Positions 1 through 64,000 of a stretch of DNA of 64,000 nucleotides are shown piece by piece. Made by a program: the position numbers and the translations under genes. The stretch's first letter is position 1. Every line of letters starts with the position of its first letter. Below the pieces are notes generated by a model. The model saw only the letters and a program-made list of their open reading frames with translations, searched no databases and was not told the DNA's origin. Source of the DNA: Candidatus Saccharimonadota bacterium (GTDB lineage Bacteria; Patescibacteriota; Saccharimonadia; UBA4664); the NCBI GenBank assembly GCA_019352195.1, contig JACAFG010000003.1, positions 956 to 64,955 of the forward strand, given 5' to 3'.

Positions 1-1336
1 CGCGTCGCCAGCCGGAGCCGGGGCGCCGGTGAGCGGGTCGCGGGCATCCCCTGTTTTTGGAAACGCGATGACTTCGCGAATATTGGGTTCACCGGCGAGG
101 AGCATGATGATCCGATCGATGCCTGGAGCCATGCCGCCGTGGGGTGGAGCGCCATACTTGAAGGCTTCGATCATATGGCCAAACTTAGCCGTAATTTCTT
201 CATCGCTGAGCCCGAGCACCTGAAAAATCTTCTGCTGCATCTCGGCGTTATGAATTCGGATGGAGCCACTTGATAGTTCATACCCGTTTAAGACGAGGTC
301 ATATGAATCGGCACGTACTTTGAGCGGCTCCGTATCCATGAGGTGCATATCCTCGGCCTTAGGAGCGGTAAACGGATGGTGCATTGCACTGAGGCCTTTG
401 CCATTTTCGCCCGGCTCAAACATCGGGAAATCGAGTACCCATACAAAGGCTAGTTCGTTCGGATCGTTCTTATCATGGCGCAGGTCAGGCTTGTCGTTGC
501 CGTATTTCTCCATACTTTCGGCATAAGTAAGGCGCGGGAATGGTACCGTGGTGAGCTTTTTATCGGGCGCAACGGTTTTGATCATTTCGATAAACATGGC
601 TTCATTAAGCGCTAAAATGTCTTCTTGGGTGACAAAGCTCATCTCCATATCGAGCTGAGTAAACTCGGGTTGACGGTCGCCGCGCTGATCTTCATCGCGG
701 AAGGCACGGGCAATTTGGAAATAGCGGCCGATACCGCCGACCATTAATAACTGCTTAAACTGCTGCGGGCTTTGAGGCAAGACATAAAACGACTCAGGGT
801 GAAGGCGGCTGGGAACCAAAAACTCGCGGGCTCCTTCGGGAGTCCCGCGGTTGAGCATCGGAGTTTCAACCTCGATGAAACCCTGCTTATCGAGATAGTC
901 ACGGAAAAACTTAACGACGCGGTGACGCAGGCGCAAGTTGGTGGCCATGCGCTCGCTTCGGAGGTCGAGATAACGGTATTTCAGGCGTAGCTCTTCGTTG
1001 ATCGCCGAAGTGTCTTTTCTAATCTCAAACGGGAGCTCGGCAGCTTCGTTGATGACCGTAATGGTATCTGCGCCCAGTTCAACGCCGCCGGTAGCCAACT
1101 TGTCGTTACGGAAGCGCTCGCCGCGCTCACGAACTTCGCCGGTTACTTCTATGACGTACTCGGCGGCCATTTTTGGCAGCTTATCAGACTCAACCACCAC
1201 CTGAAGCAAGCCCGTTTGGTCGCGCAAATCGATAAAAGCAACTTTGCCCATGTCACGCACGGTGTGAACCCAGCCACGCACGGTGACGGTTTGGCCGATA
1301 TTATCGTTGGTTTGGATGGTAGTGAGGCTATTCATG
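1..1336 (-). CDS. aspS: aspartate--tRNA ligase (AspRS); 3' end lies beyond the window start
   Basis: My own reverse-strand translation from ATG at 1336 reads MNSLTTIQTNDNIGQTVTVRGWVHTVRDMGKVAFIDLRDQTG...FRDEDQRGDRQPEFTQLDMEMSF...HGGMAPGIDR. These are class II AspRS anticodon-binding and catalytic motifs. The ORF runs off the window edge, so it is absent from the ORF track. Confidence 0.9.
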
Positions 1337-1396
1337 TCGGATATTGTACCTGTTTGGCTGACAATGAGCTAGTTTGGCCTCAACCCGAACGCGAAC

Positions 1397-2368
1397 TTAA
1401 GCGGTGGCCGCCCGCTTGGCGTGCCGCTCGGCATGCGCCAAATTATCGAGATAGGTTCGAATTTCAAGGGTCGCGCTCACACCTTCACCGACGGCCGAGG
1501 CAATTTGCCAGGTCGAACCGCTGCGCACATCTCCGGCCGCGTAGACGCCGGGGATGCTCGTAAGAAAATGGGCATCAGTCACAATGAAATCACGGTCATC
1601 CAGCGTGAGACTGTCTTTAAAGGCGCCGGTATTGGCCAGCAGCCCGATGAGCACAAAGATACCCGGCGCTTCGTAGGTGACGCCCTCGTTGTTCGTGGTG
1701 GCGCTGACGCCCGTTACTTTGTCATCCGAAACGTTAATTTTGTCGATGACGGTGTTATAGACAATGGTCAGGTTTTCGAGCAGGCTAACTTGCTCCCGCA
1801 AAATTGCACTGCCCTTTAGCTCTGGGCCACGCACGAGCATGGTGATATGGGAGGCAAACTTGGTTAAAAACATGATCTCTTGCATTGCGGAGTTGCCGCC
1901 GCCCACAACGATCAGGTCACGCCCGCGGTAAACTGGCCCATCACAGGTGGCGCAAAAATGCACTCCACGGCCAATCATCTCGGTTTCGCCGGGGACGCCA
2001 AGTTGACGGTAGGTAGAGCCGGTCGTAATGAGAACAGTTCTGGCCTGCAAGGGTGCTTTCTTAGTGGTGAGCTCGACAATATCACCAACACGCGCGATTT
2101 TTTGGACATCAATACCGGTTTTTACTTGCGCGCCAAAGCGTTTCGCCTGAGCGTAGAGCTTGTCGGACAGCTCGAGACCGCCAATACCGTTTTCAAACCC
2201 GGGGTAATTATCGATAACTTCGGTGAGGGCGGCCATGCCGCCGACCACGGCCTTTTCTACTACAAGGGTCGAGATGTCCTCCCGAGCTGAATAAATAGCT
2301 GCGGCCAGGCCAGCCGGCCCAGCGCCAATAATAACGAGATCATAGAGAGGTGGATCCGTTGGTTGCAT
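1397..2368 (-). CDS. trxB: thioredoxin-disulfide reductase
   Basis: 323 aa. Has the FAD GxGxxG motif (YDLVIIGAGPAGLAAA), the redox-active CATCDG, and a second NAD(P) GGGNSA motif. Confidence 0.9.
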   Translation of the reverse strand: MQPTDPPLYDLVIIGAGPAGLAAAIYSAREDISTLVVEKAVVGGMAALTEVIDNYPGFENGIGGLELSDKLYAQAKRFGAQVKTGIDVQKIARVGDIVELTTKKAPLQARTVLITTGSTYRQLGVPGETEMIGRGVHFCATCDGPVYRGRDLIVVGGGNSAMQEIMFLTKFASHITMLVRGPELKGSAILREQVSLLENLTIVYNTVIDKINVSDDKVTGVSATTNNEGVTYEAPGIFVLIGLLANTGAFKDSLTLDDRDFIVTDAHFLTSIPGVYAAGDVRSGSTWQIASAVGEGVSATLEIRTYLDNLAHAERHAKRAATA

Positions 2369-2446
2369 GTATATAGTGTACCCTTCTTGCCGGTATAACG
2401 CTAGCGCTTAGAGCGACTAAGCTCGGTCCCGGTCGCAACTAATCTT

Positions 2447-2474
2447 ATCAAAAACACGGCCCCGAAGGGCCGTG
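2447..2474 (-). terminator. rho-independent terminator downstream of the LCP gene (hairpin cacggccc-gaa-gggccgtg with U-run on the minus strand)
   Basis: Perfect 8-bp GC-rich stem at 2455-2474. It is preceded on the plus strand by caaaaa, which gives UUUUUG after the hairpin on the minus strand. Confidence 0.5.
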
Positions 2475-2612
2475 GGTGCAATGCGAGGGGTCTAGAGGTT
2501 TACGAGCACCTGCAAGTACCAAAAACGAACCTAAACTCCACTCACCATTGCTCTTTTGTTATATCACGAAGCTCAAGCGGGATACAAGTGCTTTTGCCAA
2601 AAATGGCAGCTT

Positions 2613-3965
2613 TTATTTAGCCACCGAGGTACTGGCTCCCAGGACCGAGTTCGATGAGCTAGCCTGGGCCTGCACCGCAGTCGTATACGGCGCGGGCAAA
2701 TTGGGTCCAGCTGAGTTAATGAAGGCCTGAGGAGTGAGCGACGCCGAATCAATGAGATGGTTCATATAGTAAATAGCCAGCTCACGGTACTTGGAGTCGC
2801 TACCGCCGCCCGCCGGCGTGGTACAGCTGCCAATCGTGCCGTACAGCGTAATGTAGGCACCAATACTTGAGGTGCTCGAACACAGGAAGCCATTTTCCGT
2901 GGACCAGTTACCTTTTTCGATGTCCGTATCTGGATTGAGCGTTTTAGCGATGGGTGCAAACGCTACCATTTCGTCGGTCGACATATTGGTATCAACGTTC
3001 TCGCCCAGAATAGTCAGGTAGTGTGAAATGTCGCCAATATTACCGACAATACCAAGCGACTTTACTTTGGTTAAGACGGCACTTAACACCAGCATTTGCC
3101 GTTTAGATCGCGCAAAATCGCTCCCCTCGCCATTGTCGAGGCTATGACGGCTGCGCGAATAGATGAGCGCGGTATCCCCGTTCATGTGCTGCACGCCGGC
3201 GACAAAGCTCGGTGCGGGACGGATATAACCTGAGTAATTCCAGGTGGGATACTCGTAGTCAGTAAAGCCGTCAGGAACATCAATATCAACGCCGCCCAAG
3301 GTGTTTACCAAATCAACTTCGCCCTGCATATTAAACTTCACCCAATAATCGATATTAATGCCATACTCTTTGGCTACTTGGCCCGCGACAAATAGGCTGG
3401 CATACTGGGGATCTTTTTTGTTGCGCATGTAGGCATAGGCGTAAACTTCGCCGAATTTGGCAGTTTCGTAGCCGTCATTTATTTGCAGGTCGCGGGGAAT
3501 GTTAATGGTGACGAGTTTTTTCTGCTGCCAGTAATATGACGCTAGCATAATTGAATCGGTGCGCATGCCGTCTTTTGTCATGCCATAAATAAGAAAATTA
3601 GTCTGCCCGTTCGTCTGGCCTTTAAGCGTGGTAGTCTCCCCTATCGATTTCTTAACGACACTGGCGGCAATATTAAGAGCGCTGAGTTTGGTATTTGGGG
3701 TGTGGGGCCTAAATACCATTGCCGCTAAAGCCGCTACCACCAAAATTGGCAACATCAATAGCCCAAACACCAGGCCGCGGTGCTTACTGGTAGAGCGTTG
3801 CCGAACCTGGCGCGAAGGCCCCGCGATGGGAGTCTCGGGCGCCACGGAAATAATTACGGGATTAGGGGTTAGGGTAGTTGGATTGGTTGCGGCAACGCTG
3901 CGGCGGCCCCGTACGGGGCCGTCCAGACGCTGCCTTCGCCGTCCATCACCATTCGGATCAAGCAT
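2613..3965 (-). CDS. LytR-CpsA-Psr (LCP) family cell-envelope attachment protein
   Basis: N-terminal Pro-rich region and one TM helix, then the LCP core (DSIMLASYYWQQKKLVTINIPRDL...GGVDIDVP). The track ORF extends to 4133 and overlaps the upstream J-domain gene by 122 nt. I place the start at the internal ATG (MLDPNGDG) near 3965. Confidence 0.7.
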   Translation of the reverse strand: MLDPNGDGRRRQRLDGPVRGRRSVAATNPTTLTPNPVIISVAPETPIAGPSRQVRQRSTSKHRGLVFGLLMLPILVVAALAAMVFRPHTPNTKLSALNIAASVVKKSIGETTTLKGQTNGQTNFLIYGMTKDGMRTDSIMLASYYWQQKKLVTINIPRDLQINDGYETAKFGEVYAYAYMRNKKDPQYASLFVAGQVAKEYGINIDYWVKFNMQGEVDLVNTLGGVDIDVPDGFTDYEYPTWNYSGYIRPAPSFVAGVQHMNGDTALIYSRSRHSLDNGEGSDFARSKRQMLVLSAVLTKVKSLGIVGNIGDISHYLTILGENVDTNMSTDEMVAFAPIAKTLNPDTDIEKGNWSTENGFLCSSTSSIGAYITLYGTIGSCTTPAGGGSDSKYRELAIYYMNHLIDSASLTPQAFINSAGPNLPAPYTTAVQAQASSSNSVLGASTSVAK

Positions 3966-4011
3966 AACTAGTATTTTAGCAGACAAAACCGAAGCCGTCG
4001 TGTGCAAACTA

Positions 4012-5001
4012 TTAGGGTGTAGGCTGGCTGGGTGAAGCGGCCTGACGCAGGGTGGCGTTATACGCGTCGTTAGCATCATTATATTGGCTTCGTAAGGCTT
4101 CGCAGCGCGCATTGGTGGCATTGTAGCTGGCAATTTGCTGCTGCTTTACCGGCACGAGCGAATCATATGCGTCGGTTTTTCCGCCCCATAAGTACGTATT
4201 CATGCGGGTTTCGGTGGCGCCAATGGCGGTATCGTTTTGATGCAAGGTTGCCTCACAACTATAGTACTGTGCACTCAGGGCGGCCATTTGGGCAGAATCC
4301 TTGGCGCTGGCAGCCGATAGCGAGGCATTGGCGAGCGGTGTCGGACTGGTTGGATTTGCATTCAGAGAGGACGCGGGCAGAGTTGCGAGACGCAACATGA
4401 CAATAAGCCCTACGATCGCCGTTCCCATGATCACCCCGCGCCACGCAAATGGTGAGACTATACCGTGGTAAAGGTCGTCAAACTGCTGGGGACTAAGCTG
4501 ACGTCGGGCAAGTTGCTGCGGATTATAGAAGTAATGAATTCCGCGAACGATACTAAACAAGCCGTAGCCAATGGCGGCCCAAAACAACAAGTAGACCGAG
4601 TTGTTGGTGTGGCTTAAGTAGCCGATTGAGACAAAAAAACCGCCAAAAACGAACCAGGCGAGGCCGATGATGATATCTTTGTGAGCCTCAGCGCGGGCCG
4701 CATCTTCAACCTGTACGCGCGCCACGGCTCGCGCAGCCCAACTGTCATCGCCAGATGCCACCGGCCGCTTGGGTGCCGTATGAGATTGGATGCGTGAGCG
4801 GTTTTGTTCGTCGTAGCGGGAGCGCTTTTCGCTCCGGCCCAACACCTGATAGGCCTCGTTCAGCCGTTGCATTGCCCGCTCACTGCCGCCGTGATCTGGA
4901 TGATATAGCTTGGATAATTCGATATACTGACGCTTAATTTGCGCCGCGGAAGCGCTGGGAGTAAGTCCAAACGTTTTGTAGTAGCCAAGATTATCAGTCA
5001 C
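4012..5001 (-). CDS. J-domain (DnaJ-like) membrane protein
   Basis: N-terminal J domain with HPD motif (YYKTFGLTPSASAAQIKRQYIELSKLYHPDHGG). Followed by about 3 TM helices and a Ser/Ala/Asn-rich extracytoplasmic tail. Confidence 0.7.
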   Translation of the reverse strand: MTDNLGYYKTFGLTPSASAAQIKRQYIELSKLYHPDHGGSERAMQRLNEAYQVLGRSEKRSRYDEQNRSRIQSHTAPKRPVASGDDSWAARAVARVQVEDAARAEAHKDIIIGLAWFVFGGFFVSIGYLSHTNNSVYLLFWAAIGYGLFSIVRGIHYFYNPQQLARRQLSPQQFDDLYHGIVSPFAWRGVIMGTAIVGLIVMLRLATLPASSLNANPTSPTPLANASLSAASAKDSAQMAALSAQYYSCEATLHQNDTAIGATETRMNTYLWGGKTDAYDSLVPVKQQQIASYNATNARCEALRSQYNDANDAYNATLRQAASPSQPTP

Positions 5002-5096
5002 GCTAACGCCACAGGAAATTAGTTTTCTCGTGACATATTAGTACGCTGTTTTGGCACTTTTTGCAAGGTCTTAGATCGGTCACGCTACCGAGTGCG

Positions 5097-6410
5097 TTAG
5101 GCCGCTGGCGCCGGCTGGGGTGCCGGACTCAGGCGAATTGTTACGACATAGGCGATGACCACCGCCACAATCACCAGCGGCATCACATCGAGACCATCTG
5201 ATGACAAGAGCAACGTGGCGAGCAATATAGAGACCAAGGGAAACTTCAGCATAGAAACGGTCATTGCCCCCATGCCAATGGCAATGGCCGGCACTAACGA
5301 TAGGCCTGGCAAGTGAGACATGGCAATTCCCAAGGCGGCTCCAATAAACATAGCCGGAAAAGTTGGACCACCGCGGAAGCTCGAGAGCGAAATACCGTAA
5401 GACAGACCCTTCAAAACTATGAGCAGAACGAGCGTCCAAACCGGAAACGAGCTTGCATTAACAATGAGCGGTCCAAGTGACGATTCACCGGAATACAGGA
5501 CGTTGGTGGAGCTGTCACCGGTCGTGATACTGTAGCCAATGGCAAGTAAGGCCACTATCACACCGGCCATTACCGCTCCGCCGACGCCGAAACGCGAGGC
5601 GTAAGGCTTAACTCGAAAGCCAAGCCAGCGGATGGCCCGTATCACCAGCGGCGCAACTAAGCCCACTACGATTGCCCAACCGAATTCGGTAATCGTGGGT
5701 GCGCCGATATGAGGCAAATTAGGGATGGCGAGTGATAAGGTCCCGAGTCCGGTGAGCGATCCGAGGCCCAGAAAGATAAGGTAGCCGATACCAGCCGACA
5801 GTAAACCAGGAATTAAGACCATTTCCATGGTGGCACCACCCAGACCAGCAGCTTCCATCATAAGAAAGGCTCCCAGTAATGGCGAACCCAATAAGGCGGA
5901 GATGGCGGCAAAGCTACCGGACGCCGCGATCATAGCGCCGGCCTGATTTGGCAGATCTTTTTTGGCTTGCTTAACCGCCCAGTAGGCCAAGCCGCCGCCG
6001 ATTGCAATCAGCGGCCCTTCGGGACCAACTACCGCGCCGAGGCCGATGCTCGCAAGACTGGCGATAGCAATACCGGGGAGATTAGCCGGGATCGGTAAGC
6101 CGCCCGCTTTAAAGCCTTCGATTGGCATTTCGCCACCTTTGCCGGGCAGGTACTTGATAACAAGGCCGACAATGAGACCCGCCAATGTTAGTGGAATGAG
6201 CGGCCACCAGGTAGCGGCAGTGTGAGAGCTAATGTGGGCAGGAACGTCAGTAAAGAGCCACGTCTGCAGTTGGCCGGTCAGTGCCAAAAAGAAAAACGCC
6301 ACGACTGAGACAGGAATTCCAATAAGGGCCGCAATAACGAGTAACTGAATATAGGCCTTACTTCTCATAGGGGCGTAGGGATCGGGAGAAACGGCCGGCG
6401 TTGTACTCAT
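5097..6410 (-). CDS. ClC-family chloride channel / H+-Cl- antiporter (short form, no CBS domains)
   Basis: 437 aa polytopic membrane protein with ClC selectivity-filter-like motifs (GPEGPLIAIGGG, GGPTFPAMFIG). Confidence 0.65.
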   Translation of the reverse strand: MSTTPAVSPDPYAPMRSKAYIQLLVIAALIGIPVSVVAFFFLALTGQLQTWLFTDVPAHISSHTAATWWPLIPLTLAGLIVGLVIKYLPGKGGEMPIEGFKAGGLPIPANLPGIAIASLASIGLGAVVGPEGPLIAIGGGLAYWAVKQAKKDLPNQAGAMIAASGSFAAISALLGSPLLGAFLMMEAAGLGGATMEMVLIPGLLSAGIGYLIFLGLGSLTGLGTLSLAIPNLPHIGAPTITEFGWAIVVGLVAPLVIRAIRWLGFRVKPYASRFGVGGAVMAGVIVALLAIGYSITTGDSSTNVLYSGESSLGPLIVNASSFPVWTLVLLIVLKGLSYGISLSSFRGGPTFPAMFIGAALGIAMSHLPGLSLVPAIAIGMGAMTVSMLKFPLVSILLATLLLSSDGLDVMPLVIVAVVIAYVVTIRLSPAPQPAPAA

Positions 6411-6492
6411 GGCATCCTTTCGGTGAACTAAACTAATTTTGCTTGGGCTACAGCACCGCTAAATCTTGTTCTCATTGTGGCATTTAATGGCT

Positions 6493-6939
6493 CTAGCTGG
6501 CAATCTTGGCAGTTACGTCTGGATCTCGTGCTTTGGCGGCAAGCAGTTTACGCGTAAGCTTATACTGAATTTTTGTGATCCAAATAAATCCGGCGTCCAA
6601 AATTATGAGAGCCACGAGCCAGGACGATGGCTCAACGAACATACGGTAGATTTGATAGACCATAAACACTACCAAAAAGCCGATCATGAGGGGGAAGGCC
6701 CAAGTCTTTTTACGGTACAAAGCTACTACGAGTACGAGTTTAAACGATCCATGCAGTATGAAGTAGACTATCAATACCTCGAGTGAAGCATTGGTATCGG
6801 GAATAAAATTGGATATTGGCGATGGTGACTGGAGCAGTAAGACGCCAGCGACAATTTCAAACACTGCGTCGAGAGCTTTCATTACGAGAGACGCTCCAAA
6901 AGCTTGATTGAGGGTTTTTTCGCTGTTTGAGAGAGCCAT
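6493..6939 (-). CDS. small 4-TM membrane protein (DUF2127-like)
   Basis: 148 aa with four hydrophobic helices. The domain assignment is from memory of the family and is uncertain. Confidence 0.45.
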   Translation of the reverse strand: MALSNSEKTLNQAFGASLVMKALDAVFEIVAGVLLLQSPSPISNFIPDTNASLEVLIVYFILHGSFKLVLVVALYRKKTWAFPLMIGFLVVFMVYQIYRMFVEPSSWLVALIILDAGFIWITKIQYKLTRKLLAAKARDPDVTAKIAS

Positions 6940-7056
6940 GGGATTATATTACTCGTGCTCCGCACTTATGTCGCTTAAGGCCCGAATATAAGTCGCGTCG
7001 TATTCATGCAAAACCGGCACCTCGCTTTGAGATGCCGGTTTTGACAGGTTTTGATC

Positions 7057-7335
7057 CTACAGTCCGAGAATTTGACGCTTTTTAGCCTGAAATTCGTCTT
7101 CGGTAAGATAGCCCTGATCTTTCAGACTGCCGAGCTTCTCAATTTCAGCGTAGGGATCGGCTGCTACCGGAGCCGCGGCAGGTTGTTCCTGGGGTGCTGG
7201 CGCTGGAGCAGCTTGAGGCTGCGATTGCTGCTGGCGACTAGCCACATTTCCCGCTACGGCCGTAGCAGTACCAGCAACCACGGCTGTCCGCGCCATTGTT
7301 CCAACTAGACCTACTCCACGTCGTCGCATTAACAT
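7057..7335 (-). CDS. SHOCT-domain protein
   Basis: C-terminal DPYAEIEKLGSLKDQGYLTEDEFQAKKRQILGL is the short C-terminal (SHOCT) motif. It is preceded by a Gln/Ala/Pro-rich linker. Confidence 0.6.
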   Translation of the reverse strand: MLMRRRGVGLVGTMARTAVVAGTATAVAGNVASRQQQSQPQAAPAPAPQEQPAAAPVAADPYAEIEKLGSLKDQGYLTEDEFQAKKRQILGL

Positions 7336-7336
7336 A

Positions 7337-7775
7337 TTATTTATCTCCTTCGGCTGGCGCTGCGGCCAACTCGCTTAATACTCGCTCAACATTTTCGGGA
7401 CGAATGCGCCCGTCGGCCACGAGCACTCCGCCAGCGCCGATCACGGCCTGTTTGAGGTCTTTGGCCCACACGTGTTCAAACAATAACAATCCAGCTGAAC
7501 TTCCGGGTTCGAGCAAAGCACCGGCTTCGGCAACGTCCTCATCAGACAGTAAGCCAGTGAAGTCTTTCATGAATGGCTTGAACGCCTCAGTAATTTCAGC
7601 GGGCATGTTTTCGATCTCAACGGCCGCCACCACGTCATCCTCACCACGGGTGATAAAAAGCAAATCGATGATCCGAATAGTGCCAGTCTCAACTAAGTGA
7701 CTGAGCTCGGGCAAAATTTCGCCCTTAAACTGGCTTCCTGGGAAAGCAATTACGACGTAATCTATGGGACCTAGC
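7337..7775 (-). CDS. hypothetical soluble protein, co-transcribed with the SHOCT gene
   Basis: ORF 7337..7810. The probable start is the internal ATG (MLGPIDYVVIAFPG). It abuts the SHOCT gene with a 1-nt gap. Family not recognised with confidence. Confidence 0.4.
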
Positions 7776-8043
7776 ATATGATCTCCTGTCCTACTATTTA
7801 CGAGTACCAAGCAATATTGGCAAGCTATACGGATACTCTTCTATTTAATACCGCTGGCGACTAAGCTGGCCAGGCGCAAGTGCCTAAAAATAGACTCTTG
7901 AAATCCATAATTATTGTGACAATGCACAAACATCCATGATAGTGCCTCGACGGTAATGATCGTAACATAAATTGCACAATTACTGCTGTGAGGAGCGCTA
8001 TAATACTACTAGTGTTTAGCCACTCTTAGCGAAAAGGTAGATT

Positions 8044-8418
8044 ATGAACCGTCTTAAAATCGCTCAGAACACCCCTGTAGCAATCCTCGCTACCGAAGCC
8101 GTCGCAGTGGTAGTGTTTGCGCTGAACTGGGGTGCCCACGGGGCTGCAGTGGCTTCTATGAGCGCGGCGGTATCTAACACCATTGTTGCGCTTATCATGG
8201 GCGTCGTCGTGGTTCGTGCCCAGCCGCCTATTGGTATCGGTCGCGCAATGCTTTATGGTTTGGGCCTTTGGCTCGCGTCGACAAGTATCTTCATCGGCAT
8301 ATTTATGTCTATTCAAAGCCATAATAAAGTCATCGGCCTACTTATTGGACTCATCATGCTAGCAGCAGGTGTCGGGTGCCTGGCAGCATTCCCTGTGCCG
8401 TCTACAGCTAAGTCTTAG
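8044..8418 (+). CDS. hypothetical 4-TM membrane protein
   Basis: 124 aa and very hydrophobic, with RBS aaaggtag before the ATG. The overlapping minus-strand ORF is Arg/His-rich and looks spurious. Confidence 0.45.
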   Translation: MNRLKIAQNTPVAILATEAVAVVVFALNWGAHGAAVASMSAAVSNTIVALIMGVVVVRAQPPIGIGRAMLYGLGLWLASTSIFIGIFMSIQSHNKVIGLLIGLIMLAAGVGCLAAFPVPSTAKS

Positions 8419-8568
8419 TTCGTTACCTTTGGAAAAAGGTAGCAGCCGCGTCAAACGCTGATTCAGGGAAGTTTGCGCGATCGCCAGAGTTACTCGTTCG
8501 TCCAATAACTTCACCAAGGCCTCTCGGTTACGAGTAAAAATTACGGTCTTAAACGCAATCCTATAGGA

Positions 8569-9291
8569 TTATTTTTGAAGTATATATTTGCGCGAGTGCA
8601 CGGCCATCGCCACAAAACTCACGTTTTCACCGTTTGGTAGTGCAATCGTCACTTCGGTAATCATGCCGTTTGGCAGTCGCTGACTCATCGAGCAGGCCGC
8701 TCCGCCTAGGCTGACGTTAAGTAACTTGCCTATTACGTCGGGGTGGCTCGCGAAACGAAACGAACCCGGGGCCTGAAGTTCTATGCTGGTTGTTCGGCGT
8801 CGATTGGCGCCGGGTGAGGTCTTAGAAGTATGCATGTCATCTTGAGTCGTGCAGCTATATAAGAGGGCGATACGCTTAGTAGCCTGAATACTGGTGGCAA
8901 ATGACGCCACGCTCATGAATGGAGTTATGCCAATTCTTCCAGCGAGAAGCACTACGTCCGTGTACCGAGCGATGTCAAGCACGAAGCACCCGAACGGGCC
9001 ACGGACATCAACTACGTCACCTATCTGGGCCGCTGACAAGCCGCGGGTAAAAGGGCCGCGTGTGCGCATACTAAATTGGAGGATCTCCTGCTCGGTTGGC
9101 GAGCTCACTATGGAAAAACAGCGAGCTGGAGTAGGCCTTCCCCCCTTAAAGAAACTAATTGCAGCATATTGCCCTGGTTGAAAGGCAATTAACTGATTTG
9201 CATCTCTTGAACGGAGTGTTACAAGCAAAGTAGAAGCATTTATTTGCTCCGATGCTTCCACAACATACTTATACATGCTCTGTAAGGCCAC
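8569..9291 (-). CDS. FAD/NAD(P)-binding oxidoreductase of the ferredoxin-NADP reductase (FNR) superfamily
   Basis: RCFSIVSSP (RxYS FAD-binding motif) and LLAGRIGITPFMS (NAD-binding GxGxxP). Has an 80-aa C-terminal extension of unknown function. Confidence 0.6.
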   Translation of the reverse strand: MALQSMYKYVVEASEQINASTLLVTLRSRDANQLIAFQPGQYAAISFFKGGRPTPARCFSIVSSPTEQEILQFSMRTRGPFTRGLSAAQIGDVVDVRGPFGCFVLDIARYTDVVLLAGRIGITPFMSVASFATSIQATKRIALLYSCTTQDDMHTSKTSPGANRRRTTSIELQAPGSFRFASHPDVIGKLLNVSLGGAACSMSQRLPNGMITEVTIALPNGENVSFVAMAVHSRKYILQK

Positions 9292-9440
9292 GGATACACT
9301 GCCTTAAATATTCAATTTTGATTATTCCACTAAGAGGCTCACTGAAGCCTCAATTTAAGGATAAGCCCTTTGTCTCCGGGTCGTGGGTGACGTTTGAACC
9401 ATTTTGAGCGAGGAAGCTATGGGCCAGTTAGGTATTTACC

Positions 9441-10026
9441 CTAGAATATGCCACCTGAAGGTTCAAGCTTGAGCTTGAACGCTCGGGTGGTACCCCTTCT
9501 GGCACCATGCATCCTTGTGGGGATGGCCCGCCGACCCATACCTGTCCTGTGCGGCAGGCGCTCGGCCGCCTCGCAGGTGATGCCTCGGATGACTCTGTGG
9601 TGGGGACGCGGGGCCTTATTGAGCCGGCCGGTCACTACAGCGAACCCGATTTTGACCCCATCTTCATAGATGCGATCGAGGTAAATCCCTTGTTTCGTGA
9701 GGATGGTGCGGCCGTTGCAGGCCGCGACCAACTCCGAATCGGTGCCCATCGGCATCGATATGCTGCCGGATTTGGCCAGTTTTAGGACTTCCCTAGCGAG
9801 GTCGAGAAGCCCGAGGTCGTCGACCTCGTCGCGCTCCGCTTGGGCGAGCGCCTGGGCGAGCAGTTCGGCCGGCGCGGTTTTTTTTGCATTGCTCGCAGTA
9901 GTACCCGGACTCGCCGAGCAACGTTACTATCGTGTGGCCGCACGCCATCGACGTGACGGTAGGGACGGTGAACTGTGCAGCCATGGTAGGCTCCATTTCT
10001 GGGTCGAGTGATGCGAGACTATTCAA
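9441..10026 (-). pseudogene. frameshifted gene (zinc-ribbon N-terminus, then a domain of unknown function); the frameshift lies in a T8/A8 homopolymer
   Basis: ORFs 9793..10026 and 9441..9755 join into one roughly 190-aa reading frame if one A is removed from the A8 run (plus-strand T8 at 9888-9895). The result is ...YYCEQCKK|TAPAELLAQALAQAERDEVDDLG...GIYLDRIYEDGVKIGFAVVTGR... Confidence 0.5.
9470..9496. repeat. palindrome-containing repeat (ttcaagcttgagcttgaa-cgctcgggtgg); a near-copy lies at 12307-12333
   Basis: An 18-nt core cttgaGcgctcgggtKgg is shared with 12316-12333 (2 mismatches). Both copies sit next to short perfect palindromes. Confidence 0.45.
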
Positions 10027-10858
10027 GGTACGGGTGCTCCGGGCTCAAAACGCCTCAGCGTGACAGTTGCCCGTTTACGGGAGAGTGTTTTGATTGGGGG
10101 TTGAATTCAGGTTCATGGAACGCATACTATTGTACCTCTAATGCTTATGCTTGTCAATAGTAGCGTGCATGGCGGAGCAAGTCTCGAACTATTTTCACTC
10201 AAGACATGAAGAAGCCACCGGCGGGGCTCCTTCACTCGCTTGAAGCGAAGGGCCCGCGCGATGGCGGTTGAGTGGCTAGCGCGGATTTCTGGATCATGAC
10301 ATGCGGTGCCTTTCCGCGTGCCTCTTGGCGGCGGTGATGAGCGAATCAAGCGCTGCCTCCAGGAGCATCCCGAACTCATAGGACCGGCCGGGAATGAGCG
10401 GTGCCTTGGCGGTCACCCTTCTTTTTCCAAGCGAGATGTCCATGACGATCTGGTCGCTAAGATCGAGACCCCGCCACCACTGTTATGCCTGGTGATGGTT
10501 AGCTCGAATGAACCGCTCCTGGCGTGCAGGCGACCCTTGGCTGACAGAGAAATGTCCTTCGGCCAGGGGTACAGAAGCACCTCGTCGATGGTCAGTGCTA
10601 CCATGCTCGTAGCAAGTGGATAACCATTCAAATCAATTACTGCCTTGTTTCTCAGCAAGCGCAGTTTTTCGCCGGCCGACCTGGGCAATCGGAAGTCTCC
10701 GCTGGCTAGCTGCTACCATGCGTGAGCAACACCAGGCGGCCAGAGAGAGCCGCGAGAAAGAAGTAACGTTCATTCAGGCACAAATTGCTTGGTTGTCTCG
10801 CATGGAGGAGGGAATATAGGACGATAAGCTGGCCGAAGAAATAACCAAGGAGAAATAC

Positions 10859-10978
10859 ATGGAAAAGCATAAACAACTCAAGACTCAGCGAGCTGAGTCG
10901 GATGATAAATTGATAAAGGTTCAGAAGTCGTTTGGAGTGCAGTTAGAAGAGCGCTTGGCAATCATAGAGCTGCCCTAA
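10859..10978 (+). CDS. small ORF (39 aa, MEKHKQLKTQRAESDDKLIKVQKSFGVQLEERLAIIELP) with a strong RBS
   Basis: AAGGAG lies 7 nt upstream of the ATG. The region is AT-rich. Too short for the ORF track. Confidence 0.3.
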   Translation: MEKHKQLKTQRAESDDKLIKVQKSFGVQLEERLAIIELP

Positions 10979-11154
10979 AAGGCCGCCAACCTTGATACAA
11001 AAAAAAGACACCGGAGCAAAAACGGGTAACAATAACCAAACTTTTCAGTTCTATGACTGCAAATAACGGTTCTGTATCTGTTACGTACACCAACTTTGCT
11101 CGGGCAATTGCAGAAAAAGTTCGAGAAACACGTAATCTAATGGAGGTATAGAAA

Positions 11155-11289
11155 ATGAATAACCAAACCATCAAAAATGACCCCGCTGACAGATCAGACG
11201 AGGCCAAAATTGAGCTTGAAAAGCAGTTAATTGCTATATGGCAGCCCCTAGTTGACGTACTTCGAACTATTAGCTCGGTGGCGATTTAA
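11155..11289 (+). CDS. small ORF (44 aa, MNNQTIKNDPADRSDEAKIELEKQLIAIWQPLVDVLRTISSVAI) with a strong RBS
   Basis: GGAGGT lies 7 nt upstream of the ATG. A 32-aa ORF (11053-11151) sits immediately upstream. Confidence 0.3.
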   Translation: MNNQTIKNDPADRSDEAKIELEKQLIAIWQPLVDVLRTISSVAI

Positions 11290-11490
11290 TGCGGCGGGAA
11301 CTACGAACCCATACGATACAGTGGCTTTTCGTAATGAGGACTTAAATTTGCTGAGCATTTGTCGGGACGTTAGAACTGCAATTAACCAAGCTAACTCAGC
11401 TATTAGTTTTCCTGTTCTCAGTAAGAACCTCTGCTGGTCTGGTATTTTGTAATTCCAGTAGTCTGATTATTCTACAAGATATGTATTCGA

Positions 11491-12111
11491 CTATTTCTTC
11501 TTCTGAACTATCGAAAACAACACAGTGGTCGATAATACATCTTCATTAGACTGCTCCATCGTACCCATTTCGATGATATCGAAGCCCCCATCTACTAAAA
11601 ATTTTTTAAACCTATCTTCACTAAAAAAATTCACAAAAATTTTCTCTCCTTCTGCAAGAGGCTCATCTAAAATCTGATCGGCATCTCCTTTTTGCACGAT
11701 GAATAGCGCAATTCCACCAACTTTCATTACACGAATGATTTCGCGTAATGTAGTAAGTAATTCAGAGCTCGGGATATGTATTAAAGAATATGCAACTAAG
11801 CACGCATCAAAGGTTTCGTCGGGATATACAAGTTTACGCATATCCATTTTTGTAAATGTACCCGTCGGCACTTTATCTCGTGCTATAGCTAACATTTCAT
11901 CCGATGTATCAATCCCAGTGACTTTATGCCCGTGCCCCATGAGATACTGTGAAAATTGCCCAGGTCCGCACCCAATATCGAGTACAGTTGATTTGATTGC
12001 AAGTCGTTCAAGCAAGTTGTCTATCATAGGCGTATCCGATACATCATCAAAAAACTCGCGGGTATACGCGTTAGCAATTTTACGGTATGTTTCTTCAACG
12101 AATTTCGTCAT
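11491..12111 (-). CDS. class I SAM-dependent methyltransferase
   Basis: SAM-binding motif I VLDIGCGPGQFSQYL. 206 aa. AT-rich (about 40% GC) inside a GC-rich neighbourhood. Confidence 0.75.
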   Translation of the reverse strand: MTKFVEETYRKIANAYTREFFDDVSDTPMIDNLLERLAIKSTVLDIGCGPGQFSQYLMGHGHKVTGIDTSDEMLAIARDKVPTGTFTKMDMRKLVYPDETFDACLVAYSLIHIPSSELLTTLREIIRVMKVGGIALFIVQKGDADQILDEPLAEGEKIFVNFFSEDRFKKFLVDGGFDIIEMGTMEQSNEDVLSTTVLFSIVQKKK

Positions 12112-12167
12112 GTTTTTATCATATCAAAAACAATACCATTGCTGATTTTATTTTAAGCATAAGTTCT

Positions 12168-12200
12168 TTGGCAGGGGTGGCAGGGCGGGAATAGAACGGA
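12168..12200. repeat. degenerate copy of the tRNA-Trp 3' end (candidate att-site remnant)
   Basis: tggcaggggt(ggcagggc)gggaatagaacgg compared with the tRNA 3' end tggcaggggtacgtggaatcgaaccacgg at 13154-13182. The first 10 of 10 nt and 9 of 10 in the T-arm segment are identical. Confidence 0.5.
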
Positions 12201-12306
12201 TGATGACATCGAGGATCATATTTAAGCGATTCGTCAGTTACTGACGGAGCAGTACGTCCCAGTTAGAAGTACTGACTTATCGAACTTTTTCGATGATACT
12301 CAGCCT

Positions 12307-12333
12307 GAAAGCTCAAGTGATGCTTGAGCGCTC
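12307..12333. repeat. near-copy of the 9470-9496 repeat, flanked by palindromes (gctcaagtgatgcttgagc; gattcaacctttgaaggttgaatc)
   Basis: Read directly from the sequence. Confidence 0.45.
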
Positions 12334-12408
12334 GGGTTGGGCCTCTGATTCAACCTTTGAAGGTTGAATCAGAGGTGTCGCCACTGCGACCGTGGCGAAG
12401 TTGGTCAT

Positions 12409-12861
12409 TCAGACCAGGTTGGGTGCTTCAACCCGCAGGTAGGCGTACCCTGCATCGGTTCGGGTGAACCGGTGGGTTGTCCCGTTGCAGGAGACGCGAT
12501 GGATCACGGCTCCCACGGTAAGGGCGTCGACGTTGATGAGCATGTACTCATCATTGTCGGATGCTCCTCCCAGCTCGCCACGAATGACGAGTGCATAGCC
12601 GTTGGAACGGGCCGACCAGTCCAAGTGAACGCTGTCGGGCACCTCGTTAGGGTCATCGATTGCGGGGAACGATTCCTCGCCGTCGATGGTGGTGATCATG
12701 CCGGTTTCCTTGGCGAACGACGCCGTGACGCAGATGGGCGCCAGCTGAGCCGCCGCCAGTGCGTCGGTGGTGGAGTGAAACAGTCCCCCGGCGCGGTGGC
12801 CGAAGAAGCTGGCCACATCGGCCGCGGTGAGGGTCTCGCCGGTGGTGTGGTTCCAGGTCAT
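12409..12861 (-). CDS. hypothetical protein (150 aa), high-GC island cargo
   Basis: About 65% GC, and the amino-acid composition looks protein-like. The overlapping plus-strand ORF (12364..12963) is Gly/Arg/Val-rich and looks spurious. Confidence 0.4.
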   Translation of the reverse strand: MTWNHTTGETLTAADVASFFGHRAGGLFHSTTDALAAAQLAPICVTASFAKETGMITTIDGEESFPAIDDPNEVPDSVHLDWSARSNGYALVIRGELGGASDNDEYMLINVDALTVGAVIHRVSCNGTTHRFTRTDAGYAYLRVEAPNLV

Positions 12862-13153
12862 GGCAGGCTCCTAGGGCCTCGGGTCCGCGACGGTTCGCGG
12901 GATTGGTTCCTCGTGCGGCCGCAGCGAGGTACGAACGAAATCAAGTTTCTGGATCAGTTTTGATGCTATTTCACTGAACGCTAACTATAGTAGCATAAGC
13001 ATAAACTAATGTCAAGTTCCGAATACCAAACGCTCATGTAGGGAAACGGGGCTCGAACTTAAATAATAGCTTTGCGAAGGAGTAATTATGATACGGGAAA
13101 ATTGATCGAATCTCTAGCTGGTGTTTTGTGACTCTATGGAGCTGAATAAATCC

Positions 13154-13228
13154 TGGCAGGGGTACGTGGAATCGAACCACGGTCCTAGGTTTTGGAGACC
13201 CATGTACTAACCGCTGTACTATACCCCT
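13154..13228 (-). tRNA. tRNA-Trp (anticodon CCA)
   Basis: Minus-strand read: AGGGGTA-TA-GTACAGCGGTTAGTAC-A-TGGGTCTCCAAAACCTA-GGACC-GTGGTTCGATTCCAC-TACCCCT-G-CCA. It folds as a cloverleaf with anticodon loop CUCCAAA. Confidence 0.85.
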
Positions 13229-13297
13229 AAATATGTTTTGAACCTGCTTATTGTACGTAAATTCACCTCAGCCGTCGAGGGTTTGCGCGAGGTTACC

Positions 13298-13930
13298 CTA
13301 GGCCGGTGGTAGCTCGGTGAGTATGTGGCGCTCAGTCCGGCCCGTAAGTTTACCGCTGTCATCAAAGTCATAAAACAGACAGGTGCCAAAAATCATTTCA
13401 ACGTCGGCAATCTTGTCGTCGGGAATTTGCTCAATGAGTTTGACGAGGGAGCGAATAGAGTTGCCGTGGGCAGCCAAAATGATGGTTTTACCGGTCGCTA
13501 AAGCAGGCGCAATTACCTCTTTGAAATACGGCGTGGTCCGAGCAAATACATCCTTAAGCGTTTCCCCGTTAGGCATTGGGTAGTCCCAGGAGCGGCGCAA
13601 CGCCTCGAATGCAGCCTCGCCAATTTGATCGCGCACCTGCCACTTGTTTAGTCCCGTATAATCACCGTAATCACGCTCATCGAGCGCATGGCTGTATGAG
13701 CGAGGTACATCGGACTGTGCGGCGGTCTTTAGTAGCTCGTCGAGGGTTTCGTGCGTACGGACCTGCTCTGAGGCAAACGCGTGATCAAACCTGACATCGC
13801 CTAATAACTCCCCCATTTTGGCGGCATCGGCCCGGCCTTTGGCGGTAAGATGGACGTCGGTCGTGCCGGTCCAAACGCCGCGGGCGTTCCACTCGGATTC
13901 ACCGTGTCGAACAATAACTAATTTACCCAT
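13298..13930 (-). CDS. gpmA: 2,3-bisphosphoglycerate-dependent phosphoglycerate mutase
   Basis: N-terminal RHGESEWN catalytic His motif of the histidine phosphatase family. 210 aa. Confidence 0.8.
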   Translation of the reverse strand: MGKLVIVRHGESEWNARGVWTGTTDVHLTAKGRADAAKMGELLGDVRFDHAFASEQVRTHETLDELLKTAAQSDVPRSYSHALDERDYGDYTGLNKWQVRDQIGEAAFEALRRSWDYPMPNGETLKDVFARTTPYFKEVIAPALATGKTIILAAHGNSIRSLVKLIEQIPDDKIADVEMIFGTCLFYDFDDSGKLTGRTERHILTELPPA

Positions 13931-14915
13931 GGTGAGCCTCCGAGGTAGAGGTGCTAATAAAGTCGCGAATGTTGTGTGCGGTCATGGCGGCAATGCGCTG
14001 ACGGGCCTCAATGGTGTTATAGGCGTTGTGATTGGTCATGAGCACGCCAGGCAGCCGCTCGAGAACACTAATGCGCAACGCCTCGCGTGAATGATGCTGA
14101 CGTACGGCACTCAGTTCCTCGGCCAGACTTGCAAGACGTTCATCTTCGACGACATCAAGAGCAGCGCCGGCAAGGTGCCCGTTTTGGAGCGCTTCGATTA
14201 ACGCATCAGTATGGATAATCTCGCCGCGAGCGGAGTTAACAATGATGGCAGTGGGCTTCATCAGTGAAAACGCGTGTTGATTGATGAGATGACGTGTTTC
14301 CGGAGTGGCCGGGACATGGAGCGAAATAACGTCCGAGGTAGCTAGCACTTCATCGAGGCTCGCGTAGCTAAAACCGATTTCCGCCGCGAGATTATGATTG
14401 GGATAGGGGTCGTACCCGATTACGTTCATGCCAAAGCCGCGGCCAATTCGGGCCGTGTTGAGGCCAATGCGGCCCGTACCGATGATGCCCAAAGTACGAC
14501 CGAATAATTCGATGCCCGTGAGGTCGTCATGAGAAGCATCGCCGCCGATCATGAGCGCCTGAGCGCCAGCAATTTTGCGGCCGAGGGCCAGCAGTAAGGC
14601 GAAGCTGTATTCGGCGACCGTGTGCTCGCCGTACGTGGCTACCGAAGCAATTTTAACGCCATGAGCAGCGGCATAGGCAGTGTCGATGTGGTCGGTACCA
14701 GTTGAGCGCGTAGCAATGAGCTTAAGCTCCGGCATGGCTGCCATGACTTCGGCGGTAACCTTACTCGATACAAAGACGCAGATTATAGCGGCATCGCTGT
14801 GAACGTTGGCGGCCGATAAGGGGGCCTCAATAAAAATCGGCTCGAGGCCGGTAAGGGCAATCTTTAACTCCGCCTGGTCGGCTGGGGTCGCTTCGTAGCA
14901 ATAAAGGTTTGTCAT
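13923..14915 (-). CDS. D-isomer-specific 2-hydroxyacid dehydrogenase (LdhA/SerA-like), NAD-binding
   Basis: Rossmann motif GIIGTGRIGLNTARIGRGFGMNVIGYDPY. 330 aa. Confidence 0.75.
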   Translation of the reverse strand: MTNLYCYEATPADQAELKIALTGLEPIFIEAPLSAANVHSDAAIICVFVSSKVTAEVMAAMPELKLIATRSTGTDHIDTAYAAAHGVKIASVATYGEHTVAEYSFALLLALGRKIAGAQALMIGGDASHDDLTGIELFGRTLGIIGTGRIGLNTARIGRGFGMNVIGYDPYPNHNLAAEIGFSYASLDEVLATSDVISLHVPATPETRHLINQHAFSLMKPTAIIVNSARGEIIHTDALIEALQNGHLAGAALDVVEDERLASLAEELSAVRQHHSREALRISVLERLPGVLMTNHNAYNTIEARQRIAAMTAHNIRDFISTSTSEAHHG

Positions 14916-15059
14916 AGCTCCATTATGACATGAAACAGCGCTTTAATGGCTGCTTTGCGTTTCCTTAAGCCGGTTCAAATATGAGTGGACTTCGCTAGGC
15001 GGTAAACCAGACTGTCATCACAAAGAGCCCGGCGCAGAAGCGCAGGCTAAATGTTGGTG

Positions 15060-15221
15060 CTACTTGCTCTCTTTGTGAGTGAGAACTTTTTGCTCGTGCT
15101 TGCAGTACTTTTCAAGTTCAAGGCGATCGGTTGTATTCTTGGGGTTCTTGTTAGTGGTGTAGTTGCGATTGTGGCAGCTGGTGCACTCGAGAGCGACAAA
15201 AGGTCGGTTACGCTTGGGCAT
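15060..15221 (-). CDS. rpmG: 50S ribosomal protein L33
   Basis: My own translation gives [53 protein letters not shown] (53 aa). This is below the ORF-track length cutoff. TAG stop. Confidence 0.85.
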
Positions 15222-15230
15222 GGGAATCTC

Positions 15231-15416
15231 CTAATTCTTGGGGGTGATGGCGGCGGCGATTAAGTATGTGATGAGACCTGGGAAAATACCGGTCATAATG
15301 GTCACAACCACCACGATGAGGCGGACAATGGTAACGTCGACTTCTACATAGTTGGCGATGCCAGCGCAGAGTCCAAGCCACTTTTTGTTCGTTTCATCGA
15401 GAGTGAGACGTTTCAT
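15231..15416 (-). CDS. PspC-domain membrane protein (61 aa)
   Basis: MKRLTLDETNKKWLGLCAGIANYVEVDVTIVRLIVVVVTIMTGIFPGLITYLIAAAI matches the PspC N-terminal domain pattern. Only 9 nt separate its stop from the rpmG start. The longer track ORF (to 15551) reads through the tRNA. Confidence 0.6.
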   Translation of the reverse strand: MKRLTLDETNKKWLGLCAGIANYVEVDVTIVRLIVVVVTIMTGIFPGLITYLIAAAITPKN

Positions 15417-15454
15417 ACCATTATCCTTTGAGTTTGAATGTGAAATTATTCTAA

Positions 15455-15529
<75 letters not shown>

Positions 15530-15912
15530 AAAACCGGTTTGTGGCAAGCATTTAACCTGAAAACCATAGCATAACCGGCCACTTTGAGCAAGCTGTTTTA
15601 TGCAGCGATGCCCGAGCAACATCCTTAAAGCTTGACAATTATTCAATTATGGTTTAGCTTATGTAACATTATGTTAATTTACCCAACCACCAACAAGTTT
15701 TCGGTTGCTCTGTGGCCGGCCACCACGCTGTCTATGCGTGGTCGCTTTGGCGGCACTGCACCCTTGGTTGAGGTACCCAGCTCGGTCTGACAAGACCCGC
15801 GTTAAAGAGCGTTAACGGCTCCGGTATCCTCTACCAGAGCCGTTTTTGTTGTCGCATCGTTCGCGTTGCAACATACGTTCTTTAATAATCCGTCCCCGCC
15901 CCTACCGGACCT

Positions 15913-17617
15913 GTGGAGGTCATCATGGATTTCAAAATGCTCCGACGCTTCTGGAAAGTGCTTGGCACCGACCCAAAAACCCGCCAGCAGCTTGATGAAC
16001 TAAAACCCATTGTTCACCGTACCGCTCTGCTACTGGTTGCCTCGGAAATTTTGGCACTTGGTGAGGTTTACCCCATCAAAATGCTGATTGATTTACTGAG
16101 CGCGCCCAAGGACCATCAATTCGTCGGCGGACTTACCGGCACGCGCTACTTTGCGTTCATCCTGGTGGTTGCGACACTGTTGTACTTTATTGAGAACATT
16201 GTCACCGCGCTTATGGATGTATCGCGCAATAGTGCCGCCTGGAAGCTCTACATCATCATCAACGGTCACGGTCACCGCAAGCAGTTTTCACTGGGAGCCG
16301 ACTGGCACGTGGCTAATTCGAGCGGCAAGAAAGAGTCGTTGTTGAGCAAGAACCACAAGAAGGTCGACACATGATCGACTATTTCATTTTCGACACTCTG
16401 CCGCTGACCGTTCGCATTCTGCTGATTGCGATGGGAACGTTCTTCATCGGCTGGCAGTTTGGCGTACTGGCAATCGTCACGATTGTGGGATACCTGCTGT
16501 GGGCATGGCGCAATGAGGGCAAGATTAACCCGCTGCGGCAGGAATATCGGTCTTTTACTAAGCGTATCGAGCTCAGTGACGCTGTCCTCAACTCTAGTGC
16601 TCTCACCATCAAAGAGCTTGGACGCGAAGATGACTTCACCGTGCCTCATGATGAGCTGCTTGAGGAACATTGGGCGACCGAAACACCGCGACACGCGAGA
16701 TTCCGGCGCTATATCTGGCAGCAGGATCAACTCATTACCCTGTCGCGTCTGGGCTTTTACGCCACCTCATTTGTCGGGGCAACGAACGGTTTGCTGCTTG
16801 GCACGATCGTTCTCGCCAACGCCTGGATGGAACGTATTTATACCAACATCTGGCGTTATGGGGCCTTCCAGTTCATTTTGAATGAAGGCTCGCCGGCGCT
16901 GCGGGAACTAGTAGAATTCTTTGAGACCAAAGCTACCATTGAAGGGCCGGCCGAACCCACCTGGCCGACCGAAGTTCGCGGGAGCATTGAGCTGAGGAAT
17001 GTTTCGTTTGGATATCCCAACCGTGATGGTGCCGCCTTGCACGACATCAACCTTGATATCGCACCAGGCACGACAGTGGCGCTCGTCGGTCCAAGTGGCA
17101 GCGGCAAAAGTACGCTCGCCAAGCTGTTGCAACGACTGACGGCAGTGTGACTTTTAACATTGCTATCATGCGTCCCGATGCCAGCTTTGAAGAGATTACC
17201 GCGGCGGCCGAACGAGCGGGTGCCCTCAGTTTTATTGAGGAATTGCCCGACGGGTTTAACACCACGGTCGGCGAACGAGGCATCAGGCTCAGCGGCGGCC
17301 AAAAGCAACGACTGGAACTAGCTCGCGCGTTGTTATGCAATCCGGCTATCCTCGTGCTTGATGAGCCCACCAGTGCGCTGGATGCCGAAACGCAGCTGCT
17401 GGTAAGCGATGAATTGCGGCGACTGTCCGAAACGGGCAGCACAACCGTGATCATCATCGCTCACCGTTTTTCGACGATTGCTGCGGCCGATGTGGTGGTA
17501 GCACTAAGCGACGGGCGTATTGTTGAGCAAGGCACGCACGCTGAGCTCGAGGCCCATGGCGGCTTATACCGGAGGTTGCATGATCTCGAAATTGAGCCGC
17601 GTTCCACCTGTTCCTAG
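15913..17617 (+). pseudogene. fragmented ABC exporter (MsbA/ABCB-type TMD-NBD fusion) split into three ORFs
   Basis: ORF1 (15913..16374) and ORF2 (16371..17150) carry the TM helices and Walker A (GPSGSGKST). ORF3 (17147..17617) carries LSGGQKQR, Walker [12 protein letters not shown] and the H-loop IAHR. The three ORFs are in three different frames. About 37 aa, including the Q-loop, are missing between ...LLQRLTAV and [11 protein letters not shown]. Confidence 0.75.
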
Positions 17618-17850
17618 TTCTCGTCCGTATATGTCCTCCTCGACCGCAACGCCCCCGCATCAGTTTGATGCGGGGCGAATGCTTTGCTCGGTTGATGATT
17701 GCGTTCGACGCCCTTCGTAACTGGCATGGATTAGCATGACGCAGCGAAGAGAGTCGAATGGTGCAGTATGCGGGAGTTCGTTTGCACGAAGTTGTAAAGG
17801 AGTTAGCTGAATGGCGCTGTCTTTTGCCAAGATTCTGACTAAGTAACCAG

Positions 17851-17882
17851 AAAAAGAAAATGCCCCGTTTAACCTACGGGGC
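17851..17882 (-). terminator. rho-independent terminator (hairpin ccccgt-ttaacct-acgggg with U-run on the minus strand)
   Basis: The minus strand reads ggccagccccguagguuaaacggggcauuuucuuuuucu. Confidence 0.5.
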
Positions 17883-17930
17883 TGGCCATTAGAATCATGA
17901 CCTTAGGACTGCTTTCGCAGCGGGCGAACA

Positions 17931-18125
17931 TCAGCTGCGAGGCGCGGTCGTAGAGCTGGCGAGACGCAGCACGTACTCCGCGCGCGAGAGAGGCTCGTCC
18001 CAGCTCTTGGAGCCGGGGTAGCCCTCCACGCCGGAGCGCCAGCCGTCGGGATCGACGACGACCCGTTTGAATTCGGGAGCCCATTCGTCGGCCATGCGTA
18101 GTTCGGGAGTGCCGGTCGTGTCCAT
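17931..18125 (-). CDS. small hypothetical protein (about 64 aa, MDTTGTPELRMADEWAPEFKRVVVDPDGWRSG...), high-GC
   Basis: An island of about 65% GC with three overlapping minus-strand ORFs. Only this frame looks protein-like and is followed by the terminator. Weak call. Confidence 0.25.
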   Translation of the reverse strand: MDTTGTPELRMADEWAPEFKRVVVDPDGWRSGVEGYPGSKSWDEPLSRAEYVLRLASSTTAPRS

Positions 18126-18263
18126 GACAATGTTCCGTTCATTCCGCAGTGATGCTCTGAGGGTACAAAGCAATATATATTATGGCACAATATGTTAATA
18201 GTGTCATCATTCATAAAGCAAAGTAAAAAAGAGCCGGGCCTGGCTCTTTAAACATAAGTGCAA

Positions 18264-18349
18264 TGGTGCCGGGTGAGAGATTTGAACTCCCGAAGACTAA
18301 TGTCAGCTGATTTACAGTCAGCCCTCGTTGGCCACTTGAGTAACCCGGC
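18264..18349 (-). tRNA. tRNA-Tyr (anticodon GTA), long variable arm
   Basis: Minus-strand read: GCCGGGT-TA-CTCAAGTGGCCAACGAG-G-GCTGACTGTAAATCAGC-TGACATTAGTCTTC-GGGAGTTCAAATCTCTC-ACCCGGC-A-CCA. Confidence 0.85.
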
Positions 18350-18475
18350 AGAAAAGTTTTATCTTCAGTACATTTCGCGGTAGTGCTAGCTGCTTTTGCG
18401 CGAACTGTACTAAATCTAAAACTTTTCAAAACTATGGTGGACGCGAATTTTGGATCCGGTAAACGACGATATAAC

Positions 18476-18550
18476 TGGAGCCGGCGACAGGAATCGAACC
18501 CGTAACCTACAGTTTACAAAACTGTTGCTCTACCATTGAGCCACGCCGGC
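18476..18550 (-). tRNA. tRNA-Thr (anticodon TGT)
   Basis: Minus-strand read: GCCGGCG-TG-GCTCAATGGTAGAGC-A-ACAGTTTTGTAAACTGT-AGGTT-ACGGGTTCGATTCCTGT-CGCCGGC-T-CCA. Confidence 0.85.
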
Positions 18551-18603
18551 TGGACCATGGCTCCGATTGAACCTGGCTATCGTACCAATTGTAAGGCTGC
18601 ACT

Positions 18604-19239
18604 TCAAGACTGCTGAGTCGTAATGTCGGACGGCAGCTGCTGGGGTGCCGTTTCGGCGGCAAGGTCATGGGCACGCTGCGGATGCCCTGCTTCTAAATAA
18701 GCCGCTACAAGTAAATCTTTGATTTTGGGGCTGGCATCAAGGGCATGAGCTTGCTCGAGACTCGTTACCACTCCTTCAAGATTACTCACTTTTTTGTAAG
18801 CTTTGGACAGCCCAATGTAGCGCGAGGCCGAGGCTTCAAACATAATCGCCTTTTCGAAAGCGCTAATGGCTTTAATATAGTTGTGATTTTCATAATAGGC
18901 TGTCGCTAAGTTCTGGTGAGTTGAGGCCGTTGGCTTGAGCCGTACCGCAATCTGAAAACATTCGATGGCGTCAGCCAAGTTTTTCTGGGTAGAGTAGATA
19001 ATTCCAAGGTGACTGTAGGCCGTGAGATTTTTATGGTCGAGTTTTAGTACATTGACATAGGCTTTTTCGGCGGCTAACCAGCGTTTTTCGGCAAATAGCC
19101 GGTCGGCGTAGGAGACTGCAGTTATAAGCTGTGGTGACATGCGTCGAGGCGCCAACGACGGGCTTCCGGCAGCAGTACTGACTACAAGCGTACGTCCCAG
19201 CAAAACCGCAGCAATAATTACGACGAGTACGCCAAGCAT
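18604..19239 (-). CDS. membrane-anchored tetratricopeptide-repeat protein
   Basis: N-terminal TM helix, then about 4 TPR units (AYSHLGIIYSTQKNLADAIECFQIAVRL..., NLATAYYENHNYIKAISAFEKAI...). Confidence 0.65.
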   Translation of the reverse strand: MLGVLVVIIAAVLLGRTLVVSTAAGSPSLAPRRMSPQLITAVSYADRLFAEKRWLAAEKAYVNVLKLDHKNLTAYSHLGIIYSTQKNLADAIECFQIAVRLKPTASTHQNLATAYYENHNYIKAISAFEKAIMFEASASRYIGLSKAYKKVSNLEGVVTSLEQAHALDASPKIKDLLVAAYLEAGHPQRAHDLAAETAPQQLPSDITTQQS

Positions 19240-19241
19240 GC

Positions 19242-20129
19242 CTACAACTCCACCGTAAGGCGGTCGAGCACGACGCGGCTGACCACTCCCGCCGCCAGGA
19301 GACGCCGGGCGGAGACAAGGGCGGCGATTTGACGGCGGACTTCGGCCGCGGCCTGACCGTCAACTAACGAAGCTACCACGCGACGTTGGAGCAAGCTCAG
19401 CAAATCAGTCATCGGCTGTTTGTTATCGGCTAGCCTCCGCGCGGCGATGAGGCGCGTAAAGCGATTGGGGTGCAGCAACTGACTCGCCGCATGGTCGAGC
19501 TCGGTACGCGCTGTGGCGGCCTCCGGCAGGTCGGACAGCCGTACTGCCTCCCCTACCAGTCCGTCGGACAACTCGGCGAGCGCGGCGGCGTCGACAGGCC
19601 GCACATTAGAGCGTTGCTGCAAGAAATCGGCAATGTCCGCGCTGGCTACAGGGGCAAAATATACGGTCGCAAGGCGTGAACGAACCGTTGGTAGTAACGA
19701 TTCGAGCGCTGAAGTGACCAAGATAAATTGGGTACGGGAGGGTGGCTCTTCGAGATTTTTGAGAAGCGCGTTTTGGGCCTCGGTCGTTAGCATTTCGGCT
19801 TGATCAATAAGCACGAGCCGCGTCCCGTCGGCCCGGTATGGCGACAGCGCCAACGTCGTGAACAGGCGCCGGATTTGTTCAATCGTCACGCTGGGTTTGT
19901 CTTCGGGCGCAACAATGATGAGATCAGGATAGTTAGCCGATTCGATTTGGCGGCAGACGCTACAATTGTCGCCGCCATCACCGTCGCACGCCAGGCGCTC
20001 GGCGAGCCACATGGCAGTAGTCATTTTTCCACTCGAACGGGGGCCGTGAAAGATATAGCTTGAGTTTATGGCCACGCTGAGTTTGTCGACCTGGGCCAAG
20101 GTACGTGAGTGTAATAGAGGAACAGTCAT
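19242..20129 (-). CDS. holB: DNA polymerase III subunit delta-prime
   Basis: AAA+ P-loop GPRSSGKMT, a zinc module CDGDGGDNCSVCRQI, and sensor LVLIDQAEMLT. Confidence 0.75.
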   Translation of the reverse strand: MTVPLLHSRTLAQVDKLSVAINSSYIFHGPRSSGKMTTAMWLAERLACDGDGGDNCSVCRQIESANYPDLIIVAPEDKPSVTIEQIRRLFTTLALSPYRADGTRLVLIDQAEMLTTEAQNALLKNLEEPPSRTQFILVTSALESLLPTVRSRLATVYFAPVASADIADFLQQRSNVRPVDAAALAELSDGLVGEAVRLSDLPEAATARTELDHAASQLLHPNRFTRLIAARRLADNKQPMTDLLSLLQRRVVASLVDGQAAAEVRRQIAALVSARRLLAAGVVSRVVLDRLTVEL

Positions 20130-20131
20130 AG

Positions 20132-21028
20132 CTACGCGCTTGCCTCCAGCTGCCTCAAGACCGCTTCGAGCTGCGTCGGTAAGGGCGAGGCGAGCTCTAG
20201 TGGCTTGCCAGATGGCGCTACTAGCTTTAGGCCAGCAGCATGCAAAAAGTGACGCGTCAGCCCCAGTGGACGCTTGGGCGCGCCATAGGTGATGTCACCG
20301 GCGATGGGGTGGCCAATGGCGGCGAAGTGGACGCGCAGCTGGTGCGTGCGCCCCGTTTCAGGATAGGCTTCAACATAGGTATAGCCAGGGTATACGGCCA
20401 AGGTTTTATACCGCGTGGTGGCGGGACGGCCGGCAGCGTGAACCGCACGTCGGGTCGGGATCGCTGGATTACGGTCCAACGGCAAATCGATGATAGCTGC
20501 ATCTTCTTCGACGCGTCCGATAACAAGCAAACGGTAGGTCTTATGAACCTCACGCTGCTGCCAGCGATGCTGCAGGTCGGCTTTGGCTGCCGCGGTTTTG
20601 GCGATAACCAGCAGTCCAGACGTCTCTTTATCGAGGCGGTGCACAATGCCAGGGCGATCGGGGTCGAGATCGGTGGTGTGCAGTTTTGCAAACTCTGCCA
20701 CGGTGCCGGCCGTGCTCTGGGCGTTTCCTCCATGGACGGCGATTCCTGCTGGCTTATCTACCACTATCATGTCGGCATCGTCATAGACGATAGGCAGCGA
20801 TAAGGATTGTGGCGGCGAGGTGACATCCGGAAGGACTGGTTCGGCGACGCTAATAGTTTCCCCTTCTAATACTGGTTGGCTAGCTTTGGCCGGACGACCG
20901 TCAACCACAATCCGGCCAGATTTTATGGCTGTGGTGACTGCGTTACGCGACCATCCCAGCTCGGCGGCCAAATACACATCGAGCCGCCCTGAGGCGACTC
21001 CGGCGGCAACGTCAAAATCGCGAGTCAT
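20132..21028 (-). CDS. rluD: RluA-family 23S rRNA pseudouridine synthase (RluD-like, with N-terminal S4 domain)
   Basis: S4 domain (RLDVYLA...) and the catalytic motif HRLDKETSGLLVIAKT. Confidence 0.75.
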   Translation of the reverse strand: MTRDFDVAAGVASGRLDVYLAAELGWSRNAVTTAIKSGRIVVDGRPAKASQPVLEGETISVAEPVLPDVTSPPQSLSLPIVYDDADMIVVDKPAGIAVHGGNAQSTAGTVAEFAKLHTTDLDPDRPGIVHRLDKETSGLLVIAKTAAAKADLQHRWQQREVHKTYRLLVIGRVEEDAAIIDLPLDRNPAIPTRRAVHAAGRPATTRYKTLAVYPGYTYVEAYPETGRTHQLRVHFAAIGHPIAGDITYGAPKRPLGLTRHFLHAAGLKLVAPSGKPLELASPLPTQLEAVLRQLEASA

Positions 21029-22020
21029 CGAATAAGCTCCGATGCAGCCGTAAGATCGTGCTTTGAACCTAAAATAATCAGGCGGTCACCTGGGTAGATT
21101 CGTTCTTGGCCAGTGGGACGCACACGGCTCGTACCATCGGCACCGTTAATGGCAATAACCGTAGCGCCAACCTGTCCTTCAGCGAGCGACTTGCCAAGCG
21201 AGTGGCCAGCCAGTTTTGAGTTCTCACCCACTACCATTTCTTCAACTTCGAGATCGTTGGTACCGTTGGGGCTGGAAACCACGTCCATATAATCTACGAC
21301 GTTGGGGCGCAGGGCCATTGAAGCCATGTGGTAGCCGCCAATTTGATACGGCATAGCGACACGGTTGGCGCCAGCACGCTTAAGTTTCACTTCATTTTCG
21401 CTGCGGTTAGCCCGTGCCACGATGTAGAGATTGGGATTGAGCGAGCGGGCAGCTAGCGTGACGAGCAAGTTGGCCGAATCTTCGCCGAGGCAGGCCACGA
21501 GGCCGATAGCCCGGTCGATGCCGGCTTGATGGAGCGCCGCTTCATCGGTGCTATCGAGCGCGAGCGACAAGTAGCCTTCGCCGGCCACAGCCTCAACTTT
21601 GGCATTGTCACGGTCGAGCGCAACAAAGGCGACGCCCTCGTGCTTCATTTCACGCGCAATTTGAGCGCCCACTCGGCCGAGGCCGCAGACAATATAATGA
21701 CCTGATAATTTTTCGACTTTGGCTTTCACTCTAAGGCGCCGTACGTTACTGCTAAGCCCCATCATATATTCGGCCAGCCACTTGAGCAAATAGGCAATAA
21801 GACCTAGGCTCGAAACAATGAGGATAAGGACAATAATTCGGGAAGGGGTGTCGGTAACACTGCGGTCATCAAAGTGCGTTAACAGCAATATGACGGTGGT
21901 GTAGAGCGCGTTCCCAAAACTTTCATGTTCATAGACCATGAACCCGGTTGTACCGAGCGCCAACAATCCGGCCGCCAGTGCTACCAGCGTCCAGACGGTG
22001 CGTTTTGAGGTCTCTTTCAC
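21025..22020 (-). CDS. potassium channel with cytoplasmic RCK/TrkA-N and TrkA-C domains
   Basis: N-terminal TM helices, then a Rossmann motif YIVCGLGRVGAQIAREM and a TrkA-C-like tail. Confidence 0.7.
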   Translation of the reverse strand: MKETSKRTVWTLVALAAGLLALGTTGFMVYEHESFGNALYTTVILLLTHFDDRSVTDTPSRIIVLILIVSSLGLIAYLLKWLAEYMMGLSSNVRRLRVKAKVEKLSGHYIVCGLGRVGAQIAREMKHEGVAFVALDRDNAKVEAVAGEGYLSLALDSTDEAALHQAGIDRAIGLVACLGEDSANLLVTLAARSLNPNLYIVARANRSENEVKLKRAGANRVAMPYQIGGYHMASMALRPNVVDYMDVVSSPNGTNDLEVEEMVVGENSKLAGHSLGKSLAEGQVGATVIAINGADGTSRVRPTGQERIYPGDRLIILGSKHDLTAASELIR

Positions 22021-22131
22021 TCCTGTATTATATATCGCTTATGGTTTGGGATCGAGGCCTAAAATCGAGATGCCCCGGATTGGCGAACCAATCCGGGGCA
22101 GCTGGACGTGCGAACTGAGCTTGTATTACTC

Positions 22132-25014
22132 TCAGGCGATGACTTCATCGCCTGAGGTTGACGCCAGACTGCGGTCAAGAGCTTCGAGACCGTCCCTCAG
22201 CGTCTCGAGATAGAACGATCGGCCGGGCGCCGTCTTGCGCACGGCAACCGTGTAGGCATTGGCTAGGCGGGCCACCGCACCTTTGCCGTAGAGCTTTTTG
22301 GCCGCACGATACCGCTCGAGCAGGGCTGCGGCGTCGATTGGAGCCACCGACTCAGCAGTTGCTGGTGCTTCAACCGCGTGCAGTTTCGTACGTTTGCCCT
22401 CACTGATGGGCGTAACGGCGGCTAGGCTTGGTGTGATGCTATCCACCGGGGCCGGGTCCAACCGTTTGATACCATCCGGCAAAACCATGATGGACACTGA
22501 TGCCCCTGCCCGATTGCGCTTCCACTCGATGAGGCCAGCTTCGTTGAGCTCGTCCAGAATGAGTTTCAGCCACGCTTTGGGCAGACCGACGTCGGCGGAT
22601 AGGCTGTCCACCCGAGACACCAGCATTTGGTCGTAGATGGTTTGGAGCACGACCAGTTCGCAGGCCCCGGCAATATCGGCAAAAATGCCGCCGATGATAT
22701 CGGGAGTCAGTAGCTGGCCGGACTTGCCAAGTTCGGCGAGATGAGCCGATGCAGCGCGGGACAAGCGAGCCGGGGCCAGCTCGTAGAAGACGTCTCCCGC
22801 CGGTAGCAGTTCGATCGAGATCTGCCGGTTGCCCACCAGAGTCCGGCTGATGTAGCCTATCGCCTGCATCAGGCGAAGGACATCATTGGTAACCGACGAG
22901 TTGCTGCCAAGCTCGATGATCCGGGTCAGGGCTGAGCCATTGAGCTCTTTGCCGCCACGACCGCCGCAGGCCTTGAGGACGGCAATGATGCGGCGCATGC
23001 GCTTGGCATCATCGGTGCCAAGCAGGGCTCCCCCAGGCGTAGCGGACGAAGGCTCGACCGCTGCTTTGGGTTCGGTCTTGGTTTCGACCGGCCGCGCTGG
23101 ACCACACATGGCGGTCAGCAGGGCGCGAGACGGCAGGTTGGCAACAACACCCACCGCGGTGGTGCTGACGAGCCGCAGGGGCGTTGGCCCGGTGCCGTGC
23201 ACTGCTGGCACGGCGACGGCTGCGTCTGCGGTTGGTGAGGAGGCGAGGACCGCGACCTCGGCCGGAGCCGATGCCACTGGCTCCGGAACTGGCCGAGAGG
23301 CATCATCGGTGAGCACCGCTTCGATGGTCTTAAACGTGCTGGCACCATCTTCTTCTTCACCGACCGGTACTGCCGCCACGATCTCGTCGACTGGTTCGCC
23401 GGCGATCAGCTCCTCACTATCGGGCGGGAGTACGGCGCTGAGTTCGATCTCAGCATCGGGCTCCGGCCGAGTTTGCGAATCGTCCGGCGCTTCGGCGGGG
23501 ACTGTGGTCGGGGCCGGCAAAACCGGCGGCGCCACTTCGGGCGCAGCGGCAACTGGTTGCGGACGCTCGACGGCCTTGGTAGCCGGCTGGAAATCGTAGG
23601 CCACGATCGTTGGCACGTTACCAACTGGCTCGATCCGTAGCAGATTGCCCTGCGAAGCAACAAACTTCTGCCACAGATCCTTTTGAGTACCTCCATGACG
23701 TGAATTGCGGCTGCGACGCGTTGATGGCACAAAATGCAGTTGGGTGTAGATGAGCGCAAGGTTGGCGCTATCAAGCACCAAGCCTGCTTTGCCCTCTCGT
23801 ATGGCGGTATCGAACAACCGCTTGAGAGCAGATTGGCGCTGATGATCTATCACTGCCGGCTCCTCTGGTGTGGATTGGCGATGAACGGATGGACGCAGCC
23901 GATCGGCGGCGGGTTGTGCAAGGTGAGGCACGGCCTCTACTGTTGCCGTGGCCGCGTCTTGGGTGGTAGCGGTTTTGACTGCAACGGGCCGTGGTCGGCA
24001 TTCAACCAGCGTCGGGCCGTAATGGAAGCCGGTGATGATCAGGTTGCCGACGCTGTCGGTGCTGCCGATTAAGCGCTCCGCCTCAACTTCGCCGGCGATA
24101 AACCGGTCGAGCTGGGCAGTTGCCGAGTCGGTAGCACTTCGGACGAAGTCGAGCTTACTTGCCAAGCCGGTTTTCGTGGCCAGACCGATTACATAGCCGC
24201 CGGTGACGTCGGCGAAGGCATCGCCGAGAATTTCGGCGAGCAATTGCTGACGCTCGGCCAACGTCGTGGTTGAAACCGGGCCTCGGTAGAACGCTCGCGA
24301 ACTGGGCGGAGGCGTGAAGCTGGGAGCAAAGCTGTAGCTTGCTGGCGGTACGTTGCCCGCCTGAACTTCGCTCCTTGACCCATTGAGGCTGGTCTTGTCG
24401 GCGCCTGCCGGTAGGTCGACCATGACGTGGGCGCTGGGATCGACGCAATCAGTGACGTCGCCCGCAGCAGTCAGCGTGACCCGTCCTGCAGCGGCCTCGG
24501 CGGCTAGCCACTGCGTTAAATCAGTGACTGACGGCGCGAGGAATATTCCGCTGTAAAACCACAACTCGTCGGCCAGATCGGGGTCGGGCGTGAGATGGCT
24601 ATCACCACCAACATGCATATCGACCATCAGGTTGAACAGCTTGCGGCGGCGGTCGAGGTCTGACATGGCAAGCGCCTCACCGGACGGCCTACCGCTCTCG
24701 TTGGTCCGCCTGGCCGAATTGAATATCGGACTCAGCTTTAGTCTTCGCCGTTCGCGCTCGCTCAGACCGCCCCAAATGCCGAAGCGTTCGTCATTCCTAA
24801 GCGCCGCTGATAGGCACGCGGAGCGCACTTCACAGCCAATACAGATCTTTTTGGCGTCTCGGGTTGAACCGCCTTTTTCCGGGAAAAAAGCGTCAGGGTC
24901 GGTTTGAGCACATAAGGCGCGCTCGAGCCAGTTTGCGTCGTCGCCGATGAGGTCGGACTCAGTGTCCAAGTCGGGCAAAGAATCATCGACGCTGACATCA
25001 TTTGAAGTTGTCAT
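22132..25014 (-). CDS. WhiB-like (Wbl) [4Fe-4S] domain fused to an 860-aa low-complexity Ala/Pro-rich extension
   Basis: Residues about 25-95 read WLERALCAQTDPDAFFPEKGGSTRDAKKICIGCEVRSACLSAALRNDERFGIWGGLSERERRRL. This has the four conserved Cys and the G(I/V)WGG turn of WhiB. One continuous 960-aa ORF at about 62% GC. The opposite-strand ORFs are fragmented. Confidence 0.7.
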   Translation of the reverse strand: MTTSNDVSVDDSLPDLDTESDLIGDDANWLERALCAQTDPDAFFPEKGGSTRDAKKICIGCEVRSACLSAALRNDERFGIWGGLSERERRRLKLSPIFNSARRTNESGRPSGEALAMSDLDRRRKLFNLMVDMHVGGDSHLTPDPDLADELWFYSGIFLAPSVTDLTQWLAAEAAAGRVTLTAAGDVTDCVDPSAHVMVDLPAGADKTSLNGSRSEVQAGNVPPASYSFAPSFTPPPSSRAFYRGPVSTTTLAERQQLLAEILGDAFADVTGGYVIGLATKTGLASKLDFVRSATDSATAQLDRFIAGEVEAERLIGSTDSVGNLIITGFHYGPTLVECRPRPVAVKTATTQDAATATVEAVPHLAQPAADRLRPSVHRQSTPEEPAVIDHQRQSALKRLFDTAIREGKAGLVLDSANLALIYTQLHFVPSTRRSRNSRHGGTQKDLWQKFVASQGNLLRIEPVGNVPTIVAYDFQPATKAVERPQPVAAAPEVAPPVLPAPTTVPAEAPDDSQTRPEPDAEIELSAVLPPDSEELIAGEPVDEIVAAVPVGEEEDGASTFKTIEAVLTDDASRPVPEPVASAPAEVAVLASSPTADAAVAVPAVHGTGPTPLRLVSTTAVGVVANLPSRALLTAMCGPARPVETKTEPKAAVEPSSATPGGALLGTDDAKRMRRIIAVLKACGGRGGKELNGSALTRIIELGSNSSVTNDVLRLMQAIGYISRTLVGNRQISIELLPAGDVFYELAPARLSRAASAHLAELGKSGQLLTPDIIGGIFADIAGACELVVLQTIYDQMLVSRVDSLSADVGLPKAWLKLILDELNEAGLIEWKRNRAGASVSIMVLPDGIKRLDPAPVDSITPSLAAVTPISEGKRTKLHAVEAPATAESVAPIDAAALLERYRAAKKLYGKGAVARLANAYTVAVRKTAPGRSFYLETLRDGLEALDRSLASTSGDEVIA

Positions 25015-25303
25015 ATCGTTGTCCTCCTTGTCTAGGTACGTCCACCCACATGCGACTGCAACGTGGTTATACTAGTTTTACTCGCATCTATCGGTGCCGA
25101 CAAGGCAATATTGTTTAACTATCTAAAAAACCACCCGGTCGGTGGCTTTTTGCTTGGATTCTTAACTAGTTGCTTGGCTGTTCCTAACGTTGATCAGTTA
25201 GGAGTGCTAGGGCACACCAAAGCCCGCAAACGAGAGGTACTTATACGCACATCGAGGGCGGGCTGGAAGTGTTGGCAACGCTAGGCGCTGCGAGCAGTTA
25301 GGA

Positions 25304-25705
25304 CTAACGCTTGGAGAACTGAGGAGCCTTGCGCGCCTTCTTCAAACCAGGCTTCATACGCTCTTTCTCACGCGGATCGCGGGTCAGGAGACCGGCTTTC
25401 TTAAGCGTGGAGCGGAAGTCGTCACTCATAACGTTGAGGGCGCGGGCAATCGCCAGCGAGGCAGCATCGGCTTGGCCGCGCTTACCGCCGCCTGAAACGT
25501 GCAGGCTGACCATCAATTTTTGGTCCTGACCAGCGAGCTTAATGGGACGGTCGAGCAAAGCAATCAGCGAAGCATTGTTGAAATAATCGTTTGCCGGCAT
25601 CTCGTTAACGAGCACCTCACCCTTACCAGGGTACAAACGAACCGTCGCAATAGCCTCCTTGCGGCGACCACGTGCGTAATGATAGTGTGGTGTAGTTTCA
25701 GCCAT
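25304..25705 (-). CDS. rpsI: 30S ribosomal protein S9
   Basis: C-terminal ...KKARKAPQFSKR with GGGKRGQADA. Confidence 0.9.
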   Translation of the reverse strand: MAETTPHYHYARGRRKEAIATVRLYPGKGEVLVNEMPANDYFNNASLIALLDRPIKLAGQDQKLMVSLHVSGGGKRGQADAASLAIARALNVMSDDFRSTLKKAGLLTRDPREKERMKPGLKKARKAPQFSKR

Positions 25706-26142
25706 TATTTGTCTCCTAGAACTTTAGGCGCTTGGCCCGCGTGCGGGTGCTCAGCGTTGGGATAAATCTTGAGGCGCGCCATGCGATCATCTTGCAAACG
25801 GTTCTTAGGCAGCATGCCTTTTACAGCCGATTCGAGCACACGTGTTGGGTGCTTTTCCAACTGTTCGCCAACCGTTACGGTCGACAAACCACCTGGGTAA
25901 CCAGAGTGACGGTGATATTCTTTGTCGACGAGCTTACTACCGGTTACAACGATTTTAGCCGCATTGATAACTACGACATTATCGCCGCCATCGACGTGGG
26001 GGCTAAAGCTCGGCTTGCCTTTGCCCATAACGAGCTTGGCAATATCGGTAGCGAGGCGACCGAGCGTCTTACCTTCGGCATCGATGAGGTACCACTCATG
26101 CGTGACATCACCGGCTTTGGGAGAAAAAGTTTTTAACATCAT
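25705..26142 (-). CDS. rplM: 50S ribosomal protein L13
   Basis: KTFSPKAGDVTHEWYLIDAEGKTLGRLAT... Confidence 0.9.
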   Translation of the reverse strand: MMLKTFSPKAGDVTHEWYLIDAEGKTLGRLATDIAKLVMGKGKPSFSPHVDGGDNVVVINAAKIVVTGSKLVDKEYHRHSGYPGGLSTVTVGEQLEKHPTRVLESAVKGMLPKNRLQDDRMARLKIYPNAEHPHAGQAPKVLGDK

Positions 26143-26606
26143 TACTTGGCCTCGGCTTTCGCAGCGGTTTTGGTGGTTTTGGTCGCTGGTTTAGCAGTCT
26201 TTACCGCTGGCTTAGATTCGGCAACTGGCGCCGAAACAATCTTGACGTCGTCGAGGACAAGGGACAAACGAGCCATGGGCGCGTTATCGCCGCGCCGGTT
26301 GCCAAGCTTAATAATACGGGTGTAACCGCCCTGGCGCTCGGCGAATGCCGGAGCGAGCTCAGCGATCATTTTTTGGGTCGCGTTCTCCGTGAGCAGCTCA
26401 CGGCGCAGAGCACGGCCGCCAGCCAGCGTACCACGCTTAGCGTAGGTCACGAGGCGCTCAAAACGAGGCGCAACTTCCTTGGCCTTAGCTTCGGTGGTAG
26501 TGATGGCTTCGTGCAGCACGAGCGAAGTAAGCTGACCGCGAATCAGCGCTCGACGCGGACCTGCCGCGAGTTGGAGCTTGCGCCCCTGGTAACCGTGGCG
26601 ATGCAT
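26142..26606 (-). CDS. rplQ: 50S ribosomal protein L17
   Basis: MHRHGYQGRKLQLAAGPRRALIRGQLTSLVLHEAITTT..., with a Lys/Ala-rich tail. Confidence 0.9.
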   Translation of the reverse strand: MHRHGYQGRKLQLAAGPRRALIRGQLTSLVLHEAITTTEAKAKEVAPRFERLVTYAKRGTLAGGRALRRELLTENATQKMIAELAPAFAERQGGYTRIIKLGNRRGDNAPMARLSLVLDDVKIVSAPVAESKPAVKTAKPATKTTKTAAKAEAK

Positions 26607-26607
26607 T

Positions 26608-27582
26608 TTAGTTTACCTTCTCCGCGCCCGAGTTTAACTCTGTCAGGCGCTCTTTGACCTCGTCATAAGCCTTAGAGCCGAAGCCCTTGAGCTCGTGCAG
26701 CTCCTGATCACTCAGGCGAAGCAGATCGCGAACGGTCTTAATGTCATTATTAATGAGGGCGTTCGTGGTACGAGGTGACAAGCTGATCTCTTCGATGCTG
26801 AGCTTGGCGTTGCCTGGATCGGCGATATCAGCGTCAACAACGCTGGCACCGGTTACACCAAGGGGCTGACCAGAAACGACCTGGAAGTGCTCAACCAAGA
26901 TCTCGGCTGCCTGGCGAACGGCGTCGTGCGGCGTAACCGTGCCATCGGTCTCAACTTCGAGCACCAAACGATCGAGGTCGGTTACCTGACCCACGCGCGT
27001 GTTCTCGACACTGTAGCGAACACGCTGGACCGGAGAGTAGAGGGCGTCGACGGCAATCATGCCAACTTCGAGCTTCTCACCTTCGCGGTGCTCAACCGGA
27101 ACATATCCGCGGCCTTTTTCGACCTTAATTTCCATGCCAAGCTTGATTTTGGCGGTGTCGAGCGTCGCGATGACCTGCTCAGGATTGACGATTTCAACAT
27201 CTGAGGTGGTCTTAATGTCGCCAGCCGTGACAGCACCTTTGCCCGTGGCGTTGAGCATGAGGAACTGGGGCTCATCAGAAAAGACGCGGAAGCGAATCTT
27301 CTTGAGGTTAAGGATGATCTCAACAACGTCTTCTTTTACGCCATCGATGGTTGAAAATTCGTGAGCAACTGAGTCGATCTTAACGGCGGTAACAGCTGCA
27401 CCAGCGAGGCTGGAAAGAATAACGCGGCGAAGTGAGTTGCCAAGGGTCATACCATAGCCAGAGTATAATGGCTCGATCGCGAAGGTAGCTTTGTTGCCGT
27501 CCTCGTGGGTGGTCTTAAGCTCGGGGAGCTGAATCGGGTGTAACACGGGGTATGTCCTTTCCTTACCTTGAGTAAAATTCAA
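26608..27582 (-). CDS. rpoA: DNA-directed RNA polymerase subunit alpha
   Basis: FAIEPLYSGYGMTLGNSLRRVILSS... and the C-terminal alpha-CTD. The start is uncertain. The ATG at 27582 overlaps rpsD by 20 nt, and a TTG at about 27543 is possible. Confidence 0.85.
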   Translation of the reverse strand: MNFTQGKERTYPVLHPIQLPELKTTHEDGNKATFAIEPLYSGYGMTLGNSLRRVILSSLAGAAVTAVKIDSVAHEFSTIDGVKEDVVEIILNLKKIRFRVFSDEPQFLMLNATGKGAVTAGDIKTTSDVEIVNPEQVIATLDTAKIKLGMEIKVEKGRGYVPVEHREGEKLEVGMIAVDALYSPVQRVRYSVENTRVGQVTDLDRLVLEVETDGTVTPHDAVRQAAEILVEHFQVVSGQPLGVTGASVVDADIADPGNAKLSIEEISLSPRTTNALINNDIKTVRDLLRLSDQELHELKGFGSKAYDEVKERLTELNSGAEKVN

Positions 27583-28180
27583 TAATTAACTGCTCGTTGA
27601 TGTCCTCGGTAACATCCTCACGGGCGGGCAAGCCAGTTACCTTGGCGGATAATTTGGCCGGGGTCAGGCTCAGCCAACGAACCGAGTTGGTGTTGCCCTT
27701 AATTTCTTCAGCAATTTGCTTGAAGTATTCGTTGCCCGCGCTCTTGGGGCGCACGATGATTTCATCGCCTGGCTTAAGAATGATCGACGGGATGTCGACA
27801 CGGCGGCCATTGAGCATAATGTGGCCGTGGGTAACTACCTGGCGAGCAGCCTGGCGTGAGGGCGCCAAACCGAGACGATAGACGGCATTGTCCATCCGCT
27901 GTTCGAGCAACTGGATGAGAATATCACCGGTAACGCCCTGGCGTCGCTCGGCTTCACCTACGACACGTGCAAACTGCTTTTCCAGCAGTCCATACATGCG
28001 TTTTACTTTCTGCTTTTCGCGCAGTTGAACCGCATACTGGCTGAGCTTGGCGCGACCGCCGGTTGGGCCGTGGTCACCAGGCGTATAAGGCCGCTTGGCC
28101 ATAATCTTGATGGCTTTGGGGTGAAGCGCAACTTTCTCACGACGAGACAGCTTGGCAATAGAGGTAAGGTTACGTGCCAT
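27563..28180 (-). CDS. rpsD: 30S ribosomal protein S4
   Basis: MARNLTSIAKLSRREKVALHPKAIK... The track ORF extends to 28327, but the true start is the internal ATG 2 nt after the rpsK stop. Confidence 0.9.
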   Translation of the reverse strand: MARNLTSIAKLSRREKVALHPKAIKIMAKRPYTPGDHGPTGGRAKLSQYAVQLREKQKVKRMYGLLEKQFARVVGEAERRQGVTGDILIQLLEQRMDNAVYRLGLAPSRQAARQVVTHGHIMLNGRRVDIPSIILKPGDEIIVRPKSAGNEYFKQIAEEIKGNTNSVRWLSLTPAKLSAKVTGLPAREDVTEDINEQLIIEFYSR

Positions 28181-28181
28181 T

Positions 28182-28586
28182 TTAGACGCGCCTCGCTTTC
28201 CGGGCACGGCAGCCATTGTGCGGAATGCCGGTAACGTCCTTGATACTGGCAACATTGATGCCAGCCGAGATGAGCGCGCGGATTGCCGACTCACGGCCAG
28301 AACCAACGCCGCGCACAAAAACATCAACCTTGGTTAAGCCAAAGTCCTTGGCTGCGGTAGCAGCGCGCTCGGCGGCTGTCTGAGCAGCGTACGGAGTTGA
28401 CTTACGTGAACCCTTAAAACCAGCCGAACCGGCACTCGACCAGCTCAGCAAGTTGCCGCGCTCGTCGGTGAACGAAACGATGGTGTTATTGAACGTTGCT
28501 TGAACGTGCATTTGACCAGCCGATACCGACCGCTTGATCTTGCGGCGGCGAGCGGTGGTTGATTTGGAAGCGGTCTTGGTTGCCAT
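28182..28586 (-). CDS. rpsK: 30S ribosomal protein S11
   Basis: ...[42 protein letters not shown]... Confidence 0.9.
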
Positions 28587-28628
28587 TTGTTCTGCCTTTA
28601 GTGGTAAATCGGATAAAGAATGGAGAGC

Positions 28629-29015
28629 TTAAGTCTTAGCGGCCGACTTCTTACGACCCGAGCCCATAGTAATCTTGCGGCCACGCTTGGTGCGAGCGTT
28701 GGTCTTGGTGCGCTGACCATGAACGGGGAGATTGGCCTTGTGGCGCAATCCACGGTAAGAATTAATTTCCTTTAGACGGTTGATGTTGAGGCTTACCTGA
28801 CGTTGCAAGTCGCCTTCAACTTCGATGTTCTTGTCGATAAACTCACGGAGCTTAACGACATCACCTTCAGTAAGATCCTTCACGCGTGTGTCGGGACTTA
28901 CTTTGGTAGCCTCAAGGATACGGCGGCTAATAGCCGGTCCGATTCCGTAAATGTAAGTGAGGGCAACCTCAACGCGTTTCGCGTCGGGGATATTTACGCC
29001 AGCGATACGTGCCAT
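28629..29015 (-). CDS. rpsM: 30S ribosomal protein S13
   Basis: [26 protein letters not shown]... Confidence 0.9.
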
Positions 29016-29131
29016 TAACCCTGCCTCTGCTTGTGGCGAGGTTTAGCCGCACAAATTACGCGCACAACACCTTCGCGTCGAACGACCTTGCACTGCTCAC
29101 ACATCTTTTTGACGCTAGCGCGTACTTTCAC
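29015..29131 (-). CDS. rpmJ: 50S ribosomal protein L36
   Basis: My own translation from a GTG start gives (M)[37 protein letters not shown]. The TAA stop overlaps the rpsM ATG by 1 nt. Below the ORF-track cutoff. Confidence 0.8.
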
Positions 29132-29151
29132 GGCAATTACCTCTTACGGAC

Positions 29152-29415
29152 TTAATTCTTGTGTCGATACGTGATACGGCCTTTTGACAGGTCGTATGGT
29201 GTCATCTCTAATGAAACGCGGTCGCCAGGAATGATCTTGATGTAGTGCATCCTCATCTTTCCTGAAATGTGACCTAAAATAACATGTCCGTTCTCGAGTT
29301 CCACCTTAAAGAGAGCGTTAGGCAGAGTCTCGAGGACGGTGCCCTCTAGCTCAATTACTTCCTTTGTGGAGCGATTCTCGGTTGGTTCCGAATGTGTTTT
29401 CTTGGCGTTTGACAT
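29152..29415 (-). CDS. infA: translation initiation factor IF-1 (N-terminally extended ORF)
   Basis: ...[66 protein letters not shown]. Confidence 0.85.
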
Positions 29416-29615
29416 ATCGAGTGACTACAGTTGTTTAGTATACGCACTTGGTTTTGGGTTGTAAAGGCTTTTATATCTGGTTTTGTTGATATAAATGCCA
29501 TTGTAAGGTAATTTGGGTCCAAATTTTCGGAAAATGAGCCTACCTACGCACAAAAAGCGTTCGGTTTTTGGTAGTTTTTAGCGGTTTTGAAATGGGGCGG
29601 CGACACGGACCAAAC

Positions 29616-29978
29616 TTAATCGTGCTTCACATAGCATGACGGGCAGTTGAGGATGGTATACGTGTTGGTTGAACCGGTAACGACTTTGGCTGTTACTTTG
29701 TCGCCAACTTTGATAGGGCTGTAAACATTCGCCGGCGGCGTGCCCGACTTGGTTGCGGCACCGATATCGATAGTTTGGCCGTCAATAGCAAACGCGATGG
29801 GTCCGTCCGTCGCGGTTTGAGACGTAACGTAGCTGGTGACGGTGCCTTTAATTACCATCAGACTCCCCTGTTGGCTGCTCGATGTGCGTGAGCCATGTAA
29901 GATTGCAAAACCGGCTGCAACCAGCACAATAGTGGCGGCAACTAGCTCGATTACAATTAAGCGCTTGTGCTTTGTCAT
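29616..29978 (-). CDS. membrane-anchored hypothetical protein (120 aa; N-terminal TM helix, Thr/Ser-rich beta-type ectodomain, C-terminal CPSC)
   Basis: Hydrophobic N-terminal helix. Inserted where adk and map normally lie. Confidence 0.45.
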   Translation of the reverse strand: MTKHKRLIVIELVAATIVLVAAGFAILHGSRTSSSQQGSLMVIKGTVTSYVTSQTATDGPIAFAIDGQTIDIGAATKSGTPPANVYSPIKVGDKVTAKVVTGSTNTYTILNCPSCYVKHD

Positions 29979-30005
29979 AGCCTTACTGTATCACAGCGAA
30001 TGCCG

Positions 30006-30839
30006 CTATGAATCATTAAAGGAAATCTGGACCCGCAATTTTATGAACTCCCCGAGGATGAGGTTGAGTCCGTCGATATTTTTAGACCACTGACCCCGTC
30101 GATATTGGGGTACGGTGGCCGAATTTACTCGATAAATGGTAGTACCCTCTGGAGTATGCTTTTTCCAAACACACCACCCGCGGCGCTGAGTATAAGGTAA
30201 GTTAACGATAATGATCGATTGATAGACTTGCTGGAGTGTATCTAACAAATTAAGCGTGCGTCTGACGTTATCGGGAATGGTGATGGAGGCCGCTTCAACA
30301 ATGATGGCGTGAGCTGGAATACCCGCATGGACGGCAATATCGGCGTATTTGCCAGCTTCAGTGATTGATTCGTTACTGCCATAATAAGGACCTTTGCCGC
30401 TGACAATCAGTTTGGGCGCCAAACCTTGGTGATAGAGTTCAATGGCCGTGAGGATTCGGGCAGGTGTGGGCGCACCAAAAACAAAGATAGCGTCGGCTGC
30501 CTCCGGCTTATCCGTTTCGGCCAGGTAGTCATAAGCCGCGTCAAACAAATTCTGGCAGGGCTGATTGGTATTGTTATCAAGGATGAGCTTAGACAACGCG
30601 TGCACCTGCTTAGCGCCCTCATCAAGCACCGTAGAGGCGGATAGTTCTCGCTCGTCAAAAAGACTCGTATCGAGCCCAAAGTGGTCGTAAATAGCGCGAA
30701 TTGTCTCAAAGTCTGGAAAATGGACCAGCTGGCGCTCGCGCGGCAGCGAGCGCTTTTCTTCGGCGTTGGTTATCGACATGATTTCGCTACCCGTCGGTAG
30801 CTCGAGATGATTTGTTCGCTTAGAGTTAGGCTGCATCAA
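30006..30839 (-). CDS. DUF218 (YdcF/ElyC/SanA-family) protein
   Basis: AIFVFGAPTPARILTAIELYHQGLAPKLIVSGKGPYYGSNESITEAGKYADIAVHAGIPAHAIIVEAASITIPDNV fits the DUF218 core pattern. Confidence 0.55.
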   Translation of the reverse strand: MMQPNSKRTNHLELPTGSEIMSITNAEEKRSLPRERQLVHFPDFETIRAIYDHFGLDTSLFDERELSASTVLDEGAKQVHALSKLILDNNTNQPCQNLFDAAYDYLAETDKPEAADAIFVFGAPTPARILTAIELYHQGLAPKLIVSGKGPYYGSNESITEAGKYADIAVHAGIPAHAIIVEAASITIPDNVRRTLNLLDTLQQVYQSIIIVNLPYTQRRGWCVWKKHTPEGTTIYRVNSATVPQYRRGQWSKNIDGLNLILGEFIKLRVQISFNDS

Positions 30840-30842
30840 GGT

Positions 30843-31109
30843 TTAGCTTTGATGGCGGCTTTTAAGCCAACGATGCTTGATGAAGCTTAGCGTAACGGTA
30901 GAGAGGATAAAACCAATGACCGGTACCAACGCGTTAATCCAGGGATTGATGTGGACGACGAAACGCAAGTAGAACGCCACAACGACATAGGTCAGGGCGG
31001 CAATACTCAACCGACGCAGCCAACTGGTCTCCCAGGCTTTGTCGCCTTCAACGCGGGTGTTGCGCTGCTCGAGGCGTTTAATTCGTTGTTCTAGATTTAG
31101 TGATTTCAT
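30843..31109 (-). CDS. small 2-TM membrane protein with N-terminal coiled-coil (88 aa)
   Basis: LEQRIKRLEQR..., then two hydrophobic helices. Confidence 0.4.
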   Translation of the reverse strand: MKSLNLEQRIKRLEQRNTRVEGDKAWETSWLRRLSIAALTYVVVAFYLRFVVHINPWINALVPVIGFILSTVTLSFIKHRWLKSRHQS

Positions 31110-31145
31110 ACTGATGTTAGAAATGTAAGTGAGTTGGCCCGGGGC

Positions 31146-32459
31146 TTAGTACTGCTCGTAGCTCGTGGTAATCACTTGGGCCTCAACTTGCTTGAGCGTC
31201 TCGAGCGCTACCGACACCACAATGAGCAAGCTCGTACCACCAAAGGTAAGAACCTGGCTCTTGGTGAAAGCCTCGATAATAAACGGCAAAATGGCAATAA
31301 TACCCAGGCCAATGGCGCCGGCCAGTGTAATACGGTTAATGACGCGCTTGAGGTACTGCGCCGTCTGAATGCCAGGACGAATACCGGGTATAAAGCCGCC
31401 CTGTTTTTGCAGGTTTTCGGCAATGTCTTTGGAGTTGAAGACAACGGACGTGTAAAAGAAGGTAAAACCAACGACCAGGACAAAGTATGAAATTGAGTAG
31501 ATCAGACTGCCACTGGCAAACCACGTTGTCAGATTATGCGCTAGGTTAGCCACCCATGGGGTTTTAGCGTTGGTAAGAACTTGTCCTAGCAAACCGGGAA
31601 CGCTCAAAAAAGCGAGGGCAAAGATAATGGGGATAACACCAGCGGTAATGACGCGCAGCGGCAAGTGCGTGTCGACCCCAGCGTAGACGCGGTCGCCGCG
31701 CGTTCGCTTGGCATACGACACGGGAATATTGCGCGTGCCTTCGTTTAGTAGGACGACGAAGGCGATGACTGCCAAAATACCGACGATGTAGAAAATGAGC
31801 GTAAATAATTTACTCGTGTCACCGCTGGCGAGCGAGAAGAATTGGCCGGCCGAGGTGGGCAGGCGGGCAATAATACCACAGAAGATGAGCAACGATATAC
31901 CGTTACCGACCCCTTTCTCGGTAATTATTTCACCCAGCCACATCAGTAACATTGAGCCACCGGTAATGGTCGCTATCATGAGCACCCACTGCAACAGGTT
32001 GGGGTGACCAATGAGGTCGGTGCCGGTGATTTGCTTGGAGGTCTGTTGGACCAGGAAGACCATGCCGAACGACTGAATAATTGCGAGGGGCAGCGTAAGC
32101 AGGCGCGTGTACTGATTGAGCTTGCGACGGCCCATTTCGCCTTCCTTACTGAGCGCTTCAAACCTTGGTACTACCTGGGTGAGCAACTGAATAATGATGG
32201 AAGCGTTAATGTAGGGCCCAACACCCATCATGATGATGGAGAAGTTCGTGAGCGCTCCACCCGAAAAGAGATCGGCAAACCCGAGAATCTTATTAGAGGT
32301 AAAGACAGTTTTGAGGAAGTTAGCGAGGGCGGCGTTATCTGGTACCGGCACAGGTACGTGCGCCATAAAACGGAAAATAATCAATAAGCCCAAGACTACG
32401 AGAATACGGCGACGCAGGTCGGGCGAGCGGAATGCTGCCTTAAGCGTCGCCGTATTCAT
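31146..32459 (-). CDS. secY: preprotein translocase subunit SecY
   Basis: 437 aa with 10 TM helices. The N-terminus [31 protein letters not shown] is typical of SecY. Confidence 0.9.
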   Translation of the reverse strand: MNTATLKAAFRSPDLRRRILVVLGLLIIFRFMAHVPVPVPDNAALANFLKTVFTSNKILGFADLFSGGALTNFSIIMMGVGPYINASIIIQLLTQVVPRFEALSKEGEMGRRKLNQYTRLLTLPLAIIQSFGMVFLVQQTSKQITGTDLIGHPNLLQWVLMIATITGGSMLLMWLGEIITEKGVGNGISLLIFCGIIARLPTSAGQFFSLASGDTSKLFTLIFYIVGILAVIAFVVLLNEGTRNIPVSYAKRTRGDRVYAGVDTHLPLRVITAGVIPIIFALAFLSVPGLLGQVLTNAKTPWVANLAHNLTTWFASGSLIYSISYFVLVVGFTFFYTSVVFNSKDIAENLQKQGGFIPGIRPGIQTAQYLKRVINRITLAGAIGLGIIAILPFIIEAFTKSQVLTFGGTSLLIVVSVALETLKQVEAQVITTSYEQY

Positions 32460-32962
32460 TACTTCGTGGTCGCCTCGGTGGTAGCCACGGGTCGAGTAGC
32501 CTTCTTGGAGTGAACGCGTGGAAGCGGGGTAACTTCAACCGTACCACCGGCGGCTTCGATAGCGGCCTTAGCGCTGGCACTGACGGCCTGCAGCTGGATG
32601 GTAAGCTTAGTTTTTACTTCGCCCTGCGCGAGGAGTTTGACCGGAACATTAACCTTTTTGACGAGACCCAAAGCGATCAGGCTAGCGGGCGTAACAACGT
32701 CCCCGTCCTTAAAACGATTGAGTTGGTCAAGGTTAACGACGGCAAAGATGGTCGGCGATAGCGCGTTGAAACCGCGCTTCTTTGGCAAGAGTTTGGCGAG
32801 TGGGTTCTGGCCACCGGCGAATCCGGGACGAACACCGCCACCGGTACGTGAGTTTTGACCCTTGGTACCGCGCCCTGAGGTCTTACCCGTACCCGAGCCG
32901 ATACCACGTCCGACACGCTTACGATCGGTGGCCGAAGTTGTAGTTAATTCGTGAATCTTCAT
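32459..32962 (-). CDS. rplO: 50S ribosomal protein L15
   Basis: [36 protein letters not shown]... Confidence 0.9.
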
Positions 32963-32970
32963 GATGGTTC

Positions 32971-33471
32971 CTACGCTTCCACAGTTTCTGGCTCAATTTT
33001 GGCATGAGCTCCAACTTTGGGCTTGTCGGCCTTTAGCTGAGACAATGCCATGATAGTGGCGTAAGCGTTATTTACCTTATTACTGGATCCGAGCGATTTG
33101 GTCAAGAGATCGTGAATACCAGCGACCTCGACGACGTTGCGGACCGCGCCGCCGGCTATAACTCCGGTACCAGCTGAAGCCGGCTTAAGGAGGACCTGGG
33201 CGCCCGCAAAACGGACCTGGATGTCGTGTGGAATGGTAGCGTTCTTGAGCGGAACGGTAATCATCTGGGCCTTGGCACGAGTTACGGCCTTGGCGATTGA
33301 GGTCATAACCTCGGAGCCCTTGCCGACACCGACACCAACGCGGCCTTTACCGTCACCAACCACTACTGTGGCGCGGAAACGGAAGCGACGACCGCCTTTT
33401 ACGACGCGCGCGACGCGGTCGATGGCAATAACCTTCTCTTCAAATTCTCGTGGCTGTTCTACAATTGCCAT
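32971..33471 (-). CDS. rpsE: 30S ribosomal protein S5
   Basis: [51 protein letters not shown]... The track ORF (to 33606) is over-extended. There is no L30 gene between rpsE and rplO. Confidence 0.9.
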
Positions 33472-33472
33472 C

Positions 33473-33823
33473 TTAAAACTCCAATCCTGCGGTACGGGCG
33501 GCTTCTGCGAGGGCATGCAGACGACCGTGGTAGATACGGCCGCCGCGATCGAAGACGACGTGCTTAATTTTTGCCGATTTGGCTTTGCCGGCGATCTCAG
33601 TTCCAACCCAGGCGGCTTTGTCGGTCAGGCTGCCGGTCTGCTTAGAACCAACCGTGGATACGGCAGCTAACGTACGGCCGGTGGTGTCATCAATGATTTG
33701 GGCCGAAATGTGGCTCAAGGTGATTTTAACTGACAATCGTGGACGCTCAGCAGTACCAGTGATCTTAGCACGAACACGGGCACGACGGCGAGCTAGACGT
33801 TCTAATGGTGTTGTTTGACTCAT
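33473..33823 (-). CDS. rplR: 50S ribosomal protein L18
   Basis: ...RPRLSVKITLSHISAQIIDDTTGRTLAAVST... Confidence 0.9.
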   Translation of the reverse strand: MSQTTPLERLARRRARVRAKITGTAERPRLSVKITLSHISAQIIDDTTGRTLAAVSTVGSKQTGSLTDKAAWVGTEIAGKAKSAKIKHVVFDRGGRIYHGRLHALAEAARTAGLEF

Positions 33824-33827
33824 AATC

Positions 33828-34367
33828 CTAACCCTTCGTCGCAGTCTTACCGGCCTTGCGGCGGATTCGCTCTTCGACGTATTTAATACCTTTACCCTTG
33901 TACGGTTCTGGCTTCTTGAGAGCCCGCAGGTTGGCAGCTACTTGACCAACCAGCTGCTTGTCGTAGCCGCTCAGAGTAATAAGGTTCTTTTCAATTTTGG
34001 CGTCAACTCCGGCTGGAAGCACAAAGATGACTGGGTGCGAGAATCCGAGCGCCAAAGTGATGGTATTACCCGCCACGGCGGCACGGAAACCAACGCCGTT
34101 AATTTCGAGCTGGCGCTCAAATCCTTTGGAGACGCCAATGACCATATTATCGATCATAGTTCGCATCAGCCCGTAGGAGCGTTGTGTTTCGGCGTTTTCA
34201 ACGGTCTTCGTAAGCGTTAAGACACTATCAGCTTGCTCGAGTTTGAGATCGGGCATAAGCGTTAGCTCTAAGTTGCCTTTAGAACCAGCAACTTTAATGG
34301 TGCGATCAAGCTGCTCGACGGTGACGCCGGCAGGAATGGTGATGGGTTTTCGTCCAATACGACTCAT
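33828..34367 (-). CDS. rplF: 50S ribosomal protein L6
   Basis: MSRIGRKPITIPAGVTVE... Confidence 0.9.
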   Translation of the reverse strand: MSRIGRKPITIPAGVTVEQLDRTIKVAGSKGNLELTLMPDLKLEQADSVLTLTKTVENAETQRSYGLMRTMIDNMVIGVSKGFERQLEINGVGFRAAVAGNTITLALGFSHPVIFVLPAGVDAKIEKNLITLSGYDKQLVGQVAANLRALKKPEPYKGKGIKYVEERIRRKAGKTATKG

Positions 34368-34375
34368 AGTATCTC

Positions 34376-34765
34376 CTACCAGACCTTGCAGATTAATTCG
34401 CCGCCGAGACCTTTTTTGCGAGCTTCGCGGCCGGTCATAAGGCCGCCGGAAGTCGACAGGATCACGAGACCACGACCGTTTAGTACGGTTGGGATCTCCG
34501 ACGCGCCAACATAGACGCGGCGGCCGGGCTTAGATACACGGATGAGCGAAGTGATGGTTTCGCGGTCATCGTGGAGAGTGATCTCGAGCGACTTAAAGCC
34601 ACCCGCTTCGGCCGTTTTAACGTCGGCAACGTAGCCAGACGTCTTGAGGATGGCGGCAATAGCCTCTTTCATCTTCGAGTACGGCATAGAAATTTGATTG
34701 TGACGTGCCATGGTCGCATTACGAATACGAGTTAGCAGGTCGGCGATGGGATCGTTGAAATACAT
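34376..34765 (-). CDS. rpsH: 30S ribosomal protein S8
   Basis: MYFNDPIADLLTRIRNA... Confidence 0.9.
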   Translation of the reverse strand: MYFNDPIADLLTRIRNATMARHNQISMPYSKMKEAIAAILKTSGYVADVKTAEAGGFKSLEITLHDDRETITSLIRVSKPGRRVYVGASEIPTVLNGRGLVILSTSGGLMTGREARKKGLGGELICKVW

Positions 34766-34774
34766 ATTGCCTCC

Positions 34775-34960
34775 TTACCAACTAGCCTTAGTAATACCCG
34801 GGATCTGGCCACGTGAGGCGTACTCACGGAAACAGATACGGCACAGTGCGAACTTGCGGATGTAACCACGAGGACGACCACAGATTTTGCAGCGGTTGAC
34901 CTGGCGGGTTGAGAACTTAGGCTTCCGCGCAGCCTTAACGATTAAAGCAGTTCGTGCCAT
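34775..34960 (-). CDS. rpsN: 30S ribosomal protein S14, type Z (zinc-binding, 61 aa)
   Basis: [23 protein letters not shown] has two CxxC pairs. Confidence 0.9.
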
Positions 34961-35505
34961 TATGCGTTCCTCTTCAGGGGGAAGCCCATCAGCTGGAGCA
35001 ACCGCTTGCTCTCGGCTGGCGTCTTCGCCGTCGTTACAATGTTAATTTGAAATCCGTATGGTGTTGAAACATCTTCAAACTTAATCTGCGGAAAGATTGA
35101 GTGATCCGTCATACCCAACGAGTAGTTACCGTGCGGATCGAACGCGGTGTCCGAGATACCACGGAAGTCGCGAATACGGGGCAGAGCCACCGATACGAGC
35201 AAATCGAGGAACTCTTCGGCCCGAGCGCCGCGTAGTGTCACGGTAGCGCCGATCTTGTTGCCGTCACGCAGCTTAAAGCTGGCGATGCTCTTACGGGCAA
35301 CGGTCGTAACTGGGTGTTGGCCAGTAATGGTCTCGAGGGTCTCGGCCACGGCATCCAGATGCTTAGAATCTGAGACTGCGCGACCCACGCCAGCACTCAC
35401 CACCACCTTCGTAATGCGAGGGATTTGGTGAGGATTGGCGTACCCGAACTCCTCTTTGAGGACCGGAACGGCCTCTTTTACATACTTGTCTTTAAAACGT
35501 GTCAT
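34960..35505 (-). CDS. rplE: 50S ribosomal protein L5
   Basis: [41 protein letters not shown]... Confidence 0.9.
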
Positions 35506-35900
35506 TTCTTCCCTACCTTGGTTTCGCTTGGCGCGACCTTAGGAGATTCTTTATCAGTTGATTTGGCGGACTTGTCGGCTTTAGCCGGCTTACGGTCGTG
35601 GTTAGCGCTGACTTTGAAAACACGCTCTTTGGTGCCATCGGGCTTAATTTGGAAACCAACACGAGCTGGCTTGCCGGTGGCAGGATCCAAAACCATGACC
35701 TTGGAAACGTCAATCGGCTTGGTTATATCCAGGATACCGCCACGAGGTAGCTTATCGGTTGGCTTAGTGTGCCGCTTGACCACGTTAATACCTTCAACCA
35801 AGACTTTGTTCTCGCCCGGGATAACGGCCGTAACCTTACCGGTTTTGCCCTTGTCTTTACCGAGCAAGACAATTACTTTGTCGTCTTTGCGGAGTTTCAT
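35502..35900 (-). CDS. rplX: 50S ribosomal protein L24 (with Lys/Ala-rich C-terminal extension)
   Basis: [23 protein letters not shown]... KOW motif. 132 aa. Confidence 0.9.
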   Translation of the reverse strand: MKLRKDDKVIVLLGKDKGKTGKVTAVIPGENKVLVEGINVVKRHTKPTDKLPRGGILDITKPIDVSKVMVLDPATGKPARVGFQIKPDGTKERVFKVSANHDRKPAKADKSAKSTDKESPKVAPSETKVGKK

Positions 35901-36268
35901 TACAGCACCTCCGGTGCGAGCGAGATAATTTTCATGTAGCCACCATCGCGGAGTTCACGAGCAATGGGTCCAAAAATACGCGTACCGCGTGGCTGACCGT
36001 CTTTGTTTACCAACACGGCGGCGTTTTCATCGAAACGAATGCTCGAACCGTCGGCGCGCTTGGTCTCTTTTGAAGTTCGAACGATGACAGCGCGAACAAC
36101 GTCTTTCTTCTTCACACCGGCACCCGGAGTCGCACTTTTCACTGTGGCAGTGATAACATCACCAACACGAGCGTAGCGGTGACGTGAGCCACCAAGGACT
36201 TTGATGCACAAAATGTCTTTCGCGCCCGAATTGTCGGCTACTTTGAGCCGGGATTCTGCCTGGATCAT
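35900..36268 (-). CDS. rplN: 50S ribosomal protein L14
   Basis: [28 protein letters not shown]... Confidence 0.9.
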
Positions 36269-36269
36269 G

Positions 36270-36521
36270 TTATGCCTCCATATCCTTTGCGCTTACTTTG
36301 CGAGCCACTTCCCAGCGCTTGTCTTTCGACAGGGGCCGAGTTTCGGTAATCTCAACGAGATCACCAATGTGACAGGCGTTTTCGGCGTCGTGGGCCTTAA
36401 ACTTGGTCGTTACTTTGTATTTCTTGCGGTAAATCGGGTGTTCCTTAAGGCTCGACACGGCTACTACCACCGTCTTGTCCATCTTGTCGGAAGTTACCGT
36501 TCCGCGGAGTGTACGTGTCAT
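36270..36521 (-). CDS. rpsQ: 30S ribosomal protein S17
   Basis: ...[34 protein letters not shown]... Confidence 0.9.
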
Positions 36522-36727
36522 TGGGTAGCCTCCTCTTTGGCAATTTGCCGTTCGCGGCTGATCGTGAGCGCGCGGGCGACAGTCTTCTTTAAACGGCCCA
36601 GCTGCTTAACGTCCTTCACCTCTTTGGTACGGCTGTCGATAACTGCCTTGGCCAAATCGTCGCGACTCGTCTTAACAAGCTCCATGAGCTCAGCATCGGT
36701 CTTCTTGGTAATATCTTGCAGTTTCAT
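36518..36727 (-). CDS. rpmC: 50S ribosomal protein L29
   Basis: [25 protein letters not shown]... Confidence 0.85.
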
Positions 36728-37152
36728 TATTCGGCCTCCCCAGGGATTTCGCGAACGATGAAACGAGTTTGCACCGGCAGCTTGTGGGCTGCCAAACGCA
36801 TGGCTTCGCGGGCAACTTCTTCGGTCACACCGTCCATCTCGAACATAACGCGGCCTGGCTTAACTTTGGCAGCATAGTGATCGACGGCGCCCTTGCCTCC
36901 GCCCATGCGGACTTCGGCTGGCTTGTTGGTGATAGGAGTGTCGGGGAAGATACGAATCCAAATCTTGCCGCCACGTTTTACGTAGCGGGTCATAGCGCGG
37001 CGAGCGGCCTCAATTTGACGTGAGGTAATGCGCTCCGCCGTCTCAGCCTTGAGGCCAAACTGGCCGAAAGCGATGGTTGTGCCGCGCTGAGCATTGCCGT
37101 TGTTGCGGCCTTTGAACTGCTTTCGGTACTTGGTTTTCTTTGGAAGTAACAT
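36727..37152 (-). CDS. rplP: 50S ribosomal protein L16
   Basis: [34 protein letters not shown]... Confidence 0.9.
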
Positions 37153-37155
37153 GGC

Positions 37156-37806
37156 TTAACCTTTCGCTCCTGTTTGAGCGTCAAACTTGGTGCCCTTGTA
37201 GATCCAAACCTTGACACCGATAACGCCAAAGGTGGTTTTAGCCAATGCCTGGGCGTAATCAATATCGGCACGCAAGGTGTGAAGCGGGATTGATCCCTGG
37301 GCGACTGCCTCGCGGCGGCTCATTTCGGCGCCGTTGAGACGACCGGCAACCGCTACCTTGGCTCCGAGCGAACCACTCTTCATGGCATTTTCAACGCTCA
37401 TCTTCATGGCGCGGCGGAAGCTAATGCGGCGTTCGAGCTGAGAAGCAATATTTTCAGCAACCAACATCGCGTTGGTTTCGGGGCGCTTCACTTCTTCGAT
37501 TGAGACCTTAACGGGGCTCGTCGCAATCTTGTTTAACGCGGTCTTGAGTTCTTCGGCCCCTGATCCACCACGGCCGATGACAACACCGGGCTTTGAGGTG
37601 TGGATGGTTACCGTGAGCTGACCGGGTGAACGCTCGATGTCGACACGAGCGATGCCGGCACGCTTGGTGTATTTGGAAGCAACAGCTTTGCGCAGTTTGA
37701 GGTCTTCGATGAGGAAGGCGGCGTAGCTATGACCAGCAAACCAGCGGGACTGCCAGTCGCGGTCGAGCTGCAAGCGCATACTGCGGGGATTGATTTTCTG
37801 ACCCAT
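37156..37806 (-). CDS. rpsC: 30S ribosomal protein S3
   Basis: MGQKINPRSMRLQLDRDWQSRWFA..., with KH domain. Confidence 0.9.
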   Translation of the reverse strand: MGQKINPRSMRLQLDRDWQSRWFAGHSYAAFLIEDLKLRKAVASKYTKRAGIARVDIERSPGQLTVTIHTSKPGVVIGRGGSGAEELKTALNKIATSPVKVSIEEVKRPETNAMLVAENIASQLERRISFRRAMKMSVENAMKSGSLGAKVAVAGRLNGAEMSRREAVAQGSIPLHTLRADIDYAQALAKTTFGVIGVKVWIYKGTKFDAQTGAKG

Positions 37807-38270
37807 TACTTTGACTCCTTAGTCGCGCGCTTCGGCTGCGCTTTGGTTTCTTTGGCAGTGACCACTTCGGCTTCAACCGGAGTTACACCAGCAGCCAGGG
37901 CAGCTTCAGCCTTGGGTGTCGCAACGGTTGCGACCAGGCCGCCATCGGAAACAATTACGGTTACATGGCTAGAACGCTTGAGGATGGCTGAAGCGCTGCC
38001 TTTGGCACGAGCGCGAGAACGCTTGAGCGGCTTAGCTGGGCCAATGAGCACGCTGTCGATGATAAGATCTTTGGCTTTCAGGTTGTTGTTGTTCTCGGCG
38101 TTGGCAATGGCAGAGGCCAGAACTTTACCCAAAACACCAGCAGCACGCTGATCGGCGTTGGCCAAGATGACTTGGGCCTCTAAAGCACGGCGACCGCGAA
38201 TGAGTCCAGCAACGAGGCCGGTCTTGCGAGCCGAGGTACCAATGAATTTAGCGGTAGCTTGGGTTTTCAT
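37806..38270 (-). CDS. rplV: 50S ribosomal protein L22 (C-terminally extended)
   Basis: ...ARKTGLVAGLIRGRRALEAQVIL... 154 aa. Confidence 0.9.
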   Translation of the reverse strand: MKTQATAKFIGTSARKTGLVAGLIRGRRALEAQVILANADQRAAGVLGKVLASAIANAENNNNLKAKDLIIDSVLIGPAKPLKRSRARAKGSASAILKRSSHVTVIVSDGGLVATVATPKAEAALAAGVTPVEAEVVTAKETKAQPKRATKESK

Positions 38271-38272
38271 AA

Positions 38273-38545
38273 TTATTTACCCTTCGCTAACTTACCGCCG
38301 TGGTTGCGGAACTTACGAGTGGGCGAAAACTCACCAAGTTTGTGGCCAACCATGTTTTCTGACACAAATACGGGTACGTGCATACGGCCGTTGTGGACAG
38401 CGATAGTGTGGCCAACCATTTCTGGAGCTACGGTTGAATCACGCGACCATGTCTTGAGAACGGTCTTATCATTCTGAGTGAGAGCCTGGACGCGCGCCAG
38501 TAGGCGCTCGTCGATAAAGGGTCCTTTTTTGAGTGAACGACTCAT
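38273..38545 (-). CDS. rpsS: 30S ribosomal protein S19
   Basis: [19 protein letters not shown]... [18 protein letters not shown]. Confidence 0.9.
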
Positions 38546-39397
38546 CTAGCGCCTCCTTCCGGCGTTGCGGCCACGTACAATCATGGCATCGGTTAGTTTA
38601 CGGCGGCGCGTCTTCAAACCAAGAGCCGGCTTACCCCATGGGGTCTTCTGGCCATACTTGAAGATTGACGTTGCCTGGGCACCTTCACCACCACCGTGCG
38701 GGTGGTCGACCGGGTTCATAGCCGAACCGCGAACGGCAGGGCGCCAGCCGAGACGGCGCTTACGACCGGCCGTACCGTACTTAATGTTCTGGTGGGCTTC
38801 GTTACCAACGGTACCAATGGTAGCTTGGCAGTTTTCGTTAACGAGCCGGACTTCACCGCTGGGCAGACGAACTTGGACGAAACCTGCCATTGATGATTCT
38901 TTTGAAACGAGTGAGGCCTTGGTGCCAGCTGAACGCACCATTTGGCCGCCTTTGCCGAGCACGAGCTCAATATTGTAGATAAGTGTACCAGCGGGGATGT
39001 TCTTGAGCGGCAAACGGTTGCCGGTCTTTACCGCCGCATCTTCGCCCGAAGCTAGCTGATCGCCAACTTTCATACCGGAGCCGGCTAAAACGTAGGCATA
39101 CTTCGTGCCATCGATCTTAACCAAGGCAATCCGACCGGAGCGGTTGGGATCGTATTCAATCGTCTGCACAACGGCTGAGGCGACGTTCTTGAAATCGAAG
39201 TCGATAATACGGTAGGCGCGCTTAACACCACCACCGCGGTGACGGGTAGTAATGCGGCCATGATGGTTACGGCCCACCTTGGCGGTTTGCTTAACGAGCA
39301 GGCTCTTCTTTGGCTTTACCTTAGAAAGATTATCGGTATCGCCAGTGGTCATACCGCGACGGCCTGGGGTGGTTGGCTTGTAATACTTAATAGCCAT
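38546..39397 (-). CDS. rplB: 50S ribosomal protein L2
   Basis: MAIKYYKPTTPGRRGMT... GGGEGAQATS... Confidence 0.9.
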   Translation of the reverse strand: MAIKYYKPTTPGRRGMTTGDTDNLSKVKPKKSLLVKQTAKVGRNHHGRITTRHRGGGVKRAYRIIDFDFKNVASAVVQTIEYDPNRSGRIALVKIDGTKYAYVLAGSGMKVGDQLASGEDAAVKTGNRLPLKNIPAGTLIYNIELVLGKGGQMVRSAGTKASLVSKESSMAGFVQVRLPSGEVRLVNENCQATIGTVGNEAHQNIKYGTAGRKRRLGWRPAVRGSAMNPVDHPHGGGEGAQATSIFKYGQKTPWGKPALGLKTRRRKLTDAMIVRGRNAGRRR

Positions 39398-39696
39398 TAC
39401 TTTGCTCCCTCAAATAATGCGATCGACTGACCGGCTTTAACTTTGACCATGGCCTTCTTAACATTGCTCTGGCGGCCAAGCATTTGCTTGAAACGCTTCA
39501 CTTTGCCTTTGGCAATAACCATATTAACGTCGGTGACGTTCACCTTAAAGGCGGCTTCAACGGCCTTGGTGACTTCAATCTTGTTGGTGCTTAACGGCAC
39601 TTCGAAGACATAAATTCCGCGTTCAGCCAGGTACATGCTCTTCTCGGAAATCTTGGGGGTGAGAATTAACTGACTCATTTGGTAGCTCCTAACCAT
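39397..39696 (-). CDS. rplW: 50S ribosomal protein L23
   Basis: ...ILTPKISEKSMYLAERGIYVFEV... Confidence 0.85.
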   Translation of the reverse strand: MVRSYQMSQLILTPKISEKSMYLAERGIYVFEVPLSTNKIEVTKAVEAAFKVNVTDVNMVIAKGKVKRFKQMLGRQSNVKKAMVKVKAGQSIALFEGAK

Positions 39697-40316
39697 TCTT
39701 TGATCACGTCGAGAGCTTTTTCGGTGATGATGATCTTATCGGCGTTCATGACTTCAAAGACGTTGAGGTAGGTAGCGGATACCGTCTTGAGACCAGCAAC
39801 GTTACGGGTAGCACGATCGACGAGCGAGGTTTTAGCCTCAACGGCCATGAGAACGCTGCCGGAGATGTTCATCTTGCCAAACAATTCGATAGTTGGCTTA
39901 ACGCGGCCTTCAGCAGCCTCAAATGTTTCGAGGATGATAATGTCACCGGCTTCGGCTCGCAAACTAAGGGCCTGGCGAATAGCAGCACGCTTAGCCTTGA
40001 TGTTCATGGCAACCGTGTAGTTCTCGTTACCAGTTGGTCCAAAGACCACCCCGCCGCCGCGCCAGTTTGGCACGCGGATTGAACCAACACGAGCTCGGCC
40101 CGTGCCTTTTTGCTTCCAAGGCTTCTTACCGCCGCCAGCAACTTCGCCGCGCTTTAACGTCGAGGCTTTGGCTACACGCCCGTTTGATAAGTACATGTTG
40201 TAAGCCTGCTGCACGAGATCGTGGTTGGCCTCGGCACCAAAAATGCCCGCGTCCAGCTTAATAGCTGTGTCGTGCTTGGCGCCGGTCTTCGAGTAGGATG
40301 TAGCGGTAGTTGCCAT
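39675..40316 (-). CDS. rplD: 50S ribosomal protein L4
   Basis: ...KKPWKQKGTGRARVGSIRVPNWRGGGVVFGP... Confidence 0.9.
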   Translation of the reverse strand: MATTATSYSKTGAKHDTAIKLDAGIFGAEANHDLVQQAYNMYLSNGRVAKASTLKRGEVAGGGKKPWKQKGTGRARVGSIRVPNWRGGGVVFGPTGNENYTVAMNIKAKRAAIRQALSLRAEAGDIIILETFEAAEGRVKPTIELFGKMNISGSVLMAVEAKTSLVDRATRNVAGLKTVSATYLNVFEVMNADKIIITEKALDVIKEWLGATK

Positions 40317-40972
40317 TAGAAACCTTTCACCAAAATAGTTCCGCGCTTCGGACCAGGCACCGCGCCTGAGATGGCCAAAATGTTGCGCTCAGCATCAACT
40401 AAAACAATCTTGAGCCCGGTAACCGTTACTTGGTCGCTGCCCATCCGGCCGGCCATGCGGATACCTTTGTAGACGTGCTGAGGGAACATGGAACCAATTG
40501 AGCCGTGGCCGCGGTGAGCATGAGAACCGTGCGTCTTACGACCACTGTTAAAGTTGTGGCGCTTAATAACACCGGCAAAACCTTTGCCCTTTGACGTTCC
40601 CGTTACCTGGATCTTGTCGCCAGCTTCAAAGGCGGTAACGTCAATTTTAGCGCCTACTTCTAGTGCCAGGGCCTCATCGTAGGCTGCCTGACGCGTTTTC
40701 GCGTAGGGGTGCTTAGCGTCAACGGGAGCCACACGCACTTCGCGTAGCACACTGGAGTTAACGTTAGCAGCCTTCAGGTGGCCCGTCTGAGGCTTGGCCT
40801 GGTGCTTAGCATCGCCAAAACCAATCTGAATAGCGTTATAGCCATCGGTTTCGGTAGTTTTGACTTGAGTGACGGTGCAGGGACCAGCCTGAATCAACGT
40901 AACGCGAGCTACGTTGCCGTCCGCATCGAACAGCTGAGTCATACCGAGTTTGGTTCCGAGGAGTGCCTTCAT
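40316..40972 (-). CDS. rplC: 50S ribosomal protein L3
   Basis: MKALLGTKLGMTQLFDADGNVARVTLIQAGPCTVTQ... No rpsJ is found upstream. Confidence 0.9.
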   Translation of the reverse strand: MKALLGTKLGMTQLFDADGNVARVTLIQAGPCTVTQVKTTETDGYNAIQIGFGDAKHQAKPQTGHLKAANVNSSVLREVRVAPVDAKHPYAKTRQAAYDEALALEVGAKIDVTAFEAGDKIQVTGTSKGKGFAGVIKRHNFNSGRKTHGSHAHRGHGSIGSMFPQHVYKGIRMAGRMGSDQVTVTGLKIVLVDAERNILAISGAVPGPKRGTILVKGF

Positions 40973-41154
40973 GGTTTGCCTAAGGTTACATTACATAAAT
41001 AAGTCCTAGGCTACTGACGGTTTCTGCGAGGCAGACCTGCCGGTGTCCTAGTTGATTGCTGCGTGAACAGCTCTCAGATACCAAACGACTATAACGTATC
41101 TGATGGGTGCGTGTCAACAATATCAGCCTCATTTGTTTAGAGCCGCTCCTAATT

Positions 41155-41184
41155 GTTGACAATTGTTGCATAATGTGCTACTAT
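41155..41184 (+). promoter_or_regulatory. sigma-70-like promoter (TTGACA - 18 nt - TACTAT) upstream of the 41198 gene
   Basis: ttgacaattgttgcataatgtgctactat lies 14 nt before the ATG. Confidence 0.4.
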
Positions 41185-41197
41185 TGCACGCATTCTT

Positions 41198-41392
41198 ATG
41201 AAACTACGCTTACCATCACTCACCATCACGCTCGTCGGCATTCTATTTGTCGCCGATATCGTTGTTAGCTTTGTCTATGCTGCCCTCCCCACGACCCTTA
41301 CTGCCGTGCGCTCAGAACTCGATATGCTCCTGCTCATTATAATGAGTATCACGATGGTTGGGGCACTCGCGTGGCTGATCGATAGCTTCTAA
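41198..41392 (+). CDS. small 2-TM membrane protein (64 aa)
   Basis: A hydrophobic ORF between the promoter-like element and a strong terminator. Confidence 0.45.
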   Translation: MKLRLPSLTITLVGILFVADIVVSFVYAALPTTLTAVRSELDMLLLIIMSITMVGALAWLIDSF

Positions 41393-41404
41393 TAGCAACC
41401 AAAC

Positions 41405-41440
41405 CAAAAAACCGCTGCCACGTTGCAGCGGTTTTTTTGA
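41405..41440. terminator. bidirectional rho-independent terminator (accgctgc-cacgtt-gcagcggt, flanked by A6 and T7)
   Basis: Perfect 8-bp stem with an A-run 5' and a T-run 3'. It serves the convergent genes ending at 41392 (+) and 41453 (-). Confidence 0.65.
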
Positions 41441-41452
41441 TGCCAACAATCC

Positions 41453-41710
41453 CTATTGAATGGCGATATAGAGTCCAATTTGACCCGACAGACCCAAAAG
41501 CGCTGCGACAATGAGCACAGCGTACTCAATTTTACGATCGATCTTGAAGTGGTCGTGGGTGGTAAGCATGAGGCCAATAATGAGGCCAATCGGAAATATT
41601 ACCAATCCATTAAATTTAATCCAGATACTACCAAAGACGAAGTAAATCAGGATTTTTAGAAAATAGGTACCGTTGGTTTCGGTGGTCGCTGCGGCGCGCT
41701 TTTTACTCAT
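41453..41710 (-). CDS. small 2-TM membrane protein (85 aa)
   Basis: Hydrophobic ORF. Confidence 0.4.
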   Translation of the reverse strand: MSKKRAAATTETNGTYFLKILIYFVFGSIWIKFNGLVIFPIGLIIGLMLTTHDHFKIDRKIEYAVLIVAALLGLSGQIGLYIAIQ

Positions 41711-41803
41711 GGTGGTATTAAAGCATAACCGTGATGAAATTGCGAGTCATAAGTCGTTACAGCATTGCGGCGCAAGTTAAGGCTCGTGATAAGCTAAATT
41801 CAT

Positions 41804-42349
41804 ATGGTTTATCCGCTATTTGCCCTCATGTGCGTCCTCGTAATCTGGGCCGCTGGTTTTTTCTTAATCCGCCGCTGGCCGGGTGACCGTTCGATGAGCA
41901 TTAGCTTGCACGCGGTCGCACATCGCTCGGCGTTTTGGTATTTTGCCAGCGTGACGACGGTGATAGGTGTGGCGTTTACCGCGTTTCTCACGCAATGGTT
42001 TATTCCGACATTTCACTTGCCCTGGTGGTTTACGGCGGTCTATTTACTATCATTTGCGGCCCAGCTCATAACGGCCTGGGTGCCGGATCGGCCCGGCTGG
42101 CGGCGACCAGTTCACCGCTTGGCAGCCTACGGTATGGCCTTGTTATGGCTCGTATTAACGATCATGCTGGCGGCTTCCGCGGAGTTGAGTGTGTTCGCCC
42201 GGTGGTTTAGTGCCTTAGGCGCGATGGTGATGGTGGGTTCGTTAGTAGTCGCGATGCATCCTCGGCAACGGCCTAACTACCTGATTTATCAAACTACGTA
42301 CGTCATGGTGCTGGATGTGGTGTTTTTAGTGGCAACCTTCGCTCGCTAG
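41804..42349 (+). CDS. polytopic membrane protein (181 aa, about 5 TM, Trp-rich)
   Basis: Hydrophobic ORF with an ATG start. Confidence 0.45.
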   Translation: MVYPLFALMCVLVIWAAGFFLIRRWPGDRSMSISLHAVAHRSAFWYFASVTTVIGVAFTAFLTQWFIPTFHLPWWFTAVYLLSFAAQLITAWVPDRPGWRRPVHRLAAYGMALLWLVLTIMLAASAELSVFARWFSALGAMVMVGSLVVAMHPRQRPNYLIYQTTYVMVLDVVFLVATFAR

Positions 42350-42497
42350 AGCGTAGTCGGTCGTGCGCGTAGCTGCCAGGGCTTAGGTTGATCTTATAGA
42401 TTTATTGCGATATTGATGTTATAGTACTACGGTTTAGTCCCTACGTCCGATTGGAGTTACCGTGGTATATCCGGGTACACTCAGCCCTTCACAAGTC

Positions 42498-43310
42498 ATG
42501 ATGGTCGGAGATACGCACAGCCGCTTCGGCGACTGGTGAGACAAGATCATCCCCACCGCCCTAGCAAACAACCTCCAGGTACTAGTGGTGGCTGGCGACT
42601 TCGAAACCACCGACTACGGCGGCGACGATTTCCCAACCTACCGGGACTTCGTCCGGCTGTTGTCCAAGCAGCTCGCCAAACACGGCCTGACGGTCGTGTT
42701 CGTCGATGGGAATCACGACCGGCACAGCTTCTTGCGGGGTCTGATGGCCGAGCAAGGCGTCAAGAACTACGACAAGTTTGTCCGCGTGCGCGACAACATC
42801 TGGTACGCCCCGCGCGGGTTCACCTGGACGTGGTCAGGCAAGCAATTTATGGCCCTGGGCGGTGCCTACAGCGTCGCCGACGACCGTAACGGCCAGATCG
42901 CGCGCGGCGTTTATGAGTGGGACGAAGCCGTTTCGCCGGCCGACATGCGCCGAGCATACAGTCGGCTCGGCGGCCGGGGCACCATTGATGTTCTGGTTAC
43001 CCACGACTGCCCGATGGAGGTCCCACTGGCGGAGTTACACGAAGGCGTCCGGCCTTGGACTCGCGGCGACTCGCCCGAAACCGACGCCAACCGTCAGCTC
43101 GTCTCGCAGGTGTTCGTCGGTGGTGGCATCCCGTTGTGTTTTCATGGCCACTATCACTTGGCCTACGAATGCGCCGTGCGTGGTGGTTCAATCCGCGCCG
43201 AACAGCGGGTTGTCGGGCTCGGTGCCGATGCCGAAGCCGGTTCCATGCACTTGCTCGACTTGAGCCAGCACCCCGTCTCGACCTATGCGCTCGACATCGT
43301 GTCGGCGTGA
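42498..43310 (+). pseudogene. calcineurin-like metallophosphoesterase interrupted by an in-frame TGA
   Basis: ATG ATG GTC GGA GAT ACG CAC ... GGC GAC TGG TGA GAC AAG ... GTG GTG GCT GGC GAC TTC reads MMVGDTHSRFGDW*DKIIPTALANNLQVLVVAGDFE... Motif I (GDTH) lies upstream of the stop. Motifs II (GDFE), III (GNHD) and GHYH lie downstream, in the same frame. Confidence 0.65.
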
Positions 43311-43428
43311 TTTGTCCGCACAACCCAGATCTAGGGTGAAGCGCCAGTCGAACTTCGACGGGCGCTTTCCTTTGCCCAGAGCGACCGTATATCCGTGCGA
43401 TTATGGTTACGTGATTAGGTGTCTAGCA

Positions 43429-44640
43429 CTATTTGTCGGTGTCGGACGGATGGTAAAACGTATCGTTTTTGAGCGTTTCGGGCAAAAAGCCTTTCGGGTG
43501 TTCGAAACCGGCCTCCCATTTGGTGCCCTTGCCATATTCAAGCTCTTTCATGAGCTTAGTGGGGGCATTGCGCAGATGCAGCGGGACTTCAGCGGCAGGA
43601 TTTTGTTTAGCCGCCGTAATCGCCTCAGCGATGGCATCGTAGGCGCTCCGGCTTTTGGGAGCCTTGGCAAGTGCAATGGTGCATTGGCTTAGAATGATCC
43701 GACCTTCAGGCAGGCCAATGCGCTCGACGGCCAGGAACGTGTCGGTCGCGAGCATGAGCATGCGGTTATCCGCCACCCCGACGTCTTCGGAAGCCAGAAT
43801 CACCAGTCGGCGTGCAATAAATTTCGGATCTTCGCCGCCTTCGAGCATGCGCGCCAAATAAAATAGGGCGGCGTCCACAGCGCCCCCGCGAACACTTTTG
43901 ATAAAGGCCGAGATGACGTTGTAATGATATTCGCCGCCCTTATCAAATTTGGCGGCCGTAGTTTGCATGGCTTGTTTGATGTGTTCAGTGGTCATTCTCG
44001 CGCCACCTGCGAGGCTAGCTGCAGTTTCGAGACCGCCGAGCGCCACCCGCGCATCACCGGCAGCGAGTTGCGCCAGTAAATTGATTGCCTGTGGTTCGAT
44101 TTGGGCACCCAGCTCCGCCCGTCCGCGCTCCAAGATAGCCTCGAGCTGTTCGACGGTTAGCGCCTCAAGCACTACTACCCGACTTCGCGACAACAATGCG
44201 CCGATGACTTCAAACGAGGGATTTTCGGTCGTAGCGCCGATGAGGGTAATGGTGCCGTTTTCGACGTGCGGCAAAAACGCATCTTGCTGAGCTTTGTTAA
44301 AGCGATGGATTTCATCAACAAATAGCACCGTCCCCTGTCCCATTTTGCGGCGCTCTTGAGCGCGTTCAATGATTTTCTTCACGTCGGGGAGCCCGTTTGT
44401 GACGGCCGAGATTTCTTCAAATGCCGACCCTGAACTGGTGGCAATAATGCGCGCTATGGTAGTTTTTCCGGTCCCGGGTGGACCCCATAATATGAGTGAG
44501 GTGGGAGTATGCGTCTCAATAATGCTGCGTAAAAACTGGCCTTCACCAACGACGTTGGTTTGGCCGATAACCTCATCAATAGTCGTTGGGCGAATACGGT
44601 CTGCTAGCGGTCGTGGCTGATTGGAATCAAATAAATTCAT
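43429..44640 (-). CDS. rarA: replication-associated recombination protein A (AAA+ ATPase RarA/MgsA)
   Basis: RPTTIDEVIGQ..., Walker A GPPGTGKTT, Walker B VLFVDEIHRFNK, and the MgsA C-terminal domain. Confidence 0.85.
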   Translation of the reverse strand: MNLFDSNQPRPLADRIRPTTIDEVIGQTNVVGEGQFLRSIIETHTPTSLILWGPPGTGKTTIARIIATSSGSAFEEISAVTNGLPDVKKIIERAQERRKMGQGTVLFVDEIHRFNKAQQDAFLPHVENGTITLIGATTENPSFEVIGALLSRSRVVVLEALTVEQLEAILERGRAELGAQIEPQAINLLAQLAAGDARVALGGLETAASLAGGARMTTEHIKQAMQTTAAKFDKGGEYHYNVISAFIKSVRGGAVDAALFYLARMLEGGEDPKFIARRLVILASEDVGVADNRMLMLATDTFLAVERIGLPEGRIILSQCTIALAKAPKSRSAYDAIAEAITAAKQNPAAEVPLHLRNAPTKLMKELEYGKGTKWEAGFEHPKGFLPETLKNDTFYHPSDTDK

Positions 44641-44769
44641 AGCTTAATTCTATCATACCTGTTCGGCTTTCGTTCGCAAATTGGTAGGCTAGAGTTGGCG
44701 CATTGGGTTGATCGCGAGGCGTGCCCCATCCGCAGGTCTGTCGTCGCTCGGCGGCCACCGACACACGAT

Positions 44770-45660
44770 CTAGTTTTTAACGGCGTCGATGAGGAGCAGC
44801 TGGCGACGTTCGAGGCGAACTGTGAGCGGCAGTTTCATCCGTTCGACTTCGCCGTCTAGACCAACCAATAAGGACCCGTGGCGCCTAGAATCAACTACCA
44901 GCTCCGAAGGATTGAACTGGTGAAACATGTCCATACTGCGAGTCGTACCCAAAGTGGTGCGCTAGGCTAGTTTTACGAGGTCAGCGCGTTTGTCGGAGTT
45001 TAGCGTATAGACACATAACTCACCTTTATCGACGTTTTCTCGCGCCACCAAGCCGAGGCGATCAATTTGATAATCATTATTGCCAATAAATACGAGTGGC
45101 GAGGTCACCTTGGTAACCTCGCCGTTAATCGTCAAATTTAGGCTAAACGTCTGATAGTGAATGAGAACCTTAACGCTGGCAATGGCGGCCGCCAGCATTT
45201 TGCCAATATAGGGCTGTATTTTCTCACGTTCAGTCACAAAGCGAGGATAAAATCCGAGCCCAGCGTTGTTTAAAAAAATTGATCCATTCACTTCGCCAAC
45301 ATCGACGCGGCGAGTCTGGCCTGATTCCAGCGCCTTGAAGATAGCTTCTAAATCGTTTGGCACGCCCAGATCTCTGGCAAAATGGTTAAAAGTTCCCCAT
45401 GGCAAGACGCCGAAGGCCGTTTTTGTCCCGGCCAACGATGAGGCCACGGAGCGCAAGGTGCCGTCGCCCCCTGCTGCTACTACCGCTTTATAGCCCGCGT
45501 CGCGCAGACGAGCTGTTTGGGCCACGATATCAGAGCCGGTAAGCACTACTTCCGCGTCCAGTTTATGCTCTGTAATGGTGCTATGGAGGAGTTTAATTCT
45601 TGCCAAAGTTACCGAACCAGAGCCGGGATTGATGATAAAAACGTAGCGCGGATGGGCCAT
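44770..45660 (-). pseudogene. YegS/DagK-family lipid kinase interrupted by an in-frame TAG
   Basis: ORF 44962..45660 (FIINPGSGS..., AAGGDGT catalytic domain) ends at TAG 44962-44964. The same frame continues ...DKRADLVKLA*RTTLGTTRSMDMFHQ...VGLDGEVERMKLPLTVRLE (ORF 44770..44952). This is the conserved C-terminal beta-sandwich. Confidence 0.65.
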
Positions 45661-46193
45661 TAGACTTGCCCCACTTTAATAATGAGAACGAGCACAAGCA
45701 GGCCCAGACACCAACCTCCCAAGATGTCAGTCGGATAATGCGCGCCAAGGTACACGCGTGAGAGGCCTATCATAATAATGAGTAAGGTGAACAGTAGCGG
45801 GATAACACTGTTCCAGACTTGGGCTAAATGGCCAGCCGCCAAAAAGGCCAACAGCCCATACATGACCAGGGAACCATAGCTGTGACCGCTCGGAAAACTG
45901 TAGGTGTGGAGGCCAAGTGCGGCGGCCGTATCGGGTCGGGTACGCTGCCATATCACTTTGATCAGGGCCGAAAACAATAAAGATCCCAACGCAGCCAGCG
46001 CCACGAGAGCTATGTTGTAGTGATGCTGCCAGAGCGTCGATCCTAGCAGGGCAAGACCAACTAACGTTACCGTTGCGGGGCGCCCGATAAGACTGGCGCC
46101 CGTCATAGCTGAGTCAAGCGATGACGGCCAGGTGCGAATTTGACGCGTGACCGCCAGATCGAAACGGCTAATTTGTGTGGTAATCGATTTCAT
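45660..46193 (-). CDS. PAP2-family phosphatase (undecaprenyl-diphosphatase / PgpB-like)
   Basis: KxxxxxxRP (KVIWQRTRPD), PSGHS and SRVYLGAHYPTD motifs. 5-6 TM helices. Confidence 0.7.
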   Translation of the reverse strand: MKSITTQISRFDLAVTRQIRTWPSSLDSAMTGASLIGRPATVTLVGLALLGSTLWQHHYNIALVALAALGSLLFSALIKVIWQRTRPDTAAALGLHTYSFPSGHSYGSLVMYGLLAFLAAGHLAQVWNSVIPLLFTLLIIMIGLSRVYLGAHYPTDILGGWCLGLLVLVLIIKVGQV

Positions 46194-46319
46194 CGTTACA
46201 TTATAAACCGATTTTTAGGCATTTTGGTTGGCCTCAAATGCCGCTTTGATGAGACATAATTCCGGCCGGTCAGGCTAAATGATTCGCGGCCACCGGAACG
46301 AGTCCGGTGGCCGCGCAGA

Positions 46320-47275
46320 TCAATTGTTACAGCGAACGCCGCGCCAGCCTTGGTTGCCGAGCCAAATGTCGGCAGCGAGGCCAGCAACTCGGCCATCAGG
46401 TCCGTCGATCTCGTCCCAAACGTTGGAGTACCAACCGGTAACGTTGCGAAGGTAACCCTCGCCGAAAACGCTGTTACCTTGGAGCTGACATTCTACGGTT
46501 ATGGGTTCGCCTTCGAGTGGCCGCCACCCGGTAGCAATGGGCGGGCCAGCCCAATAGTCGCCCGTGCAGCTTGCCGCTGCGCAACACGCCAAACTACGCT
46601 GCCACGCCCATCAAGCCGATATAGCCGGTGTTGGCAATATGAGCGTAGTTTTGCACGGCAACGACCAATACGTAGATGGCCAATAGACCAATCGTTCCTA
46701 AATACCAGGGATGCATGGTGATCGCAAAAAAGCTGGTTTTGTCACTCGCAAACGTGCTGACCCGCGGGCTCATGAGGCGTGGCAAGACATATAGGCAGCC
46801 GAAAATTCCGAGGGCCGAGACGATAAACGCACCCCACAGCGGCAGATGCGTGAGTGAGGCAATTTGCCTGGTATCGCCACCGGTGACAAACGGGGTGATG
46901 AACATGTAGCCAAAGCCGGTTTCGGCGCTCAAGAAGGCCACCCAAATAGCTAGCAACACACTAAACCCAGTAGCTGACGTCTATAAGAGCCAGCTTTTGA
47001 GCCACCAAATGGCTAGCAAACCTGATACGAGACTTAAATAGTGGGCCCGTGGCTAAACTTATGATGTCGTGGGCGTGAGAGGTGGCGTCGGGCGTAACGA
47101 CAAAGTTGGGATAGATAGTTGCCTGGGTTGCTCCCAATATTAGAGCTGCGACGAGATGCGATATTTCATGCAGCGTTGTTACAATCAAACCGGCTAAGAC
47201 AAAGGCGATGGTTGAATTGAGGATCGTTCGTTTTTGGGCAGGAGCGGAGATTTTGGATCTGGCGTTTGAGTTCAT
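46320..47275 (-). pseudogene. membrane HExxH zinc-metalloprotease-like gene with Cys/Trp-rich C-terminal ectodomain, split into three contiguous ORFs in three frames
   Basis: ORF A 46961..47275 (TM helix containing LHEISHLVAA). ORF B 46594..46959 (3-4 TM). ORF C 46320..46592 (CCAAASCTGDYWAGPP...WLGNQGWRGVRCNN, TTG start, no signal peptide). The ends abut with no intergenic space. Confidence 0.45.
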
Positions 47276-47395
47276 ATTGCTTGGGTTATGCGATGCGGAT
47301 GAATTTGTCGGCTTGTCGTTTATACATCATCCGCCACTGGTAATTCTTCCAAAATGTTGGTATAATGCACAAAATTATAGACAACAAGGAATATC

Positions 47396-48661
47396 ATGGC
47401 CAACATATCGGACCAAGGCCGCATTAAAGAACTTGAGTCCGAAGTAGCCAAACTCACTACGCAAGTCGAAACGCTTAAATTAGCGACCGAAGCTGCGCCC
47501 AAGCGAACTCGCTGGGGCTGGCGGACAAATCTCAGTACGGCACTGCTGGCGTTAGCACTCATCGTAATTGTTCCGACCGGCATGGTGATTTGGCTTAACC
47601 GCACCGTCCTACAGCCGAGCGACTATATTAAGACGGTTGGTCCTGTTATTCAGGCTCCGGAAGTACAACTCGCTATCCAGAAGACCGCCACCGATCAACT
47701 GTTTGCGCATGTTGACGTAAATTCGCTCGTTAGCAATGCTTTGCCACCGCAAGCGCAGTTTTTGGCTGGCCCTATTTCATCTCAAGTAAAAACCTACACC
47801 AATACTACGATTGGTACGATTGTGGCGAGTCCGCAGTTTGCTAAGGTTTGGATTGCTGCTAACACGCAGGCCCAGGCTACGTTCGTGAATATTGCTAAAA
47901 ATTCCAATGGTAGCCCAGACATTGATATCAGCCGTGTCTACACCTTCATCTCTGCCCAGCTGCAAGACACGCCGCTATCCATAATCGCCAATCGACCATT
48001 GCCGGCTAATATCGGCAGCATTAACATCGCCACCGTGCCCGCGCTCCAAACTATCCCCCACTATGTGACACTGCTCAACACGTGGCGCTGGCTGCTCATC
48101 GGCCTCGTGGTCGTATTGCTGGCACTAGCAATTGGCGTGAGTAAGAAACGGCGTCGCACGACCGTCCAAACGGGTATTGGCATTATCTTTGCCGGTGTCG
48201 TTACGTTGGCCGTTATCCGGATCGGCCGGGCAGCCATGATTGATCCCATCAGCGATCCCATTTACCGTAACGCTGCCGTATCGGTTTGGCACACTATTCT
48301 CACGCCGTTCTTTTGGCAGCTAGGTGTAATGGCACTCCTCGGAGCAGTAATCGCGCTGGTTGGCTGGCTGGCCGGTCCTGGTAAAGTGGCCACGACGGTA
48401 CGTACCGGCAGCGAAAACTTGTTGGCTAGTGGCCGAGTTGCCCTGCTACCGACCCTCAGCGAGAATACAGCTGTCGTATGGATGCGTCGTCACCGCTTGG
48501 CACTTCGTTGGACGGTTCTCGTTCTTACCGTGGTAACCCTTGGTTTGTTCGTACCTTTAAGTGTCGTTAAGCTTATCGTCATATTAGTGATCGCACTGAT
48601 CGTCTTCCTTGGCTTAGAGTTTGTGATTGCTGATTCCAACCTGCCCAAAACAGCCGCTTAA
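47396..48661 (+). CDS. large polytopic membrane protein (421 aa; N-terminal coiled coil, TM, about 190-aa ectodomain, 5-6 C-terminal TM)
   Basis: ATG start. Family not recognised. Confidence 0.5.
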   Translation: MANISDQGRIKELESEVAKLTTQVETLKLATEAAPKRTRWGWRTNLSTALLALALIVIVPTGMVIWLNRTVLQPSDYIKTVGPVIQAPEVQLAIQKTATDQLFAHVDVNSLVSNALPPQAQFLAGPISSQVKTYTNTTIGTIVASPQFAKVWIAANTQAQATFVNIAKNSNGSPDIDISRVYTFISAQLQDTPLSIIANRPLPANIGSINIATVPALQTIPHYVTLLNTWRWLLIGLVVVLLALAIGVSKKRRRTTVQTGIGIIFAGVVTLAVIRIGRAAMIDPISDPIYRNAAVSVWHTILTPFFWQLGVMALLGAVIALVGWLAGPGKVATTVRTGSENLLASGRVALLPTLSENTAVVWMRRHRLALRWTVLVLTVVTLGLFVPLSVVKLIVILVIALIVFLGLEFVIADSNLPKTAA

Positions 48662-48727
48662 AGCGTGCTTGCCACAAAATAATCCCTCGCAGCAGCGATG
48701 CTACGGGGGATTATTTTGTGGGCGGAA

Positions 48728-49276
48728 CTACTTAGCGGCGATAGCCGGGTCACCAGCACCGAGGCCAACTGCGAGAACAATTGGGCCCGAAACCAGAGCG
48801 TAGATACCAATTACCCAAACGTAGGCAACGCCTGCGCCAACTGGGTAGCGGAGCAAGACCAGACCGACCAAGAGGGCCAAAACGCCCGAAACAATCGATA
48901 GGGCTTTGTGGTTGCTGTTGCTACCAATAGCGGCAACGACATCAAACACACCGCGGAAAATGAACGTGAAGCCGACGAACAAGACGAGCGTTACGGCCGT
49001 CGTGCCGGGGTGATCGAGGATGTACGAACCGGCTGCAATAAACAATGCACCGAGAACGATTTCGCCGATCGAGGACCAACCAGCGTTTAGGTGGACGATG
49101 CCGCTAACTACGCCAACGACACCGGCGATGAGCGCGTACAAGCCAAAGATGCTGGCAAAGGTTACGGCGGTCATACCTGGCCAAACGATAGCTACGAGAC
49201 CAAAGAGGATAAGCAAGATGCCTTCCACAATATATGGCCAGTGGCTGTGACTATGAACGGTGGATATTGAGTCCAT
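48728..49276 (-). CDS. HdeD-family (DUF308) acid-resistance membrane protein
   Basis: Repeated GxxxG-rich helices (ILLILFGLVAIVWPG...FVGFTFIFRGVFDVVAAIG...). The track ORF extends to 49441. I place the start at MDSISTVHSH. Confidence 0.55.
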   Translation of the reverse strand: MDSISTVHSHSHWPYIVEGILLILFGLVAIVWPGMTAVTFASIFGLYALIAGVVGVVSGIVHLNAGWSSIGEIVLGALFIAAGSYILDHPGTTAVTLVLFVGFTFIFRGVFDVVAAIGSNSNHKALSIVSGVLALLVGLVLLRYPVGAGVAYVWVIGIYALVSGPIVLAVGLGAGDPAIAAK

Positions 49277-49562
49277 GGAGCCTCCAAAATATTTTAAGGT
49301 GATCCGGCGTTTGCTCTTTTGCTGAGCCACAATACACACAACACCGGCTCGTGTATTGTGTAAGCTCATAATGTACTCCTTGGGACGATGTGTCAAGCAA
49401 CATAAGGATATTTTCAGCAACTTTGGATCGTAACTGGGCAATTTCTATTTATTTGTTACTAACGCGTGACAGCATAATTACTGGCAAACCTCGCGAGGCA
49501 CCATGTCGAACGGCCGACCCCGGGTTTGGGATCGGCCGTTATTCAGACGAGGTTGAATCGTG

Positions 49563-49823
49563 CTAGCGGAGCCGTCCCGAGATCTTCCAGGCTAGCCATA
49601 CGGCTACTCTGGAAGCCACCAGCGCTAAGATGATAATGATGATCACTAGCACTGGGGTTAAATACCGGTAGGTCCGCCAACTTACGAAGCAGGCAATGAC
49701 GGTGGCACCGATCGCGCGGGCGAGCGCCTGGTACAGGTTGTCACGCCGCGTGCGCTTATCTTTGGCCCACTTCAGACCGGCCGCTACCTGCAGCTCGTCA
49801 AAGACCACTGGGCGCTCAGTCAT
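49563..49823 (-). CDS. small membrane protein (86 aa)
   Basis: The first of three consecutive minus-strand membrane ORFs. It overlaps the next ORF by 8 nt. Confidence 0.35.
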   Translation of the reverse strand: MTERPVVFDELQVAAGLKWAKDKRTRRDNLYQALARAIGATVIACFVSWRTYRYLTPVLVIIIIILALVASRVAVWLAWKISGRLR

Positions 49824-50304
49824 CGGGCAGCCCCAATCGAACTGCTCGTCGACCTTCGGTGTCTTGCCGTTTTTGATGCCGGTAATCCAGTGCAGAGGCC
49901 AGCGTGAGCAAGCTAAAAGCCGGGTAGATCAGCCAGAACGGCCAACTGAAGTTGGACCCGATCAGTGCGGTAAGCACTGTCACCAGGAAGACTGGCACGG
50001 TAAAGCGGCCGCCGTTTGGCAAGATCTGGAATAGCCAGGTGAGAAAACCCATTCCGCAGCTTGCGACGAGCGTGTAACCGACAATGAGCAGGAGTGCTGA
50101 TCTGGTTGCAATCGGATCTCTACTGATTGTCGAGCCAATCAGACCAGCGAAACCTCCCAGAACCAGACCCGTCAGTAGAGCGTTTCGCAGTTCGGTGCGA
50201 TTTTGACGTTTGCGTTCGGCCGCCGCCGCTCGCATAGAGCTGTCGTACTGCACGTCCGGCGTATTCAGGCCGGTTCTGGCATGGTGATCGTAAAGTTCGG
50301 GCAT
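49816..50304 (-). CDS. membrane protein (162 aa, about 4 TM)
   Basis: Hydrophobic. Confidence 0.4.
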   Translation of the reverse strand: MPELYDHHARTGLNTPDVQYDSSMRAAAAERKRQNRTELRNALLTGLVLGGFAGLIGSTISRDPIATRSALLLIVGYTLVASCGMGFLTWLFQILPNGGRFTVPVFLVTVLTALIGSNFSWPFWLIYPAFSLLTLASALDYRHQKRQDTEGRRAVRLGLPDD

Positions 50305-50307
50305 CGG

Positions 50308-50709
50308 TTAGCCTCTCAGACTCGAAGTGAACTGGGAACGGACTTCGGCGTTGTGGCGCATGCCAGCTCGCCGATCGAGATAGCAACCCATCAGCACCAA
50401 AGCGATGATGGCGCTGTAGAGCCAGCTGGTAGCCGGCAACATCTGAATGATGAGGGCAAGGATCAAGCCGATGGCCAACGCCACTTGCAGTAGTAAACCG
50501 TCATTGTAGAGCTTGCGGCAGCCGAAGCCGACGATCTCAAACCCGAACGCAAAACCCACAGCAACCAGAGCTGCGGGCAGCCCGTAGGACGGATGGTGAT
50601 GGGTGGCGAAACCGGCGGTCCAAAACAACAGTCCGTAGAGCGCGCCCGTAACGACGTACGACAAGGCAAACAACACCGGGTTGGCAATTTTGGGGACATT
50701 ATGTGTCAT
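50308..50709 (-). CDS. membrane protein (133 aa, about 4 TM)
   Basis: Hydrophobic. Only 3 nt from the previous ORF. Confidence 0.4.
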   Translation of the reverse strand: MTHNVPKIANPVLFALSYVVTGALYGLLFWTAGFATHHHPSYGLPAALVAVGFAFGFEIVGFGCRKLYNDGLLLQVALAIGLILALIIQMLPATSWLYSAIIALVLMGCYLDRRAGMRHNAEVRSQFTSSLRG

Positions 50710-50950
50710 GTTCTATGCCATTCTTGAGGGCGGCAGGTAGCCGCAGCAGATGAAACAGCGTCAATCATACGATACTATATTTCAGTGTTTTGTCAATGAA
50801 TCGTGCCTTTTCTTTGCCGATGCCAAAACCACCACAAGCACTCACCTATCTGTTAAATATTGGGGTTAGTCACCTGATAAATTTGGTATATCTGGCGGTG
50901 ATGCCAACTACGACTCACGGTAAGATACGCCGGTAACCAAGGAGGTCCAC

Positions 50951-51187
50951 ATGGCAAATACGAAGACATCAGACGGTCGCGGTAATTTTGGCGATCCCGA
51001 AGAGCACGCGCGAGCGGGCAAAGCGGGTGGTGAGGCTACAGCCAAAAATCACGATAAGACTTTTTACGAAGAAATTGGCCGTGAAGGCGGCAATGCCTCG
51101 TCTGGCTCGTTTGAAAAAGGCGATCAGCGCGCCGTCGACGCTGGCCGCAAAGGTGGCAAAAACTCATCGGGTAATAGCAACTCCTAG
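50951..51187 (+). CDS. KGG-repeat general stress protein (YciG/GsiB-like)
   Basis: GRKGGKNSSGN and GREGGNASSG KGG-type repeats. Strong RBS AAGGAGG. Confidence 0.6.
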   Translation: MANTKTSDGRGNFGDPEEHARAGKAGGEATAKNHDKTFYEEIGREGGNASSGSFEKGDQRAVDAGRKGGKNSSGNSNS

Positions 51188-51260
51188 ATCCTGCCTGAAA
51201 TTCCACAGCCAAACGGTCGACTCCGCGAGAGTCGGCCGTTTGATTATGATCGCTGGCGCG

Positions 51261-51824
51261 CTAAACTGAGCGATCGTTGCCCAGCGTTGTATGGATGTCG
51301 CCTTCCGATACGCCTGGGTCGCGGCCACTTAGGCCCAAAATCTTAGCCGATACGTCGGCGTCATCTGAAACTGGTACGACGGGACCAACCGCATCGGAGT
51401 TGGCCAGTTGGTATGCCCGTGGCAGCATAAAGTCATAGGCAAACTGCACTACTTTGGGGTCCATCACTTGGCTGCGGCCAAGTGCGCCGTTGAGATCCCA
51501 TAAGTGCAGCAAACGGTCGCCCGTCTGCGCCGCTAGACTGGTCGCCATAGTCTCGTCGGCAGTTTCGGCTAGTTCTTCGGCGGCTTCGGCAATTTCAGTC
51601 CAGCGCTCGGCGGGCTCTTCGCCCAGCACGTCGGTACCTGGTTCCGCTGTCATGTGCGCGCCTTCGGTGAGGGACAAATTATTGAGCGCCACGTGGTTTA
51701 CGAGCTCGCGCACACTCCAATCAGGCGTGCTGGGGACCATCTCTTCCCATTGTTCATCATCAATCATATTTACCGCATCGGTAAAAGCCTGATCGGCTCG
51801 TAAAAACATTTCCGCTTCGCGCAT
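51261..51824 (-). CDS. DinB_2 / mycothiol-maleylpyruvate-isomerase N-terminal-domain (TIGR03086-like) protein
   Basis: WSVRELVNHVALNNL... LLHLWDLNGALG... The four-helix DinB-like N-domain is typical of actinobacterial TIGR03086 proteins. Assigned from memory of the family. Confidence 0.45.
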   Translation of the reverse strand: MREAEMFLRADQAFTDAVNMIDDEQWEEMVPSTPDWSVRELVNHVALNNLSLTEGAHMTAEPGTDVLGEEPAERWTEIAEAAEELAETADETMATSLAAQTGDRLLHLWDLNGALGRSQVMDPKVVQFAYDFMLPRAYQLANSDAVGPVVPVSDDADVSAKILGLSGRDPGVSEGDIHTTLGNDRSV

Positions 51825-52505
51825 AACAGTCCTTTGGTTAGGCCTTAATCGTAGCTTTCTAGGCGCTTACTAGCTTTGTGAAGAGTTACAAGTTTTGAAC
51901 TCACTGGTCGCTTGGATATGCGTCTCTAGCTCTTATTTCCTGAGCGGGTTATCATTCGCTGATGAGGACTTGGAACAAACTTGGTTTGGGATCGTCTGGC
52001 GATTCTGGCACCGAGCCCAGCGACAGCGCCGCGCCGGCCGAAGATATGAGCCGGTCGCACGAAGTGATTCACGATTCTAGCGGCGACGCCTACTGGGAAC
52101 AATTTGAGTCGGCCATTGAGCATCTAAGCGCCAAAGAATTAAACGACCTCAATTACCGCTTGGGAGCCGGCGTGGCTGACTTTTCAAACTGGCACGACTA
52201 TGTCGACGTGTTTTGTAAGTACGAGTGGTATCAGTTTTGCGAGGCTTATCATTGGGCGACTGGGACGAGTTTTAGTTTGGAAAGCTGACGGATTTATCTT
52301 CCGGCCATATTTTATCAAACATTAGCCACGAGCCTATTTATGGCCCTTGGTCTGACTCGGTAAAAACGGTCGAGGCGCACTCGCCACTGATATTTGTGAC
52401 CCGCTTTCTGGTCGAGCTAGATGGCGACAACAGCCCAACTAACCATAGCTGTCAGGCTAAGTTGACGTAAAAAGCCATATGAAGCCTTACATGGACCGCG
52501 ATTTC

Positions 52506-52531
52506 AAAAACCCCGCTCTCGCGGGGTTTTT
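52506..52531 (-). terminator. rho-independent terminator after rpsJ (ccccgctctcgcgggg + U-run)
   Basis: Perfect 6-bp GC stem flanked by A5 and T5. Confidence 0.6.
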
Positions 52532-52537
52532 GGTCGA

Positions 52538-52873
52538 CTACATCTTAATTTCGATGTCCACACCTGCGGGCAGGTTGAGGTTCATCAGGGCATCGATGGT
52601 CTTGGGGGTGGGCTCGGTGATGTCGATGAGGCGCTTGTGAGTGCGCATCTCAAACTGTTCACGAGCGGTTTTGTAGACGTGTGGGCTACGCAATACCGTG
52701 GTGACGGTGCGGTCGGTGGGCAGCGGGATGGGGCCTGCAACAACGGCGCCGGTACGGATAGCGGTGTCGATGATTTGCTTGGCGCTTTGGTCGATTACTT
52801 TCGAATCGTAAGCCTTAAGACGGATACGAATGCGTTGCTTCTCGGGGGTTGCGGGGGTGGTGGCTGCGGCCAT
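52538..52873 (-). CDS. rpsJ: 30S ribosomal protein S10 (orphan, with 12-aa N-terminal extension)
   Basis: [73 protein letters not shown]... Confidence 0.9.
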
Positions 52874-53060
52874 GTGATGGAAACTCCTGGTGCTCTACCG
52901 TAATCTCTTCGCGGAGTGAAAAGGCGTACTGCCTGTGACCGGACGAGTTCTCGGTAGGTGATTTAGTATTACTGAGCGATATTATAACCGTGAAAAACCG
53001 GCTTTACAAGGCTAAGGGCCCCGCACTCGATAGAATGCAGGGCCCTGGGGGCCAGTTGGG

Positions 53061-53804
53061 TTAGGATGAAACGCGGTTGTCGGCCAGTACTTGGCCCATC
53101 ATATTGGGTGGCAGCAACGCGCAGATTTGCCAGCTGGTGGCCGTACCATCAAACTGGGACTCTACCGACAGCGCGTCGCCAAACAGGTGCTGCCAGCCGG
53201 ATTTGAGCTCGGCCTTGGCCGTTACCAGCGCCCGCAATCGGCCACTGGTGAGCTGGCGTAGGTTGGGCGATTCGCCGACGAACTCAATCCATACGCTCAG
53301 CTCGTCGTTGCCGTTGCAGATGGTGGTGTCTCGAACATAATGTTGTCGCCCCGGCCAAGCGTCATCGGCCTTCACCTTGGCACGGCCGACATTGGCCAGA
53401 AAATGCGACGCCAGCTCGGGATCGAGACCCAGCCCGGCAAACAGGTCGGTGACATCGGCGTCGTCTACCGCGATGGTGTCGTTGTAGCGTTTTACCTCGG
53501 CCGCCAGAGCCGCAAACATACCGCTGTGGAGTTGGCGATGTTCCCAATACCGCGCCATCATGTCCAAGTAATCCTGGGAGATGTCAGGTAATAGCACCGG
53601 TATTACTTTGTAGCCGGGGTAGCTGGAGGCGAGTGCTCGAAGACACCATTCGATACTATCCGCCAATGGTGGAGACCAATACGCGCCTGGTACATGTGGC
53701 AGAAGCCGAGGTGGCCAAACTCCAACGAGAAGGCCATTTGTAATTACCGGCCTAAAACGAATACTGCCTACCCGATGTGTCCGTAGTTCCCTTCGTACAG
53801 ACAT
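53061..53804 (-). CDS. hypothetical protein (247 aa), high-GC cargo
   Basis: No motif recognised. The start is uncertain; an internal ATG at MMARYWEHRQ would give 165 aa. Confidence 0.35.
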   Translation of the reverse strand: MSVRRELRTHRVGSIRFRPVITNGLLVGVWPPRLLPHVPGAYWSPPLADSIEWCLRALASSYPGYKVIPVLLPDISQDYLDMMARYWEHRQLHSGMFAALAAEVKRYNDTIAVDDADVTDLFAGLGLDPELASHFLANVGRAKVKADDAWPGRQHYVRDTTICNGNDELSVWIEFVGESPNLRQLTSGRLRALVTAKAELKSGWQHLFGDALSVESQFDGTATSWQICALLPPNMMGQVLADNRVSS

Positions 53805-53812
53805 GACCCACC

Positions 53813-54268
53813 ATGAAGTTTCTCGTATCAGATGTCGACACCGCCCGGCACGTGCTGGCGCTCGACCGACATCAGTCGCGCCACCCAGAGCTGTCGGCCG
53901 ATTTGGAGGCTGAATTCAAAGAGATGCGCCGGAAGTCGTCCGACAAGTACCTGCCCAAACGTCTGACCTATCTGGTGGACAGAGCCATCCAAAAGGCGGT
54001 CTTCAGCTACCGCCACGGACGCGACGCCAGTTTCGACATCGTGCTGGGCCGTTCCGACCGCAGTTACATCCGCGAGGTCGGTTGGGCCACCGACGAGCTC
54101 CACGTTCTGCTCGACCGCGATAGGCTCACGCTGAGGTTCGACTGGGACCTGGACGGCCTGCTCCGCGCTATCCGGGTGCAGCTGTTGCTTCCGACCGACG
54201 TACCCACCAATCTGACGGAGACCGTACTGGCCAGCCTATCGGCCAACGACGGCGGCGGCGACAGCTGA
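53813..54268 (+). CDS. hypothetical protein (151 aa), divergent from the previous gene
   Basis: ATG start. Only 8 bp separate the two divergent starts. Confidence 0.35.
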   Translation: MKFLVSDVDTARHVLALDRHQSRHPELSADLEAEFKEMRRKSSDKYLPKRLTYLVDRAIQKAVFSYRHGRDASFDIVLGRSDRSYIREVGWATDELHVLLDRDRLTLRFDWDLDGLLRAIRVQLLLPTDVPTNLTETVLASLSANDGGGDS

Positions 54269-54469
54269 ATCGCTACCCGGCGGAACCACCTTGTAAGAGG
54301 CTGGTTCCGCCGGGGATTTTGTCTTTTAGCATAAGTTCTAAAAAACTATTGACTCTAGACCTCGAAAGTTGTATTTTTTGATAGGTTTATACGCCTGAAG
54401 TTTGATGGCGGAACCACGCAGTACCTGCTGAGGCAATCCTTTGCAGACGTCCTAGAATAAGGACTGTAC

Positions 54470-55000
54470 ATGACCACCCTGGTAGCACCTGCCGGACGTA
54501 TGGCCAGCCTCACATCCGATAACAACGTTGTCATGTCGCACCGCCAAACGGCCGCCGCTCGGGCCGCCGCGCAGCAAGCTGCTCACCTCGAGCGTATCCG
54601 TGAGCATCTCCCCGAGATGATCACCCATGCGATCGAGCTCGCGCTTCAGCATGGTGACAGGCTGAACGCTGCCTGCGCCAAGCAGAAGCGTTCGGTCCCC
54701 ACCGCGCGCTGGCTGGCCTACAGTATCAATTTCGGCATGTTCCGCCAACTCACCCATCTCACGCTGTGTGAGGCCAAGACTGCCGAGCTCACCAAGATGG
54801 CGGCGGACATCGTCGTGGCCAGGGAGAAGGCCGACAAGGCGGCCAAGGTGGCCGACGACTCGGCCGTCGCCACCACCCCCGACAGGCTCACCGTGACCGT
54901 GTCGCGCACCGGCCTGTCGCTCACCGTCAGGTTCAGCCAGAAGTACCCGTCCAAGACCAACCAGGTCGCCACCAAGACCACAACCAAGACCTCCGCCTGA
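54470..55000 (+). CDS. hypothetical protein (176 aa; Ala/Lys-rich helical, Thr/Lys C-terminal tail)
   Basis: Preferred over the overlapping Gly-rich minus-strand ORF 54452..55213. Confidence 0.35.
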   Translation: MTTLVAPAGRMASLTSDNNVVMSHRQTAAARAAAQQAAHLERIREHLPEMITHAIELALQHGDRLNAACAKQKRSVPTARWLAYSINFGMFRQLTHLTLCEAKTAELTKMAADIVVAREKADKAAKVADDSAVATTPDRLTVTVSRTGLSLTVRFSQKYPSKTNQVATKTTTKTSA

Positions 55001-55127
55001 CCCATCCCATCTACCCTGATGGAGCCGCCTCAACCGAGATGGCTCCATCAGGAGTTTTGCTTTTATGGGGCTAAATAGCTTAAGGGCCCGCATCCGAGGT
55101 GGATGCGGGCCCTTTGAGGCAATGGGG

Positions 55128-55559
55128 TTATTCGCCCCAAGTAATGATGGCACACCACCCGGTTTCGAGGTTGGGGCCGTAGAACTTGATCCGGGCAACG
55201 GACACGTCGCCAAAGATGGCCTGCCACGTGTCGATATTTTCTTGACGAACCACTTCGCTCACGTATGTCACGTGATGTCCGAACGGCCGCGTGATCGTAA
55301 GTGCGGCATCTGCGCCGTGTTCCGGCAAGGCCGGAAATGGACAGGACATGAGGGAGGTGAGACGGCGCTGCTGAGCGCCAAATTCGACGGTGAGGCGCAC
55401 GGCCAAGGTGCATTCGTCTGCGGGGACGTAGCCTTCGGCGGGTTTGTGGCCGTTCATGCGCCACAAGATCTCGTCGATATCGGCGGTCACACCGTGGTAC
55501 GAAACCACATCGATGGTGCCAGTTGCCGGCGAGGCAACGACGGTTGATGTAGGGGTCAT
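55128..55559 (-). CDS. hypothetical acidic protein (143 aa)
   Basis: Overlaps the upstream gene by 4 nt (ATGA), which suggests a coupled pair. Confidence 0.4.
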   Translation of the reverse strand: MTPTSTVVASPATGTIDVVSYHGVTADIDEILWRMNGHKPAEGYVPADECTLAVRLTVEFGAQQRRLTSLMSCPFPALPEHGADAALTITRPFGHHVTYVSEVVRQENIDTWQAIFGDVSVARIKFYGPNLETGWCAIITWGE

Positions 55560-56035
55560 TTGGAGCCTTCCAGAGACGTAGGGGCATTGAGTCCGGTCGA
55601 CGGGTCGTCAGCCAGTGGCGGAAACAGTACAAACGTCTGCAGTTCGAGCTTGTCGGGGTCGTGCCCCACTTCAATGCGGTCGCAATCGCCAAACAGGCGG
55701 TTCCATCCAAAGATGTTGTGGCAGGTGCGGAGCCTTTCGATGAGCTCGGCGTCGTCGTCGATCTCGAGTTCGCCCGTGGCAATGGTGAGACTGGCCAAAA
55801 CAATCTGGCTGTCGGCGGCCAGGCGATATGGGGCCGAGAGCAAACCGGTGATCTTTTCACCGTCTACTTCGATGTCGACGGCCAACCAGTGCGACAAGTC
55901 GTCGGGGTCAAACGGGCGGGCTTCGCCCACACCGGCCAATACGTCGATGATGCACGTGACTTCTCGTTGCTGGGTTGGAATGCAGGCCCGGATGGCGAGT
56001 CGGCGGCGCTGTTGTTTAATAGTTGCTTCAGTCAT
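55556..56035 (-). CDS. hypothetical acidic protein (159 aa)
   Basis: The first gene of a two-gene unit downstream of the tuf terminator. Confidence 0.4.
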   Translation of the reverse strand: MTEATIKQQRRRLAIRACIPTQQREVTCIIDVLAGVGEARPFDPDDLSHWLAVDIEVDGEKITGLLSAPYRLAADSQIVLASLTIATGELEIDDDAELIERLRTCHNIFGWNRLFGDCDRIEVGHDPDKLELQTFVLFPPLADDPSTGLNAPTSLEGSK

Positions 56036-56100
56036 GACGGATCTTTCTGCCGGGAACGTTTGACTTGCTTATTAAATACTAATTTAGTATATTTTGCAAC

Positions 56101-56126
56101 AAAAAAGAGCCTTGCGGCTCTTTTTT
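56101..56126 (-). terminator. rho-independent terminator downstream of tuf (agagccttgcggctct flanked by A6/T6)
   Basis: Read directly from the sequence. Confidence 0.6.
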
Positions 56127-56258
56127 GTGTTCTAAAGAACTTTGTACGTGAGTGCAGTCCTTGGCAGATCGAGGATCGTAAGCGAGGCGTACTATATGGT
56201 ACGTCGAGCGCGAACCGGAAGATCTAACGACGGAATGTGCCAGGTACGAAGTTCGAAA

Positions 56259-57443
56259 CTACTTGAGGATCTTGGTAACAACACCGGCACCAACAGTACG
56301 GCCACCTTCGCGGATAGCAAAGCGCAGGCCCTCTTCCATGGCGATTGGAGCGATGAGCTCAACCTTCATAGAAATGTTGTCGCCAGGCATAACCATCTCT
56401 ACGCCTTCAGGCAAGATAACGGCACCGGTAACATCGGTTGTGCGGATGTAGAACTGTGGCTTGTAGCCCTTGAAGAATGGGGTGTGACGGCCGCCTTCAT
56501 CTTTTGAGAGCACGTAAACTTCAGCTTCAAAGTCAGTGTGAGGAGTGATTGAACCGGGCTTAGCCAAAACTTGGCCGCGCTCGATGTCGTCGCGCTCAAT
56601 ACCGCGGAGCAAAGCACCCACGTTGTCGCCAGCCTGAGCGTCTGGGAGCAACTTCTTGAACATTTCTACACCAGTAACGGTGGTGTTCTTAGTGGGGCGG
56701 ATGCCGACGATTTCAACAGGATCGTTGACTGAGACTTTTCCCTGCTCGATACGACCGGTAGCAACCGTACCACGGCCCTTGATCGAGAAGACGTCTTCGA
56801 TAGGCATGAGGAACGGTTTGTCGATTTCGCGCTTGGGTTCTGGGAAGTAGTCATCCATGGCCTGAACGAGTTCGAGGACAGACTTCTCGGCATCAGCGTC
56901 GCCTTCAACAGCCTTGAGAGCCGAGCCCTTGATGACCGGAACGTTATCGCCATCGTAGTCGTACTTCGAAAGTAGTTCGCGGATTTCCATCTCGACGAGT
57001 TCAGCGAGTTCTGGGTCGGCCATGTCCATCTTGTTCATGAAGACAATGATGTTCGGAACACCAACCTGCTTGGCGAGCACAACGTGCTCACGAGTCTGAG
57101 GCATCGGACCATCGGCAGCTGACACAACGAGCACGGCGCCGTCGATCTGGGCAGCACCCGTGATCATGTTCTTAACGTAGTCGGCGTGACCAGGCATGTC
57201 GACGTGAGCGTAGTGGCGCTTTGCGCTCTCGTACTCTTGGTGCGAGGTCGCGATGGTAATACCACGCTGGCGCTCTTCGGGAGCGTTGTCGATTTGGTCG
57301 TAGTTAACGGCCTTGTTGATGTCGGACGGGAGGTGCTTAGCCAGCACCATGGTGATAGCCGCGGTCAAAGTGGTCTTACCGTGGTCCACGTGGCCCATGG
57401 TACCAACGTTGAGGTGCGGTTTGTTGCGCTCAAATGTTGCCAT
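56259..57443 (-). CDS. tuf: elongation factor Tu
   Basis: [22 protein letters not shown]. 394 aa. Confidence 0.95.
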
Positions 57444-57691
57444 TTTAAAACTCCTTTAATTGTTCCAATCCAGATGGCTGATCGCAAACTGCGATGTGGC
57501 CTTCGAGCTGGCGGGCCAGCAATCTGCCTTGGAACGAACAGTTAATCTATAAGTTGCTCAAGCATAAAAAGATGCCCGAAAAGGACCCTCGTATTATACG
57601 GAAAACGACCGTGCTTTGTAAAGGGTTTGGGGCTTTAAAACGAAGAAGCCGCCGACAAAATGTCAGCGGCTGGTGAAATGATGGTCCGGGC

Positions 57692-57732
57692 GGCCCATCG
57701 AGTGTCCGGGGGGGGTAGACTCTCGATGGGCC
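57692..57732. repeat. 15-bp-stem hairpin (ggcccatcgagtgtc / gactctcgatgggcc, loop cggggggggta) in the fusA-tuf spacer
   Basis: Read directly; one mismatch in the stem. Confidence 0.5.
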
Positions 57733-57893
57733 GCTGGGCTAGCCAACATAGCCGCGGCGGTGGCGGTTGGACTAGCAGACGATACGAGTAGGACGTGCCA
57801 GGTGGATCGGTGGGATCCATGGGCACCTGTGTTCAGGTCCAGTCGTATCGTTGTGGGCTGCGCGTCGGAAGCGCAGCCGGCAGGGAAGTTTGT

Positions 57894-57936
57894 GGACCGG
57901 CTGCCTACAATTACGTAGGTTGCTGGCAGCCGGTCC
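57894..57936. repeat. REP-like 13-bp inverted repeat tggaccggctgcc ... ggcagccggtcca. The GGCAGCCGG core recurs at 57872, 58134 and, inverted, 58192
   Basis: Read directly from the sequence. Confidence 0.5.
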
Positions 57937-58778
57937 AGAGAAGGACGATCCAGCATGGACCGAACTTCTGGGGAGAGAAGCGGCCTGAGAGGCCGTCTAG
58001 CGCTTCGAGCAGGTGGGCGTCACCCGTGCGAAGGTGCAGCCAAAGGCCGCCTCTCTCACCCGATGGACGCAGCAGAGCCGGCATAGCTCAACTGTATCCG
58101 TTTGTGGGGCACTGGCATTTAAGCCAGAAGTCGGGCAGCCGGGTCGCATGAAACGGCCCATTCGAAAGTTAATTCGTGGCCCTCGGTGGAGCCCGGCTGC
58201 CTTATTTCAGAGAACAGTAGATCAGCCCAGCGCAATGCCGTTCCGCCACCTGACTAACGACGTCCAAAATCCAGCCCAGAACTGCTGGTTTGCCTGTGCG
58301 GGGAATTCGGGAGTATCGTCTCTCTGAAAAAGCCTAAGGTCTATTTACAAACGAGTGGTCAAAGTGCATTTCTACAAAACAATTTGGCTTTCGCTTACGT
58401 TGCTTTGTAATTTCTATAGTACTCCGCTCAATTTTGAGCGTCAACCAGTAAAACCACGGGTAATACTATGTATTTATTATACATTTTTTACACTTCTTTG
58501 TCAAGGTACGATTAATGCCTTGGCTAAGCTTAAATCGCCTATAACTCTCGTGCTTGCTTATCGTCGCAATTATCGCCTGGCCATATTAGTGAAAACACCC
58601 CAGACGCTTGTCTAGGGTGTTTTCACTAACTTCGGGTTGCCTCTCTATCCTTGTCCCCGGCTTTATCCGGCAAGCGTAACAAGACGACGAGGCGAAAGGG
58701 CTCAGGAGTTGCGCCGGCGAGATTGGCCTATCGACAGACAATACGGAGCGGACGAGAACCGTAGCAGGTCGGGTTAAG

Positions 58779-60860
58779 TTACGCTTTGGCGGCCGCGCGC
58801 TTACCGATAATTTCTTCGGCAACGTTACGAGGGACTTCCTCGTAATGGTCGAACTCCATCGTGTTAGAGCCACGACCTTGGGTCATCGATCGCAATTGAG
58901 TGGTGTAGCCAAACATCTCGGCGAGCGGAACAAAGGCATCGATAACCTTGGCATTACCTCGGTCTTCCATTTTTTCGATGCGGCCGCGCTTAGAGTTGAG
59001 GTCGCCAATGACATCACCCATAAACTCTTCGGCCACCACTACTTCTACCTTCATAATGGGCTCGAGGATGATTGGGTCAGCGAGCTTAGCAGCAGCTTGG
59101 AAAGCCATAGAGCCGGCAATTTTGAAGGCCATTTCGTTGGAGTCGACGTCGTGGAACGATCCATCGTAAATGCGGGCCTTGATGTCCACCATGGGGAAAC
59201 CGGCTGAAATACCGTTTTGCATGGCTTCTTTGACGCCGTCTTCGGTTGGCTTGATGAACTCGCGAGGTACGACTCCGCCGACGATGCCATTTTCCCACTC
59301 GTAACCGCCGCCCGGCTCCATTGGTGTCAGCTCGATCCAAACGTCGCCGTACTGGCCACGACCACCACTCTGGCGGACGAACTTACCTTGGGCCTTGGCA
59401 GCCTTCTTGATGGTCTCGCGGTAGGCGACCTGAGGCTTACCGACGTTAGCTTCAACCTTAAACTCACGCTTCATGCGGTCGACGAGAATGTCGAGGTGGA
59501 GTTCACCCATACCTTCGAGGATGGTCTGGTTGGTCTGCTCGTCGGTGTGGACGCGGAAGGTCGGGTCTTCTTCGCCGAGGCGCTGAAGAGCATTACCCAT
59601 TTTCTCTTGGTCGCTCTTGGTCTTTGGTTCAACGGCAATTGAGATAACCGGCTCAGGGAAGACAATTGATTCCAGAATAACCGGCTTGTCGACGTCACTA
59701 ATGGTGTTGCCGGTGGTCGTATTTTTAAGACCTACAGCAGCGGCAATTTCACCGGCGTGGACTTCTTGGACTTCTTCGCGGTCGTTGGCGTGCATGAGCA
59801 CGATTCGGCCGACGCGCTCGCGTTCGCCCGTGGAGGCGTTTAAGACGTAAGAACCACTCTTGAGAATACCCGAGTAAACCCGGAAGAAAGCCAGCTTACC
59901 AATGAACGGATCGGTGGCAATCTTGAAGGCTAGGCCCGAGAAAGGCTCCACATCGTCGGGCTTGCGCTCGAGCTCGGCGCCGGTCTTGGGATCGGTACCA
60001 AAGACGGGCCCAATGTCGATTGGGCTCGGCAAGAAGTCGTTAACGGCGTCTAAGAGCTTTTCAACGATTACGCCGCGACCATCGCCACCTGATACGGCAA
60101 AGAAGGTACCGGTGAGTACGCTCTTACGAATGCAGAGTTTAATTTCGTCAATGCTCAGCTCTTCGCCGTTCAAGTACTTTTCCAAAATGGCATCATCGGC
60201 TTCGACCGCGTTTTCGATGAGATGGCTGCGATAGTTAGTGGCTTTTTCGAGCATGTCGGCCGGGATCTCGCCTTCAATGAGCTCGTGATCGTGATATTCC
60301 TTGTAGGTGTAGGCTTTCATTTCGATGAGGTCGATGATGCCGTTGATTTCCTGCTCAAAACCGATCGGGAGGTGGATTGGGTAGGCGCGCTTACTTAAGC
60401 GCTCGTGAATTGAGTCCAAAGACTTGTAGAAGTCGCCGCCGGTTTGGTTGATCTTGTTGATAAAGCAGATGCGCGGGACGCCGTACTTGTCGGCCTGGCG
60501 CCAAACGGTCTCAGACTGAGGCTCCACGCCCATTTTACCGTCAAAAATGGTGACTGCACCGTCGAGCACGCGCAAGGAACGCTCGACTTCAACCGTAAAG
60601 TCGATGTGACCAGGCGTATCGATGATGTTGATACGCTTGCCCTTCCAAAAACAGGTAGTGGCAGCCGAGGTAATGGTGATGCCACGCTCTTGTTCTTGCT
60701 CCATCCAGTCCATGGTGGCTTCACCCTGGTGAACTTCACCAATTTTGTGGGTCTTACCGGTGCGATACAAAATACCCTCAGTGGTCGTCGTTTTACCGGC
60801 GTCAATATGAGCAATAATACCTACGTTACGAGTGTTTTCGAGAGAGTATTCACGGGCCAT
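58779..60860 (-). CDS. fusA: elongation factor G
   Basis: [20 protein letters not shown]. 693 aa. Confidence 0.95.
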
Positions 60861-60985
60861 GGTGGTAGTTGGTTATCCTTTATTGGGTTAGATCGGCGCA
60901 AATGAAAACAGCGCCGACGCACTGATTAGTTCAAATTGTACCTATATCTGTTACTAAACGCAAGGCGTGGCCACAAGATACGTCA

Positions 60986-61014
60986 TTGACGCGGGTTAGG
61001 GATTGCTGTAGAAT
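60986..61014 (+). promoter_or_regulatory. near-consensus sigma-70 promoter TTGACG - 17 nt - TAGAAT
   Basis: ttgacgcgggttagggattgctgtagaat lies about 85 nt upstream of the 61098 ORF. Confidence 0.5.
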
Positions 61015-61097
61015 TTCGGACGATTCAAGTTGCGCGGCAATTTGGTTCGCTCCACCTCATGTCTTTTCAATCCATCTATCGCGACCGAGAGGAACCC

Positions 61098-61313
61098 ATG
61101 AAGTGCAAGAATAGGAATAAGGGCTGTCATAATAATGGCTCGATGGCCAATGACGGCTACTGCGGACCATGCCACAGGAGAGCCTCTCCGACTGACAAAA
61201 GTGCTGCCAGAGCCCTTGGTGAGCTGTTCACCGCTCAGGCCCGCCAGGCCCGCGACAACAACACCACGTTCGGCCTCACTCCTCGACCGGCGCAGTCCAA
61301 GCGGTGGTGGTAA
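61098..61313 (+). CDS. small zinc-ribbon-like protein (MKCKNRNKGCHNNGSMANDGYCGPCH...)
   Basis: A CxxxxxC...CxxC arrangement. RBS GAGGAA before the ATG. The track ORF begins 13 codons earlier. Confidence 0.4.
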   Translation: MKCKNRNKGCHNNGSMANDGYCGPCHRRASPTDKSAARALGELFTAQARQARDNNTTFGLTPRPAQSKRWW

Positions 61314-61458
61314 CTGTAGTCACTTGGGCGCGTTTGCGTCATGACCGGCTCGCCGCTCGTTGTTCTTCCGTTCTTCGCCAACCCTGAGCTCCGGCTCGTT
61401 TTGGCAGCCCCGTCACTGTAATGGTGACGGGGTGATTTGTTTGTTAGTGATGATGGTT

Positions 61459-62375
61459 ACCCTGAATCTAAAAACCCCACCCCATCTGATATCCCAACAA
61501 GATCAGTACGTCATGCAACATGTAGCCGTCCCGGCTCCGCGGAAAAGAGCTGACTAAGTTTAGGTGTTCTTTCAGATAGTCAAAGGTGCATTCAACTTTC
61601 ACCCGGGCCGCCAGGAGCTTCTGTTGCCATCGGGCCATAACCTGGGCTTTCTGTTTGTAGTGAACGGGCGCCACTACGATGACACCCTGGTCTCGCCAGA
61701 GTCGTTTGCGGGCGATCTTATCACCGTAGTGGCTATCGCCGACCACGATCTTCGTCTCTGACCGTACCAGCCGGGGTGTAACGTGCCCGTCGTAGACATC
61801 GGCCGGTGTAAAGGTGACATTGCTGAGTCGTCCCTCCAGATCGACCGCAGCATGGATCTCAAATCCAAACCAGGCTCCTTGCCAGTTGTAGCCCCAGCCA
61901 GCGAGGCCAGCGGCGACTTTGTAGCGGTTCTGCCGGTGATCACGACACACCGGCAGTTTGGTGGAGTCCACCAGCCGCACTTCGGCCGGAACCAAGGGCT
62001 GCCCGAGGAGCTGGGGCAGCTTCGGCAACAGCCGGTGACAATGGGCCACAAATGCTCCATACGTACCAAGCTGTGGTACATCCGGATGATGGTACAGAAG
62101 GGCCCATTTGAAGATATCCTTGAGAGTACGCTGACAAGTATTAGAAAGACAGTTCCAGATGAGGAGGGTGATGATTTCACTGTTACGAGCCAGTTTGAGC
62201 CGGCCACCCTTCGGGCGGGCCGGCTCCGAAACGGTGTCGTCTATGACCACAAATAATCTACGATATGATGAGGCTGCAAAGAGCGCCTTTGGTATTCCTT
62301 GTTTGTGTTACAACTACAAGCTTACCAAGGCGCTTTTGCTTTGTTAACGGGTAATGAGGTTTTTAGATTCAGGGT
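61459..62375 (-). mobile_element. IS982-family insertion sequence (917 bp) with perfect 18-bp terminal inverted repeats ACCCTGAATCTAAAAACC
   Basis: Left IR 61459-61476 and right IR 62358-62375 are exact reverse complements. A single transposase ORF lies inside and ends within the IR. Confidence 0.8.
61468..62250 (-). CDS. IS982-family DDE transposase
   Basis: VDSTKLPVC ... FEIHAAVDLEGRL ... KVECTFDYLK. The DDE triad spacing and the C-terminal LLGYQ motif are typical of IS982. Confidence 0.75.
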   Translation of the reverse strand: MVIDDTVSEPARPKGGRLKLARNSEIITLLIWNCLSNTCQRTLKDIFKWALLYHHPDVPQLGTYGAFVAHCHRLLPKLPQLLGQPLVPAEVRLVDSTKLPVCRDHRQNRYKVAAGLAGWGYNWQGAWFGFEIHAAVDLEGRLSNVTFTPADVYDGHVTPRLVRSETKIVVGDSHYGDKIARKRLWRDQGVIVVAPVHYKQKAQVMARWQQKLLAARVKVECTFDYLKEHLNLVSSFPRSRDGYMLHDVLILLGYQMGWGF

Positions 62376-62465
62376 GGATATTGTTGATTTATTGCATCAT
62401 TCGTGGTATTAATTGCCTATCTCACGATTTACTCATGATCCACTCACCTTTGGAAAGGCCTACTT

Positions 62466-62888
62466 ATGAGTACACCGGGGGAGCTCCCCACAACTAGTAC
62501 CGATGAGATTCTCATCGTGGAAGCTGCCGGCATTCTCGGAGTCTCCACCGGCACCGTTTATTCCATGGTTCGGGACGGGCGCCTCATTCGCCGCACCAAT
62601 TCGCATGGTGGCCTGGTCTTCGTGCGCTCAGAGCTCGAAGCCACCCGGCTTGATCGCGACGAGCGAGCGCATGTCGATACCATCAGGGACAATTTGCCGG
62701 ACAGCCTCAGGGTTGCCCATGCCAAACTGCCGCGTACCACGATCTCCCCAGTGAGGTGGGCACCGAACGGTGACTACTCGAGCCTTCGTCTACCCAAAAT
62801 GATCTGGCGTACTGGGATGCCAGTGCCAGTATTTCTGCCGTCGTGCGGCGGCTCGAAAGGAATAGGTCATGAACGATCTCTCGTATAG
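62466..62888 (+). CDS. excisionase/MerR-type HTH (HTH_17) DNA-binding protein, paralog 1 (140 aa)
   Basis: ILIVEAAGILGVSTGTVYSMVRDGRLIRR. Confidence 0.6.
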   Translation: MSTPGELPTTSTDEILIVEAAGILGVSTGTVYSMVRDGRLIRRTNSHGGLVFVRSELEATRLDRDERAHVDTIRDNLPDSLRVAHAKLPRTTISPVRWAPNGDYSSLRLPKMIWRTGMPVPVFLPSCGGSKGIGHERSLV

Positions 62889-63093
62889 CGAAAATCTGCT
62901 CACTCCCGGTGAAGTGGCCTTATTGTTTCGGGTCGACCCCAAAACGGTCTCTCGTTGGGCCGCGGCCGGCCGCATTGGCTGCATCCGGACGCCCGGCGGA
63001 CATCGGCGTTTCCGTGAGAGTGAGGTCAACGCCTTGTTGGCCGTGCGTTTGAAGGGAGCAGCAGACGATGGATGCCAACTCGCCCCCGTCTGA
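62869..63093 (+). CDS. BldC-like small MerR-family regulator (HTH_17), paralog 2 (74 aa)
   Basis: LLTPGEVALLFRVDPKTVSRWAAAGRIGCIRTPGGHRRFRESEVNALLA closely matches the Streptomyces BldC core as I recall it (LLTPAEVATMFRVDPKTVTRWAKAGKL..IRTLGGHRRYREAEV). Confidence 0.6.
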   Translation: MNDLSYSENLLTPGEVALLFRVDPKTVSRWAAAGRIGCIRTPGGHRRFRESEVNALLAVRLKGAADDGCQLAPV

Positions 63094-63307
63094 TGACTAC
63101 GATTTTTTGACCACCACAGAAGCGGCCACAATCCTCCGAGTGAGCAAGGCCACCATCTGGCGTTTGATTGACTCGGGCCGGATGAAGGCTTATCGCGTTC
63201 GTCGATCCTGGCGTATTTCGCGAGCCGACCTCGAGGATTTCATCAAAGTCGGCCTGCACGATCCAGATAACGATCCCACTACGGCGTACGGAACGAGACA
63301 CTCATGA
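63068..63307 (+). CDS. excisionase-family HTH (HTH_17) DNA-binding protein, paralog 3 (79 aa)
   Basis: FLTTTEAATILRVSKATIWRLIDSGRMKAYRVRRSWRISRADLEDFIK. Confidence 0.65.
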   Translation: MDANSPPSDDYDFLTTTEAATILRVSKATIWRLIDSGRMKAYRVRRSWRISRADLEDFIKVGLHDPDNDPTTAYGTRHS

Positions 63308-63504
63308 CAAACCACACGTACTTGCCTGGGTGTTATCAAGAGACGCGCCTCACACCTGATCGTGGCGAAATTTCCATCATGTTCATGGCACGTCGCGGCC
63401 GTGAACCGCTGATAATGTGGCTCACTGCACTGTCTCGTCGTTGTTCCGAGGCAGAATGTTCGAACTTTTGTCCGGCCTCAGCCTGGTTTTGTTCCGTCCA
63501 CTAG
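63304..63504 (+). CDS. small Cys-rich ORF (66 aa) overlapping paralog 3 by ATGA
   Basis: Its position in the tightly overlapping cluster is the only support. Confidence 0.2.
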   Translation: MTNHTYLPGCYQETRLTPDRGEISIMFMARRGREPLIMWLTALSRRCSEAECSNFCPASAWFCSVH

Positions 63505-63567
63505 CTCTACGAGCTGTTGCCGCCGTCTGGCGCGTTGAACCAACGCCTCAGGCGGCGGTTCTTCGTT

Positions 63568-64000
63568 TTAGAGGCCAGCCGAACGTTGCGCCAGCTCGCC
63601 TGACAGCTTGTCGTAACCGCTCACCGTCATACACAAGATGACGTCACCGGCTTTAGCATCAGCAATAACCGTCTCAACGAGTTTGGCGCGGTCGGGCTCG
63701 TATGTTGTTGAGGCGCCAATGCCAGTTGCTACATCGGCTCCGCTAACCGAGGCTTCTTGCCCCGCTTCGCGCGCGCCTTCAATACCCGTGATATATGCTT
63801 TGTCGGCTTCGCCGAAGGCGTGCTGAAACTCGTGCAACAGCGTTTTGGTACGAGAATAGGTGTGAGGGCGGAAAATTGCGACAACTCGCCGACCGGCAAA
63901 ATGCAGTTTGGCCGCCTGAATGGTAGCCGCCACTTCAGTGGGGTGATGCGCGTAGTCATCGATAACGGTAACGGGTGACGTGGGCATCGAAACCACATTG
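63568..64000 (-). CDS. murC: Mur ligase C-terminal domain (MurC-like); N-terminus lies beyond the window end
   Basis: [20 protein letters not shown]...[19 protein letters not shown]...[13 protein letters not shown] matches the C-terminal domain pattern of UDP-N-acetylmuramate-L-alanine ligase. Confidence 0.6.

Follow-up and report, generated by a model that had tools for sequence, protein, structure and literature searches.

Saccharibacteria in cultivation are epibionts of Actinobacteria (PMC10633639), and how transcription is regulated in the reduced genomes of Saccharibacteria is poorly known. The locus described here, which lies near the right-hand end of a 64,000-nt stretch of DNA (the whole of the stretch analysed, hereafter "the window"), raises the question of why a Saccharibacterium should carry side by side three small genes for helix-turn-helix proteins of the excisionase type, the middle one of which resembles the actinobacterial regulator BldC. 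Such a trio could be what is left of a mobile element, or it could be a chromosomal operon that the cell has kept in use.

We found four overlapping open reading frames on the + strand, placed as in the initial annotation: ORF1 (62466-62888, 140 aa), ORF2 (62869-63093, 74 aa), ORF3 (63068-63307, 79 aa) and ORF4 (63304-63504, 66 aa) overlap successively by 20, 26 and 4 nt, the last as an ATGA, and the successive ORFs run in frames 0, +1 and +2. Each of ORF1, ORF2 and ORF3 has its own ATG and a Shine-Dalgarno (SD)-like motif, namely GGAAAGG 7 nt before the ATG of ORF1, AAGGAA 9 nt before that of ORF2 and GAAGGGAG 9 nt before that of ORF3, and the motifs and start codons of ORF2 and ORF3 agree with the N-termini of stand-alone homologues. 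Codon statistics gave a positive coding signal for ORF1-3 in their annotated frames and in no other. The composition of the trio is that of the host genome (GC 0.55-0.60, GC3 0.63-0.71), and its codon adaptation is below that of housekeeping genes. Upstream, an AT-rich leader of 90 nt (62376-62465, +) runs from the end of an insertion sequence (IS) to ORF1 and includes TTGATT-17 nt-TATTAA (62384-62412), recognized by eye only as a possible promoter; the consensus scanner missed this candidate because its rule demands T as the last base of the -10 hexamer. Downstream, a hairpin at 63519-63570 followed by UUCUUCGUUUU falls between ORF4 and the stop of the convergent murC (63568). Its predicted RNA fold (-39.8 kcal/mol, z = -3.5, with none of 200 shuffles as stable) is terminator-like and would act as an intrinsic terminator in + strand orientation. 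An Rfam scan of 52-64 kb returned nothing meaningful.

That three consecutive genes encode HTH_17 domains was borne out by Pfam (PF12728, gathering threshold 27 bits), on which ORF2 and ORF3 scored 49.3 and 63.5 bits and ORF1 passed marginally with 28.7 bits. On NCBIfam TIGR01764 ("excise", cut-off 28.8 bits), ORF2 (38.9) and ORF3 (61.4) passed and ORF1 (21.1) did not, so that two of the three are members of the "excise" family. An HMM built from HTH_17 singletons matched these three ORFs and nothing else in the window and the 10 kb beyond it, and gave no match across unrelated bacterial loci totalling 1.44 Mb; their clustering is non-random. The description of the cluster as a paralogous array did not survive comparison of the proteins, which share a superfamily fold only: BLASTP yields no alignment of ORF2 with ORF3, and aligns ORF1 with ORF3 at 36% identity across 33 residues. 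Judged by sequence, the three are not recent paralogs, and the array is one put together from divergent members rather than by in-place duplication. The same cluster had been called uncommon, which is true of a separate HTH_17 gene beside a BldC gene: such pairs occur at about 2 of 57 loci from metagenomes and were absent from Amycolatopsis and Frankiaceae. It does not hold for proteins with several HTH_17 domains in tandem, since 111 of the 150 best ORF3 matches contain 2-7 such stretches in a single polypeptide, nor for adjacent Xis-type genes as such, with Xis2c and Xis2d of the Bacteroides conjugative transposon CTnDOT a known example (PMC3809561).

The likeness of the middle protein to BldC proved to be full family membership. 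ORF2 scored 99.5 bits on NCBIfam HTH_BldC (NF033787, cut-off 77 bits), which neither ORF1 nor ORF3 matched, and 124 bits on a home-made BldC HMM that gave 12 bits for ORF3 and 4.5 for ORF1. It also matched the BldC crystal structures 6AMA (E=9e-20) and 6AMK (E=4e-19), and the NCBI label of the gene is "BldC family transcriptional regulator". The domain spans residues 10-57 and forms a single winged helix-turn-helix (wHTH) without the coiled-coil or effector domain of MerR; BldC-family proteins usually stand alone at 60-90 aa. In S. venezuelae BldC the DNA contacts are made by Lys26, Arg30 and His46, plus Lys36 (PMC5859096). By eye, in the 6AMA alignment, ORF2 has K25, R29 and H45 at the positions of K26, R30 and H46, and R35 at that of K36. 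Scanning the whole window for runs of at least three BldC-type AATTNNNNC repeats at 9-bp spacing found none, which is weak evidence on BldC binding because BldC uses indirect readout.

An actinobacterial origin of ORF2, as the initial annotation had proposed, is strongly indicated by these comparisons. Over the 49-aa core, its identity to BldC of Amycolatopsis, Nakamurella and Frankiaceae is 86-92%, with the 92% seen for Amycolatopsis, and its identity to the S. venezuelae protein is 73%. The BldC proteins of those three groups are only 78-80% identical to Streptomyces BldC, that is, less than to ORF2, and the nearest named relatives of ORF2 are all Actinobacteria, within whose diversity it falls. 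The host itself, a Candidatus Saccharibacteria MAG, looks different: its ribosomal protein L2 scores best with Firmicutes, not mycobacteria, and the EF-Tu of the MAG is not actinobacterial. At the DNA level, ORF2 and actinobacterial bldC share only about 75% identity, with different codons at 25 of 45 identical residues and a GC3 of 0.71 against 0.96 in Amycolatopsis. This divergence together with the host-like GC3 points to an old rather than a recent horizontal transfer, and synonymous turnover beneath a conserved protein argues for long-term selection for function, not decay. We rejected the transfer of the trio en bloc from an actinobacterial bldC locus, since bldC stands alone there. The WhiB-like gene reported from the same window is real and actinobacterial-like as well: residues 29-92 of the ORF at 22132-25014 (- strand) match Pfam Whib with 84.3 bits, and this domain, which is fused to an 870-aa extension, matches S. 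venezuelae WhiB with E=5.5e-36 and is about 80% identical to the Streptomyces protein.

The proteins on either side of ORF2 are orphans at the level of sequence, with no close relative in the roughly 15 billion proteins searched. ORF1 has an N-terminal HTH_17-type helix-turn-helix (residues about 17-60) followed by an 80-residue tail; its codon signal is clearly positive in the HTH half and about zero in the tail, and its single-sequence AlphaFold2 model is uninformative (pLDDT 35). A word-indexed search of 5.8e9 protein clusters matched ORF1 to itself alone, and plasmids gave no match. We also considered a second, degenerate HTH in the tail ("RWAPNG...LRLP" against "RWAAAG...IRTP" of BldC) and rejected it, the home-made BldC HMM scoring 3.4 bits there. 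ORF3, an excisionase-type HTH_17 winged-helix protein, likewise found only itself in the word-indexed protein search, and in an exhaustive HMMER search, which covered representatives of about 15 billion proteins, no single-domain relative other than itself exceeded 58% identity. The core of its AlphaFold model (pLDDT > 90) comes closest in fold to BldC (6AMA/6AMK, rmsd 1.1-1.6 Å), to Xis of mycobacteriophage Pukovnik (4J2N, 0.8-0.9 Å) and to RdfS (8DGL). ORF4 had been presented as a fourth, Cys-rich gene. The open frame is present, but we found no family match for it in Pfam, NCBIfam, PHROGs or PADLOC and no tblastn match in phages, its codon log-likelihood of -0.21 falls between the in-frame and out-of-frame distributions, and public annotation does not call it; it is probably an untranslated 3' region of the transcript.

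The trio is flanked by fusA, an intact IS982-like element and murC. It sits inside a broken str operon, where 8.4 kb interrupt the junction of rpsG and fusA, and the 10 kb past the window carry murC, an ABC-F ATPase, a NUDIX gene, rpsG, rpsL and rpoC. The IS (61459-62375, - strand) lies directly upstream of the trio as a single copy with 21-nt terminal inverted repeats, complementary at 20 of 21 positions, and encodes a 260-aa transposase (61468-62250) that matches Pfam DDE_Tnp_1_3 with 77.9 bits. Its assignment to IS982 needs qualifying: the transposase scores 117 bits on NF033520 against an equivalog cut-off of 130 and is 26-29% identical to annotated IS982 transposases. The element is probably a distant IS982 member. 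No target-site duplication is visible in its flanks (TGATGGTT against GGATATTG). Among the genes called within 10 kb either side of the trio, Pfam matched no integrase, recombinase or relaxase, nor did we find a tRNA within about 10 kb either side or att-like or long flanking direct repeats within 10 kb. The initial annotation had suggested a search for an integrase beyond the window end, as part of an ordinary prophage; the next 10 kb hold none. Without a recombinase, att site or element borders within 10 kb, a recombination directionality factor (RDF) would have no partner here.

The same 9.7-kb structure, inside a 161-kb contig, was recovered by two assemblers; the second, independent assembly (L002) probably goes back to the same reads as the MAG. 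Exact matches to EF-Tu, to the transposase and to the WhiB fusion were confined to this MAG and its Logan assembly, and a MurC query of genome contigs for a sister genome gave only distant relatives, at most 37% identical among the matches listed.

How far do these observations favour a mobile origin? The trio might be the relic of an integrated element (phage, ICE or AICE) whose excision/regulation module it once formed, much as Xis2c/Xis2d do in CTnDOT or a phage Xis does with regulators, and whose integrase and other parts have been lost, possibly through IS-mediated rearrangement, and we hold this to be unlikely, though it deserves serious consideration. The PHROG matches of the trio are to families named excisionase or "excisionase and transcriptional regulator"; the closest ORF3-like proteins occur in mobile contexts, among them P0172, encoded within a Mu-like prophage, and P0123, a protein with six repeats whose gene adjoins TadE, AAA_30 and ParA genes; and BldC-like genes are found in actinophages and on a contig (L111) that is phage-like, with small overlapping ORFs. 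The neighbouring IS without a target duplication, the interrupted rpsG-fusA junction, the low codon adaptation and the orphan state of two of the three genes fit the same idea. Against it stand not only the missing integrase, relaxase, tRNA and long flanking repeats but also the host-like composition of the trio, the synonymous turnover at a conserved ORF2 protein, and the fact that ORF2 is at most 61% identical to any phage copy of BldC, far below its identity to the chromosomal actinobacterial proteins. A prophage with its own integrase was rejected, as none lies within 10 kb and phage BldC-like genes are far more distant than chromosomal ones.

The prevalence of repeat polypeptides among the best ORF3 matches, together with the shift of successive overlapping ORFs through all three frames, could also mean that the trio represents the frameshifted pieces of one multi-HTH_17 gene, whether a pseudogene or a case of programmed frameshifting. 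This is very improbable, however, because each ORF has a separate ATG with an SD-like motif, ORF2 and ORF3 have N-terminal tails like those of stand-alone homologues, BldC-family proteins are normally independent, and the domains of the trio are too divergent for BLASTP whereas the repeats inside P0123 and P0124 are visibly alike. A role in anti-phage defence, as Mad1-like HTH proteins of the methylation-associated defence system (MADS) or as antitoxin-type regulators, was suggested by PADLOC mad1 matches for all three ORFs (E 3.6e-5 to 5e-11), a weak AbiEi_4 match of ORF1 and a score of 34.4 bits for ORF3 on NCBIfam MADS1. We find it barely credible: the last score compares with an equivalog cut-off of 80 bits (NF047737), the mad1 matches are confined to the generic HTH, and the neighbourhood has no gene for a methyltransferase, nuclease or toxin, nor any other defence gene. 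Membership in MADS itself was rejected on the below-threshold scores and the lack of partner genes. The high identity of ORF2 to Amycolatopsis BldC, the IS at one border of the trio and the probable common reads behind both assemblies might further point to an actinobacterial fragment misjoined at the IS into a Saccharibacteria contig by assembly or binning. Such an artefact is exceedingly unlikely, given that GC and GC3 are host-like and unlike those of a 70% GC actinobacterium, that nucleotide identity to bldC is so low, that the other border continues straight into murC with no repeat, and that two assemblers agree on the structure.

We consider it probable, with appreciable doubt remaining, that the trio forms a chromosomal operon, in an uncultured Saccharibacterium, of three genes for small MerR/Xis (HTH_17) winged-helix proteins with a single domain each, and that its middle gene, a BldC, was anciently acquired from an actinobacterium. 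The donor would have been related to Pseudonocardiales, Frankiales or Nakamurellales, and the transfer old enough for the DNA to have adopted host composition, with the ORF2 protein presumably under strong purifying selection; ORF1 and ORF3 would be lineage-specific HTH_17 proteins. ORF1-3 may be co-transcribed from a start in the AT-rich leader, on the right-hand side of the IS, and may be translationally coupled. The predicted products are transcriptional or architectural regulators that, by analogy with BldC, Xis and RdfS, may assemble head-to-tail into multimers on DNA that is AT-rich or made of direct repeats, and would not serve as RDFs. The position beside an IS in a broken str operon, the low codon adaptation and the two orphans count against the chromosomal operon in that they also have the look of a decaying mobile element. 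The marginal HTH_17 score of ORF1, its weakly coding tail of 80 residues and its uninformative model count against it too, as do the lack of runs of BldC-type repeats in the window and a promoter recognized by eye only.

A bolder extension, to which we attach little probability, is that the epibiont domesticated developmental regulators of its host phylum (BldC and the WhiB-type domain) and joined BldC to two unrelated wHTH proteins in one operon, the three together building a head-to-tail hetero-filament along DNA. Such a filament would be a "split" version of the proteins with multiple HTH_17 repeats. If true, this would provide a combinatorial regulator for a genome poor in transcription factors, possibly one tuned to the signals to which the actinobacterial host itself is tuned.

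What is new here is the host and the arrangement for a known BldC family, in a locus that, judged by the 10 kb on either side, is not a prophage. Because the family, the fold and the likely mechanism are known and the NCBI label was in place, the advance is incremental. A literature search returned no paper tying BldC or WhiB to Saccharibacteria or CPR genomes and none mentioning GCA_019352195.1. With BldC and the WhiB orthologue of the same window, the MAG gives a concrete case in which regulators, not metabolic genes, appear to have moved from Actinobacteria, the host phylum of cultivated Saccharibacteria, into a Saccharibacterium and to have been kept. The locus offers an entry point to BldC targets in a genome of about 1 Mb, and a natural example of BldC co-encoded with other Xis-class wHTH proteins.

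The closest known counterpart of ORF2 is Streptomyces BldC (6AMA, 6AMK), likewise a single-domain wHTH without coiled-coil or effector domain and with the contacts K26, R30 and H46 kept. BldC acts through cooperative head-to-tail multimers on AT-rich direct repeats (PMC5859096). These are 9-bp AATTNNNN(C) repeats, and for ORF2 the same mode of binding would be expected. Whereas actinobacterial bldC stands alone beside an AsnC-type regulator and menaquinone or cytochrome-c biogenesis genes, ORF2 belongs to a Saccharibacterium (CPR) and to an overlapping three-gene operon with two further HTH_17 genes, and its host, unlike Streptomyces, has no sporulation programme to regulate. ORF3 shares its Pfam/TIGR "excisionase" family with the wHTH RDFs Pukovnik Xis (4J2N), RdfS of ICEMlSym (8DGL) and lambda Xis, and its model has their beta-alpha-alpha-beta-beta-alpha fold (rmsd 0.8-1.3 Å). 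Proteins of this class also oligomerise head-to-tail on DNA (PMC11963761). They differ from the trio in having a cognate tyrosine or serine recombinase, an att site and element borders, of which the trio has none within 10 kb. In CTnDOT, Xis2c and Xis2d are small excision proteins encoded in one operon that also activate transfer genes, and this operon belongs to a complete ICE that carries IntDOT and Exc as well. It resembles the trio, by description only, in its side-by-side small Xis-type genes, and differs in that the trio lacks an element. The highest-scoring ORF3 matches are multi-repeat HTH_17 proteins, such as P0123 with six repeats, which is located on a plasmid- or ICE-like contig, and P0124 with two. 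Like the trio they present HTH_17 domains in series; in them the domains are similar internal repeats of one polypeptide, whereas the trio consists of three separate and mutually divergent genes.

Four small forward-strand open frames follow one another in the ORF listing: ORF1 (62466-62888, 140 aa), ORF2 (62869-63093, 74 aa), ORF3 (63068-63307, 79 aa) and ORF4 (63304-63504, 66 aa). They overlap successively by 20, 26 and 4 nt and occupy three different frames, as the initial annotation had described. The ATG of each of ORF1-3 has, 7-9 nt before it, a purine-rich stretch resembling a Shine-Dalgarno site (GGAAAGG for ORF1, AAGGAA for ORF2, GAAGGGAG for ORF3), and starting at another in-frame codon would remove part of the domain's first strand or helix, so the overlaps have the look of real translational coupling. 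With 16 long window genes as training set, the codon-usage log-likelihood was 0.07, 0.13 and 0.15 for ORF1, ORF2 and ORF3, positive in the annotated frame only, strongest over the HTH domains and below the housekeeping genes (0.17-0.50). The Cys-rich ORF4, previously taken for a fourth gene, did not hold up: it scored -0.21, matched nothing in Pfam, NCBIfam, PHROGs, PADLOC or the phage collection, and is absent from the public annotation of the region (contig JABBYD010000024.1, 161 kb, GCA_017884045.1, labelled 'Candidatus Saccharibacteria bacterium'). It is probably the 3' untranslated part of the trio's transcript. A strong terminator-like hairpin in plus orientation (63519-63559; -39.8 kcal/mol, z = -3.5) with a U-rich tract after it separates ORF4 from the stop codon of murC, which is downstream and convergent.

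All three proteins of the trio reached the Pfam HTH_17 cut-off of 27 (ORF1 marginally, 28.7; ORF2, 49.3; ORF3, 63.5), in agreement with the proposal of three consecutive HTH_17 genes. The middle gene had been called BldC-like, and by every sequence-level measure tested ORF2 is indeed a member of the family of this Streptomyces developmental regulator, passing the BldC model NF033787 (99.5 against a cut-off of 77) and matching the BldC crystal structures 6AMA (E=9e-20) and 6AMK (E=4e-19). The DNA contacts of BldC are Lys26 and Arg30 of its recognition helix and the wing residue His46 (PMC5859096); in the alignment to the crystal structures, mapped by eye, ORF2 keeps all three and has Arg for Lys36. 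ORF3 passed NCBIfam TIGR01764 'excise' (61.4 against 28.8), and its AlphaFold2 model, built with 36 distant homologues, has a core (residues 11-60) with pLDDT >90 and beta-alpha-alpha-beta-beta-alpha topology. The best PDB fold matches of this model are BldC (rmsd 1.1-1.6 A), mycobacteriophage Pukovnik Xis (0.8-0.9 A), the ICE excisionase RdfS and RacA, so the label 'Xis/MerR-type' is correct at the level of fold. By sequence and predicted fold, ORF3 belongs to the excisionase-type HTH_17 proteins. ORF1 failed TIGR01764 (21.1 against 28.8) and is a marginal HTH_17 member: its helix-turn-helix is recognisable at residues 17-40, its wing is weaker, and a tail of 80 residues follows. Its single-sequence model (pLDDT 35) was unusable. 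An identity of the trio's proteins with MADS Mad1 was rejected, the matches being below threshold and reflecting generic HTH similarity.

The term 'paralogous array' was not borne out. BLASTP yielded no alignment between ORF2 and ORF3 and 36% identity over 33 residues between ORF1 and ORF3, and judged by these comparisons the trio did not arise by recent duplication. When an HMM made from HTH_17 proteins with one domain each was run over the window and the next 10 kb, it picked out no ORFs but these three, and it had no match across 1.44 Mb of unrelated bacterial loci; the clustering of the three is not chance. A word-indexed search of 5.8 billion clusters with ORF1 and ORF3 returned the queries only, and the best single-domain matches of ORF3 in an exhaustive HMMER search were at most 58% identical, leaving both genes as orphans without a close relative. 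The top-scoring relatives of ORF3 are poly-wHTH proteins with 2-7 tandem HTH_17 repeats, a class that may deserve its own look. One such protein, P0123 (locus L152, 5001-6197), has six repeats; its neighbours on an 80-kb contig, probably a plasmid or ICE, are genes of the TadE, AAA_30 and ParA-like types.

Ribosomal protein L2 of the host scored best with Firmicutes ribosomes (299 bits; mycobacterial lower, 264 bits) and EF-Tu with E. coli-type and reconstructed-ancestor sequences, indicating that the host's core proteins are not actinobacterial. Among the best 120 of 5,607 ORF2 relatives, all named proteins except the query are actinobacterial (Amycolatopsis, Nakamurella, Frankiaceae, Pseudonocardiaceae, Streptoalloteichus). 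Over a core of 49 residues, ORF2 shares 86-92% identity with these proteins; among themselves they share 80-100%, and with S. venezuelae BldC only 78-80%, which places ORF2 inside actinobacterial diversity. Such a placement would be unexpected under vertical descent, the host's ribosomal proteins being about equidistant from all phyla. Phage copies are much further away, at most 61% identical to ORF2. The nucleotide sequence of ORF2 shares only 74-76% identity with bldC of Amycolatopsis or Frankiaceae, uses different codons at 25 of 45 identical residues and has a GC3 of 0.71 versus 0.96 in Amycolatopsis. The transfer is therefore old and ameliorated, its protein having been kept by purifying selection. 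The low DNA identity, codon turnover and host-like GC3 make recent contamination or misassembly an unlikely source. The proposed actinobacterial acquisition thus stands for ORF2 but not for the trio en bloc: bldC in Amycolatopsis and a Frankiaceae MAG is solitary, beside an AsnC-type regulator and menaquinone/cytochrome-c biogenesis genes, without HTH_17 neighbours.

The WhiB-like gene noted earlier in the window is real, and more curious than was stated. The domain (Pfam 84.3 bits) occupies residues 29-92 of a 960-aa minus-strand ORF (22132-25014) and shares ~80% identity with S. venezuelae WhiB across 71 aa (PDB 8DY9_H, E=5.5e-36); the ~870 residues that follow have no Pfam match. Publicly annotated as one gene directly downstream of rpsI, it is an unusual protein, a WhiB orthologue carrying a very long extension in a genome that is not actinobacterial. 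In addition, a 187-aa minus-strand protein (51261-51824) has precomputed MDMPI_N and DinB_2 Pfam matches; if MDMPI_N, the mycothiol maleylpyruvate isomerase N-terminal domain, is typical of Actinobacteria, this is possibly another actinobacterial import.

The trio lies between the housekeeping genes fusA and murC, within a split str operon that has rpsL-rpsG and fusA-tuf 8.4 kb apart (window 58779-64000 and locus L001, 10501-17426). The interruption of the usual rpsG-fusA junction comprises two small ORFs, a NUDIX gene, an ABC-F ATPase, a 98-aa ORF, murC, the trio, an IS and a 71-aa ORF; past the window the order is 98-aa ORF, ABC-F ATPase, NUDIX, two small ORFs, rpsG, rpsL and rpoC. Gene order was identical across the region in a 9.7-kb contig from an independent Logan assembly of run SRR11551193. 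Upstream of the trio, after fusA (58779-60860, minus strand), the Cys-rich 71-aa ORF (61098-61313, plus strand; MKCKNRNKGCHNNGSMANDGYCGPCH...) has the spacing C-x6-C-x11-C-x2-C, recalling by eye A20-type zinc fingers, a negative codon score and no Pfam or NCBIfam match. A strong 12-bp terminator hairpin (61407-61433) follows it, just before a single-copy IS982-like element (61459-62375) with 21-nt inverted repeats matching at 20/21, no recognisable target-site duplication (flanks TGATGGTT / GGATATTG) and a transposase only 26-29% identical to annotated IS982 transposases. This element may have contributed to rearranging the str region. Five hypothetical ORFs without Pfam match separate tuf and rpsJ. 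The 1.3-kb tuf-fusA gap (57444-58778) has no called gene, no ORF >120 aa and no Rfam match except chance miRNA matches; its GC is ~0.60, then falls to 0.43, and it may represent the remains of a gene or an RNA not described so far.

Less probably, the trio could be the relic of a mobile element. ORF3-like proteins occur elsewhere in a Mu-like prophage and on a plasmid- or ICE-like contig, the PHROG matches of the trio are excisionase families, and two of its three genes are orphans adjoining an IS. Furthermore, a phage-like metagenome contig (L111, Ga0134081_10006014, GC 0.47) carries at 545-730 a 61-aa BldC-like gene, 69% identical to ORF2, amid small overlapping ORFs that include, by eye, DUF3310-like and LuxR-type HTH frames; this locus looks like a phage early region. 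The gene has ORF2's unusual KTVSRWAAAG and Cys positions, partly an ascertainment effect of picking the locus by a query-derived peptide pattern. However, no integrase, relaxase or tRNA was found within 10 kb of the trio and no long flanking direct repeat in the scanned fusA-murC interval, which also speaks against the caveat of the initial annotation, an ordinary prophage whose integrase would lie directly beyond the window end. The locus is best regarded as a BldC regulator that a CPR bacterium gained by horizontal transfer, accompanied by two orphan wHTH genes.

The trio encodes three BldC/Xis-class wHTH proteins, each ORF with its own ribosome-binding motif, with a terminator after them and no recombinase partner. 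One transcript would start in the AT-rich 90-nt leader, where a promoter candidate (TTGATT-17-TATTAA, 62384-62412) was seen by eye and went unreported by the promoter scanner, and translation of ORF1-3 would be coupled. The products may act as transcriptional or architectural regulators, multimerising head-to-tail on AT-rich DNA by analogy with BldC, lambda Xis and RdfS, for which such multimers are established (PMC5859096, PMC11963761). Within the window, no array of BldC-type repeats could be detected.

The initial finding is real, in part as described. A second HTH_17 domain lies near BldC relatives in only ~2 of 57 metagenome loci (L139 and L148), which upholds 'uncommon' for the array, but serial HTH_17 domains are a known theme: of the best 150 ORF3 matches, 111 carry 2-7 HTH_17 stretches within one protein, and the Xis-type genes Xis2c and Xis2d of CTnDOT reportedly sit adjacent (PMC3809561). 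What is new is the combination of three separate, mutually divergent HTH_17 genes including a bona fide BldC. Functional recombination directionality factors are defined by a recombinase partner, whereas ORF3 has none within 10 kb, and bldC of Amycolatopsis and a Frankiaceae MAG is solitary, whereas ORF2 is packaged with two orphan wHTH genes.
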